64,000 nucleotides of DNA, taken from the human T2T-CHM13v2.0 reference genome, Homo sapiens. The position numbers were made by a program, and so were the translations under genes. Under the pieces are notes generated by a model. That model was given only the letters and a program-made list of their open reading frames with translations, was not told where the DNA came from and did not search any database. This document shows positions 1 through 64,000 of this stretch, in pieces. Every line of letters begins with the position of its first letter. Position 1 is the first letter of the stretch. The stretch lies in NCBI RefSeq assembly GCF_009914755.1, contig NC_060929.1, one strand, 5' to 3'.

Positions 1-494
1 AAGGGACCGGATGCCGTGGAGCAGGGGGCGATGCCCGTTGGGGAGGCTCTGGCCCGTTTGGGGAGCCCACTGTGGGGGATCTTGGGCATGGCAGGCTGCA
101 TGTCGGAGCCTTGCCCCGCGGGGAGGCAGCTGAGGCCCCGCGAGAATTTGAGCGCGGCGTGGGCGGGTCTGCAGTGCTGGGGGACTGGGCGCCCTCTCCG
201 CAGCTGCTGGCCCGGGTGCTAAGCCCTTCACTGCTCGGGGCTGGCTGTGCTGGCCTGCCGCTTGAGCCAACGCCCACCTGGAACTCCCGCTGGCCCACAA
301 GCACCCTGTGCGCACCTCTCCCTCCACACCTCCCGGCAAGCAGAGGTAGCTGGCTCCAGCCTCAGCCAGCCCAGAGAGGGGCTCCCACAGTGCAGCAGCT
401 GGCTGAAGGGCTCCTCAAGCGTGGCCAGAGTGGACACTGAGGCTGAGGAGGTGCTGAGCGCCAGCGAGGGCTGCCAGCACATTGTCACCTCTCA
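1..494 (-). mobile_element. LTR12-family (ERV9) LTR, GC-rich 5' (U3) part, LTR12D/E-like; continues beyond window start
   Basis: Reverse complement begins TGAGAGGTGACAATGTGCTGGCAGCCCTCGCT and contains GAGGAGCCCTTCAGCC and GTGGAGGGAGAGG, matching the LTR12 5' end; sharp GC drop after 494. Confidence 0.92.
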
Positions 495-1139
495 CTACCA
501 CATATTACCCAAATGCCTCATCTATTGAACAGCCTCCTCTGATAGTTTAAAACTAGAAGAATCCTCACATGGACAACACAAAGGCTTTAGCAGATAATTG
601 AAGTGGAGGCATAAACTAATATACATGAATTTCATAGAATTTAGATCTAGATTAAATGTCTATCAAGGCTGTTAGAGGAAGAGTATTTGTATAATCATTT
701 AATAGACCAAGAAAATACACCATTTGGTAGAGCTTTTACACATTAACTGGCTAGTACAGGAGCTCATGTGAGGTGTATGTGCCCAAAGGCATGCTTTATT
801 TTCATGGTAATTAGTAAGGTCAAATGGACTTTATTAAAACTAGTCTAAATGTGAGGCAAGCAAAGAGAAGTAGTAGGCTGTATGGTTATAAGAGCAGACA
901 GAGACAGAAAGAAGTTAAGTCACCAGACGGGCAATCACAGAGCCAGATACTTGGCTTTATCTGACAATAGTTTCCTGAACTAAGACCCAGTCCTGCCTGA
1001 GGCCCAAACTAAGACCTGGTCCTGTGACTGCAGAGACACTGTGCTCTGCTGCCCTAATTCCACCGTAAGTTTGTGTCATATGTCCTCAATACTTAAGATA
1101 ATTTTAAAAATGTCTCTACTGTTCACAGCATAAGAATCC

Positions 1140-1260
1140 CAAGGAAGGAAAGGTGAGAAGTAGAGAAGGAGGGAGAAAAAATAAAAGGAAGAGGGGGAAA
1201 GATGGAGGCAGGGAGGGAGAGACAGTGGATGTAAGCAGGTAAGATGGGATATTAGAGTAT
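1140..1260. repeat. GA-rich low-complexity tract
   Basis: Purine-rich run aaggaaggaaaggtgagaag...gggagggagag. Confidence 0.6.
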
Positions 1261-1392
1261 CTGGAGGATCCATCAAAGGGAATGAGGGTGTAAGATTATA
1301 ACATGGAAATGCAGATTTATTTTAATTACACAAGTAATTTTGAGCATACTCATTATAAAATTTTGAAATTAATAAAAATAGTCTTCAAGATA

Positions 1393-2012
1393 TTTTAAAT
1401 AAACTTTATTTTTTAGAGCAGTTTTAGGTTCACAGTAAAATTGAACACAAAGTCCAAAGAGTTTCTACAAATCCCCATCCACATACATGCATATCCTCTC
1501 TCATTGTCAACATCCTGTAGCAGAATGGTAAATTTGTTACAATCATGAAACTACAATGACTTGTCTTGTCTTGTTGAGGATGTTTGCATATACACTCATG
1601 TGAGACATTGGTATGTAGTTTTCTTTTATTTTAATATTGTGCTGTTTTAATACTAGTCTCATTGAATGAGTTAAGAAGTATGCCCCCGATTCTGTCTTCT
1701 GAAAAAGATCTTAAAGAATTGTTATAATATTTTTCATAAATGTTTTGTAGATTTCACAAGTGGACCCATCTGGGACTGGTACTGTCTATTTAGGAAGGTT
1801 ATTAATTATCGATAGTATTTCTTTAATGCATATGAGTTATTCTGACTGGCTATTTCTTCTTGTGTGAATTTTCGCAAATTAGGTTTTCCAGGCAATTTTT
1901 TTTCCATTTCATCTAGGTTATTAAACGTGTGGCTATAAAGTTGTTTATGTTATTTCTTTATTATTCTTTTGATGTCATGGAATCTATATCGGTGTCACCT
2001 CCTCATATCTGG
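1393..2012 (-). mobile_element. Old L1 (L1MC-like) 3' end joined to an ORF2 fragment
   Basis: ttttagagcagttttaggttcacagtaaaattga is an antisense L1MC-type 3' end; ttgttgaggatgtttgcat...attggtatgtagttttc is antisense ORF2. Confidence 0.75.
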
Positions 2013-2949
2013 TATCCAAGGCATGTTTAAATTTTAAAAGTAATATATTGGACAGTGTGTGAAATTAGAAAAGAGTAAAAATATTTACCTCTAAATCTCT
2101 GTATTTACCTATCTATCATCTCTCTCTCAATCATCTACGTGTATTTTCAAACTCATTGGCTGTCATCATTGAGACACTCAGAATTTTCACCATATTGTTT
2201 AAATTGCTACTACTGAAAGTTATTATCTATTCTGCAAATTCGGTTTTTAAAAAGTTCGACAATCTAGAAACTGAAACCAGAATTTTACTTTATGTAGAAT
2301 TAATAATCAGTTTTGGGGTAGATTATTTAAATGCAATGTCTGTAAAACTTTCATAAAAATCTTGTATCTTTTAAAATAGCACTAGCGTTTATTTTTAAAA
2401 TGATACTAACCTCTTTTTAAAATCTGTTTGAAAAACGTTGAAGTCAGACTTATAAAACTATCCTATAATTTATGTGTCCTTTCATCAATTAATTCAATAT
2501 GTATTTAAGTATTATAGCCTTTTTCCTACAAACATATATATATATCTCCAATATGTAAAACAAATAAAAAATGAAGTTTTTCTGATGAACACAGGAGAAG
2601 CAGCTTGAAAGATACTTTCCCAGTTTCCTTCTCATATAACTTGACTGATCTGCAACACCTCTACAGAATGTCATTGTTCCTTAGAGCAGTACAAAACCCA
2701 CTATCCTATTGTTGTTTCAGAACCGTACCCATTTCTTTATATGCCTCTTTCTGAACCATTTTCTTAACAAGTCTGATGGTTAGGTTCTTTGTTACTGAAT
2801 GAAAAGAATACACAAGAAAGGACTGCATTCCACTGCTATTTGAATTTTCTTATTTTCATGCAATTGATGTATTATGAGCAACCAGAAATCTGACTTTCCT
2901 TTTTGCTTTGCTGTACTAAGCCACCCAAGCTTTAGCCTATACGGAGTTG

Positions 2950-3336
2950 TGTTAAAAGAAAAACCTTAAATTTAACAGAATTTAATCAAGCAAAGAATGA
3001 TTCACAAATTGGGCAGCCCCTGAACCAAAATAGGTTCTGAGATGATCCAGTGCTGTCTCTCTGTCAAAGAAGATTCATCGATAGAAAAAGGAAAGTGACA
3101 TAGAGAAAATGGAAGTGAAGTACTGAAACAGCCAGATGGATAACAAATTGGCTTTTGCCTTATTTTAATACAATTTTAACAGTTGGCCATGGTTGATTGG
3201 CTGAAACTCAATGATTGGCAGAAGAGTAGATTACGGTCTGTTTACACATCCAGTTAGATATAGTTCACTATGTACAAAGAAATCATTAGGCTGAATTTAA
3301 AATATGTAAGGAGGCAGCGTTAGGTTAAACTTAACA
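2950..3336 (-). mobile_element. MER57-family solo LTR (ERV1)
   Basis: TGTTAA...TTAACA termini; 4-bp TSD GTTG (2946-2949 and 3337-3340); antisense matches MER57 start (GCTGCCTCCTTACATATTTTAA); two GATTGGC (CCAAT) boxes. Confidence 0.88.
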
Positions 3337-3696
3337 GTTGTATTAAGTTAGGCATCAAATCAGGGTTAGCATTTTCTTCCTTTTACTTAAATTCTTCTTC
3401 ACTGTTTTATTATCAGTGTCTTTTGGTCTTTTCATCTACTTGTGTAAAACTCTACGTTGATCCTTTAGTGCTCTCAACACCTTCCCATGTTCTTGACATC
3501 CTGATCTTGATACTTTTAAGTAATATAAAAGATGCCTTTCTTGGATTTCAGGTGTCCTGAAAGAGGACATTGTCATCTTGATCAATCATCATTGAGAATG
3601 CTTCAGGAAATGGTCTTTTGGTGTCCTAGCTTTACCTAGTACCCATTTCTCTTGCATCAATTTAGTGCCCTGAAATAGCCAGAGGCTGTTATTTAC

Positions 3697-4286
3697 TGTA
3701 AAAAGTGAAGTAGAGGTTCCTCTTCAAAGACTTTCCTCCCTATCTAATTAGGAATACATAGTAACTTCTCTTAAAAGCAAAATTTATTCAAAGACCCGTA
3801 CTAACATTCTTAAATATCTGCTAGCTGTAATAAAGAAATCAATGTACTTTATGTTCTTAGCTCCCACAATTTAGCCTAAATATTTACCCTCTCATGCTTA
3901 TACTGGTCCAAGCAAGCATTAGGTCATAGCCTGTTCCTGTTCCTTATTTGAAGGTGTTTTTACCTTTCTCAGCATTCCACAAGTTACTTCCTCCTTCTTT
4001 AGTTCTCCTCTGCCTTGCCTCTTTTAAAAAGTTCTAAGTTGCTAGCCAATTGAGACAAATACAAAATGTGATGTCCCGTTCCAGCCAGTGGAAACCGGAC
4101 ACAGCAGTGGGAGGGACGCGTCAGATTATAAATGAACCTGTCTCCTTTCTTCAGTGTACTCTCCTGGCAAAACTGCTGGCAAATGTACCCTTTCTGTAGA
4201 AAGTATAAAAATGGCCTTGCTGAGAAAATTAAGTTTATGTTCAAGTGCTATTTCTTTACGGCACTGGGGAACAAGCATTTCTAAAA
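3697..4286 (+). mobile_element. LTR10C-like solo LTR (HERV-I group)
   Basis: TGTAAAAAGTGAAGTAGAGGTTCCTCTTCAAAGAC...GGGGAACAAGCATTTCTAAAA; 5-bp TSD TTTAC (3692-3696 and 4287-4291). Confidence 0.9.
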
Positions 4287-5110
4287 TTTACTTTATCCTT
4301 AAGCAGAAGAAATATCTTTATTTTTAAAATTATTTTTAATATATTTTTAAAAAAATTCTTAAAATAAAAAATATAATTTTTCCCAGGTTTGCTTTAGTTT
4401 TCTTTTTTAATCAAATGATAAAGATACAGATAAGACTTACACATTCCATTCTTTCCTCTTGGAGATAGCCTCTTAGTGATAGCCTCTTATTAAGATGGTG
4501 TGATACATTCCCATTTATGTTTTTATACATTCATACACATATGCATATTTCTCGAATATATATTACTGTTTTGTATGAGAAAAAATGTTTGTAAATTGAA
4601 TATATCCTGAAACATTTTTTATCTGAACATAATGCTTATAAAATTTTATCCATCTTATTTCTTGTATTTCTGTTTTATTCATTTTAACTCCTGAATGAAC
4701 TTTAAGTATTCACTATAGATAGATCATCACTTTGAGGGATGGCATGCAAATGATGTCAGTATCTACGAACGTTTTCTCTTGAATGGTTCAGTCTATTACA
4801 GTGCAATCTTCCAATCTCTTTCTGAGGTATATACCATTGTCGCTGTTCCCCAGGTGACTAGTAAAGTCTCTCCAATTAGTATGTGGAATTTCTCCCCTTA
4901 ACTTCCCTGATTTCTGTATGTTACTCAGCTGTGCTTGCTGTCTTAGAAAACTCTTCGTATAGGACATAAGATGTTTTCCAGGATAACAACCTCCAGCTGT
5001 CTGATTTCAGAGAGGTAGTAGCCTGGCAATATTAGATTAAGAATGTGTATAGAGGATTCTAGCTTCTTTAAACATTTTTTTCTATTTGAATCACCTCCCC
5101 ATGGCACTAC

Positions 5111-5234
5111 TTTATTTATTTATTTATTTAATTTATAAAAAATTTAATTTTGAGACAACTTCTTGCTCTATTGCCCAGGCTGGAGTGCAGTGGTACAATC
5201 CCTGCTCACTGCAAACTCCACCTCCTGGGTTCAA
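5111..5234 (-). mobile_element. Alu 3' fragment (AluJ-like)
   Basis: (TTTA)n tail then gagaca...gcccaggctggagtgcagtgg...cctcctgggttcaa, truncated. Confidence 0.85.
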
Positions 5235-5751
5235 TAATAATAATTATTGTTATTTATTTTCTATCAGTTACGTGAAGGTTTGGGGGCAATATGAAATAAA
5301 TATGTCAAAGTTACCACATTCTTCTGTACTATTTTCAATAGAAGATAATAAATTTTAATTTTTTCTTCAATGATTTTGATCTGTTCAGTTTTTTCTTCTA
5401 CTTATATCAAATGCTAAGATATAGCATTTAAAAATCATCTATTTCAAGAAAGTTTGAAAATCTTTTCAGAATAAAGCCACTTATAATAATGAAATATAAT
5501 TATTATAATTTGTATAATCTTATAATTAATATAATTATAAATATAATGACATATAAGTGAAATAATGAAATAATATAACAATAACAATAATATAAATAAT
5601 AATAATAACAATAATCATAACAGCAACAACAATTTAAAAATACAAACTCATACAGACAGAAAACAGGAGAAAAATTAGTAGTAGGTAAGAGATGGCTACA
5701 TTTTGGGACTAACATTCGTGAATGAAAAATTAGGAAAGATGATTGCCTACA

Positions 5752-6240
5752 ATGCTGCTATAAAGACACATGCACACGTATGTTTATTGCGGCACTATTC
5801 ACAATAGCAAAGACTTGGAACCAACCCAAATGTCCATCAGTGATAGACTGGATTAAGAAAATGTGGCACATATACACCATGGAATACTATGCAGCCACAG
5901 AAAAGGATGAGTTCATGTCCTTTGTAGGGATGTGGATGAAGCTGGAAACCATCATTCTGAGCAAACTATTGCAAGGACAGAAAACCAAACACCGCATGCT
6001 CTCACTCAGAGGTGGGAGTTGAACAATGAGGACACTTGGACACAGGGTGGGGAACATCACACACCAGGGCCTGTCATGAGGTGGGGGGAGGGGGGAGGGA
6101 TAACATTAGGAGATATACCTAATGTAAATGATGAGTTAACGGGTGCAGCACACCAACATGGCACATGTATACATATGTAACAAACCTGGATGTTGTGCAC
6201 ATGTACCCTAGAACTTAAAGTATAATAAAAAAAAAAAAAA
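5752..6240 (+). mobile_element. 5'-truncated L1PA (L1PA5-like): ORF2 C-terminus, 3' UTR, poly(A)
   Basis: ORF 5780-6022 MFIAALFTIAKTWNQPKCPS...WIKKMWHIYTMEYY is the L1 ORF2p C-terminus; G-rich 3' UTR; ends gtaccctagaacttaaagtataat plus A-tail. Confidence 0.96.
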
Positions 6241-6400
6241 TTTCATTCAAGCTTTATTTTATTCAATATTTATTAAGTATCTATTATATGCCATGCTTCA
6301 TTTTTGATATGTGGGATATGTCAGTGAATGATGGTGATCTCTGCCTTCATGAACTTCACATTCTAGTGGAGGTGGAATGGACAATAAACAACAAAAATGA
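6241..6400 (-). mobile_element. L2a 3' end fragment
   Basis: ttcattca...tatttattaagtatctattatatgcca...ctgccttcatgaacttcacattctagtgg resembles the antisense L2a terminus. Confidence 0.65.
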
Positions 6401-7916
6401 CTAGTTCATCAATTGTATAGTATCTCAGAATATAATCATTGTTATGACAAAAAGTAGAATGGTTCATGGTAACAAGGCAGTGTTTTTATAAATATATGTA
6501 CATGAAGAGATTACCAACCAAACAGATATGCTGAGGATTTTATTTATGATTTTTTACTGAACATTCATTATGTGCTGTGTGATACATAAGTCTGTGTCCA
6601 AAATTGATCAGAATAAGTTTCATTAAAATCCAATTTTATAAATACACTTCTTATGATAAAGTAAATCTATTAAAAATAACCACAGAATGACCTTAGTTTC
6701 TAAGTATAATAATTAACAAGTAACTTAAAACCTTTGCTGAAGTATGAAAAAACTGTGAGTGAATCAGACTTCATGGATCTTGTAGTTTTTTACTTGGATT
6801 AAATTCATTTAGCAAATGACCATTTTTATAATGAAAGCAATTTATAACTAACTGTTTAGAATGAGTTAAATATTGCTTAAGTACTTCATGTTTGCTATAA
6901 TTCAAGTAGTTTCAATACTTGCTTTGAATAAAAAGGTAGAATTTCAAACAATGTTTTTAGGGAATAGAAACATACACAGTAGACTATAATTTCATCTATT
7001 AAAGAAATAACGGAAAGCTATGTTTATTAACTTGCTTTGAAACATTGAGTGAAACCATACATTACTATCACTGTGGCAGTACCCCTAGTGGAATACATGT
7101 CACTAGATGTTTGTAAATTTAAATACAAAATATTCAACAAAACTACACTAATAGTTAATTTACTGCTTTTGCTATCAAATACCTTACCTTGCCATCCTAT
7201 CCTTCACAGTACTAAATAGCACAGTGTTGCTTAAGAAAAAGAGATTGCTGAGTGTAGCTGCATATGATATGACCTCCATTTGATGTAAGTGTCAATTTCT
7301 TTAATGGAAAGTACTTAGAATTGCAGCACAATTGATTTTGTTTATTTTCTATAGTGGGCAAAGAGTGTTCCTACTTTGATTACTATTGCAATCTTAAAGA
7401 CATGTTCAAAACTCCTGAGAAAGAAAACAATACCAATAACTAAACACAATTTATCTTTTACAATAGCAAGTTGTGTATTATACCTGAGCACAATTAACAT
7501 AATTAAAACAAGATTTAAATCTCACTTTGAAAATTGGCCAAACATCACTTTCTTTATGCAAGAATGTTCAGTAAATGCTCCATAAAAACTTATCTTATCC
7601 TTCCAATTCAATGCTTCATAAAATGACAGCAGAATCTAGAGGACATGTATTACATTCAAAATAAATATTTAAAAAGTTATAAATGTATATTTCTTATGCT
7701 TTAATGACTACATGAAGACATTTCAGTTGCAATATTTGGCATTCACATCATATAGCTATGCTCCATATATTATTTAAACATTTTAAAATTACAGTTAGTT
7801 AAATTCTGTTCTATGACATTTTGTTCTATATAACTGGTAAGGGAATTTTAAAACCTAAGAAGTTTTGTTAAAAATTTTATTTTTATAATGAGGAAGAATG
7901 AGTTAAGTTACAGCTA

Positions 7917-7955
7917 TGATAATGATGATAGATGATAGATAGATAGATAGATAGA
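7917..7955. repeat. (GATA)n microsatellite
   Basis: gatagatgatagatagatagatagataga. Confidence 0.9.
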
Positions 7956-8381
7956 CCTATGGTTTCAATATTTGAGTCCTCCAAATGTCATGTTGAAATT
8001 TGATCCCCAAAGTTGGAGGCTGGGGTCTAATGGGAGGTGTATGGGTCATGGGGGCAGATCTCTCATGAATACATTAATGACCTTCCTCTGGGGTAAGTGA
8101 GTTATCACTTTATTAGTTCCTAGGGGAGCTAGTCATTAAAAAGAGGCTGACACCTTCTCCCTCATCTGCCTCTTACATCCTCTCTCCCCATGTGATCTCT
8201 TCACAGCCAGCTCCTCTTCGTCTTCCATCATGAGTGGAAGAAGCCTGAGGCCCGCACCAATTGCAGTTTTCCAATCTTGAGCTTTTGCAGACATCAGAAT
8301 CATAAGCCAAATCAACCTTTCTCTTTATAAATTACCCAGCCTCAGATATTCCTTTATAGTAACAGAAAATGAACTAAGATA
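7955..8381 (+). mobile_element. MSTB-type MaLR solo LTR
   Basis: ctatggttt...catgttgaaatttgatcccc...ataaattacccagcctcagatattcctttatag...actaagata. Confidence 0.88.
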
Positions 8382-8392
8382 AATAGGTAGAT

Positions 8393-8417
8393 ACACACAC
8401 ACACACATACACACACA
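8393..8417. repeat. (CA)n microsatellite
   Basis: Direct reading. Confidence 0.9.
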
Positions 8418-9894
8418 GCATAAGTATTAGTGGGGTTCAAGATTGCACATAATTTTTAGACAATAGCTTTGTGTTTATATGGGGTATTCCTGGAAGTATG
8501 AGAGACACAAAAACAAGAGAAATATTTCCTAAAAACATAAATATACTATTTTGTAGATAATTTGGGTTAAAACTGCACTCCTAAAGACAAATACCTTAAC
8601 TGTTATTGTTTGCTTCAAATAAATCTATCAATGTATTAAGTAGTAGCTAAAGTAAATACAGAGATTCTTAGCCAAATTGGCATGAATACATTAACCAAGA
8701 AAGGACTTTATTAAATAAGTGGCTGCAACAGAATGAAAATGAAAACATTTCAACCTGATAACATTAATGAAATAGTTACAGATGAGACTATTATCACAGC
8801 AATTTACATAATTTTTTAATGCATAAAATCTTTTTTCCTTCAAAAATGTTGCTACTTTCCAGAACTTTGAACACATAAAATGTTAAGAAGTAGGCAGTTC
8901 CAGCCTTTACTTTTCTTTGTAATTTTTGTTACCGAACTCAAATATGGATTCCACATTGAACACGACAAAAAACATTTATTTGCCATCAGATATTAGTTTT
9001 AAAAGGTTTCCATTGCAGCTTCACTTGCTTTGCTTCTGAATAATGATAGCGATAACAGTAATACAAACCTGTGCAAAGTCCTCTGCTTCCAAACTAAGCA
9101 TTTATATGTAATATTTTATTTAATCCTCATGACAGTCTTGTTAAGATTTTATTATTAGACTCATTTATGCAAGTGACAACCATGTAAAACTATGTTATAA
9201 TAAATTATTAAAAAATAATATTAATAAATTATATTTAAATACTTTCCAAAGTTTTGTATATATCAGATGAAATAAAGGGACTTAACCCAAACCCATTGGG
9301 TTGCATCAAATATTTTCTTAAAAGTCACGAATATGTAGCATATGTAACAATGCTTAATAAATCACTGAATACTTACAATGTGCCAAGATAAGTGAGAAAA
9401 TTAGTATTCAAGATAAACGATATAATAGAATGTCCAAAGAATATAGGTGGCAGATGAATAAAATAAACGATTATAATATAAAGCAAAGTGACAAAAATTT
9501 CAACTACACTAAATCTGAAGTATGGCAGACAGATAGTATTATTATGGCATTACCAAGAACTATCCTTAGAAATGTCAATGGATTGCAATTGACCGTCTCT
9601 CCTAACTCAGTCTTTATGAAGGCAAGAATATAAACTTATTCACTACTAATATTATTATCTAAACATAAAGAGCATTTAAAAGATTTGTTGAATAAATTAA
9701 TGAGGATTTCTGAGCTTCACCTGAGTTTCTCTTCCTTACATTGTGGCCTGGATACACATTACAATATTATAGGAATCAAATTATTTTTTCCCAATTTCTA
9801 AGAAATCACTATTCTTTGTTGCCTGATGTCCCATGTATTTTGTCTATTTTTTTGTGGCTGTTTCAGAACACCTTGTTCCTTTTATTCCCCCTTC

Positions 9895-10075
9895 CCTTTC
9901 CCTTCTCTCTTCTGCCGCCTTATAAAGTAGGTGGCTTCTTCCCATTTTACCATAATTGTTAGTTTCCTGAGGCGTCTTCAGCCATGTGGAACTCTGAGTC
10001 AACTTAAACTTCTGTTGTTTATAATTATCTAGTCTCGGGTATATCTTTATAGCAGTGTGAGCATGGACTAATACA
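9895..10075 (+). mobile_element. THE1 (THE1C/D-like) MaLR LTR, 3' half
   Basis: tttcctgaggcgtcttcagccatgtggaactctgagtcaa...agtctcgggtatatctttatagcagtgtgagcatggactaataca. Confidence 0.85.
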
Positions 10076-12239
10076 GTTTGTCATGCTACTTTTGTGATTA
10101 TATCTTGTTCAATATAATCTCAAGCACTAGATCACATGCTCTGTGACAGTATGTATCTCGTCTATTTTGCTAAACACTATATACACTGGTCCTAAATCTG
10201 CTGCTGAAGATCTGAACTTCCAAGGTAAATGTTACAAAAAATATTTTCTATTTGTTTTGTTTATGATATTAAAAAACTCTTATTTTAACAATAATTTCTA
10301 AATAAAATAAAATTAAATGCATTTCAAAATTAACTATATTTGCAGTCAGTCAATAAAAAATCTAAAAAGCACATTTGAAAATTTCCGGCTGAACAAATCG
10401 TTATAAAGAGCAGCAATATAACATTATAATGCATGTGATTAATGTTGCTTCTGGATTTTTAGCCAACCTGTTTTAAGAAAGACTTGACATAGAAGGGGAG
10501 TTACAAAAAAAAAAAAGATAAAGAATATTTGCAACCATTGCATTATCTCACTTTACACTATTTTCAAAACATTGCATGCAAATGTTTGGATTTTTTTCAT
10601 TAATTTGCGCTTGAAGAAATTGTTATTTGCTAGTAGTATGTCATTTATTTGGTGGTATAGTTTACTCATTTGCTTAGATGCAACCTTAAAATAGAATTAA
10701 TTACTTTATAAACTTTAAGCATTAAGAAATTACTAAAGTTTTGAATGGAAGCATCGTCCTAGGTTGGGATAATCTTAGATAATTATTAAATAAATTATTT
10801 AATATATGACTTATATAAAACATTAAATAGGAGAAAATAATAAAAGGAATCAGTAAAATATTGAGAATATCTAATAAAAATACATCATTTTAAGTAATTC
10901 TATTTTTTTCTAAAATTAAGCAAGGCAATTTTATGTAAATATATACTATTTAAACATGTCCTAAAATATGTGAGGCTTTTTAGCATTTAAGCAATTAATT
11001 TTCAACACTTCAGATTACTGACTATGAAAGCTCTTAATTTAAGAATTTAATGATGTTTAGAAGGGTAATTATTATCTTATTTTAGAGATTGGTTTGCTTG
11101 CTAACTGTTTTGTTTATTTTACTCTGTTAACTGAAATGGAATGATTTTATGCAAATCCAAAGTTAAACATTTAAATATGCAAAACTCAGTAGATGAAAAA
11201 TAAGATATTTAGAGCAAAATTTTCTCATCAATATAATAAAAATACTCACCTCTGTATTTTTCTTCTCTTTATTATGTGCATTGATAACTGTATGACATTT
11301 GAGGGTTTTTTTAATAATATGAAAATGTGGTTGACAGAATGGATAATGCACCAATGATGGTTTGATTGTGGCTATGTAATTTTTTGTAACTTCTTTTATA
11401 TGATGTATTTCTTTCCTTATTTACAGGATTTGTTTCTAACTAGTTTATTTTCACTAAAACACAATATCTGAAAAAAAACTCTTCTTCCATTCCAGCATAT
11501 TAGGAAAATTACTCTTGATACCATTATAGGAGATCCAGGACTTAGCTCAGAGCCCTACGATTGTCTTCTCCATCTCTCCTCCAGTTTTCTGCAAATTAAA
11601 ATCCAGTTGCTCTGTCTGCAAAGTAGATTTCCAGATGTGTTCCATGTCTAAGTTTTTAAAAAGGCAGATGAAGCATAAAAATGGAAAAGACTTGAAAAAA
11701 TGAAAACCAAAATATAAAGCAGGTAGAGCTCAATGTAATGCATACAATTTTGCTTTAATGTTCTTACTGACACCTGTTAGGGTCAATATAAATGACAAAA
11801 CGGTTAATTAGTACTATTAAATAATATTTTATTTTAAAATTCACCCATTATGGCTTTTTTAGTGATTAGTCATTCAATTTTCCTAGCGTCAAGTCATTAA
11901 AAAATATGTTATAGGCCTGTGAAATCTGAGACATAGATATTTGTTTTTACAAGAGCTTAAATAGTGAGAAAGATGAACAATGAAGACTTCCTGCAAGTAA
12001 GAAAATAAACAATTATAATTACCACAATGTCAACAATGATCAAAATTTTCTTTAAAAGGATCAAAAAAGATAGAGAAGCCCTAAGAAATCTTTCAACTTT
12101 TCTTTAGCTATAGATAAACTTTATAGAAGAAGAAAATGTAGGCACTGCCACTCAGTTATCAAAATATGCCATCAACATTTAAACAGCTCCTTCTTCTCTT
12201 TCTTTCAGGATTACTAATTTTATAATTTGAAATTAAAAG

Positions 12240-14060
<1,821 letters not shown>

Positions 14061-14089
14061 ATATTGTGTTTCTTAGAAATAATTAATTA

Positions 14090-14690
14090 GATGCAGTATT
14101 TTTATAGCAAAGTTCTAGCTCAGAAGGGTTTAACATTTTGCTGAACTTGGGTAATGTGACTATAAATTCCTTTGCCTCTCAGCCTCAGCAATGCACTCTG
14201 GTACACTTTTTAAAGTTAGCTGTCTCTCATGATCCACAAATGTAGCCACTTTTCAATGCTTTTCATAGCTTCATCCACACTATAGACATTAATTTCATAC
14301 TTTCCAGAGCAATCTTATATGCAGATTGGCAAATATCTTCTTCCTTTTTCTGAATGTACTATAGTGTTGATTCATTAGCACTGAACTCATAGCCAGTAGC
14401 ACTATAACTCATGCCTGAATTAAGCTTGTCTAACATCTCTTCTAGAAGCTTATTTGTTGCCTATTTCTCCATAAGGCACATCATAGCTTCCTTGTACTTA
14501 GTAACACCAGACAGCACACTACACTTTGGGGCCATTTAAATAACAAAACTACCTACAAAAACATAAAAATGTAAAAATTATGGCACTAAATATACTAAAA
14601 AAGACAATTATTTATACTATGAGAGCTGCAGCAAGAAATCATAGTGTTGCCTTGTTAACTTCAGCTGGGACTCTACATCTGAGCTGTACT
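14090..14690 (-). mobile_element. TcMar-Tigger DNA transposon remnant (MER82-related) with transposase N-terminus
   Basis: Minus-strand translation VLSGVTKYKEAMMCLMEK*..MLDKLNSGMSYSATGYEFSANESTL*YIQKKEEDI...(frameshift)DEAMKSIEKWLHLWI fits pogo/Tigger CENP-B-type HTH domains. Confidence 0.8.
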
Positions 14691-15876
14691 CAGAAAACTA
14701 TGAAATACCGATTCAAGAAATTAAAAATGACACAAACAAACAGGAAGACAACCCATACTCATTGATCAGAAGAATTAATATTGTTAAAATCACCATACTG
14801 CCCAAAGCAACCTATAGATTTAATGCAATCCCTCTCAAAATACCAATAACATCCTTCACAATAATAGAATACATAATCCCAAAATTTGTATGGAAACAAA
14901 AAAGGAGGCAGAGTAGCCAAAACAATTCGGAACAAAAAGAACAAAGTTTGAGGCATCCCATATCTGACTTCAAAATATATTACAAGTCTATAGTAACCAA
15001 AACAGCATGATATGTGTATTAAAACAGACAAATAGACCAATAGAACAGAATAGAGAACCCAGAAATAAGTTCTCATATTTACAGCCAACCGATTTTCTAC
15101 GAAAGTGCCAGGAATATACATTGGAAAAAGGACACCTTCTTCAGTAAATGGTAAGGGCATAAATGATATTTATGGGGAGAAGAATGAAACTAGATCCCTA
15201 TCTATCACCACATACAAAAGTGAACTCAAAGTGGATAAAATAAGACCTAGAACTGCAAAAGGACCAGAATGAAACCTACAGGAAATACTTTAGGACATTG
15301 GTCTCGGCAAAGATTTTGTGACTAAGAATTTAAAAGCATAGGCAAAAAGGTAAATTTTAAAAAATTTAATCTGATTAAAAAAATTAATCTGATTAAAAAG
15401 CAGGCAGAGGAGACGAATAAACATTTCTCAAAAGAAGAGTTACAAATGGCCAACAGATACATGAACAAATACTCAACATCACTAATTATCAGGAAAATGC
15501 AAGTCAAAATCACAATGAAATATCTTCCCATACCAGTTAGAGTGGCTATTATTTAAAAGACAAATAATAACAAATGCTGGTGAGGATGTTGAGAAAAGTG
15601 AACTCTTATACACTGCTGGTGGGACTGTACATTAGTACAGCCATTATGAAAAACATTGTAGAAGTTTATGAAAAAAAAAAAAAACCATCCCAAAAGCCTA
15701 AAAATAGAACTACCATTTGATCCAGCAATCCCACTACTGGGTATTATCCAAAGGAAAGGAAATACTTGCATCCTCATGCATATTGCAGCTCTTTTCACAA
15801 TAGCCAATATATGGAATCAACATAAATGCCCATCAACAGAAGAATGGTGTGTGATGGTTAATATTAAATGTCAACT

Positions 15877-15917
15877 TACCACCCTGAATGCACCCAATCT
15901 CCTCTGATCTCAGAAGC
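15877..15917 (+). pseudogene. 5S rRNA fragment (about nt 12-52) at the HERV-L deletion junction
   Basis: TACCACCCTGAATGCACCCAATCTCCTCTGATCTCAGAAGC vs 5S TACCACCCTGAACGCGCCCGATCTCGTCTGATCTCGGAAGC: 36/41 identical, all 5 differences at CpG sites. Confidence 0.92.
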
Positions 15918-16169
15918 CTACTGCATTGTTACTTAATTTATATAAGCAGAAAACTTCAGGTCTAGTGGACCAAAGACTAATTTGATTTACAAAAACAGAG
16001 AATCATGGCCCCTCAATCAATTTCCAGACTTGAACCAGTTTACAGACCCAGAAGCTCTTGAATGAAGGGGAGACCGGGTCCCCTTGAGGAAGGACCCCAC
16101 TACACTACCAACAATTTATGCTGTTAATCTTTCTCCCGTCCTTCCCCAAGGAGATCTCTGGTCTTTTAT

Positions 16170-16490
16170 CAGGGTAACCCTGCATTGGGGAAAGTGAAAT
16201 GATCAGACATTGCAAGGGCTACTGGACACTGGCTCTGAGCTGACATTGATTCCAGGGGACCCAAAACATCATTGTGGTCCTCCAGGTAAAGTAGGGACTT
16301 ATGGAGGTTAGTAATTAAGGGAATTTTAGCTCTGGTCACACTTACAGCGGGTCTAGTGGGTCCCTAGACTCACTTGTGGTCATTTTCCCAGTGCCAGAAT
16401 GCATAATTGGCATAGACATACTTAGCAGCTGGCAGAACCCACATATTGGCTCCCTGACTGGTAGGGTGAGGGCTATTATGGTGGGAAAGC
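16170..16490 (+). pseudogene. pro: HERV-L aspartic protease remnant
   Basis: GLLDTGSELTLIPGDP (DTGS at 16225-16236); PVPECIIGIDILSSW; stops and frameshifts present. Confidence 0.9.
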
Positions 16491-18665
16491 CATTGACTTG
16501 GAAAATGCCAACGAAAAGCGATTTCAAGGCCAGTAAAATACCTTTACTGTCCTATCTCAGGAGTATATCAACTCTCCAGCTTTGTGTCATAATGTTGTTT
16601 GGAGAGAACTTGATCACTTTTCCCTTTCACAAGATATCACACTAGTCCATTACATTGATGACATTATGCTGATTGGATCCAGTGAAAGAGAGGTAGCAAA
16701 TACACTGGACTTACCAGTGAGACATTTGTGTGCCCCAGAATGGGAAATAAATCCGACTACAATTCAGGGAGCTTCTACCTCAGTAATATTTCTAGGGGCT
16801 CAGTGGTGTCAAGATATTCCTTCTAAGGTGAAGGATACGTTTTTGCATTTGACACCTCCTACAACAAAGAAAAAGGCACAATGTCTGGGGGCCTACTTGG
16901 ATTTTGGAGGCAACACATCCCTCATCTGGGTGTGTTACTCTGGCCCATTTATTGAGTGGCCTGAAAGGCTGCCAGTTTTGAGTGGGATCTAAAGCAGGAG
17001 AAGGCTCTGCAACAGGTCCAGGCTGCTGTGCAACCTGCTCTGCCACTGGGCCATATGACCAAGCAGATCCAATGGTGCTTGAGGTGTCAGTGGCAGATAT
17101 GGATGCTGTTTGGAGCCTTTGAAAGGCCCCCATAGGTGAATCACGGCAGAGGCCTCTAGGATTTTGGAGCAAGGCCCTGCTGTCTTCTGCAGATAACTAC
17201 TCTCCTTTGGATAAATAGCTCTTGACCTGTTACTAAGCTTTGGTGGAAACTGAACATTTGACTATGGGTCATCAAGTCACCATGTGACCTGAACTGCCTA
17301 TCATTAATTGGGTGCTTTCTGACCCATCTAGCCATAAGATGGGGCATGCATAGCAGCATCTCATCATCAAATGGAGGTGGTATATACATAATTAGACTCG
17401 AGCAAGTCCTGAGGGCACAAGTAAGTTACATGAGGAAGTGGCTCAAATGTTCATGGTCCCCACTCCTGCCACCATGCCTTCTCTCCCTCAGCCTGCACCA
17501 ATGGCCTCATGGGGAGTTCCCTATGATTAGTTGACAGTGGAAGAGAAAACAAGGACCTGGTTTACAGATAGCACTGCATGATATGCTGGCACTACTTAAA
17601 AGTGGACAGCTGTGGCACTACTGCCCGTTTCTAGGACATCCCTGAACAACAGTGGTGAAGGGAAATCTTCCCAGTGGGCAGAAAATCGAGCAGTGGACCT
17701 CATTGTGCACTTTACTTGGAAGGAGAAATGGCCAGATATGCAATTATATACTGATTCATGGGCTGTAGCCAATGGCTTGGCCAGATGGCCAGGGACTTGG
17801 AAAAAACATGATTGGATAATTGGTGACAAAGAAATTTGGGGAAGAGATATGTGGATGGACCTCTCCAAGTGGTCAAAAACTGTGAAGATATTTGTATCTC
17901 ATGTGAGTGCTCACCAAAGGGTGACCTCAGCAGAGGAGGATTTTAAAAATCAAGTGGATGGGATGACTCATTCTTTGGATACCACTCAGCCTCTTTCCCC
18001 AGCCATCCCTGTCGTTGTCCAATGGGCCCATGAAAAATGTGGCCATGATGGTAGGGAAAGGAGGTTACACATGGGCTCAGCAACATGGACTTTCAGTCAC
18101 GAATGCTGACCTGGCTACATCCACTGCTGAGTGCCCAATTTGCCAGCAGGAGAGACCAACACTAACCCCTCGATATGGCACCATTCCTTGGGGTGATCAG
18201 CTAGCTACTTCATGGCAGGTTGATTATATTGGACCTCTTCCATCATGGAAAGGGCAGTGGTTTGTCCTCACTAGAATAGACACTCTGGATATGGGTTTGC
18301 CTATCCTGCATGCAATACTTCTGCCAAGACTACCATCCGTGGACTCACGGGATGCCTTATCCACCATCATGGTGTTCCACACAACATTGCCTCTGACCAA
18401 GGCACTCACTTAATAGCTAAAGCAGTCTTAGCAGTGGGTTCAAGCTCATGGAATTCACTGATCTTACCAGGTTCCCCATCATCCCGAAGCAGCTGGATTG
18501 ATAGAAGAGTAGAATGGTCTTTTGAAGTCAATTATAATGCCAACTAGGTGACAATACTTTTCAGGGCTGAGGCAAAGTTCTCCAGAGTGCTCTGTTTGCT
18601 CTGAATTATCATCCAACATATGTTACTGTTTCTTCCATAACCAGGATTCATGGGTCCGGGAATCA
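16491..18665 (+). pseudogene. pol: HERV-L pol remnant (RT, RNase H, integrase), frameshifted
   Basis: [12 protein letters not shown] (YIDD 16651-16662); RNase H YTDSWAVANGL and HVSAH; integrase WAHEKCGHDG...CPICQQ and WQVDYIGPLP in ORFs 16582, 17612, 18015. Confidence 0.93.
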
Positions 18666-18669
18666 AGGG

Positions 18670-19104
18670 GTGGAAGTGGAAGTGGCAGCACTCACCATCA
18701 TCCCTAGTAATCCCCTAGCAAAATTTTTGCTTCGTGTTCCCAAGGCATTACATTCTGCTGGCCTGGAGGTCTTAGTTCCAGAGGGAGGAACACTACCACC
18801 AGGAGACACAACAACGATTTCATTAATGTGGAAGTTAAGATTGCCACCTGGACACTTTGGGCTCCTCCTACCATTAAGTCAACAAGCTAATAAGGGAGTT
18901 ACAGTGTCGGCTGTGGTGACTGACCCGGACTATCAAGATGAAATCAGTCTACTGCTCCATAACGGAGGTAAGGAAGGTTATGCATGGAATACAGGAGATC
19001 CATTAGGGAGTCTCTTAGTGTTAGCATGCCCTGTGATTAAGGTCAATGGGAAACTACAACAGCCCAATCCAGACAGGACTACAAATGGCCCAGACACTTC
19101 ATGA
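18670..19104 (+). pseudogene. dut: HERV-L dUTPase reading frame
   Basis: HSAGLEVL...KLRLPPGHFGLLLP...VTDPDYQDEISLLLHN; lies downstream of integrase as is typical of ERV-L. Confidence 0.88.
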
Positions 19105-19560
19105 ATGAAGGTTTGGGTCATTCCACCAGGTAAAAAATCCTGACCTACTGAGGTGCTTGTTGAAGGCAAAGGGAATACAGAATGGATAGTAGAAGAAGTA
19201 TTCATCAGTACCAGCCACGCCCGCGTGACCAGTTGCAGAGAGGAGGACTGTAATTGTCATGAGTATTTCCTCTTTATTTTGTTAAGAACATGTTTGTGCC
19301 TTTATACACTTGTACCAAGAAAATATCTTCATTTTATTTTCTTTTAGCTTTGTGACATAAGACTTATTGGCTTCTTATCAGCATTTAAGTGTTGTTAATT
19401 TTATATAACAGCATTTGGATTGGGGGCTGGTACATTTCCAGTTGTATGAAGGATAGTTGTATTATGTTAGGCACAATTATGATTTTATTATTGTCTTTAT
19501 TTGAAGATTATGTATGATTTCAGAAGATGTATATGGGTTCAAGTTGGCAAGGAATGGACT

Positions 19561-20024
19561 TGTGATGGTTAATACTGAATGTCAACTTGATTGGATTGAA
19601 GGATGCAAAGTATTGTTCCTAGGTGTGTCTGTGAGGTCTGTGAAGGTGTTGCCAAAGGCGATTAACATTTGAGTCAGTGGACTGGGAAAGGGAGACCCAC
19701 CTTTTAATCTGTGTGGGCACAATTTAATCAGCTGCCAGCATCACCAAAATAAAAGCAAGCAGAAGAACGTGGAGTGGAGAGATTAGACTGGCTTAGCTTC
19801 TGAGCCTAACATCTTTCTCCCATGCTGGATGCTTCCTTCCCTTGAACATGGGACTCCAGGTTCTTCAGGTTTGGGACTCGGACTGGCTTCCTTGCACTTT
19901 AGCTTGCAGATGGCCTATTGTGAGGCCTCATTTTGTGATCATGTGAATTAATAATCCTTAATCAACTCCTCTTTATATATACATCTATCTTATTAATTCT
20001 GTCTCTCTAAAGAATCCTAATACA
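19561..20024 (+). mobile_element. MLT2A1 3' LTR
   Basis: TGTGATGGTTAATACTGAATGTCAACTTGATTGGATTGAAGG...CCTAATACA; preceded by the PPT-like AAGGAATGGACT. Confidence 0.93.
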
Positions 20025-21515
20025 AACAGATATAGAAAATGTGATAATATTGTCTCTCTATATACATATACATATAGACAGAGACACACAATGAAATACC
20101 ACTCAGCCAAAAAAACAAACAAACAAATAACAAAAAAAAGAAATCCTGTCATTTGCAACAATATGAATGAGACTCCTGGAGGGCATCATGTTAAGTGAAA
20201 TAAGTCAGACACAGTAAAATAAACAGCACATATTCTCATTCATATGTGAAACTAAAAAAAAAAAATTGAGCTCATGAAAATAGAGAGTGGAATTGTGAAT
20301 CTTAGAGGCTGGGAAGGGAAGGGGGAGCGGAGGATATAGAGTGATTGTTTAACATATACGAAATTACAGCTAGAGAGTGAAAATGAGTTCTGGTGTTTTG
20401 CAACTCTGCAGGATAAATATGGTTAACTATAATTTATCATATATTTTCAAAAAACTAGAAAAGAGAATTTTGAATATTCACAATACAACAATGATAAATA
20501 TTTCAGCTGATGGGTATGCTAGTTTGATTTGTTCATTACACATTGTATACATACATCAAAATATCACTTTGTATCCTATAAATGTGTATAATTATTGCAT
20601 ACCAACTAAAAACAAAAGAAAACATAAAAATTAAAAAATTAAAAACTAAAAAAATATGAATGGAAATTCTCATGCATACAATACACAATGCAGTGAATAG
20701 GCCCTTCTGGAGATATGCAAATCAGCAAAACTGTACACAGTAACCACTGGCATTACCCATTCTAGGTGGAATGTGGGACATTGTTAGCTCATACCTGTAA
20801 CTCCTAATTAGAAATCATTAGAGAAAGACATTCTGCCATGGGAATTGTTGAGCTACAACGGTGAAGCAACATCAGGTCATTGCAAATGATTTAAAAATTC
20901 ACAGTTGTATTATATTGGAATGTGGTCAGGGAACATGAAGCTAGTCAACTTTAACAGTCAAAAAATTTCACAAGAAATCATAGCCAATTCATATTCAGTG
21001 CTAATAACAGGATTGCTTTAAAAATAGCTATTATATTACTAAACAGCACTTTTGCAATGTTTAAGTTTTAAGTATTATTAAAGTGGTTAGTACTAGCAGA
21101 GTAGATATGAATGAATTGTGGCAACTGTAGTTTAACCATAGAAACTACAAGGTAAGCAACAGAGCACATTTTAGAGATTAAATAAATTAAGCAATTAAAT
21201 TGGTTTACTAAGACCCTTGATGTTTTCAGGTAGATAATTATTATGAGAAAAATAAAATGTAATAAGAGAAATAGTATTTAAGTAGTGGACCAGTTTATGT
21301 AGAAAATGAAGGATCAGGAAACAAGAAAGTAACATGATCTTTATGTTTGACTTAGAAAACAAATTACATGAAATAACCAAGATGTCTCGAGCACAAATCA
21401 TTGATGTTTTATCAGTTACTGATGTCAGCTTGGGTATAGCAAGATGGAAATGAAATAAAAAAAATCAGCCACTAAAATAAAGTTCTTCTTGGTATCAATG
21501 TCTTATCTACTTATT

Positions 21516-21568
21516 CTCTCTGTCTCTCTCTCTCACACACACATACACAGACACACACACACACACAC
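21516..21568. repeat. Compound (TC)n(CA)n microsatellite
   Basis: Direct reading. Confidence 0.9.
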
Positions 21569-24059
21569 GTGAATAGGGGATATTATGATTTGCTCTTTTT
21601 AAACAAGTTTTAAGAGCTCACTAACGTTTTGGTAAAACACTCTTCTGTAACGAATTCAAATAACTACAAGCTCTAGATTTATTGCTGATAATTATTCTAC
21701 AGTTGCTTACAAAACATACCTGTGGCTAATTCCATACAGTTATAAGACAACAGTCTGCTTGGAGATCGATATTCTGTTTATATACTTGATTTTCTGCTGC
21801 TGGGTTGATATGATTAATTAAGCTCAATACCAGATAATTTTATTTAATGGATTTAAAGTGGAGTAACTTCAGGTCACAGCAAATAGACAGTAGTTTCACA
21901 GTTGAAAATCTAGCATTAATGCATTTATTAATATATTAAAAGTAGTAATAGCAAGCAGTCATCCCTGGTTAGGCAACTTATCTACTTCTAAACCTATGAA
22001 AAGAAATGATTCTAATATATGCTTATTTCAACTGCTAGGCTGGTTTCACAATAAAAACAAGTATATATTTATGCTTGTCCTTACCCAAACTATTTAAAGA
22101 ACTTGAGCTTTTTCAATTACATATTTTGTTCTCATTAGTTTAAAACATTATTGCCTTCTATACATACACTGTTCATCTCTTTTGAAATGCAGACACACAT
22201 TTTGAAATAATTAGGGTGAAGCCATAATGAATTAAAGGAAAATAAGCTATAAAATATTTTAAAAGATATGTACTGACATTACTGTTCTTTATAATAATGT
22301 TAATCACTGGATCTACTGACACAAGAGTAAATAGGAATAGCTTTTGAATTGCATATGAAGTTTCTAAGGCATTATGCATGTTTACAATATTTTGTTCTTC
22401 AAAAAGTGACCCAACTAACTTTCATACGATTTTGTGAAATTCATTAATTTGTGTGCTATAATTCTTTTCTCAAATAGTAGTAACAATAACAGTAACTTAA
22501 ATAATTACACAGGCTCTCTGTGCATTATGAATTATGTAAATACAAATAGATTAAGAGTATGGTCACTGTATCCTTAACGCAGTAGTCTAACAGTTCAACA
22601 ACTAGTTATTTTGAAATTCCTCATCTTGATATAATACAATAACATTACTTAAAGAAAATGGATTTATTTCACAACATAACATTTTTGTAAAATTTAGATG
22701 GTTAAGATGGTGAGATTGTGACTTCATTCTGATCATTTTTAGTTTCTGAAAAAAAAATTCTATGTAACATAACAGACAAAATTACTCGTATATTTTAGAG
22801 CACACTGTGGATAATTGTTCATTAATGGTTAACTATGATTAATATCTATAAATGACTTTTAACCATTGCTTAATTTCTACTTTAGCCATTCAACAGTGAA
22901 TTGTTCTGCAGCAAATTGTTGGCATTATTGCTAGCTCTTATTCCCACAGGTTTTTGTTTATGGTCATGGCATCTTAAAGTCCAAAACCGGCTTCAAGTTT
23001 TTTATCTCATAATTCACATTAAATACCTTATAATAGATTATTAAGCTGTCAGTATTTAATATGCGAGTTTGTTTTGTTTCATAAAAGTGTTATATGACAT
23101 CAGTTTGAAAGAAGAAAACAAGATGAAATGAGAAATAGCAGGGATGGGCTAACTTTTTAGCTGAGGGGATGCTAACTAGCCTTGGTAAGGTATCACAGCG
23201 GGAGGATCTGGAGTATGGGGAGAGCTTGTGCGGTCCGAACATCTCAGGAGTTAACACTTGATAAAAAGATTGAAGTAAACGGAGAAAATGCTGTAATTGT
23301 TTCTAAATACTAGGTTCAATGAATGGTCATTAGGGATATGCATTTATTTCATAGTACAACATTCATCTACATAAAGATTGCCACAGAATTGCATTGATGG
23401 TCATTTAAAGAAGAAAACATTAGTTATTAATGATAGCAGAATGTAAACTCAGAAAGAACATTCACTGAGCATGAGAGGATAGTAAACTTTATAATATAAT
23501 CAAAGATTTTATTTAACTTAGAGAAACTACCAAAATATTAAATACCTGAAAACTAACATAATTTAGAAAAGGATTATAAATCTCAAAGGCCTTGGCTTCA
23601 TTATAATAGATATATAATTTACGCTCTTGGAAACATTGGGAATACTGATTTTTACATATTCATTAGCATTCTTATATTTGTTACAAATCCAAGTCTATTT
23701 AAAATGTGCTCATAAATAGGAAGAGGGGTGAAGCTGGGAGAGAGAGAGTGGAGAGCACAGTAGACACCTGAAGATAAGTAGAATTTTTCAGCTTTTACAA
23801 AGGATTGTTGAGGAAATGTCACTTTTTTATTTATGCATTTATTAATTCATGAAGTATTTAATGATTGATATTGAAATGGTTTAAAATTCCCCTGCTTAGA
23901 CCATTTTGGTTTGAATTCACATTATTTTTTTTGCTGAAACTGGTAATAAAGATTTATTTAAATGGTTCCCATCACTTTAACTATAGAGAAACAGAAGAAG
24001 ATTACTTAACAATTGTAAAAAAAATACGTGAAAAATAATATTATCTGTAGTACTTAGTA

Positions 24060-24370
24060 CGATTATGATTTGCTCTGTTCAGCAAAAGTTGAGAGGAAAG
24101 GATGGGTCACTTCTGGGTGGAAGCTCCAAGAACTGACAGGTGCTTCATTTGATGATGTTTTCCTTTTGTCACATGACCAGTGATGTCTCAGATGAGGGCC
24201 ACATTTTCTGTCTAAATATTAAAGTGAAGATGTCAAGGACCAGAGGACAGAGCAGACTCATGATGGACATATATTACTTGAAGGAGAAATGAGCCTTTGT
24301 TGTTGTAAACTGTCGAGATGTAGGGGATGTTTGTTTCTGCAGCATCATAATTTAGTCAAAGTTAACATAT
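24060..24370 (+). mobile_element. MLT1I/J-like MaLR LTR (old)
   Basis: gtcacttctgggtggaagct...gatggacat...gagaaatgagcctttgttgttgtaaactgtcgagatgtaggggatgtttgtttctgcagcat. Confidence 0.7.
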
Positions 24371-25289
24371 TTATTCCTTAATATGTTAGAATGTTGGACT
24401 TCTTTTTATTTTAATTTTTAGAATTTTTTTTTTTTGCAAACTTCTTTTTTAAAGCCTATGGATTTCTTTTTAGAGTATACAATATAAGTATTCCAGAAGA
24501 CTTATTAATATTATCAAGTAATAGCCAAATATTCTCTGAGAAGTTTTCATAATACGGATCCTAAAGTAATCTCTCACTGATTGTAAAGGGAATTCCAAGA
24601 CGTTTATTCTCTGTGAAATTGTCCTTAGATCATTGGTCACCTCAAACAATACATACTAGCTACCCGTTACAAATATTACAAGATATTCTTACCTAGACAA
24701 GGGATATTGAAAAAAGGGATAAATGCAGAAGTAAGATTATTAAAGAAGAAAAATAAAGTGGAATAGGAAAATATAAAAAACATGAATAAGAAAATAAATT
24801 ATGCACTGCTTCTCATATGCTGATGGCTCACTTCGACAAAAATATAAAGAAATATTTCATGCATCTCTTCCCATGGAATATTATGTAAATTTTGTTTGCA
24901 TTCATTTTATGACAAACTCACAAATCTGGTTGCAAATCCCAATAAATATATATATATGTAAATGACAGATAAAAAGCTGAAATTTAATATACTTGTCACT
25001 TAACAGGCTACCATATGTCTGAACATTCATTATGTAGAAAAAAACAGTGAATGAGATTTTGCCTGAAAGACAAATAGATCACATTAAATTCTGAGGAAAT
25101 AACATTTAAGTGAATTGGAATTATATTAAAAGAGCCAAATGCAGTAAAACTTTCGGAGAGGTGAGAGTTTAGTGTGGAATCCACAGTAATTTACATATGG
25201 TGATAGAAACATTAGAGTAGACATACATTTTGTAGAAACCCAGAATTCTGATAATTCTTACTCTGCTAAACTCACATAATTTTTATACA

Positions 25290-28200
25290 TTTTTACCATA
25301 GCAAAATACACATAAAATTTACTATCTTAACCATTTCAAGTATACAGTTCAATGTTATTAAATACACTCATTATGCTGTGCAACCATCACTACTATCGTT
25401 ATAACTCTTACATCTTGTAAAACCAAGATTACTATACCCATTATACAATAACTCTCCTTACCCCCTTGCCCCAACCCCTGGCAACCACCACTCTACTTTC
25501 TATGATTTTGATTACTCCAATTGTCTTATATAGGTAGAATCACACAGTATTTGCCATTTTATGATTGACTTATTTCACTTAGCATATTTTCCTCAAATTT
25601 ATCTATGTCTTAGCATATTGAATAATTTCCCTCTCTTTTAAGACTGAATAATATACCCTTGTATGGATACATATTACATTTTTCTTATCCATTTATCTGT
25701 CAATGGACACTTGGGTTGCTTTCATGTTTCACACATTGTGAATACTGCTGCTGTGAATATGAGTGTACAAATATTTCTTTGAGACTATGCTTTCATTTCC
25801 TTTGCATATATACTCACAAGTGGAATTGCTAAATCATATGGTGATTCTGTTTTTAATTCTTGGAGAAAGTGCCATACAGTTTTCCCCAGCAGTGGTACCA
25901 TTTCAAATTTCCACTAAAAGTGCAGAAGGGTTTTCATTTCTCCACATTCTTGCAAATATATACTATTTTCTGGGGTATTTTATATCATTTTAATGAATGA
26001 GAAGTAGTAACTCATTGTAGTTTTGATTTGTGTTTCCTTAATGATTGGTGATATTGAACATACATTCATGTGCTCGTTGGTCATTTATATATCTTCTTTG
26101 AAGAAATGTCTATTCAAGTTTTTTGCCCATTTTTTAATCAGGTCATTTGTCTTTTTATTTTCTAGTTTTAAGTGTTCTCTATACATTATGGATATTTTAC
26201 ATTTATCAGGTATATGATTTGTAAATATTGTCTTCAATTCTGTGAGTTGCCTTTTTGCTGTGTTTATATTGTCTTTTGATGTGCAAATTTATTACATTTT
26301 TATGAAGTGCAATTTGTCTATTTTTTCTTTTGTTGTCTGTGTCTTTGGTGTCATATCCAAGAAATCATTGCTAAACCAGTCACATGAAGATTTTGCACTA
26401 TGTTTTCTTGTAAGTGTTTGTCGTATAGTTTTGGGTCTTACATTTATTTTGATATTTGATTCATTTTGAGCTAAATTTGGTATGTGACATTAGATAAGAG
26501 CCTACCTTCATTCTAATGCGTGTGGATATCTAGTTTTTCTAGTACAATTTGTAGTAAAGACTGTCATTTCCCTATTGAATGGTCCTGGCATCCTCAACAA
26601 AAATCATTTAGCCATATATGCAAAGGTTTATTTCTGGGGTCTCTGTTCTGTTTGCCTCTATATCTATTTTTATGCAAGTACCACACTGTTTTGATTACCA
26701 TAGCTTTGTAGTAAGTTTTGAAATTAGAAAGAATAAGTTCTCTAACTTTATCTTTTTCAAAATTGTTTTATCTACTCCAGGTTCCTTGAGATTTCATATA
26801 AATTTTAGGATGGGCTTTTCTATTTCTGCCAAAAACATTATTGCATTGAAGCTGTAGATCGCATTGAGTAGTACTGAGATTTTAATAGTACTAAGTCTTC
26901 CAATCCAAAAACCTGAGATGTAGTTCCATTTGTTTATGTCTGTTTTAATTTCTTTCAGTAATGTTTTGTACCTTTTATTAAACAAATATTTCATTTCTAT
27001 GGTTAATTCCTAAGTATTTTATTCTTTTTGATGCTATTATAATGGATTTGTTTTTGTAATGTTGTTTTCAGGTTGTTCATTATTAGTATATAGAAATGCA
27101 ACTAAATTTTACTTATTCACTTTGTACCCTGCTTTTTGCTGAATTATTGTTTCAATTGTATGTGTGTGTGTGAGAGAGAGAGAGAGAGAAAAAGAGAGAT
27201 CTTTAGGTTTTTCTGGATATAAAGTCATATATTTGTAAACAAAGATGAATTTACTTCTTTTCCAATTAGGATTCCATTTATTTATTTTGATTGCCTAATT
27301 TCTCTGACTAGAGCTTCTAGTATTATGATACATAGAAATGGCAAAAATGAGCATTCTTGCCATACACTTGATCTTAGAGGAAAAGCTTTCAATCTTTCAC
27401 CATAGAGTATGATATTCGTTGTAACTTTTTCAAATATAACTTTTATCATGTTGAGGTGATTTTCTTCTATCAGTAGTTTGTTGAGTGTTTTCTTTTCATC
27501 ATGAAAGGGTGTTGGATTTTGTCACTTTTTTCTATATCAATTGAGACCATCATGTGTTTTTTTTTCTTGTATTCTGTTAATGTGATATATTGATCAATTT
27601 TCATATGTCAAAACATTATTTCTTTTATATTTTATTAATTTTTCTTCCCATATGATCTAGAGGAAATATCAAACCATTCTTTTATATCAGGAATAAATGC
27701 CATCTAGTCATTATATATAATCCTTTTAATACGCTGCTTAATTTGGTTTGCTAGTATTCTATGGAGGATTTTTGCATCAATGTTCATATTGATTTATAGT
27801 TTTTTTTTTTGTAGTGTCTTTATCTGGCTTTGGTATCACAGTAATACTGGCCTCACAGAATGAGTTATAAAGTGTTTTCTCCTTTTTGATTTTTTTTTCT
27901 TTTTTTGGAAAAATTTGAGAAGGACTGGTATTAGTTCTTCCTGAATGTTTATTAGAATTCATTTTTGAGGTCTTCAGGTCCAGAACTTTTCTTTGTCAGG
28001 AGATTTTTTTTTATTACAGATTCAGTCTTCTTACTAGTTATAGGTCTATTCAGATTTTATTTTTCTTTGTGTTTAGTTTTTGGTAGGTTTTCTGTTTCTA
28101 GGAATTTGTTCATTTTATCTAAGTTATCTAATTTGTTGGTAAATACTTGTTCATAGTACTATCTTGTAATAAATTTCATTTTCTAGAATTAGTAGTAGTG

Positions 28201-28570
28201 TCTTCACTTCCACTTCTGATTTTAGTAATTTAAGAAATTTAAGAAAAAAAGGGAGAACTTTTTTCTTAGTCCATCTAGCTAAACATTTGTCAATTTTGTT
28301 GATCTTTTCAAATAACCAACTTTTGGTTTCATTGATTTTCTCAATTTTTTTCTGTTTTTTTATTTCATTTATTGCTGTTCTAATGTTTATTTTCTTCCTT
28401 CTGCTAGCTTTGTTTTTGGTTTGCTTTTCTTTTTCTACTTTCTTACATTGTAATATCAGGTTGCTGATTTGAGATATTTCTTGTTTTTTAATATACAAGC
28501 ATTTGTAGCCATAAATTTTCTCCCTAGCACTGCTTTTGCTGTTTTGGTTTGTTGTGTTTTTATTTTCATT
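25290..28570 (-). mobile_element. L1MB (L1MB3-like) 3' UTR and ORF2
   Basis: aaaatacacataaaatttactatcttaaccattt 3' end; minus-strand ORFs KINETKSWLFEKINKIDK, NSFCEASITVIPKPDKD, YKTLLKEIK are ORF2p. Confidence 0.9.
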
Positions 28571-29439
28571 GGGAAAACTGGTGCATACATATTCATTTAC
28601 CCTTTTTATTAGATAAACACTATGTCCAAATAAATTATAACCAGATTGGAGGAGATGTAATACATTAAATTATGTTGTAGCCTTGTCTCTCTAGGCTTAT
28701 TTATGTGTGTCCTATGGATAGGCAAAAGACACACTTGCAAAAGATAATTCAGCTAGTAGTAGACTATCTTTACAACTAGTACATAAAATGAAAGTATTCA
28801 CAGTCTCCACATTATCCTATTCCGATATGCAGCCAAAGCAACAATTGTGATTATCTGGGAAGTTTAACTGTATTTAATTACTCACTGAAGTGGACTCACA
28901 ATTTTGCCTTGAGGGCTGTAATGTAAAAATTCCAGCAGATCCTGTTTATGTGAAATGTTCTGTTCTGGGATTTCATACCAGTTAAAGCACAAATGGATAT
29001 TTCTACCCTAATGACATAGACCACTTTTTTCTCCCTGGTGATTTGAAACTGTGGAGGCTATTGAAATTCCTTGAAAAAATTTACCTATGGGGGAGAAACA
29101 AAGCCTAACACAAACCATTGATAAATGGAGAGTATGTAACTTGAACAGAAGATGATTTGCAAGTCACATTTTTGAAAATATTACATTAATAATTACTTCA
29201 GATTCTGCTCAGTTATAAGAAGTTGTGGGAAATGGGGATGTGTGAGGAAAAGAACATATATAAGTGAGTAAGTGCCAAAATTTTTAAATAAATGTAGATA
29301 TGTAAATAGTAAAATATGTGTAAAAATGATTAATATTTAATAAATGGAATAATAATAAATATAGATATTAATTGAAATAAATATAGATAAGTGCTTTAAG
29401 CTTGCTACCAACACATTTTACATAAACAATACTGTATAA

Positions 29440-30385
<946 letters not shown>

Positions 30386-30439
30386 GACATATAAAATATG
30401 CATTATATTTTATTCTAGAAATCAGAAAATATGCTTGAA

Positions 30440-30907
30440 TCTGGCCTGTTTTCTCTCTGATCTCTTTCTCTCCCTCCCTGACTGTGCCTTTGGGTACAGG
30501 GCTTTTGGCCCTTGTAGCTTACACTTCCCAGGCTCTGTGCTGTCTGATCAAAGAGTAGCACCAACAGGAGCCTGAGATGGGGAAAAGGGGAAGGGTCAGT
30601 GTATTTCTTCTACCCTTGCCTCTGTACCTTGGGCTGTGTCTCCCCTGTGACCCTGCCCTCTGTGACTGCAGCTTTCTCCGGACAGGTCTGTCTGCTCTGG
30701 TCTCAGATACCTCCAACTCCTCCTCTCTTTTTTTTCTCCAGTTTCAGCTTAGTAATGATCTTCTTCTGTTGCAAATTTCTAGGCTGCCTCAATATTGCCT
30801 GTAGACTTCTCAACTCTCCCATCATCTGTGTAACTAATTCTTGGTGTTAAATTCCATCTGAACTCCTTCAGGTAGTTTCTTATGTCCTAATTGGATCTTA
30901 ACTCATA
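30440..30907 (+). mobile_element. LTR33-family (ERVL) LTR
   Basis: ctgttgcaaatttctaggctgcctca...cttctcaactctcccatcatctgtgtaactaattc...ttaaattcc matches the LTR33 3' part. Confidence 0.7.
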
Positions 30908-31266
30908 TGGTTTGAATATTTATGTTCCCTCAAAATTCATATGTTGAAACCCTGACTCCAATATCATGGTATTAGGATATGGGACCTTTCAGAGGTGATT
31001 ATGTCACTCGAAGGTGGGGCCTGCCTGAATGGAATGAGTGGCCTCAAAAAAGAGGCACAAGGGGGCTCGTTTGTCCCTTCTGCTATCCAGAAACACAGCA
31101 AAAAAAACTGCTCTCCATTAATCAGTAAGCAAACCCTCACCATGCACTGAATTAGCCTTATCTTGGACTTCCCACATTCCAGAACTGTGAGAAATAAATT
31201 TCTGTTTTTTTTATAAGCCACCCAGTTTATGATGTTTTGTTATAGCAACCCAAAGGGACTAAGACA
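30908..31266 (+). mobile_element. MLT1A0-like MaLR solo LTR
   Basis: caaaattcatatgttgaaaccct...ccagaactgtgagaaataaatttctg...taagccacccagt...actaagaca; flanked by TCATA on both sides. Confidence 0.88.
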
Positions 31267-31684
31267 TCATATGAGGGTAAATGATATTTCTCACCAGAAG
31301 TGTATAATGATTCTAATTTTATATACACTTTATAACATAATTTCAAAGGATACAAAATAAAAAATTGATAGGATTACAAATAGGTGTAGATAAGTCCCCC
31401 ATCATTCCAGGAGATTTTAACACACACCAAGCAAAGTTTTATCTCAAGTATAACTTTTTCCTGAGCTTATTAGCTGTAAATCCCCATTTCTAAGCAAATT
31501 GTATACAAGGACAGACTCATCAGCTGAAAAATGGCTCTTGATAATGCACAATTGTTATCTGTGCTACTCATCCTTACTCTATTTAAGCACACATGGAATG
31601 CCTACTATGTGCTGCTGGTACACACCTGCAAAAGAAAGAAAATTAAAAACCAATGAAGATCTCCAATTCAGTAGAAATTATAAT

Positions 31685-32331
31685 TGATAGGCAGATAGTA
31701 AGGGTAAAAGAGTCCTCGGCAGAGTTTCCCTTTTAAAAAAAAGTAGCCCCTAAATAATTTCTTTTCTAACAAAGAGCAGCCTCAAAATTTGAGCTGCAGA
31801 CATAGATAAGCAAGCTGGGAGCTTGTAGCGGTGAATGCCAGTAGCTGTGCCAAAGGAAAAGGGCTACCTTGGAACCAACTATGTTCAACATGGAGGCTCC
31901 ATCTTCCCTTTTCTTTGCCACCACGTGTACAGTAAAGAAACAGGCAACATGGCAGCGGCCAGGTAGAGAACCCATCTGCATAATAAAAGACTAAGGCGGG
32001 GAGGCCAGATTTTCACACCCTATGCAAATGGCACACCTGGCCCTAACCGGTTTTTCCTGCCCTATGCAAATGGCACACGTGGCCCAACCAATCTTTCATG
32101 CCCTATATAGATCAGACACTGCCTCCTCAAACTCATCGATAAAACTCCTTGCATTCCACAGTGGAACTGGCAACCCACTTCTCCCAGACCCCTCTCTGCC
32201 ACAGAGAGCTTTTCTTTCTTTCTCCTATTAAACTCCGCTCTGAACCTCACTCTGTGTGTCTGCATCTTAGTTTTCCACAGCTCTGAGACAACGAATCTTG
32301 GGTATTAACCCCAGAAAATGATGCCACTTTA
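31685..32331 (+). mobile_element. LTR9-family solo LTR (HUERS-P3)
   Basis: gagctgcagacatagataagcaagctgg, cccatctgcataataaaaga, ctatgcaaatggcacac; 4-bp TSD TAAT (31681-31684 and 32332-32335). Confidence 0.88.
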
Positions 32332-32810
32332 TAATCACTTTGCATCATAAATAAATTAGAACCAGAACAATGCAGAAATAGATATATAAAGTGCCACGAG
32401 TGTGAAACTGCCTGTGAAGGAAAATAAAACTAGGCCCTGAAGAATAAAATAAGTTTGCAAGGAGAGAAAGTCAGAATTCCGACTTTTTTTACTTATAAAT
32501 CCATTATGGAGCACACATTTACCATGTCAGCCACAGTTTCTGGTAATGAGGATATGTAATTTAAAAATACAGCCGTTTCCCTTATGGATTTTGTAGTCCA
32601 TTGGAGAACCTGAGAAGACTTAGGAAGCACCCCTTATATAGGCTGCAGAAGGGGAAGCTAAACAAGCTTCCTGAAAGAGGTGGCATGAAAGATACTCGTT
32701 TTTAAAAATCAAGTAGAGTGTTTATCAGAAGAATGAGAGTGGTGGGGGTGGGGGAGAAGGGAGGGACATTGCCCCAAGTGTTCAAGACATACTCTTGCAG
32801 AGAGAAACAG

Positions 32811-33232
32811 TTTCCTTCCTTCCCTTTTTTTTTCTCTTTTGTCCTTTCTTTCTTTCTCCTTTCCTTTCTTCCATCCCTTCCCTCCCTCTCTCTCCATCTT
32901 TCTTTCTTCCTTTTTCTCTTTTTGCTTTTCTTCCCTCTCTCCCACCCTTTCCACCCTCTCCTCCCTCTCTCCCTCCCCTTCCTCCCTCTCCTCTTCTCCT
33001 CCATTCCTTCCTCCCTCCCCTCCCCCCCATCCCTCCCTCCCTTTCTCACCTTCCTCTCCTTCCTCCCTCCCTCCTCTTCCCCTCCCCCTCCCTCCCTTTC
33101 TCACCTTCCTCTCCTCCCTCCCTCCCTCCCTCCCCTTCCCTCTCTCGCGCTTTCTTTTTTTCCTTCTCTTTCCTTTCATCCTTCCCTCCTGCCCACCCCT
33201 CTCTCTTGCTCTCTCTCTCTTTTTTTTTTTTT
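32811..33232. repeat. About 420-bp polypyrimidine/polypurine (CT-rich) tract
   Basis: Nearly pure C/T; source of the spurious 115-206 aa ORFs. Confidence 0.95.
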
Positions 33233-33474
33233 GAGATGGAGTCTCGCTCTGTCGCCCAGGCTGGAGTGCAGTGGTACCATCTCGGCTCACTGCAACCTCT
33301 GCCTCCTGTGTTCAAGCGATTCTCCTTGATCCGTCCAGCTAATTTTTGTAGTTGTACTAGAGACGAAGTTTTGCCATGTTGGCCAGAGTGGTCTCCAACT
33401 CCTGACCTCAGGTGATCCGCCCGTCTTGGACTCGCAAAGTGCTGGGATTACATGCGTGAGCCACTGCGCCAGTC
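33220..33474 (-). mobile_element. AluSx-like element with internal deletion in the right arm
   Basis: gattctccttgatccgtccagctaatt lacks the gcctcagcctcccgagtagctggga segment. Confidence 0.9.
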
Positions 33475-33576
33475 TTTCTTGCTCTCTCTCTCTCTTTTTT
33501 TTTTTTCCTTTTCCCTCCCTCCGTCCCCTCCTTCTTTCCTTTCTTCCTGCCTGCCTGCCTTCAATCTCTCTCTCTC

Positions 33577-34177
<601 letters not shown>

Positions 34178-34439
34178 CTCTCTCTCTTTAATACCTCCTG
34201 TATTTCACCACTCTTGCAAAGTGAATACGTATATCCAAAAGGTTTACATACAAACAAAAGGTTACCAAGTGTGCAATTTCTGAAGCTACTCCTTTAGAGA
34301 AATAATATTTTAAACATATGTGAGGTTCTCACAGAAGGTGAGACAAACATTATACTTCATTTCCTAACTCTGTGTGCAATATTGACAATAAGAAAGATGT
34401 ATTCAGTTTAACAAGTATTATTGAATTCCTCTTTGATTA

Positions 34440-34806
34440 CTATTATAAGCAGGGGGAAGCATGGGGGTGGGGAAGTCTCCAAGAACTATAGGAATTTAAT
34501 CAACATGAACAATCAGGCTATTTTACAGATTCCTGCCTTGCAGTATTGTTTTTTTCCGAAACCCTGTATGGAATGCAGTCACCTAGTAGGCTAGAACTAG
34601 CTGCAAACAGACTCTAGCAACTTATAGATGAAACCTGAATGAATTTTCCTCATTATCATGCTAAAGCTTCCACGCTGGGAGAAGCTATGGCTTCATTACC
34701 GAAACTTGCGACCTACCTGCTGGCATGTGTCACTATACTTCGTATGTGCTCCTGTCCATGCGATGATGCACCCTCTCCCCTCTCCATCACCAGGTAAAAC
34801 ACTCCT
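34440..34806 (+). mobile_element. ERV1-class LTR fragment (subfamily uncertain, possibly MER92-like)
   Basis: cctgccttgcag...ggaatgcagtcacctag...gcaacttatagatgaa...gctatggcttcattacc...gcaccctctcccctctccatc recognised as LTR-type sequence; 3' truncated. Confidence 0.6.
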
Positions 34807-34858
34807 CACAATTTCTGAAAATATAAGGCTTTACATTAAGTCTATCCAGGGGCACCAT

Positions 34859-35032
34859 TGACAATGACCTAAGTTGCTAATAAATGGTCTGTAATTTATA
34901 TGAATATTTGATTTTTGCAAAGTTGTTATTATTATTTTGTTTGCTTATTCTGACAATGACCTAAGTTGCTAATAGATGGTCTATAATTTATATGAATATT
35001 TGATTTTTGCAAAGTTATTATTTTGCTTATTC
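34859..35032. repeat. Tandem duplication, two copies (92 and 82 bp)
   Basis: TGACAATGACCTAAGTTGCTAATA...TTGCTTATTC at 34859-34950 and 34951-35032. Confidence 0.95.
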
Positions 35033-37071
35033 TATTTCAACAGACATCATTTTGTAGCTAATTTAATTCCTTTTACTGCATTTCATTAACATTTAAAAGA
35101 AGAAAGAAAGATATTAAGACATTCTCTGTGTATTTTTATACATGTTTATAGGGTTATCTTTGTACTAAAAATTCCAGAGACATCAAATCTCTTCAAACAA
35201 ATCCAAGGTTACCAAAGCAATAGCATTTACTGTTTAAATTAATCCCTTTGAACACACCCTCCAATTCTCTGCCCTAGAAATATTACCCCCTAGAAAAGAA
35301 CTTAACATTCACATCTTTGACAAAGAGCTGTATCAATGTGTGCTACCCTGCATTTTCCTGAAAATTCATAAGAAATCATTTCAGTCAATCCAATAGTAAG
35401 TTTAAAAAATTATTTTATAGTTTTATCCAGAATCTTGACATTTCAGGTATTTGAGACTCCTGTTTTTTTTTAATCTGACCTTTTCTACCTAAATATCATA
35501 TTTTTGCGTTGCATTTTGATAACTCAATAACACTTTTAAATGAACGTTTCATGCTTTTGACTCTAAAGTATACAGATCAACATGGCAAGAGCAAGTTCCA
35601 TTTTTTAATTTAAATATTTTCATGGCTTTAAGCAGACTTTAACCTTTACAACAGCCTGGATGCAATTCTGATTAACACCTTCACTATTTAGCCTGGTGAT
35701 TCAGTGGAGGTGAGCCCTTTCCCTTATAGTAGGAGTATGCAAACTTTTTAATATCTGAACTAATTGAGAAATAATGAAAATTTTTACAGGCAATTTTTTT
35801 TTATTCAACATGAAAATGTTCTTATTGCTCTACATTGGTATATCTATATATATATATTCACACACACACAATATCTATATAAACAATGTAGAGATAGAGA
35901 AACTATCAAACTGAAGGCTAGAAAAAAATGAACTTTCATTAGGCAATAAAATAATATATGGTAATATTTGTGCTTTTCAGTATGAATGTTTACCCCTTAT
36001 AACTGTATAGTGACAGTTTCCAGAGAAGATTTATATACCTTATATTGCCAGAAAACAAAGTACAAAATAGGCATTATTCCATTATTTTGAGTAAATATAG
36101 TCAGAGCTATAAAATATGTTGCCCAATCTCACAAGAAAAATTAACTACAATTATTAGAGTAGTTTTTTTTAGTCAAAATTATACTGCTGAAATAATTTTA
36201 TTACATTCCATGTTGTATTAACTTTGCTGTTCCGTGCATATTTGCCATCAGAGAATCAGCCTCTTTTCGTAAATGAGGAAAATATTTCTTAAATGTTTAT
36301 GCTGCGTGGCTTCAGAAAGCTTAGAGTTTATATCAAGTTCCAATACATAAGTATTTCTGAACCAAAATCTTACAGTCACTAGCGAAAGGACCCTGGTTCA
36401 TATTCCGGCCTCAGTAGGTTGCCTAGCTACATGCTTGCCTGGCCTGACACCAGCCTGCCCCTAATTCTTCACTGCAAACATGGGAACAGATTTCTTCCTC
36501 AATTCTACAAAACTCTGCTTAGTCCCAGCTGTAACTCTGAGCCAAACTTCAGTGAAAGCTGGGAGATAGCAGATAGAAATTACAAGTCAGAAAAGAAAAT
36601 GTTAGAGCCAGACAGGGGCCATAAATTCTCCTGGATACCAAAACTGACGACTCTTTACAGGGTGAATCTTCTGTCTCTCTCACCTTATTGTCCATTCTCC
36701 TGCTGTCAGCTGGCAAAGACCAGTTTATCTCCCTCAGTGGCCATATTCTGAACCTGACTTCTACCTTCATGTTCTCTAGATTGCTGCAGTGATGGAGGTA
36801 AATGCTATTTTCTATTCCCAGGCTCTTGCCCACCTCCAATCAAAATTTTAATAAAATTTAGAAATGCAAATAATCCACAATCAAGACAAACTTTTATATT
36901 ATTGTTCAGAGTAGTTTAGCTTGAATTACTGCATAACAGCTTGCAATTTGGCTTTCTTTTTGCAAAAGAAAAATGACCACTAATGCTGTCCATTAATTAA
37001 AAAAAAAAGTTTTTGCATGAAAAGGATTGAAAACTACTGCTGAGAGCTTTGAAATATTGTATTTTACCCTT

Positions 37072-37248
37072 TGTGGCAGAGACTGGCAGCTGGTCGCCAA
37101 ATTCATTCCCTTTGTTTTGAGCACACATTTACCAGCCTCCTTTGCACTTAGATATGAGCCAATAAAATGTGAGCAAAAGTAATAAACACTACTCTTAGGT
37201 CATACTAAAAGTCTTTCATGCATAATTATCTATTCTTTCTCCTTCTGG
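37072..37248 (+). mobile_element. MLT1J-like LTR 5' fragment
   Basis: tgtggcagagactgg...catttaccagcctcctttgcacttag...gccaataaaatgtgagcaaaagt. Confidence 0.7.
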
Positions 37249-37446
37249 AGTTAAAAGTGTTTCTTAACCTCTCTAAACTGCCACTCCTCATAGAATGGTT
37301 ATGATAACATTAACTCATATGATTGTGATAAATGAAGTGAAGGAATGTATAACATTTCCCTCAACTATTGTTACAGGGTAAATAAAAAATGGTACTGTTA
37401 ATCCTTCAATCTAGTATCTTTCCTCAGTTCATTTCCTCTTGACCTC

Positions 37447-37867
37447 TGATATAGTTTATATTTGTCTTCTCCAAATCTCGTGTTGAAATCTGATCCTGAT
37501 GTTGGAGGTGGGGACTGGTGCAAGGTGTTTGGGTCATGGGGATGGATCCCTCATGAATGGCTTGGTACCCACCCCATGGTAATGAGTGAGCTCTGGCTGT
37601 ATTAGTTCAAGCAGAGCTGGTTGTTTAAAAGAGCATGGCACCCCATCCCTCACTCTCTTTCTTTTCTCCTCTCTCACCACGTGATGCCTGGTGATGCCCT
37701 TTCCATTCAACTATGATTGGAAGCTTTCTGCCATCCTTACCAGAAACAAATGCTGGTGCTTTGCTTCTTGTATGGCCTGAAGAATAATAAGCCAAATAAA
37801 CTTCTTTTTGTTTTAAATTACCCAGCCTCAGATATTCCTTTATAACAATGCAAAATTTACTAAGAAA
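37447..37867 (+). mobile_element. MSTB MaLR solo LTR
   Basis: TGATATAGTTT...gatccctcatgaatggcttgg...gccaaataaac...aattacccagcctcag. Confidence 0.9.
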
Positions 37868-37914
37868 ACTTTTCAGAAACATTCAAAAATAGTGACTCCT
37901 TTTGGACTGTCCTC

Positions 37915-38207
37915 TTCTTTTCCTTTTTCTCCCCACTATGTTGCTCAGGCTGGAGTGCAGTGGCAGGATCTCTGTTCACTGCAGCCTCCATCTCCTGGAT
38001 TCTAATGAGCCTCCACCTCAGCCTCCCAAGTAGCTGGAACTACAGGTGCATGTCACCACAGCCAGCTAAGTTTTTTTTTGTATTTTTAGTAGAGACAGGG
38101 TTTCGCCTTGTTGCCCAGGTTGATCTCAAACTCCTGGACTCAAGTGATCCACCTGCCTCGGTCTCCGAAAGTGCTGGGACTACAAGCTTGAGCCACCGCA
38201 CCTGTCC
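37915..38207 (-). mobile_element. AluJ (Jb-like)
   Basis: cactgcagcctcc, gttgcccaggttg, ctcctggactcaagtgatcc. Confidence 0.92.
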
Positions 38208-38667
38208 TTCTCTGGTTTTTTGACAGTTTACTTGTTCTCTTCCTGCCTTCTTGACCACTCTTTTTTTTTTTTTAATGTATTTCTTTTTCCCCCCTTTAAG
38301 ACTTAAATATAGAAATTCCCTACAGATTTGTTCCTGAATCTCCACTTATTATTCATTGACTTGAAAAATGTCATGTCCTCTACTAGCCTCTTTCACCTCC
38401 CTTTACATAGTCTTCAAATCTTTATGTTTATCTCTGATTTTTTTTCTTGAGCTCCAGTTCTTCATTTCTAACAAGTATCCAAAATTTTAGACATGTATAT
38501 TATTCTCACCACTTTGCAGCTTTCTTGACTTTTTCACATTTTATATTTAATCGTGTCTTCTGAGGTGAAAAATTTTGTAATTTCTGAACTTTGACATTTA
38601 ACCTACACTCTACATTGTTGCTTTTATCATTTTAGTTCAGGTCCTCCCTACTCTAAAAGTAAAATGT

Positions 38668-38979
38668 GGCTGGGCGCAGTGGCTCACGCCTGTAATCCCA
38701 GCACTTTGGGAGGCTGAGGCGGGTTGATCACCGGAGGTCAGACGTTCAAGATTAGCCTGGCCAATATAGTGAAACCCTGTCTCTACTAAAAATACAAAAA
38801 TTAGCTGGGCATGGTGGCAGGTGCCTGTAATCCTAGGTACTTGGGAGGCTGAGGCAGAGTAATCGCTTGAACCCTGGAGGTGGAGGTTGCAGAGAGCCGA
38901 GATTGTTCCATTGCACTCCAGTCTGGGCGATGAGAGAAACTCCATCTCAAAAAAACAAAGAAAGAAAGAAAATAAAATA
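38668..38979 (+). mobile_element. AluS (Sx/Sq-like)
   Basis: Full dimer; TSD about AAGTAAAATG. Confidence 0.95.
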
Positions 38980-40745
38980 GAAGTAAAATGGTCTCATTTT
39001 CTTCGGCCCTGTTTCAATTTAGACCAATACATCTAAAGCTCATATGTTAGGAAACATAATTGAATCTCTATTGTCTGATGTAGGGGGGTTTAATGTCCAT
39101 AAAAGTAGGCACATAAAGTACATTGCCAGAGCAATTAAGTGGAAACTGGCAAGCTGTATTCCTTATTCAAAGGGGCAGCTCAAGTCAGCTTCACTGAGTG
39201 CTGTCATTAATGAATGCTGGCTAAGTGTTATAATACCTTCTAGTTATCTTTCACTTGAAGAGAAGACAGAAGTTCATATTTTATATTATAATTCACAATT
39301 TTAAAATATTGCCATCTTGTAAAAATATTTTAAAGCGTAATTTTCGGCAAACAAAATGTATTTTGGGACTGAAAGGAACGTACTGGTGGCTAGTTTGAGA
39401 TCTCATCAAACGTTTAAAAGGAAACAAACCCTGAAATGTGCAATAACTTCTTACAAAGAAAGTGCGCTGAAACCTGTTGTACACGCTCAATTCTCAGCAG
39501 CCCTAGCTGTAAGATGATCACTTACCTCATACGCATTCAGTGTATGCCTCGCCCTGTCTGGGAAGCACTAGTTAACATGCGTTTTACTGTGACACTCAAC
39601 ATCCTTCATAAGTCCTATTTAACTATCCTTTTCAATACTATTTCCTGAAAGCACTCTTCACAAGCCCTCACTCCAGTCCAACTAAACTTATTGATCCTCC
39701 AGAAACACATCTCAAGGTTTCCTGAATTTTTTCATTTACTCATTCTGGTTCCTTAGTATGGAATTACTTCCATTCCTCATTGATGTATTTTCCATCAATT
39801 CTAAGAGAAATTGCTTTACATTTTCTAAAAGCCCAGAATTTATTTCATATAATATTATTATGCTTTCTTTATTGTGTACATATGTGATTGGGTCATTATA
39901 CAAATTGTTCCTTTTCTTCTTTTTAACTCTATGGGGATAGTTGTATCTCCTTGACCATTAACTGATGTTTTTATTTCGGGATTATAAATATGCTTAGAAC
40001 TAGGACTATTTAATTTATATTTTCTTTAAGCAGCAGTTAGAGTCCTGATATAGACTATATTTCTCAACAGAAGTGAAACAAATTAATCCAGCAAGTGACA
40101 TTTTCTATGGCATGTTTTATGCCCAGCTTGTCACTAGTAGTTGAAACAAAAAGTAGAGTGGTTTTAAACCTTACTGATAGGATATCACTTTACTGTGGTT
40201 TGTCAATTTCTGCTTCTCTTCCTCTTTCTGAACAGTTTGTGATTCAGATAAGGAACCAAAGTTTAGTTGAAAAAATAGTGTGGATTAGTTCAGGTAGCAG
40301 GAGTGACAGAATAGAGATGAAACCTGTGATAATGACACTTGCAATTTTTAGGGATACTTTTGATCTTCTCCTCCTAATTTGAACTGTTTTATGTACATTT
40401 CACAAAGACAAAGACAGGCAGTTTTTAAAATCTCATTTTATGTGGCCTCAGTTTCTACAAAGAGTGCTATAAAATTGTCAAGTCTTTGTTAACAAACCTT
40501 TTCTAAACTACAATTTGTCTGTGTATGCATGGTCACTAAACTAATAAATACAAATGTTTACTAGAATATTTAATAGAAATGTATCACCAAAACCTCTGAT
40601 CCATTTCCTAGAATATTTCAGGTTAAATTTAATTTTCTCCCACTAAAATATCTTATAATTTTTTGTCTTTTACTCATGCCACATTTGTTTATATATATTA
40701 ACATTCTTTTTCTCAGAGTAGGAATGAACAATTTTCATGAAGGCG

Positions 40746-41189
40746 TGTGCAAGTTTAGGCCCTGAGAAGCAAGTTCCAATATGGGGGAAAAAACATTCAA
40801 AAGCTTTACTGGGGAAAATATTTGTGAGGGCAAATTCAAAGGTCAGGGTGGGGTGGTGCTGGGAAAGCTGTTAGTCCACAAAGCAGGTCTGACATGTGAA
40901 AAAGAAGAGGAAGGAAAGAAGTTGAACTGGAAGAGCTTTAGGTTGCAATGTAGTTCTAGGGTATTTGGCAAAGCTTTTGGGGTTCTTCAAGCCACAGGTC
41001 CCTGGTAGAGGAGTCCTGCATCTCCAAGTAATGAACTTGCCTCAGTTTCCCTGTTGTGCTCAGTCATCTGCAGAGGGAGAGTTGCCACACCCCAGATGTG
41101 TGAATGGATCTTGGAATCCAGCAGCTGGGGCTTTGATCAATAATACTGTAATGTCAGATAAGGGAGAAAGCATTTTTATGGCATCTACA
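40746..41189 (-). mobile_element. LTR16C-like (ERVL) solo LTR
   Basis: gagaagcaag...gcaggtctgaca...agaggagtcctg...gtgctcagtcat...gcagctggggct...catttttatggcatctaca. Confidence 0.78.
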
Positions 41190-41222
41190 GAACCCACATG
41201 AAAAACATTTCATTAAAAGATA

Positions 41223-41299
41223 AAATGGGAAGTTATACATACATTTGTCTCGAGTCAGAGAAATGGGGAGTTATACATACATTTGCTCTCGAGTTAAAG
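41223..41299. repeat. 38-39 bp tandem duplication
   Basis: AAATGGGAAGTTATACATACATTTGTCTCGAGTCAGAG then AAATGGGGAGTTATACATACATTTGCTCTCGAGTTAAAG. Confidence 0.92.
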
Positions 41300-42259
41300 A
41301 ATTACATGGAAGCTTTCTCACACCATTTGGATATTGTAAGGTATATATGTTTGTATTATGCTATTATTTTTGTTAGAATATCCCATTAGTTTTTTTCCTT
41401 AGAAAGTATATTACAATACTGAAAATGAACTGACCCTTCACGCCTATCTTTGAGGGCAGATAAGAACAAGGTTGGACAGGTATTATCATCAACCACAGCA
41501 ACTACTAGGGAAAGAGCTTCAAAGGATAGATTGGAAGGTGTCTTTTTAAAAGAAGTAATGTACCAAATTGAGCCTTAAATTCTGCTGCAAAGAAAAAAAA
41601 GAGGAACAAGAACATAGCCTGGTCTAAAAAATAGCACAATGGCTCCAATAAATGTGTGGTTGGTTCTGCGATAATTCCTGAAAAAAGTCAAGTCTTTCAA
41701 GAACTGCCCGTCATTTGTTAGATGCCATGTCAGGCCCTTATAAACTATCACCTGAGAAGACCAGTTGTTCTCTCAGAAATCTTAGAGTTTTACGAGGCAG
41801 AGTTTGGAGTCTTGTCTCTTAAAAACTGAAAGTTGTGAATTTTTGGCTCTAATTTGTAAACTTAAATAAAAATTTAATGAGCTAATGCCAAAATAATACA
41901 CTTGAGAGGCACAATTAGTGGTATTTGGCCAGCGAGGAAATGGTGGCAATTACACACAAGAGACATAATATGTTTATGTTTTTTTGCCAAATGTGTCTTA
42001 AGTTGTGTCAGTGGCAAAGACAAGCTGGTGTTTCCACTAGAAATTAGAAAAGCCTCACACCCCTGGGTTCTTTATATCATCAAAGAAGAAACCCATATTT
42101 AATTCTGATTATGGTATAAGTAACAGTATAATTATTTTTCTTATCCATATTTGCTATGTGTCATTTACTATAAGCTATTTCATTATATATTTGATATATT
42201 GATATTGCTATGGTCATATCTACTTCCAAACATTGTCTCAGGTACCAGGTTGTATGTAG

Positions 42260-42584
<325 letters not shown>

Positions 42585-42669
42585 CACTAGTGACATTTTA
42601 AATGCTGATTCAGCCATTGATGTGAACTATCACTGTAGACCATGAGTCCATATGAGAAAGTAAACATCA

Positions 42670-43017
<348 letters not shown>

Positions 43018-43452
43018 TTAGGAAGAGTTCTTAATTTTTTTTTTTTTCTTGAAGTAGAAGCTGTTGTAATGATGGGTAGACAATCAACTGGGCTTGCAAT
43101 GTGGGCTTGACTGTAGGTGCAATATCCATCACATTGACCTCTGCATTTACTATATTTCACCAATGAACAAAAAGTGTTCCAGCATCAGGAGCTGGTTGGA
43201 GACACCTACTATTTTAATAATACATGTATATTAACCAGGGATGTAGCAAATTGGTAATGACTCTTGAAGTTGAAAATTTTATCATTTAAATTTGGGACAG
43301 GATTAAAAGAGAAAGGTAGTGATATAATTACAAGCTACATAGCTCTCCTTTCCATCTTTGCCAACAATTATTGACAATCTTTAAAAGGAATTAGTTAGAT
43401 TTTCCAGTGGAAACAGTTTTAGTTCAATAAATGCCATTTTCCATCTAATTAT

Positions 43453-43456
<4 letters not shown>

Positions 43457-43487
<31 letters not shown>

Positions 43488-43718
43488 GCTGAGATTTACC
43501 AAGATTTAGGTAGGTACTAGCATATCCTAATAACTTTACATAAATTTATAAATTTGATACTTAACATACTTTACAATTTTGTCCATTTTGGGTAGGGGTT
43601 GGGAGTGAGGAGATTGAAATACAAAGAGATTCAATGCCTTGACTGGGGTCCTGTTAGCAATGGGAACAGGAGTTCAAACAAAACAATCTGTCTCCAGAGC
43701 CCACGTGCTCAACCACTT
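43457..43718 (-). mobile_element. MIR with (TAA)n microsatellite at its 3' end
   Basis: (taa)n followed by degenerate MIR ending tctgtctccagagcccacgtgctcaaccact. Confidence 0.65.
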
Positions 43719-44581
43719 ATTTCCCTCCCTCCCTTGTTGCTACTGAGAGAATAACTCCTATTGAGAAAGGGTCTTATGACACTTTTAAGACTAACCTTTT
43801 AGAAAATTTCAGAAGAAATTCTTGAATTTAGTAAAATATTGTACAAGATAGACTTAAAGCTACCTTTAAAGTTTTAAGTTATAAGACTTTGGAAATACTT
43901 GCCTTTATGCATTGCAGAGACAGAGCCCATTCTGGTTCCTTCTCTCTGCTTTGCAAACTCTGTTTTTTTGCTCACTTTTCACCTAATTACTGCAAATCCT
44001 CTCCCTGGCAGATGCAGTTTCTCACTCTACACTATCACACATACATTAGCCTGATGCTTACTTCTTACCTTGCTATAATCCCAGTGAATTAGAATTTTGA
44101 TCCGATGTGCTATGAAAGGAACAGACAGATAGAAAAGGGAGAAATGAGGAAGAAAAGAAAAATTTAAAAAGCACATCATTATTTTTGGACACTACATCTG
44201 CCTTTTGCCAACTTAGAATTATGAAATATAATGAACATGTAAAGGTCTTGACTTGTATTTCTCACTTTATTCTTAAACTTTATTCATTTCTCTCATTGCA
44301 GTCCTTGATAACCTTGAGCAGCAAAAATGAGGAGAATGCAAACAGAACGCTAAGAGAAAAGAAACCTCTTCTAACCACTGTTCCTTAATTTCCCAGGATC
44401 CACATTCTCATCCTTACCATTCCTTTAACCGTTTTCCTTTTATACACTTTATATATTAAATGGAGTCTTATGAACTCACTTGGGAATCTAATCACTATTT
44501 TTGAGTAAATATATTCTTAGCTCAAAACTTCATTTTCAAATATAACCAGTTAAGTTGAGAACAGATTACAGCTAAACAGAT

Positions 44582-44584
<3 letters not shown>

Positions 44585-44629
<45 letters not shown>
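44585..44629. repeat. (CA)n microsatellite, about 22 perfect units
   Basis: Direct reading. Confidence 0.97.
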
Positions 44630-44630
<1 letters not shown>

Positions 44631-47182
44631 TCTGGATTTATTGTATTTATGTGGTGTAATCATCATCTTGCATCTAAAGTACTCTGATCCTGATATCTTG
44701 GAGGAAAAATGAAATATGAATTTGGAGATAAGAGATTGTTGGTTTTGTATTTATATTAGCTAAAACAACTCATGTAGAACTGGTAAGAAATCATGACTTA
44801 GAATTTGCTTATGTTCACATTTGTTCTTTTTTTTAGTTTATTAAAAAACAGTATAGGGAGAGAGATGGTGCAAGATGGCCAAATAGAAGCCTACAAAGAT
44901 TACCCCCTCTGCAGAAACACGAAATTGAATAACTATCCACACAAAAAACACCTTCATGAGAACTAAAAATCAGATGAGTGATCACAGTACCTGTTTATAA
45001 CATCATATTAAGGAAGAGGCACAAAAGAGTGTAGGAAAGACAGTCTTGAATTGCTGACATTACCATTTTCCCATTCCCCAGTAGTAACAATGGCTGACTG
45101 GCCTGGAGAGAGTATCTGTGCATTTAGGGAAGGGATAGCACAATGATTGTGGAACTTGGCATTGTAATTCAGTGCTGCCCTGTCACAGTCAAAAGCAGCA
45201 CAGGGCAGAACTCGGCCAGTGCCCATGGAAGGAGCATTAAGACCAGCCCTAGCCAGAGGCAAATAGTCTATCTCAAGATTGGAACCTGATCCCTGGCAAG
45301 CCCTGCCACTGTGGGAGAAAGTGCTCTGGAGTCCTAATTAACTTGAAAGACAGCCTAGGTCACAGGACTGCAATTCCTGGGCAAGACCTTGTACCGTGTT
45401 GGGCTCAGAACCAGTGGACTTGGGGTGAACATGACCTAGCAAGACACCAGCTGGGGCTTCCAAGGGAGTGCTTGCATTAGCCCTCCTTCAACCCCAGGCA
45501 CTGCAGCTCACACTTCAGGAAGGGACTCCTTAAATCCTTCCTCCTAATTAGGAGGAATTTTGCAAACTATACAAATGCATGGAAACTAAATACTGTGCTG
45601 CTGAATTACCAGTGGGTCAATGAAGAGATTAAGAAGGAAATTTAAAAATGTATTGAAACAAATAAAGATGGAAACACAACATACCAAAACCTATAGGAGC
45701 AGTACTAAGAGGAAAGATTATAGCAATGTGTCTAAAAGCAAAAAAGTAAAAAAAAAAAAAAAAAAAACTTTCAATAAGCAACCTAATGATGCATCTTAAA
45801 AAATTAGATGGGTGAAAGAAAACCAAACTCAAAATTAGCAGAAGAAAAGGAATAGTAAAATCAGAGGGTAAATAAATGAAATTGAAACAAGAAACAATAC
45901 AAAAGAGCAATAAAATGAAAAGTTGTTTTTTTGAAAAAAGATAAACAAAATTGACGTTTAGCCTAACTGAGAAAAGCAGAGAGAAGACCCAACTAGAAGA
46001 GAAGAAGGAGACATTACGCCAATAACACAGAAATTCAAAGGATCATTAGAAGCTACTACAAGCAACTATATGCTACTAAACTGGAAAACCTAGAAGTAAC
46101 AGATACATACAACCTACCAAGATTAAGCCATGAAGAAATCCAAAACTTGAACAGAACACTAACAGGTAATGAGATCAAAGCTGAAATAAAATGTCTCCCA
46201 GCAAAGAAAAGCCTAGGAACTCATGGCTTATCTGCTGAATATTACCAAACATTTAAAAAAATACCAATTCTCCTCAAACTGTTCCAAAAAATAGGGGAGG
46301 AGGGAATGCTTCCAAACTCATTCTATGAGGCCTGTATTACCCTGATACCAAAACCAGGGAAAGATATCAAGGAAAGAAAACTACAGGTCCAGATTCCCAA
46401 TGAATATTGATGCAAAAATCCTTAACAAAATATAAGCAATCCAGATTTAAAAATACATTTAAAAGATCATTCATTGTGACCAAGTGGGATTTATCTCAAG
46501 GATGGTTCAACATATACAAATATACAACATATACAAATCAGTGTGATCCCTCATATCAACAGAATGAAGAACAAAAAACATATGATAATTTCAGTTGATG
46601 CTAAAAAAGCACTTGGTAAAATTCAACATCTCTTAATGATAAAAAAAACCCCCAAATAACTGGGGATAGAAAGGACATAGGTCAATACAATAAAAGCTGT
46701 ATACGACAGATCCACAGGTGGTATCATACTGAATAGGGAAAAACTGGAAACCTTTGATCTAAGATCTGGTAGATGAAAATGATGCCCACTTTCACCAGTT
46801 ATTCAACATAGTACTGGAAGTCCTGGCTAGAGCAATCAGATAAAAGAAAGAAATAAAAGCGCATCCAAATTAGAAAGGAAGCCATATTATCCTGTGTGCA
46901 AATGGTATGATCTTATATTTGAAAAAAAAAAACAAAACGAAACTGAAGACTTCACCAAATAACTATTAGAAATGATAAATTTCAGTAAAGTTGCAGGATA
47001 CAAAATCAACATACCCAAATCAGTAGCATTTCTATATGCCAACAATGAACAATTTGAAACAGGAATCAAGAAAGTAATCCCATTTATAATAGCTACAAAC
47101 AAAATAAAATAGCAGAATATATAAGGAGCTCAAACAAGTCAGTAGAAAAATATAATCCGATTAAAAAATGGGCAAAAAGTTG

Positions 47183-47553
47183 TAAAAAAACAACAACAAG
47201 ATCATGCCTTTTGCAGGAACATAGGTGGAGTTGGAAGCCATTGTCTTTAGCAAACACAGGAACAGAAAACCAAATACCCATATGTTCTCACTTATAAGTG
47301 GGAGCTAAATGATGAGAACACATGAACACACAGAGGAGAACACCACGCACTGGAGTCTACGGGAGGGTGGAGGGTTAAGGGTGGGCGGAGGTAGAGTCAG
47401 GAAAAATAACTACTGGATACTAGGCTTAATACCTGGGTGATGAAATAATCTGTACAAGAAACCCCCAGGACACAAGTTTACCTATATAACAAACCTGCAC
47501 ATGTACCCGTAAACTTAAAAGTTAAATTAAAAAAAATTAAAATTAAAAAAATA
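47183..47553 (+). mobile_element. L1PA13-15-like 3' fragment nested in the L1MA
   Basis: gagctaaatgatgagaacaca...ggaaaaataact...ggcttaatacctgggtgatgaaataatctgtac; TSD about AAAATGG(G/A)CAAAA. Confidence 0.88.
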
Positions 47554-47674
47554 AAAATGGACAAAAGATATAGATATTTCTCAAAAGAAGATATACAAAT
47601 GGCAAACGGGTATATAAAAAGGTGTTCAATATCATTGACCATCAGATAAATGCAAATAAAAACTATGGTGAAAT

Positions 47675-48018
47675 GGCCAGGTGCCCTGGCTCACGCCTGT
47701 AATCGCAATACTTTGGGAGCCCGAGTCAGGCAGATCACGAGGTCAGGAGATCGAGAGCATCCTGGCTAACACGGTGAAACGCCATCTCTACTAAAAATAT
47801 AAAAAATTAGCCGGACGTGGTCGCGGGCGCCTGTACTCCCAGCTACTCGGAAGGCTGAGGCAGGAGAATGGCGTTAACCCGGAAGGTAGAGCTTACAGTG
47901 AGGCGAGATCGCGCCACTGCACTCCAGACTGGGCGACAGAGAGAGACTCCGTCTCAAACAAAACCAAACCAAAACCCAAAACAAAACAAAAAACAAAAAC
48001 AAAACAAAACAAAACCAA
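47675..48018 (+). mobile_element. AluY nested in the L1MA
   Basis: catcctggctaacacggtgaaac; TSD AAAACTATGGTGAAAT / AAAACTACAATGAAAT. Confidence 0.96.
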
Positions 48019-49349
48019 AAAACTACAATGAAATATCATTTCACCCCCGTTAAAATAGCTTTTATCCAAAAGATAGGCAATAATGAATGCTGGCATGGAT
48101 TTGCATAAAAGGGAACCCTGTACACTGTTGAGGGGAATAAGTTGGTAAAACCACTGTGGAGAACAGTTGGGAGGTTCCTCAAAATCTAAAAATGGAACTG
48201 ACATATGATCCAACAATCTTTCTGCTAGGTATACCCAAAAGAAAGGAAATCAGTATATCAAAGAAATATCTGGATTCCCATGTTTGTTGCAGGACTGTTC
48301 ACAATAGGCAAGATTTGGAAGCAAGAGGTGTCCACCAACAGATGAATGAATAAAGAAAATGTACATATACCCAACAGAATACTGTTCAACTATAAAAAGG
48401 AATGAGATCCTGTCATTTGCAACAACATAGATGGAACTGGAGGACATTACATTAAGTGAAATAAGCCAGGCACAGAAAGATAATTTTCTCATGTTCTCAT
48501 TTATTTGTGGAAGCTAAAATTGAAATAATGGAGACAGAGAGTAGAATGATGTTTACCAGAGGCTGGGAAGCGTAGTAGGAGGCAGGGAAGTGGGATGGTA
48601 AATGGGTACAAAAATATAGTTTGATGGAATGAATAAGATCTAGTACTTGATAGCACAACGCGTAACTATAGCCAACAATAACTTATTATACATTTTTAAA
48701 TAACTAAAAGGGTATAGAGTGTTTGTAACACAAAGAAAGGATAAATGCATTTACCCCAATGTGATTATTACACATTGTATGCCTGTATACAAATATCTCA
48801 TATACTCGGTAAATATATACACATCCTATATACCCACAAAAAATTAAAAGTACAGATAAGTTATGAGGAAAAATGTACAAAATACATAACAGAGGAATTG
48901 CTTGGTGAGATTTAACAAATAGAAATTCTTGTTGGACAGGAGAAAACACATCCATCAGAAAGATATTTTCTCCCAGTTGGAAGACTCCTTTCTATTGGAA
49001 CCACAGTATCATGAACATTGATTTCATTTTGAGGCAGAACGTAATCTTTTGATCCGGGAATTTCCACATACTAATGTATTTGGCAAAGAATGGGAACAGG
49101 ATACAACTGAAGTTTTGTTTTCAAGTGTATTGCTAGTGAATGGTGGATTATTTCACAAAGTGAATTTTTATCTGTAAGCCTTGATTCTCAGAAAAATAAT
49201 CCAGCTGAAAGGGACAAAAGTAGAAATGTTTGCAAAGAATTATGTAATATTTGAGCTGAGAAGAAATATCTTGTAGCTATTAGCTCCTATTAAACAGGCA
49301 AGAAAATCAACACCCAAATACAGCAATTTATTTATGTTTTTGTTGCGAA

Positions 49350-50465
49350 TTGTCACAAATCTGGACATCTAAAAGATAAGATAAATGCGGTTACTTTCAT
49401 AAAAATTAAAAACTCTGTAACAACAGAAAGGTGAAATCACAATAAAAGTTAAAAGATAAGTGACTGATAGGACAAATATTAACAACATATAAGGAAAAGA
49501 AGGTCTTCTTTACTATAGAAAGAATAGTGCAAATGAGTAATAGGAAGGTTAAAAATCATATAGAAATGAATGATTGAACAGGAACAGATACCTAACAGTA
49601 GAACAAATTAAATAACCAATTAACCTGTGGAAAACTTATTTATTATTACAAAATGTAAATTAAAATAAAATAAATATCTGTCAATCTATCAAATGGAAAA
49701 GATTTAAAAGTTGGGTAGCAACCATAGTTAAGGATTGTGAGGAAAGATAATCAGTGGTGTACAGGAGACAGCTTCACCAGCTCAAAGGAACAAATGTGTT
49801 GATTTTCATCCAACTGTAAGTTTAGAAACATTGTATTGGTAGCTTGAAATTGGTGATGGCTGGTATATTTATACCATGGAAATTGTCAATTACTACCAAT
49901 AAGGGCCGTTAATATTTCAAGCCAGAGAACCAGTTGTTAAGCATTTGTTAGCACAGTACTATCTATACTCACACTTTAAAATGATAATTTAATTGAAGCA
50001 AGCTCCTTTAAGAGGGCTACTTTGGAATTTATAACTAAATTTTAATGTATACATATTAACTTAGCCATTTTATTCTTATAAATGTATCCTTCAAATATAT
50101 CTACAGTGTATATTTGTGGAGATTTGTGCAAATCTCTGCAAAGATGAGCATAGTGCTTTGTTTGTAAAAGCCACAGAAAAATGGAAACAAACTAAATGTT
50201 CAAGTAATAAAAACATACAAAAATTATGAACAGCTGAATGAAGGGAGTTTTGCAGTTACTTTAATAATAAAGTGCTATGTATAACAATATGCTAACATAT
50301 GCCAAGTATTCTTAGAAATGAAAAAATTAAGTTACGCAACAGTAGGCATAATATGATTTTTTTGTGTTAAATTGGGAAGCAAAAAAAAATTTCAAATAAC
50401 AAAAAGATATTTGAAAGGCACAAAAAAAGTGTTAATATTATTTGCCTCTGGATAATGAGACTACA
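49350..50465 (+). mobile_element. Highly diverged L1ME-like 3' region
   Basis: cataaaaattaaaaactctgt...aaagttaaaagataag; gtttgtaaaagcc...aaatggaaacaaactaaatgtt. Confidence 0.55.
49752..49961 (+). mobile_element. MER63A-like hAT DNA transposon
   Basis: CAGTGGTGT start, ttggtagcttgaaattgg core, end ccagttgttaagcatttgttagcacagtacta (decayed TIR). Confidence 0.8.
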
Positions 50466-50479
50466 TTTCATGAAAAAAA

Positions 50480-50680
50480 TACACACACACACATACACAT
50501 ATGTATACATATGTGTACACATGTAATATATGGAATTACATATGTGTATATTTATGTTTGTATGTACAAGTGTGTGTGTGAGAAGAGTATACACACTAAT
50601 ATATACTATATATGATAATAATATAAAATATATAACTGTATATGCAAAAGTATATACAGTATATAAATATATATATAATT
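50480..50680. repeat. (CA)/(TA)/(TG) low-complexity tract
   Basis: Direct reading. Confidence 0.8.
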
Positions 50681-51439
50681 TAAATTATTTGCTTCCTGAT
50701 TTAAATTTTTAATTTCAACTTTTTTTAATGGAAAAGAGTTTTATATAAGAATTAAATAGGATTATGGCCTCAACTTTGAGTAACGTATTATAGTAGTGCC
50801 TGATTGCCCATTAGGGGCTAGAGTGAGAGGCCATGCTGCCAGAATAGCTTAATCTGAAAGCAGAGACAATATTACTTGCAATCAATCTGGGAAAAGAAAT
50901 GATAAGCACTCAGAAATCTCAGAAGACTTGCTTCAGACTGGGATATGGAGAGATTTATTATCTCCCTTAATAGAGACTGTATGATGGGATAGCAAGTATG
51001 GTTTATTGGGCTTGTCTTGAGTATAGAGAGTAATTAAACTTCCTCATTTATGTTTTTCTAGCAACAGTATAAATAATTACAATATTTTGGAAAACTATTT
51101 GGAAATTGTAAGTGCAAGAAAAGTTTTAGTACTGGCTGGCCCAGGACTCCTCTTTCAAGTATACTAAATAAGCTGACACAAAGAGTAAGCTATGGCACAA
51201 AGCAGTTCAATCAACAATATTTATTTTAATGAAAAAATTAATAGTTTAGTTGTTCAACATTTCTTAATTATGAACAAAATGTAGTATATACAATCAATGG
51301 AACAAAATGCAGTCATTAAAAATTATCACTATAAAGATCATAGTAACATGCTACTTGACATTTCTTATCTATTTCAGGGCAAGTTCTGACTCAACTTGAT
51401 GGAAGTGAACAAATCTGATCCTTACCAAGTGTTGCTTAC

Positions 51440-52162
51440 TTCAAAAAATGGCAGCATCATTCACAAGTTTGCAAAACCTTGGTGTTACGTTTTCATCTTG
51501 CCCCACTCCCTAGCCTCCCGAACATTCAATCCATTGCTCTATTGATTATTGTTATCTACTAAGTATTTCTCAGACCCATACACCTTTCTCCCAGTTTGCC
51601 ACCAGCTTAGCCCAACTATGATGTCATCTCATTTGGACGATCGTAACAACTTTCTAACTGGTCTCTTAATATGTCAGTGCCTACAGATCTATTCTCCACA
51701 TGTAACTGCAAGATCTTTTTAAAGCAAAAGCCTAATAAAATCCCCTTATTGTTCTTGGATTTAAATCAGATAAACAAATAACTGTACATGCTCATATTCT
51801 CTGCCACTAGGTATTATGATGAGGTGATTTGTTTCGTCACTTTAACCTAGACAATTCCTATTCATCTTTCAGCTCTCACTTCAGCATGATTTTGTAGGGG
51901 AAGCTCCACATTACATTTTTTACTAAGACAGATCACACCACCTTTGACTCTTTTTGAGGGTCCTTGCCACAGTTGCAATATTATAGCTGTTTGTAAGAAT
52001 TTTGTATCTATGTTTGCCTCTTATACTAAATTGTCTGTTCTATGAGAGCAGAGATTGTGTGGATTCTGCTCATTATTTTATCTGCCAATCACTACCAGAA
52101 TATCAGAATGTAATGGACAGTCAAGAAGCACTTTTTTTCCTATATGGAATGATAAATAAATT
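51440..52162 (+). mobile_element. L2a 3' region
   Basis: catctcatttggacgatcgtaacaactttctaactggtctc; ttctatgagagcagagattgtgt; ends gaatgataaataaat. Confidence 0.7.
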
Positions 52163-52319
52163 AAAAGGTGAATGATGCAAAAAATTATGTTATGTAAAAA
52201 TGAAATATAATTAACTGAAAAAATAGGATACAAATTTAAACCTGGTAGGTTTATATTTAAAACAAATATATAGACAAAAGATTGTGTGGTTTTGTATGAA
52301 TTCCTAGAGAGGATGATTT

Positions 52320-52571
52320 TAATAGTACCAGCTCATATTTATTGTGTCTTAGTTTATTCCAGGTGATGCACAAAAGTACATTTTATGCACTATTTTGTGT
52401 ATTCCTTACAGCAAACCTGTACATTAAATATTATACTATCATGCTATTGAAGCTACTAAGCTATAAAATTGTCAAATGACTGAACTTAAATTACACAGCT
52501 CATAGTGAATCTGTACCGAAACCCAGGTTGTTCTGACTTCAGGGGTCCTGTTTTTAATTAGTGCTACACTG
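52320..52571 (-). mobile_element. MIR
   Basis: atttattgtgtctt...acacagct...gaaacccagg...tctgacttcagggg...ttaattagtgctacactg. Confidence 0.65.
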
Positions 52572-54460
52572 AATTTCATAATTAAGGTGCTGATATTATG
52601 GGCATCTTTAATCCCCATGGTTTCTCAGGAATTTCAGAGGTAGTCTTCATGACAATGGCAATCAACTGTCATTGAGGTTCCTCTCATCCTCAATCAATGT
52701 CTATTGTTGCCTTGTCTCTCCAAATGAGGCCACATAATTAAATAAATGAAATATTTGTCCCTTGGAGCTTTTGCAATCATGATCATATTACAAAATAAAG
52801 TTATTTTGTTCAGTACAGGTTCAATTTGTATAAAAACCAAAAATGGGAATTTACTATTTTTATTTTTGGAAACTTCTTAAGTTATAGCAGTGAGGCTGAA
52901 GTGTAGAGATTTTCTTTGGGTTTGCAGTTATGGACATCTTTCAAATCATTTAAAGGGTATTTTGGCACCTAATTGGTCAGTTAAATATTTGCAAATAAAA
53001 AAATGAAAGCTTTTTGTATCCTTGACTTACTTTTTTTTTTTTTTTTAAGAAAGATGTCTCAGTTATCACATTTCGTAATACTCTTAGCTGGAGCATTGTT
53101 TATATATCCTTTAGCGTTCAGAAAAGTACATTTTGAGTCCATGGGTGGGGGGCAAGTGTGTGTATGTATGTGTGTGTTGGGGTATAGCTGGAAGTAGAAT
53201 AGAGAGAATCTGTTCATTTGCATGGTCAAATTGCTTACTGAGACTTTTATTTCACCAGCTATATGAAATTTGTGATGTACTCAAAGTTTTTTTTTTTTCC
53301 TCTGAGATTGTAAAACTACAAAAAGGCATACAATGTATACACTGCTGATGTTAGTAAACACGATTTAATGAATTAGTTCCTCAATGACGTTGTTCCTACC
53401 ACACTCAATGAGGAGAAACATGACTGTCAGATCTGTGTTGAAAAGGATTGGTCACACTCAGTGAATCCACTTAAGGGTACACATTTTACTTATATTTATC
53501 TGGGTGCTACTTAAGTAGCTACACTTTGATTAAGCAAAATTGGTCTCTCTATTGGACCAATGTATAGCATGAATTTCAAAAGGCTGGAAACACTGACTTT
53601 TTCTACTGTAAATAAATAGTATACCTTATAACTGAGAAACTCATTCTTTTTGGTTAATCCTAGTGTGATATAGTATTGAAATAATTAAATGTGTTTTTAA
53701 GCAATAAATTTTGGCAACCTATCTTTACTACTATATAGAAACATCAATCTATTATGCATTATCAAAAAGATTCAGTTTAGATATTGTAGAAAAGCAAAAG
53801 TGGAAACAAGTTTGCAAGCATGCATGCATGCATCTGTGTGTGTGTGAATGTGTTGTATGTGTTTATTTAAAATATCTACATGTGTTTACATTTTTTAACT
53901 ATGTCATATGCATTATAGAAGCATAAGCTTAAGTTGTTCTAAAAATTTAAAAAGTAAATATATTTTAAGGCTATCAAAGTACAATAAATAAGAATATGAT
54001 AACTATTAAAATTTCTTCATGAAGAAGAAATCCTATTTGAGAGAGTTTGTCTGGTCTATACTCTCTCTCTAGGATTTTATTATCCTGTTAATGCTTACTT
54101 CTTGTTGCTGATGGATTTTATCTTGCAATTTTATTACTTTTTTCTTTTAATTAATAATATTTTAGTGTTGCTTCTGGAAGCTTTTTTTGGCAAGAAGAGG
54201 ATTTAATGATAAAAATGAGTAAATGTTACTAGGATGAAGTGTGTCATTAAAAGAAGCCATTTCTTTCAGCTTCAGTGTGCAGAGTTAGAGCTATGTGAAT
54301 CACACTGTGTTCAGTGAGATTTGCTGAGAAAGGACCTACTTTTATTTTAAGCAATATTAATATTTTACTCAGCTTTTGGGTCATTTTTCAGCAAATAATA
54401 ATGACCACTAAAGGTTAATGCTGTGTTATGTATGGTAAGCACATTGAAATTCTGTTAGCA

Positions 54461-55011
54461 TGTTTCAGAGCAAAAATTGAACCAGGCAAAGTAAAACAAG
54501 TGAAGGAAACTTATTCAGGACTGTTTTAATAAAGAAGAGAGAACCAGAATACCATCTAAACTCAATTTCGCTGAAAGAAAGGGCAGGAGAGTTTTTAAGA
54601 GTTGTCATGTGGGTTGGGGAGATTGTAGGTTGTCTGTGTTTGCTAATTAGTCTTATCCAAAGGAAAAGTAAACTTTCTTTTATCTTCATGAAAGGAGGTA
54701 ATTTTACAACATGGAGTAAGGCAACCATGGAAGTTAGATTCCTCTCCTCTTACAGAGACTAGTAGAGAGGGATCAACCTTCCTTGATGATTACATTTCAA
54801 AGGGATGGCCCCCAGGCCCTTGAGAGAGACAGTCCTGGGTTGTGAAACTGGCTAGAGGCTTTAAAAATTATTTATATCTCAATGGTAGAAAAGAAAAATT
54901 TACAACTACTATTTTTTATAAGTAAATGCTCTCAGAAGAGGGAGGTCAGTGCAGAGAATCTAGAAAAAAAGCCTGTTAAAAGTTTAGTCAGTTTGAAAGA
55001 AACATGGGTCA
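54461..55011 (-). mobile_element. MER67-like (ERV1) solo LTR
   Basis: ccttgatgattacatttcaaagggatggc...cctgggttgtgaaactggc...gtaaatgctct...gggaggtcag...aagtttagtca; TG...CA ends. Confidence 0.72.
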
Positions 55012-55424
55012 CATAATAATTTTTTTCTACAGTGTTTTATAATGAACATACATCTCATTTATCTTTCTAAGACCCACGTTGATAAATGAAGCAGAGGCTC
55101 ACAGAACTTGGCATTAGGTCATAAACATATGCCTAATTCAACCCCAAATTCAAAATGCTACTCCCTTTCATGACTGTTTCTGTATCTATTTTTTGATAAA
55201 TAACTGAGACAGATGTAACTGTCTCTCCTTGGAAGAAAACGCCTTTTATTCTTAATTTTCCTGTTTCATCATTGTGTTCACCTTTCTGGAAAAAACAGGC
55301 ATGGAACTGAATGCCATACTTATTTTTAACTCTATTACACAGCTATCTGGAACTAGCTTATCTAAAGGCACACCATTCACACTTCAGCATTCTGAGCCAG
55401 GAAGAGATGATAATGTGACTGATT

Positions 55425-55628
55425 TTTCTTTCTTTTTAATTGACACATAATAATTGTGCATATTTATGAGGCAATAGTAATGTAATACATATAATTGTAT
55501 AGTGATAAAATCAAGATAATTAGCATATCCATCATCTCAAACATCAAAGAAATATCTTTGTATTGGGAACATTCAGTATCTTCTCTCTAGCTATTTGAAA
55601 CTATGTAATATATTATTGTTAACAATAA
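55425..55628 (-). mobile_element. L1MA5-7-like 3' end fragment
   Basis: tttttaattgacacataataattgtgcatatttatg...aattagcatatccatcatctcaaacat...ctagctatttgaaa. Confidence 0.85.
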
Positions 55629-58600
55629 TGTTTTTGCTGGGAAAAACAAACATGGTCTGGCTATTCTTGAGAAGTACTTCCATTAGAGCCTGAGTCAGAA
55701 GAGAGCTTGCCACCCACTGAATCACCAGGAGACTCTCTGCAGGTCTTGAAGGCTGCCTGCCAGATACACACTCAGGCCAACTTTGCATAGCTCTGTGGAT
55801 CTGACAACAAGAGAACAAGATAGTACAGTTGCTTGCTATTTTTAAGCATGCATAAAAATAATGAGCAAAGAAAGCTCATGGATACCATTATAATAATTGA
55901 GGCTAAATAATGTATGGCATAAATGGCTTGAGTTTATCACAGCATATTTACGTGAATAATTTTTTTAGTTCTAATTACATTCCCTGATCCTAGGTAAATA
56001 TAAACATAGTAGGAGTAAAACTCTTAAAAATAAAGGCTATGATGAATGAGTAGCCATATGTAAAATAATTCAAAATTTGTGAAAAAATAATAGGTACTAG
56101 TATCAAAACAAGGTATTGCTCATCCATGTTATTTAAGTTATACTTTAATAAACAGAACATCAGTGTATAAAATATTATAAATATAATAATATATAAGTGT
56201 CTGAATTCATACCCATATCAGGTTTTTAGTCCTAATACTAGGTAATTATGAAGGTGAATGGTAAATCACAACTTAAAATTCTAAGTAAATTTTACAGAAT
56301 AATTTCTGAAGACAATTTTGATAGTAAATAATAACATAGATTTAGGACAGACTTTGGATATGCAATAGAGCTTTTGTACTTTTTTTCCCTCTTCACTAGG
56401 TTAATCCCATAAGATTATCACTTCACCATAGTGCTATTACTACTCAGATTCATTCTTCAAATCATGCATTGCCTAGTCAGACAAAGCTGGGCTTGTATCA
56501 CAACTATAGCTCTTACTAGTTGGCTGATTTTGCTCTCACTACACTCCAGTTTTTCTCATTTACAAAGTATGTAGAGTACACAAAATTTAATGTAGAAGTT
56601 TCTATTGAAATTATACATATAATGTTCTTATTACAGTTATTGACAGTTAGAATGGGTCAAAAAAAGTTGGCCATTATTACAATTATTCTATGCTTTTTAA
56701 AAAATGATTATTATTGTCAAATTACTTTTTCCAATGAAAACCTTAAGGCAGAAGCATATCAAATTATGTTTAGGAATTGTTTAAAAACCATAAGAATTGT
56801 TTAAAAATTAACTCATATGTTAGCAAGTCTTAATCTAGTTACATTTTTGAAATAGAATTACTCCCGATGACTGTGGAATATCTATCACCAAAATTAAATA
56901 ATAAACATTCAAGAGAATAAAGTTTTTCCTTTTTCACTATGCTTCTAAAAATTACTAGAAATTAATTTGCCTATGCTTTTTCCTTGTATTCTCATCCTTT
57001 ATAACAATTTTTAACAAAACTGCTCATGTAAATGTCCATAAATTATTGTCCTACCAATTTTATCTGTATCAAAATATTTTGTGAATCATAGTGACTCCAT
57101 ATTTTGTGAAATGAATGTGCTGTGGTCATAATTTTTATCTAATCTCTAATATCATTAAGAACAAAAATTTGATAGCTTTAAGGTATGAATTCTATTCTGT
57201 ATGTACCCTGGAATATTTATAAATACAAAATAGTTCGTAACAGAATCCCCAGATTTATATTTTGAACTGTAAACACATGAATGCTTTCTAGGTTTTCAGC
57301 TATTGTTTCAGTCAATATTTTTCCAGTAGTCATTACTGTATGCCTTGCCTTTTTCTAGGTTAATACTATTCTTTAAAAGTAGGTGATAGAAGAAACTTTT
57401 TTTAAAATTTTTTATTTTTTTTAGTCCTTTCTTACACTGAAGGACTAAGAAAATTTAACTTTGGTCTTAGTGGGTAAAAGAATGCTTCTTACTGAAAATT
57501 CATATTTAGTGACTCTTGTAGTGGGCCTGGACTTTTTCAAATATGCTTTATTACTTGTTATCAGATACTCAAATTTTGTTAAATACATAAACAAATTAAT
57601 AAAGGACATACTCAGAAACCAGTAGTAGTAACATACAATAACTGATGGACATGACATGCGAAATACTAACTAGCAAGCTGACTGTGATATCAAGTCACAA
57701 GGCAAATGATTAAACTAGGAATGAATACTTGTTTAGAAAAGTAAGAAAAATACTTATAGTAATTTTAAAAATTCTACTGTCATGTTAATTTTGTAGTTTA
57801 GCAAAAAAATTAGTTTTTTCTTTATAAATAAACCTTTATGAACGAAATTATAATTTCCTAATTTAACAACAAGTTACATTTGTGGATTTATCTAACGTTC
57901 TATTCTTGTTTGTAGAATTTTACTTAGAATACGTAATGCAGTATTAATACCAAAATAGTTTTTTTGAAGTAAATTTGCACATTTAATTCTTTTTAAAATT
58001 TACTTTAATTTTTAATTTTTGTGGGTACACAGTAGCTGTATATATTTATGGGGTACATGAGATACTTTGATACTGGCATGCAATGCACAATAATCACATC
58101 ATGGAAAATCGGGTATTCATCCCCCCAAGCATTTATTCTTGAGTTACAAACAATCCAACTAAACGTTTTTAGTTATTTTAAAACATACAATTAAATTATT
58201 ATTGACTAAAGCTCCTTGTTGTGCTGTCGAATACAGGGTCTTATTCATTCTATTTTTTGTACCCATTAGCCATCCCTACCACCACCCCCCAACCCGCCCA
58301 ACTACCATTCCCAGCCTCTGGTCTATTCTCTATCTCCATGAGCTCAAATTTTGTGATTTTTAGACACCACAAATAGGTAAGAACAGGTGATATTTGTCTT
58401 TCTGTGCCTGGCTTATTTCACTTAAAATGTTGACCTCCGGTTCCATCTGTGTTGTTGCAAATGACAGACTCACATTCTTTTTTATGTCTGAATAGTACTC
58501 CATTGTGTACATGCACCACATTTTCTTTATCTATTCATCTGATGATGGATACTTAGATTGCTTACAAATTCTGGCTATTGTGAACAGTTCTGCAACAAAC

Positions 58601-59969
58601 ATAGGAGTGTAAATGTCTTTTCAATATACTGATGTCCTTTCTTTTGGGTAAAAACCCAGCAGTGGGATTGCTAGATCATATGGAAGCTCTATTTTTAGTT
58701 TTTGGAAGAACCTGCAAACTCTTCTCCATAGTGGTTCTACTAAGTTAACTTCTAACAAAAAGTGTATGAAGGTTTCATTTTCTCCACATCCTCCTGGCAT
58801 TTGATATTGCCCATCGTTGGGATATAAGCCATTTTAACTGGGGTGAAATGATACCTCATTTTAGTTTTGATTTGTATTTTTTTAATGACCGATGATGTTG
58901 GGCACCTTTTTATATGCCTGTTTGCATTTGTATGTCTTCTTTTGAGAAATGTCTATTCAAATCTTTTACCCATATTTTGATTGGATTATTAAATGTTTTC
59001 TCATAGGATTGTTTTGAGCTCCTTATATGTTCTGGTTATTAATCCCTGTCAGTGGGTAGTTTGCAAATATTTTCCCCCATTTTGTGGGTTGTCTCTCCAC
59101 TTCCTTGATTGTTTCCTTTTCTGTGCAGCAGCTTTCTAACTTGATGTGATCCCATTTGTTCATTTTTGCTTGGGTTGCGTGTGCCTGTGGGGTATTACTC
59201 AAGATATCTTTGCCCAGTTGAATTGTCTTCGAGAATTTCCTCAATGTTTTATTTTAGTAGTTTTATAGTTTGAGATTTTAGATTTACGTCTTCAATCCAT
59301 TTTTATTTGACTTTTGTAGGTGGTGAGAGATAGATGTCTAGTTTCATTCTTCTGCATATGGATATCCAGTTTTCCCAGCACCGTTTATTGAAGAGACTAT
59401 ATTTTCCCTAGTGTACATTCTTGGCATCTTGTTAAACATGATTTCACTCTAGGTGTGTGAATTTGTTTCTAGGTTCTCTGTTATGTTCCATTGGTCTATG
59501 TGTCTGTTTCTATGCCAGTATCATGCTGTTTTGGTTCCTATAGCTCTGTAGTATAACTTGAAGTCCAGTAATGTGAATTTTTCAGTTTTGTTATTTTTGC
59601 TTATGATAGCTTTGGGTATTCCAGGTCTTTTGTGAGTCTATATAAATTTTAGGATGTTTTTTCTATTTTGGTGAAGAATGTCATTGGTATTTTGATACGG
59701 ATTGTATTGAATCTGTAGATTGCTCTGAGTAGTATGAACATTTTAACAATATTGATTCTTCCAATTCATGAACATGGAATATCTTTCCATTTTTGGGTAT
59801 ATTCTTCAATTTGTTTCATTAGTGTTTTATTGCTTTCATTGTAGAGATTTTTCACTTCTTTGGTTAATTCCCAGGTATCTAATTTTATGTGGGACTATTG
59901 TAAATGGAATTTTTTTGTTCCTTTTTTATATTGTTTCCTTTTGGCATATAGAAATTATAGAAATTATAT

Positions 59970-60422
<453 letters not shown>

Positions 60423-63400
60423 TAAATGCTATTGATTTTTATGTGGATTTCGTATCCTGCAACTTTACTGAATTTGTCTTTCACTTCTAATGGGTTTTTT
60501 TGGTGGAGTTTTTAAGTTTTTTCAAATATATGATCATATAATTTGCAAAAAAGGATAATTTGATTTCTTCTTTTTCAATTTGGGTGTCCTTTATTACTTT
60601 CTCTTGTCTAATTGCTCTAGCCAGGACTTCTAGTACTATGTTGAATAACAGCGGTGAATAACTTGATGACAAGTGGGCATCCTTGTCATGTTACAGATCT
60701 TGAAGGAAAGCTTTCAGTTTTTTCCCATTCAATATGATACCAGCTGTGGGTCTGTCATATGTGGCTTTCGTTAGGTTGAGGTGTGTTCCTTCTGTCCCCA
60801 GTCTTTTTTAAAAGATTTTTATCATGAAATACTGTTGAATTTTACCAAATGCTCTTTCAGCATCAATTGAGATTATCATATGGTTTTTGTCCTTTACTCT
60901 GTTGCAATGATGTATCACATTGATTGATTTGCATATGTTGAACCCTTCTTGCGTCCCTAGGATAAATCCCACTTGGTCATGATAAATGATATTTTTAGTG
61001 TATTTTTGAATTTGGTTTACTACTATTTTGTTGAGAATTTTTGCATCAATATGCATCAGAAATATTGGCCTGTGGTTTTCTTTTTTGATGTGTCTTTCTC
61101 TGGTTTTTGTATCAGGGTAATACAGGCCTCATAGAATGAGTTTGGAAGTATTTCCTCCTCTCTTATTTTTGGAATAGTTTGAGTAGCATTGGTTTTAGCT
61201 TTTTAAATGTTGGGGAGAACTCAGTGGCAAAGCCATCAGGTCCCAGGCTTTTCTTTAGTGGGTCATTTTTATTATGGTTTTGATATCTTTACTTCTTATT
61301 GGTCTGTTTGGTCTTTGGATTTATTCCTGGTTCAGTCTTGGTAGGTTGTATATGTCTATGAATTTATCTGTTTCTTCTACATTTTCCAATTTAAATTGTT
61401 CATAGTAGCCTCTAATGATCCTTTGAATTTTTTGTTATCAGTAGTGATGTCTGTTTTTTCAACCCTGATTTTATTTATTTAGGTCTTCATTCTTTTTTTC
61501 TTAGTCTGACTGAAGGCTTGTCAATTTTGTTTATCTTTCCAAAAAACCAACTTTTTGTTTTGTTGATGTTTTGTATTGTTTTCTTCATTTCATATTATTT
61601 ATTTCTGCTCTGATCTTGATTATCTATTTTCTTCTCCTAATCTTGGTTCAGCTTGCTCTTGGTTTTCTAATTATTTAAGATACATCATTAAGTTATTTGT
61701 TTGAAGTTTTTCTGCTTTTTTTGATGTAGGCATTTATAGCTATAAATTTTTCCTGTTAGTACTGCTGTTGCTGTATCCCATAGGTATTGGTATATTGTAT
61801 TTCTATTACCATTTGTTTAAAGACATTATTCAATTTCACTGATAATTTCTTCACTGACAAAATCATAATTCAGTAGCATATTGTTTAATTTGCATGTGTT
61901 TATATAATTTCTAAAACTACCCACTGTTGATTCTAGTTTTATTCCATGTTGGTCAGAGAAGGTACTGATATTATTTCAGTTTTTTGAATGTTTTAAGACT
62001 TATTTTCTGACCTAAAATATGGTCTACCCTTGAGAATGATTTATGTCCTGAGGAGAAGAATGTGTTCAGCCTTTGGATGAAATGTTCTGTAAATATTTAT
62101 TAGGTCCATTTGTTCTATAGGGCAAATTATGTCTGATGCTTCTTTATTGATTTTCTGTCTGGGAGATCTGCCCAATGCTGAAACACCCAATGCTGAAAGT
62201 GGGGTGTTGAGGTCTACAGCTATTATTGTATTGGGATATATCTTTCTCTTGTCTCTTGTGCTCTAAAAATATTTGCTTTATATATCAGTGTTTTCCTGTG
62301 TTGGTTATATATATATATTTACCAGCATTATATCCTCTTGCTGAATTGACCACTTTAACATTAAAGTGGTGATTTACCTTTTTTGCCTCTTTTTACAGTT
62401 TTTGTCTTGAGATCTATTTTGTCTGATAAAAAGGATAGCTACTTCTGCTCTTTTTGGATTTCCCTAGCATAGATTATCTTTCTTTCATCTGTTTATTTTC
62501 AGTCTATGTATGTCTTTATAGGTGAAGTGTACTTCTTGTAGCAACAGATAACTGAATCTTGCTGTTTTGGCAATTCAGCCAATCTATGCCTTTGATTTGA
62601 GAGTTTAGTTCATTTACATTCACTGTTGTTATTGATAAGTAGGACTTCTGCTATTTTTTATTTGGTTTCTCATAGTTTTACAGTCTTCTCTTCCTTCTTT
62701 CTTTCCTTCCTGTCTTTCCCTTAGTGAAGGTAATTTTTTCTGGTGGTATGGTTTGATTTCTTGCTTTTTATTTTTTTGTGTACCTGTGTAGGTTTTTGAT
62801 TTGATTCTACCATGAGGCTTGCAAATGAGGCTTATGGACTATTATTTTAAACTGATAACAACTTTACACTCACTGCATATACAAACATGCAAAGAAAGCT
62901 AATAATAACTCTACACTTTAACTTTCTCCCCTCTGGCGTTTTAACATGAGTTGTTTCTCTTCATATCTTATTGTACTATGTCTTGAAAAGTTGTTGTAAT
63001 TATTATTTTTGATTAATTTATCAATTAGTCTTTCTACTTACAATAACTGTAGTTTACAAACTATCATTACAGTGTTATGCTATTCTGTTTTTCTATGTAC
63101 TTACTATTAACAGTGAATATACCTTCACATGATTTCTTTTTGCTCATTAACATTGTTTTCCTTCAGATTGAAGGACTCTATCATTTCTTGTAGGATAGGT
63201 CTGGTATGAATTAATTCCCTCAGCTTTTGGTAGTCTTGGAAGGTCTTTATTTCTCCTTCATGCATGAAGAATAGTTTCTACAGATATGCTATTCTAGGGT
63301 AAAAGTTATTTTCCTTCAGCACTTGAAATAGTCATGGCACCCTCTCCTTGCCTGTAAGGTTTCCACTGAAAAGTCTGCTGCCAGACTTATTACCCCTCCA

Positions 63401-64000
63401 TTGTATGCTACTTGTTTCTTTTCTCTTGCTGCTGTTAGAATTCTTTCTTTACACTTAACCTTTGGGAGTCTGCTTATTCAATGCCTTGAGGTAGTCTTTG
63501 GGTTAATTCTGCTTGGTGTTCTATAACCTTCTTGTACTTGAATGTTGATATCTTTCTTTAGGTTTGGGAATTTCTCCTATATTATCCCTTTGAATAAATT
63601 TCCTATTCCTATATCTTTCTCTACTTCCTATTTAAGGTCAATAACACTTAGATTTGCCCTTTTGAGGATATTTTCTAGATCTCATAGGGATGTTTTATTG
63701 TTTTTCATTCTTTTCCTCTGTCTCCTCTGACTGTGTATTTTCAAATATCCTGTCTTCAAGCTCACTCATTCTTTCTTCTGCTTGGTCGGCTCTGTTATTA
63801 AGAGAATATGATGCATTCTTCAGCATGCCAATTGCATTTTTCAACTTTAAATTTTCTGCTTGATTATTTTAAACTATTTCAATCTCTTTGTTAAATGTAT
63901 CTGATAGGATTCTGAATTCATTTCCTGAGTTATCTTGAATTTCTTTGGGTTTCCTCAAAAGAGCTATTTTGAATTTTCTACATGAAAGGTCATGTATCTC

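What the first reader, a model, noticed from the sequence alone, without database searches (positions are those of the whole stretch)
15848..15930. 5S rRNA fragment patches the deletion that removed the HERV-L 5' LTR and gag
Seen: the 5' LTR stops after about 28 nt (...GTCAACTT), is followed by 41 nt matching 5S rRNA nt 12-52 (36/41; all five mismatches at CpGs, four of them methylation-type transitions), then continues into late-gag sequence (CTACTGCATTGTTACTTAATTTATATAAGC). The insert has no poly(A), no TSD and lacks both 5S ends. From recalled consensus, HERV-L reads ...GGAAGCCTACTGC here and 5S reads ...CGGAAGC, so the right junction has 5-6 nt microhomology; the left shares only T. Established: typical 5S pseudogenes are L1-mediated insertions with TSDs. 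Inference: roughly 2 kb of provirus was lost and bridged by a copy of an abundant Pol III RNA, via RNA/cDNA-templated break repair or an RT template switch onto 5S RNA primed at GGAAGC. Complete CpG loss suggests an old event.
Basis: partly seen in the sequence, partly recalled or inferred. Interest (0 to 1): 0.85.

Follow-up and report, generated by a model that had tools for sequence, protein, structure and literature searches.

The report
5S rRNA patch inside truncated HERV-L
A 41-base copy of the middle of 5S ribosomal RNA sits exactly where about 2 kb of an old HERV-L provirus is missing, a one-off fossil of an RNA-copied patch of a known kind rather than a new class of element.

Summary
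Window 15850-15877 is the first 28 nt of the HERV-L 5' LTR. Window 15877-15917 equals nt 12-52 of a real 5S gene from this genome (36/41). All 5 mismatches fall on the 5 CpGs and 0 of 31 non-CpG positions differ (blastn E 1e-8). From 15912/15918 the sequence is HERV-L again, 312 nt upstream of the protease DTG. About 2.05-2.10 kb are missing: the rest of the LTR, the leader and most of gag.

The right junction has 5-6 nt of microhomology (GGAAGC) and the left has 1 nt (T). The chimera occurs once in T2T-CHM13. It differs from ordinary dispersed 5S copies: 29 of 39 start at nt 1 and 20 of 39 end at nt 90, commonly with duplications visible in the printed flanks.

Best reading: a DNA 3' end annealed to GGAAGC of 5S RNA, was extended by a reverse transcriptase to nt 12/13, and was then joined to LTR nt 28. 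I cannot settle where this happened. A chromosomal break repaired after integration (about 0.45) and aberrant reverse transcription before integration (about 0.30) both fit. Both are known kinds. No primate orthologues could be examined. Interest is moderate.

The parts
15690..15847 (+). Upstream part of the old L1 (ORF2 3' region) into which the provirus inserted; only the part examined
   Evidence: 74-81% identical to 39 other L1 copies over query 1-158 of 160. 11 L1 copies read ...GAATGG^ATAAAG... across the site.
15843..15847 (+). Putative upstream copy of a 5-bp target-site duplication (aatgg)
   Evidence: These are the last L1 bases before the insert. They match the 5 extra bases after the 3' LTR at only 3 of 5 positions, so this is a weak call.
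15848..15849 (+). Two extra bases (tg) between the L1 and the LTR start, unexplained; possibly TG slippage
   Evidence: Read directly. Other copies have the duplication directly against TGTGATGG.
15850..15877 (+). HERV-L 5' LTR stub, first 28 nt of U3
   Evidence: Matches 19561-19588 with 2 mismatches and the starts of the LTRs of other copies.
15877..15917 (+). 5S rRNA-derived patch, nt 12-52 in sense orientation. Bases 15878-15911 (5S nt 13-46) can only come from 5S.
   Evidence: 36/41 to the 5S gene of locus L022, with mismatches only at the 5 CpGs. blastn E 1.1e-8. 86-97% identical to 39 dispersed 5S copies.
15912..15917 (+). Right-junction microhomology, now agaagc, originally GGAAGC or AGAAGC; shared by 5S nt 47-52 and HERV-L gag
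   Evidence: 5S reads TCGGAAGCTA. 15 of 19 HERV-L copies read GGAAGCCT and 2 of 19 read AGAAGCCT.
15918..19560 (+). Remaining HERV-L interior: end of gag, protease, partial RT, RNase H, dUTPase; many stop codons
   Evidence: Hits to many HERV-L copies. LLDTGSELTLIPGD at 16219-16260. The open stretch 16537-16989 matches RVT_1, 17600-18106 matches RNase_H and 18571-19101 matches dUTPase.
16487..16488 (+). Second, plain deletion of about 307 nt (protease/RT N-terminal region), with A(G)GCCA microhomology and no filler
   Evidence: Gap in the window row against 8 other copies.
19561..20024 (+). Complete 3' LTR, ending ...taataca
   Evidence: Aligns end to end with the LTRs of other copies.
20025..20029 (+). 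Five extra bases (aacag) between the LTR end and the resumption of the L1; putative decayed downstream copy of the duplication
   Evidence: The L1 resumes at atatag = ATAAAG of other L1 copies. The extra segment is exactly 5 nt long.
20030..20200 (+). Downstream continuation of the same L1; only the part examined
   Evidence: Aligns to the same L1 loci just after the upstream match.

Best explanation
One event removed about 2.05 kb of an integrated HERV-L provirus and sealed the gap with a short DNA copy of 5S ribosomal RNA. The missing stretch runs from LTR nt 29 to the end of gag.

Proposed steps, all inferred. After a chromosomal break and resection, the bottom-strand 3' end on the gag side ended in the complement of GGAAGC. 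It annealed to nt 47-52 of a 5S RNA molecule. A reverse-transcribing polymerase (L1 ORF2p, an ERV RT or Pol theta) copied the RNA from nt 46 down to nt 12/13. It stopped in loop A, just before helix I. The extended end was then joined to the other break end at LTR nt 28 through a single shared T.

This makes it a class-2 templated sequence insertion: an RNA-derived patch at a double-strand break. It is old and has no function; the piece lacks the 5S ends. The core claim, a one-step RNA-copied patch primed at GGAAGC, I put at about 0.8. That it happened after integration I put at 0.45.
For: - Anatomy: LTR stub, then 5S nt 12-52, then late gag, with 5-6 nt and 1 nt of junction homology.
- Missing length: the distance from LTR start to ACTGC is 2,086-2,135 nt in 6 of 10 full copies, against 70 nt here.
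- Polarity: the longer microhomology lies at the 3' side of the RNA segment, where a reverse transcriptase must be primed, and the near-blunt join lies at the 5' side.
- Structure: nt 12 lies in loop A (nt 10-13) directly after the helix I arm (nt 1-9), and nt 52 closes helix III (structure line).
- No poly(A) and no duplication around the patch.
- The L1 flanks are contiguous, so the loss is internal to the provirus.
- The patch lies wholly within the transcribed 5S sequence, and the window holds no other 5S copy to act as a local DNA donor.
- Single copy in the genome.
- Class-2 templated insertions are described with these features: no TSD, no poly(A), microhomology, RNA origin (PMC5110952, passages read).
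- A preprint reports 5S segments in L1 chimeras truncated at position 46, close to the nt 46-52 boundary here (10.1101/2025.02.02.635956, passages).
Against: - Nothing in the sequence dates the patch relative to integration. With 0 of 31 non-CpG changes against a provirus branch of 0.063, P is 0.14, and all 5 CpGs are lost, so the patch may be as old as the provirus.
- The passages I read on templated insertions describe microdeletions, not a 2-kb loss, and inserts of 73-414 bp, not 41 nt.
- The polarity argument rests on one case and would come out this way by chance half the time.
- The 5S origin is not proven to be RNA rather than 5S DNA.
- No orthologous locus could be examined.
Confidence: 0.45

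Rival explanations
1. The patch was made before integration, inside the HERV-L particle.

During minus-strand synthesis the viral RT left the genome in late gag and landed on a co-packaged 5S RNA at GGAAGC. It copied the RNA to nt 12/13 and stalled. A nascent plus strand only 28 nt long (U3 nt 1-28) then transferred prematurely to that minus-strand end. Equivalently, the minus strand landed on plus-strand strong-stop DNA at nt 28. The product had both correct termini and was integrated normally as a dead provirus.
For: - Same junction anatomy and polarity: the 5S is in the sense of the viral plus strand, as minus-strand copying of an RNA requires.
- Reviews state that retroviral template switching yields deletions with insertions (PMC3187697, passages).
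[quoted passage not shown] A 7SL patch was seen in an experimental recombinant, and 5S rRNA is packaged by MLV (PMC4997597, passages).
- The retained 28 nt keep the LTR terminus that integration needs (recalled, not tested).
- The insertion site looks like a normal integration: contiguous L1 with exactly 5 extra bases.
- The age data allow the patch to be as old as the provirus.
- The same provirus has a second deletion with microhomology.
Against: - The landing site is U3, which is absent from the 5' end of the genomic RNA. A simple minus-strand 'deletion with insertion' cannot produce this, so a second, near-homology-free aberrant strand transfer is needed.
- Nonhomologous switching is reported as at least 1000-fold rarer than homologous switching.
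- Packaging of 5S RNA by HERV-L is not known.
- The target duplication is only 3 of 5, with 2 unexplained extra bases.
Confidence: 0.3
2. Two steps. First, an L1-mediated, 5'-truncated 5S retropseudogene (nt 12 to 90 or 121) inserted into the LTR at nt 28. Later, a microhomology-mediated deletion between GGAAGC of the 5S copy and GGAAGC of gag removed the rest of the 5S copy, its downstream duplication, the LTR and most of gag.
For: - Each step is an ordinary kind of event.
- The 6-nt repeat would suit a microhomology deletion, and this provirus has another such deletion.
- The bases left of the junction (ATT/AAATGTCAACTT) could pass for an L1 endonuclease site plus a 12-nt duplication. The endonuclease motif is recalled, and this is a weak argument in AT-rich sequence.
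Against: - Dispersed 5S copies are rarely 5'-truncated. 29 of 39 start at nt 1 and 36 of 39 at nt 4 or earlier; only 3 start at nt 5, 7 or 10, and none at nt 12 or later (two of the 39 are duplicates of each other).
- It needs two independent rare events, with a deletion breakpoint falling inside a roughly 100-nt target.
- No trace of an A-tail or a second duplication copy remains.
Confidence: 0.08
3. The patch was copied from 5S DNA (the chr1 gene array or a pseudogene) by replication-based template switching or by capture of a DNA fragment, with no RNA involved.
For: Microhomology at the junctions also fits DNA template switching. The patch is 86-97% identical to 39 dispersed 5S copies, though parallel CpG decay explains that.
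Against: - The patch lies wholly inside the 121-nt transcribed part of a repeat unit of about 2.2 kb (spacing). This is weakened by ascertainment, since a spacer patch would not have been recognised.
- No 5S copy lies in the 64-kb window. The nearest hit on this chromosome is about 29 Mb away.
- The polarity of the microhomology fits priming on RNA.
Confidence: 0.07

Closest known systems
Class-2 templated sequence insertions: RNA-derived patches at double-strand breaks (Onozawa and Aplan; PMC5110952, passages read)
   Same: The inserted sequence is templated from a distant transcribed locus. There is no target-site duplication and no poly(A). The junctions show microhomology. The insert is an internal fragment of the donor RNA.
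   Different: At 41 nt it is shorter than the 73-414 bp experimental inserts. It comes with a loss of about 2 kb rather than a microdeletion. The donor is a Pol III RNA. The event is old and present in the reference genome. Its timing relative to provirus integration is unknown.
Retroviral 'deletions with insertions' and patch repair through a tertiary host-RNA template during reverse transcription (PMC4997597 and PMC3187697, passages read; Duggal 2007 and Hajjar and Linial 1993 seen only as citations, papers not held)
   Same: A host Pol III RNA fragment bridges two non-adjacent viral sequences with fortuitous microhomology. The orientation fits minus-strand synthesis.
   Different: The upstream landing point is in U3 of the 5' LTR, which requires an aberrant plus-strand transfer. 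The patch is 5S rather than 7SL. The case is a germline-fixed endogenous provirus, not an experimental vector.
L1-mediated 5S retropseudogenes and 5S/L1 chimeric insertions (bioRxiv 10.1101/2025.02.02.635956, passages read; my own survey)
   Same: A reverse-transcribed copy of 5S RNA. The 3' boundary at nt 46-52 is close to the recurrent truncation at position 46 reported for the chimeras. One such chimera was seen here (L068: antisense L1 followed by 5S nt 5-46).
   Different: No duplication, no adjoining L1 3' segment, and the 5' end is missing: it starts at nt 12, whereas 29 of 39 surveyed copies start at nt 1. It sits at a deletion junction inside a provirus.

Membership tests
Class-2 templated sequence insertion (break patch copied from RNA) | Insert templated from a distant, transcribed sequence | tested here: met
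   36/41 to 5S nt 12-52 of the chr1 gene, E 1.1e-8. No 5S copy elsewhere in the window.
Class-2 templated sequence insertion (break patch copied from RNA) | No target-site duplication and no poly(A) around the insert | tested here: met
   Read directly. The two flanks are HERV-L sequences about 2 kb apart in intact copies.
Class-2 templated sequence insertion (break patch copied from RNA) | End-joining marks at the junctions (microhomology, loss of recipient bases) | tested here: met
   5-6 nt and 1 nt of microhomology. About 2.05-2.10 kb lost, far more than a microdeletion.
Class-2 templated sequence insertion (break patch copied from RNA) | Arose at a chromosomal break, that is, after the provirus was integrated | not testable with these tools
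   Needs orthologous loci of other primates; none are held here.
Retroviral deletion-with-insertion (tertiary-template patch during reverse transcription) | Patch orientation and microhomology fit minus-strand synthesis leaving the genome for a host RNA | tested here: met
   The 5S is in the sense of the viral plus strand, and GGAAGC is shared at the gag/5S junction.
Retroviral deletion-with-insertion (tertiary-template patch during reverse transcription) | Return to the viral genomic RNA upstream of the departure point | tested here: not met
   The upstream partner is U3 nt 28 of the 5' LTR. U3 is not at the 5' end of the genomic RNA (PMC3187697), so only an aberrant plus-strand transfer could give this.
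Retroviral deletion-with-insertion (tertiary-template patch during reverse transcription) | Donor RNA is packaged by the virus | not testable with these tools
   5S packaging is reported for MLV (PMC4997597). Nothing is known for HERV-L.
L1-mediated 5S retropseudogene | Flanking target-site duplication; 5S starts at or near nt 1; usual 3' end at nt 90 or at full length | tested here: not met
   No duplication; starts at nt 12 and ends at nt 46-52. In the survey 36 of 39 start at nt 4 or earlier, 20 of 39 end at nt 90 and 5 of 39 at nt 120-121.
5S/L1 chimeric insertion (twin priming) | 5S segment abuts the 3' part of an L1 inserted in the same event | tested here: not met
   Both neighbours are HERV-L. 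The L1 in the flanks is an old copy split by the provirus.
5S rRNA gene (Rfam RF00001) | Reaches the family model's score; full helix I to V architecture | tested here: not met
   cmscan gives no 5S hit even at E up to 10 on 131 nt. nt 1-11 and 53-121 are absent.
HERV-L (ERV-L) provirus | LTRs starting TGTG...; pro-RT-RNase H followed by dUTPase before the 3' LTR; 5-bp duplication | tested here: inconclusive
   LTRs and domain order are met, as is homology to many full copies. The duplication is only 3 of 5 with 2 extra bases. The family name and the MLT2A label are recalled; no repeat library was available.

The most novel reading that the evidence does not exclude
The patch is a germline fossil of reverse transcription gone wrong inside an ERV-L particle. 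The viral RT jumped from gag onto a co-packaged 5S rRNA, stalled at the three-way junction, and a 28-nt nascent plus strand transferred prematurely. The resulting dead provirus had correct ends and was still integrated.

This would be natural, tens-of-millions-of-years-old evidence of two things: that an extinct ERV-L packaged 5S rRNA, and that the tertiary-template 'patch repair' seen with laboratory vectors also shaped endogenous proviruses. Deletion junctions of ERVs could then be mined as a record of what ancient particles packaged.
Probability: 0.3. Interest if true: 0.6.

Novelty: new member of a known kind. Interest (0 to 1): 0.4.

Why it matters
This is a clean natural example of a short DNA copy of a Pol III RNA bridging a kilobase deletion, with both junctions resolved to the base. 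RNA-templated patches at breaks, and host-RNA patches in retroviral recombinants, are known mostly from experiments and from polymorphisms. Old fixed cases inside datable repeats are useful because intact sister copies give the pre-event sequence.

If many ERV deletion junctions carry such patches, their donors (5S, 7SL, tRNA, U6, Y RNA) and their start points would show which reverse transcriptase acted and which RNAs were within its reach. A single locus cannot show this.

The locus itself has no sign of function. No gene lies within 100 kb according to the hub's annotation note, and the 5S piece lacks most of the gene.

Tried and rejected
- **Rfam.** cmscan on 4 kb and on 131 nt found no 5S. 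The fragment is too short for the model, so I used a real 5S gene from the genome instead.
- **Chance similarity.** Rejected: E 1.1e-8, binomial about 4e-10.
- **41-mer is part of normal HERV-L or its LTR.** Rejected: 0 of 19 copies have it upstream of the junction, and 9 of 9 other 5' LTRs continue as LTR after CAACTT.
- **L1-made chimeric retrogene of a HERV-L transcript plus 5S.** Rejected: the 3' LTR runs to its very end with no poly(A), and the 5' end carries U3 bases that a transcript lacks.
- **5S homology reaching nt 1 with a gap** (gtcaac against 5S nt 1-6, 5 of 6; two hits extend that way). Rejected: the same 8 bases match the element's own 3' LTR 8 of 8.
- **Ancient 5S-derived SINE** (family recalled). 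Rejected because all non-CpG positions equal today's 5S gene.
- **Dating the patch against the provirus.** Inconclusive: P(0 of 31) is 0.14.
- **Rows dropped.** L050 was dropped from the distance estimate as misaligned (31% apparent divergence). L049 and L050 were left out of the gap map.
- **Pfam on whole reading frames.** Not accepted because of stop codons; I used open stretches instead. The stretch 18000-18550, where an integrase would be expected, gave no Pfam hit.
- **Papers not held.** Two primary papers on retroviral patches, so I rely on the reviews' wording.
- **Literature searches for this case.** '5S rRNA' + 'HERV-L' gave 2 unrelated papers. 'filler DNA' + '5S rRNA' gave 2 unrelated papers. 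'5S rRNA', 'endogenous retrovirus', 'template switch' and 'provirus' gave no listed title or abstract describing such a patch (listing only).
- **Genome-wide screen for short internal 5S fragments.** Not feasible, because the genome search scores only the best 40 or so candidates.
Full report
**1. What is there**

The window is T2T-CHM13 chr5:85,312,001-85,376,000, and its genome could be searched. Reading 15300-16500 and 19480-20300 shows an old L1 interrupted by a HERV-L-type provirus.

- The 28 bases 15850-15877 recur at 19561-19588 with 2 mismatches; none is expected by chance. The second site is the start of a complete 3' LTR that ends ...taataca at 20024.
- In 9 of 9 other 5' LTRs that I could locate among 10 fetched copies, and in the window's own 3' LTR, the sequence after ...CAACTT continues as LTR. 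In the window it continues as 5S.

**2. The 5S match**

Rfam's 5S model does not report the piece, on 4 kb or on 131 nt. I therefore took a real 5S gene from the chr1 array of the same genome (L022, RF00001 at 114.6 bits).

- Ungapped, window 15877-15917 equals 5S nt 12-52 at 36 of 41 positions.
- The five mismatches (C24T, G27A, G31A, G37C, G47A) fall one on each of the five CpGs of that stretch, and four are transitions.
- None of the 31 non-CpG positions differs.
- blastn of 5S against the whole window gives E 1.1e-8, and no other hit is better than E 2.4. A binomial estimate over all placements is about 4e-10.

**3. The right side**

From 15912/15913 on, the sequence matches many HERV-L copies at 96-98% over the first 45 nt.

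- Of 19 copies, 15 read GGAAGCCT directly before ACTGCATT, 2 read AGAAGCCT, 1 reads GGAAAACT and 1 reads GGAAGGCT. None has 5S-like sequence upstream; they read ...GAAATTGATA there.
- 5S reads ...TCGGAAGCTA. The two parents therefore share GGAAGC, or GAAGC if the parent provirus had the AGAAGC variant. That is 5-6 nt of microhomology at 15912-15917.
- Base 15911 (c) can only be 5S, and base 15918 (c) can only be HERV-L.
- At the left junction only T 15877 is shared (LTR nt 28 and 5S nt 12).
- Bases 15878-15911 (34 nt) are unambiguously 5S.

**4. What is missing**

In 6 of 10 fetched full copies the distance from the LTR start to ACTGC is 2,086-2,135 nt. The other four gave 1,633, 2,468 and 2,790 nt, and one in which no 5' LTR was found. 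In the window the distance is 70 nt. The loss is thus about 2,050-2,099 nt: the LTR from nt 29, the leader and most of gag.

Downstream features:
- The protease motif LLDTGSELTLIPGD lies at 16219-16260, so the junction is 312 nt upstream of the DTG, at the end of gag.
- The open stretch 16537-16989 matches RVT_1, 17600-18106 matches RNase_H and 18571-19101 matches dUTPase. This order is the one I recall for HERV-L.
- The interior is full of stop codons.
- It has a further plain deletion of about 307 nt after 16487 with A(G)GCCA microhomology and no filler, and a 28-nt deletion after 16507.

**5. The insertion site**

Eleven other L1 copies read ...GAATGG^ATAAAG... across the site.

- The window's upstream flank ends gaatgg plus tg.
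- The downstream flank is aacag followed by atatag.... The L1 is therefore contiguous, with exactly five extra bases downstream and two upstream.
- Three of the 10 other HERV-L copies show a perfect 5-bp duplication directly against the LTR ends (GGTGT, TAGAT, TTCCC) and one shows 4 of 5. I did not resolve the rest.
- Here aatgg against aacag is 3 of 5. That is a weak call, but the length is right. The extra tg is unexplained.

The loss is internal to the provirus and did not touch the flank.

**6. Copy number and comparison with ordinary 5S copies**

Searches with 121 nt and 71 nt across the junctions found only the locus itself spanning them. Other hits cover either the HERV-L part or the 5S part. 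Only the best 40 candidates are scored, but a second full-length copy would rank first.

I fetched all 39 non-self hits to the 5S part and aligned the whole 5S gene to each.

- 29 of 39 start at nt 1 and 36 of 39 at nt 4 or earlier; the other three start at nt 5, 7 and 10.
- 20 of 39 end at nt 90, commonly with a duplication visible directly against both ends in the printed flanks (for example L030, L035, L060, L062). 5 end at nt 120-121, and 3 end at nt 46-58.
- Two of the 39 (L065 and L066) are duplicates of each other.
- One short copy (L068, nt 5-46) abuts an antisense L1. This is the chimera type described in a 2025 preprint, which reports 5S segments truncated at positions 46 and 90 (10.1101/2025.02.02.635956, passages).

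The window's piece has no duplication, no L1 partner and no 5' end, so it is not of these kinds.

**7. Age**

- With 9 other copies, the star-tree branch of the window's copy is 0.076 over all sites and 0.063 without CpG-type changes.
- LTR-LTR divergence in 8 sister copies is 10-16%. At neutral rates that I recall, this means some tens of millions of years.
- CpG observed/expected in the provirus is 0.14.
- The patch lost 5 of 5 CpGs and changed 0 of 31 other positions. At the provirus's branch length P(0 of 31) is 0.14.

The patch is old and may or may not be as old as the provirus. This does not separate the hypotheses.

**8. How it most likely arose**

*Shown.* The anatomy, the junction homologies, single copy and unlikeness to L1-made 5S copies.

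*Inferred core, about 0.8.* A DNA 3' end complementary to GGAAGC annealed to 5S RNA nt 47-52 and was extended by a reverse-transcribing polymerase down to nt 12/13. It was then joined, almost without homology, to LTR nt 28.

Supporting points:
- The longer homology is on the side where priming on RNA must occur.
- By the Rfam structure line, nt 1-9 form the 5' arm of helix I, nt 10-13 are loop A, and nt 25-52 are the whole helix III hairpin. Copying therefore began at the base of helix III and stopped at the three-way junction just before helix I.
- The patch lies wholly in the transcribed part.

*Where it happened is open.*

(a) After integration, as repair of a chromosomal break with a 2-kb loss. 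This would be a class-2 templated insertion: no duplication, no poly(A), microhomology, RNA origin (PMC5110952, passages). I put it at 0.45.

(b) Before integration, in the particle. Reviews state that template switching gives deletions with insertions (PMC3187697). They also state that nonhomologous recombination often uses a tertiary host template as a patch with fortuitous microhomology, that a 7SL patch was seen, and that MLV packages 5S rRNA (PMC4997597). The obstacle is that the upstream partner is U3 of the 5' LTR, which the genomic RNA does not have at its 5' end. A premature plus-strand transfer after only 28 nt is needed. I put it at 0.30.

(c) Two steps: a 5'-truncated 5S retropseudogene in the LTR, then a GGAAGC-mediated deletion. 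Each step is ordinary, but a start at nt 12 is rare (0 of 39 start that late) and two rare events must coincide. I put it at 0.08.

(d) A DNA donor. I put it at 0.07.

A deletion that begins in the 5' U3 cannot be inherited through the viral RNA, so the chimera could never have replicated. Single copy was therefore expected under every reading.

**9. Novelty**

Both leading mechanisms are described kinds, so this is a new member of a known kind. My searches found no paper describing a 5S patch in an ERV:
- '5S rRNA' + 'HERV-L': 2 unrelated papers.
- 'filler DNA' + '5S rRNA': 2 unrelated papers.
- A four-term search on 5S, ERV, template switch and provirus: listing only, nothing fitting.

Subscription journals are largely outside that library.

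**10. Limits**

- No primate genomes and no repeat library were available.
- The names HERV-L and MLT2A, the neutral rates, the L1 endonuclease motif and the need for the LTR terminus in integration are recalled, not tested.
- Two primary papers on retroviral patches were not held.

Noticed in passing
window 15843-15849 and 20025-20029: The provirus lacks a clean 5-bp target duplication. aatgg upstream against aacag downstream is 3 of 5, and two extra bases (tg) lie between the L1 and the LTR start. The string aacagat also equals the L1 sequence 13 nt upstream of the site, so a longer duplication with an 8-nt loss cannot be excluded.
   Followed up: partly
window 16487/16488 and 16507/16508: There are two further internal deletions relative to 8 other copies: about 307 nt (protease/RT N-terminal region) with A(G)GCCA microhomology, and 28 nt. 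Neither has filler.
   Followed up: partly
window 15870-15875: LTR nt 21-26 (gtcaac) resembles 5S nt 1-6 at 5 of 6 positions. It lies out of register with the actual junction by 4 nt and is probably chance, but it sits right next to the left junction.
   Followed up: partly
loci L028-L036 and L059-L088 (dispersed 5S copies): 20 of 39 dispersed 5S copies end at nt 90, commonly with target duplications visible directly against both ends and without a poly(A) tail. This suggests a recurrent internal priming point on 5S RNA.
   Followed up: partly
L068 (G000:C13:101624354-101624888): An antisense L1 segment is followed directly by 5S nt 5-46 in sense. This is a 5S/L1 chimera of the type described in the 2025 preprint.
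   Followed up: no
L065 and L066 (G000:C1:148268474-149014 and C1:146613408-948): The same 5S nt 1-90 copy with identical flanks occurs twice on chr1 in opposite orientation, so it lies in a segmental duplication.
   Followed up: no
window 20045-20095: A TA/CA-rich simple stretch (ctctctatatacatatacatatagacagagacacaca) replaces or expands the corresponding part of the L1 just downstream of the provirus.
   Followed up: no
window 18000-18550: The stretch between RNase H and dUTPase, where an integrase would be expected, gave no Pfam hit in the two open stretches tested (17967-18410 and 18275-18544).
   Followed up: no
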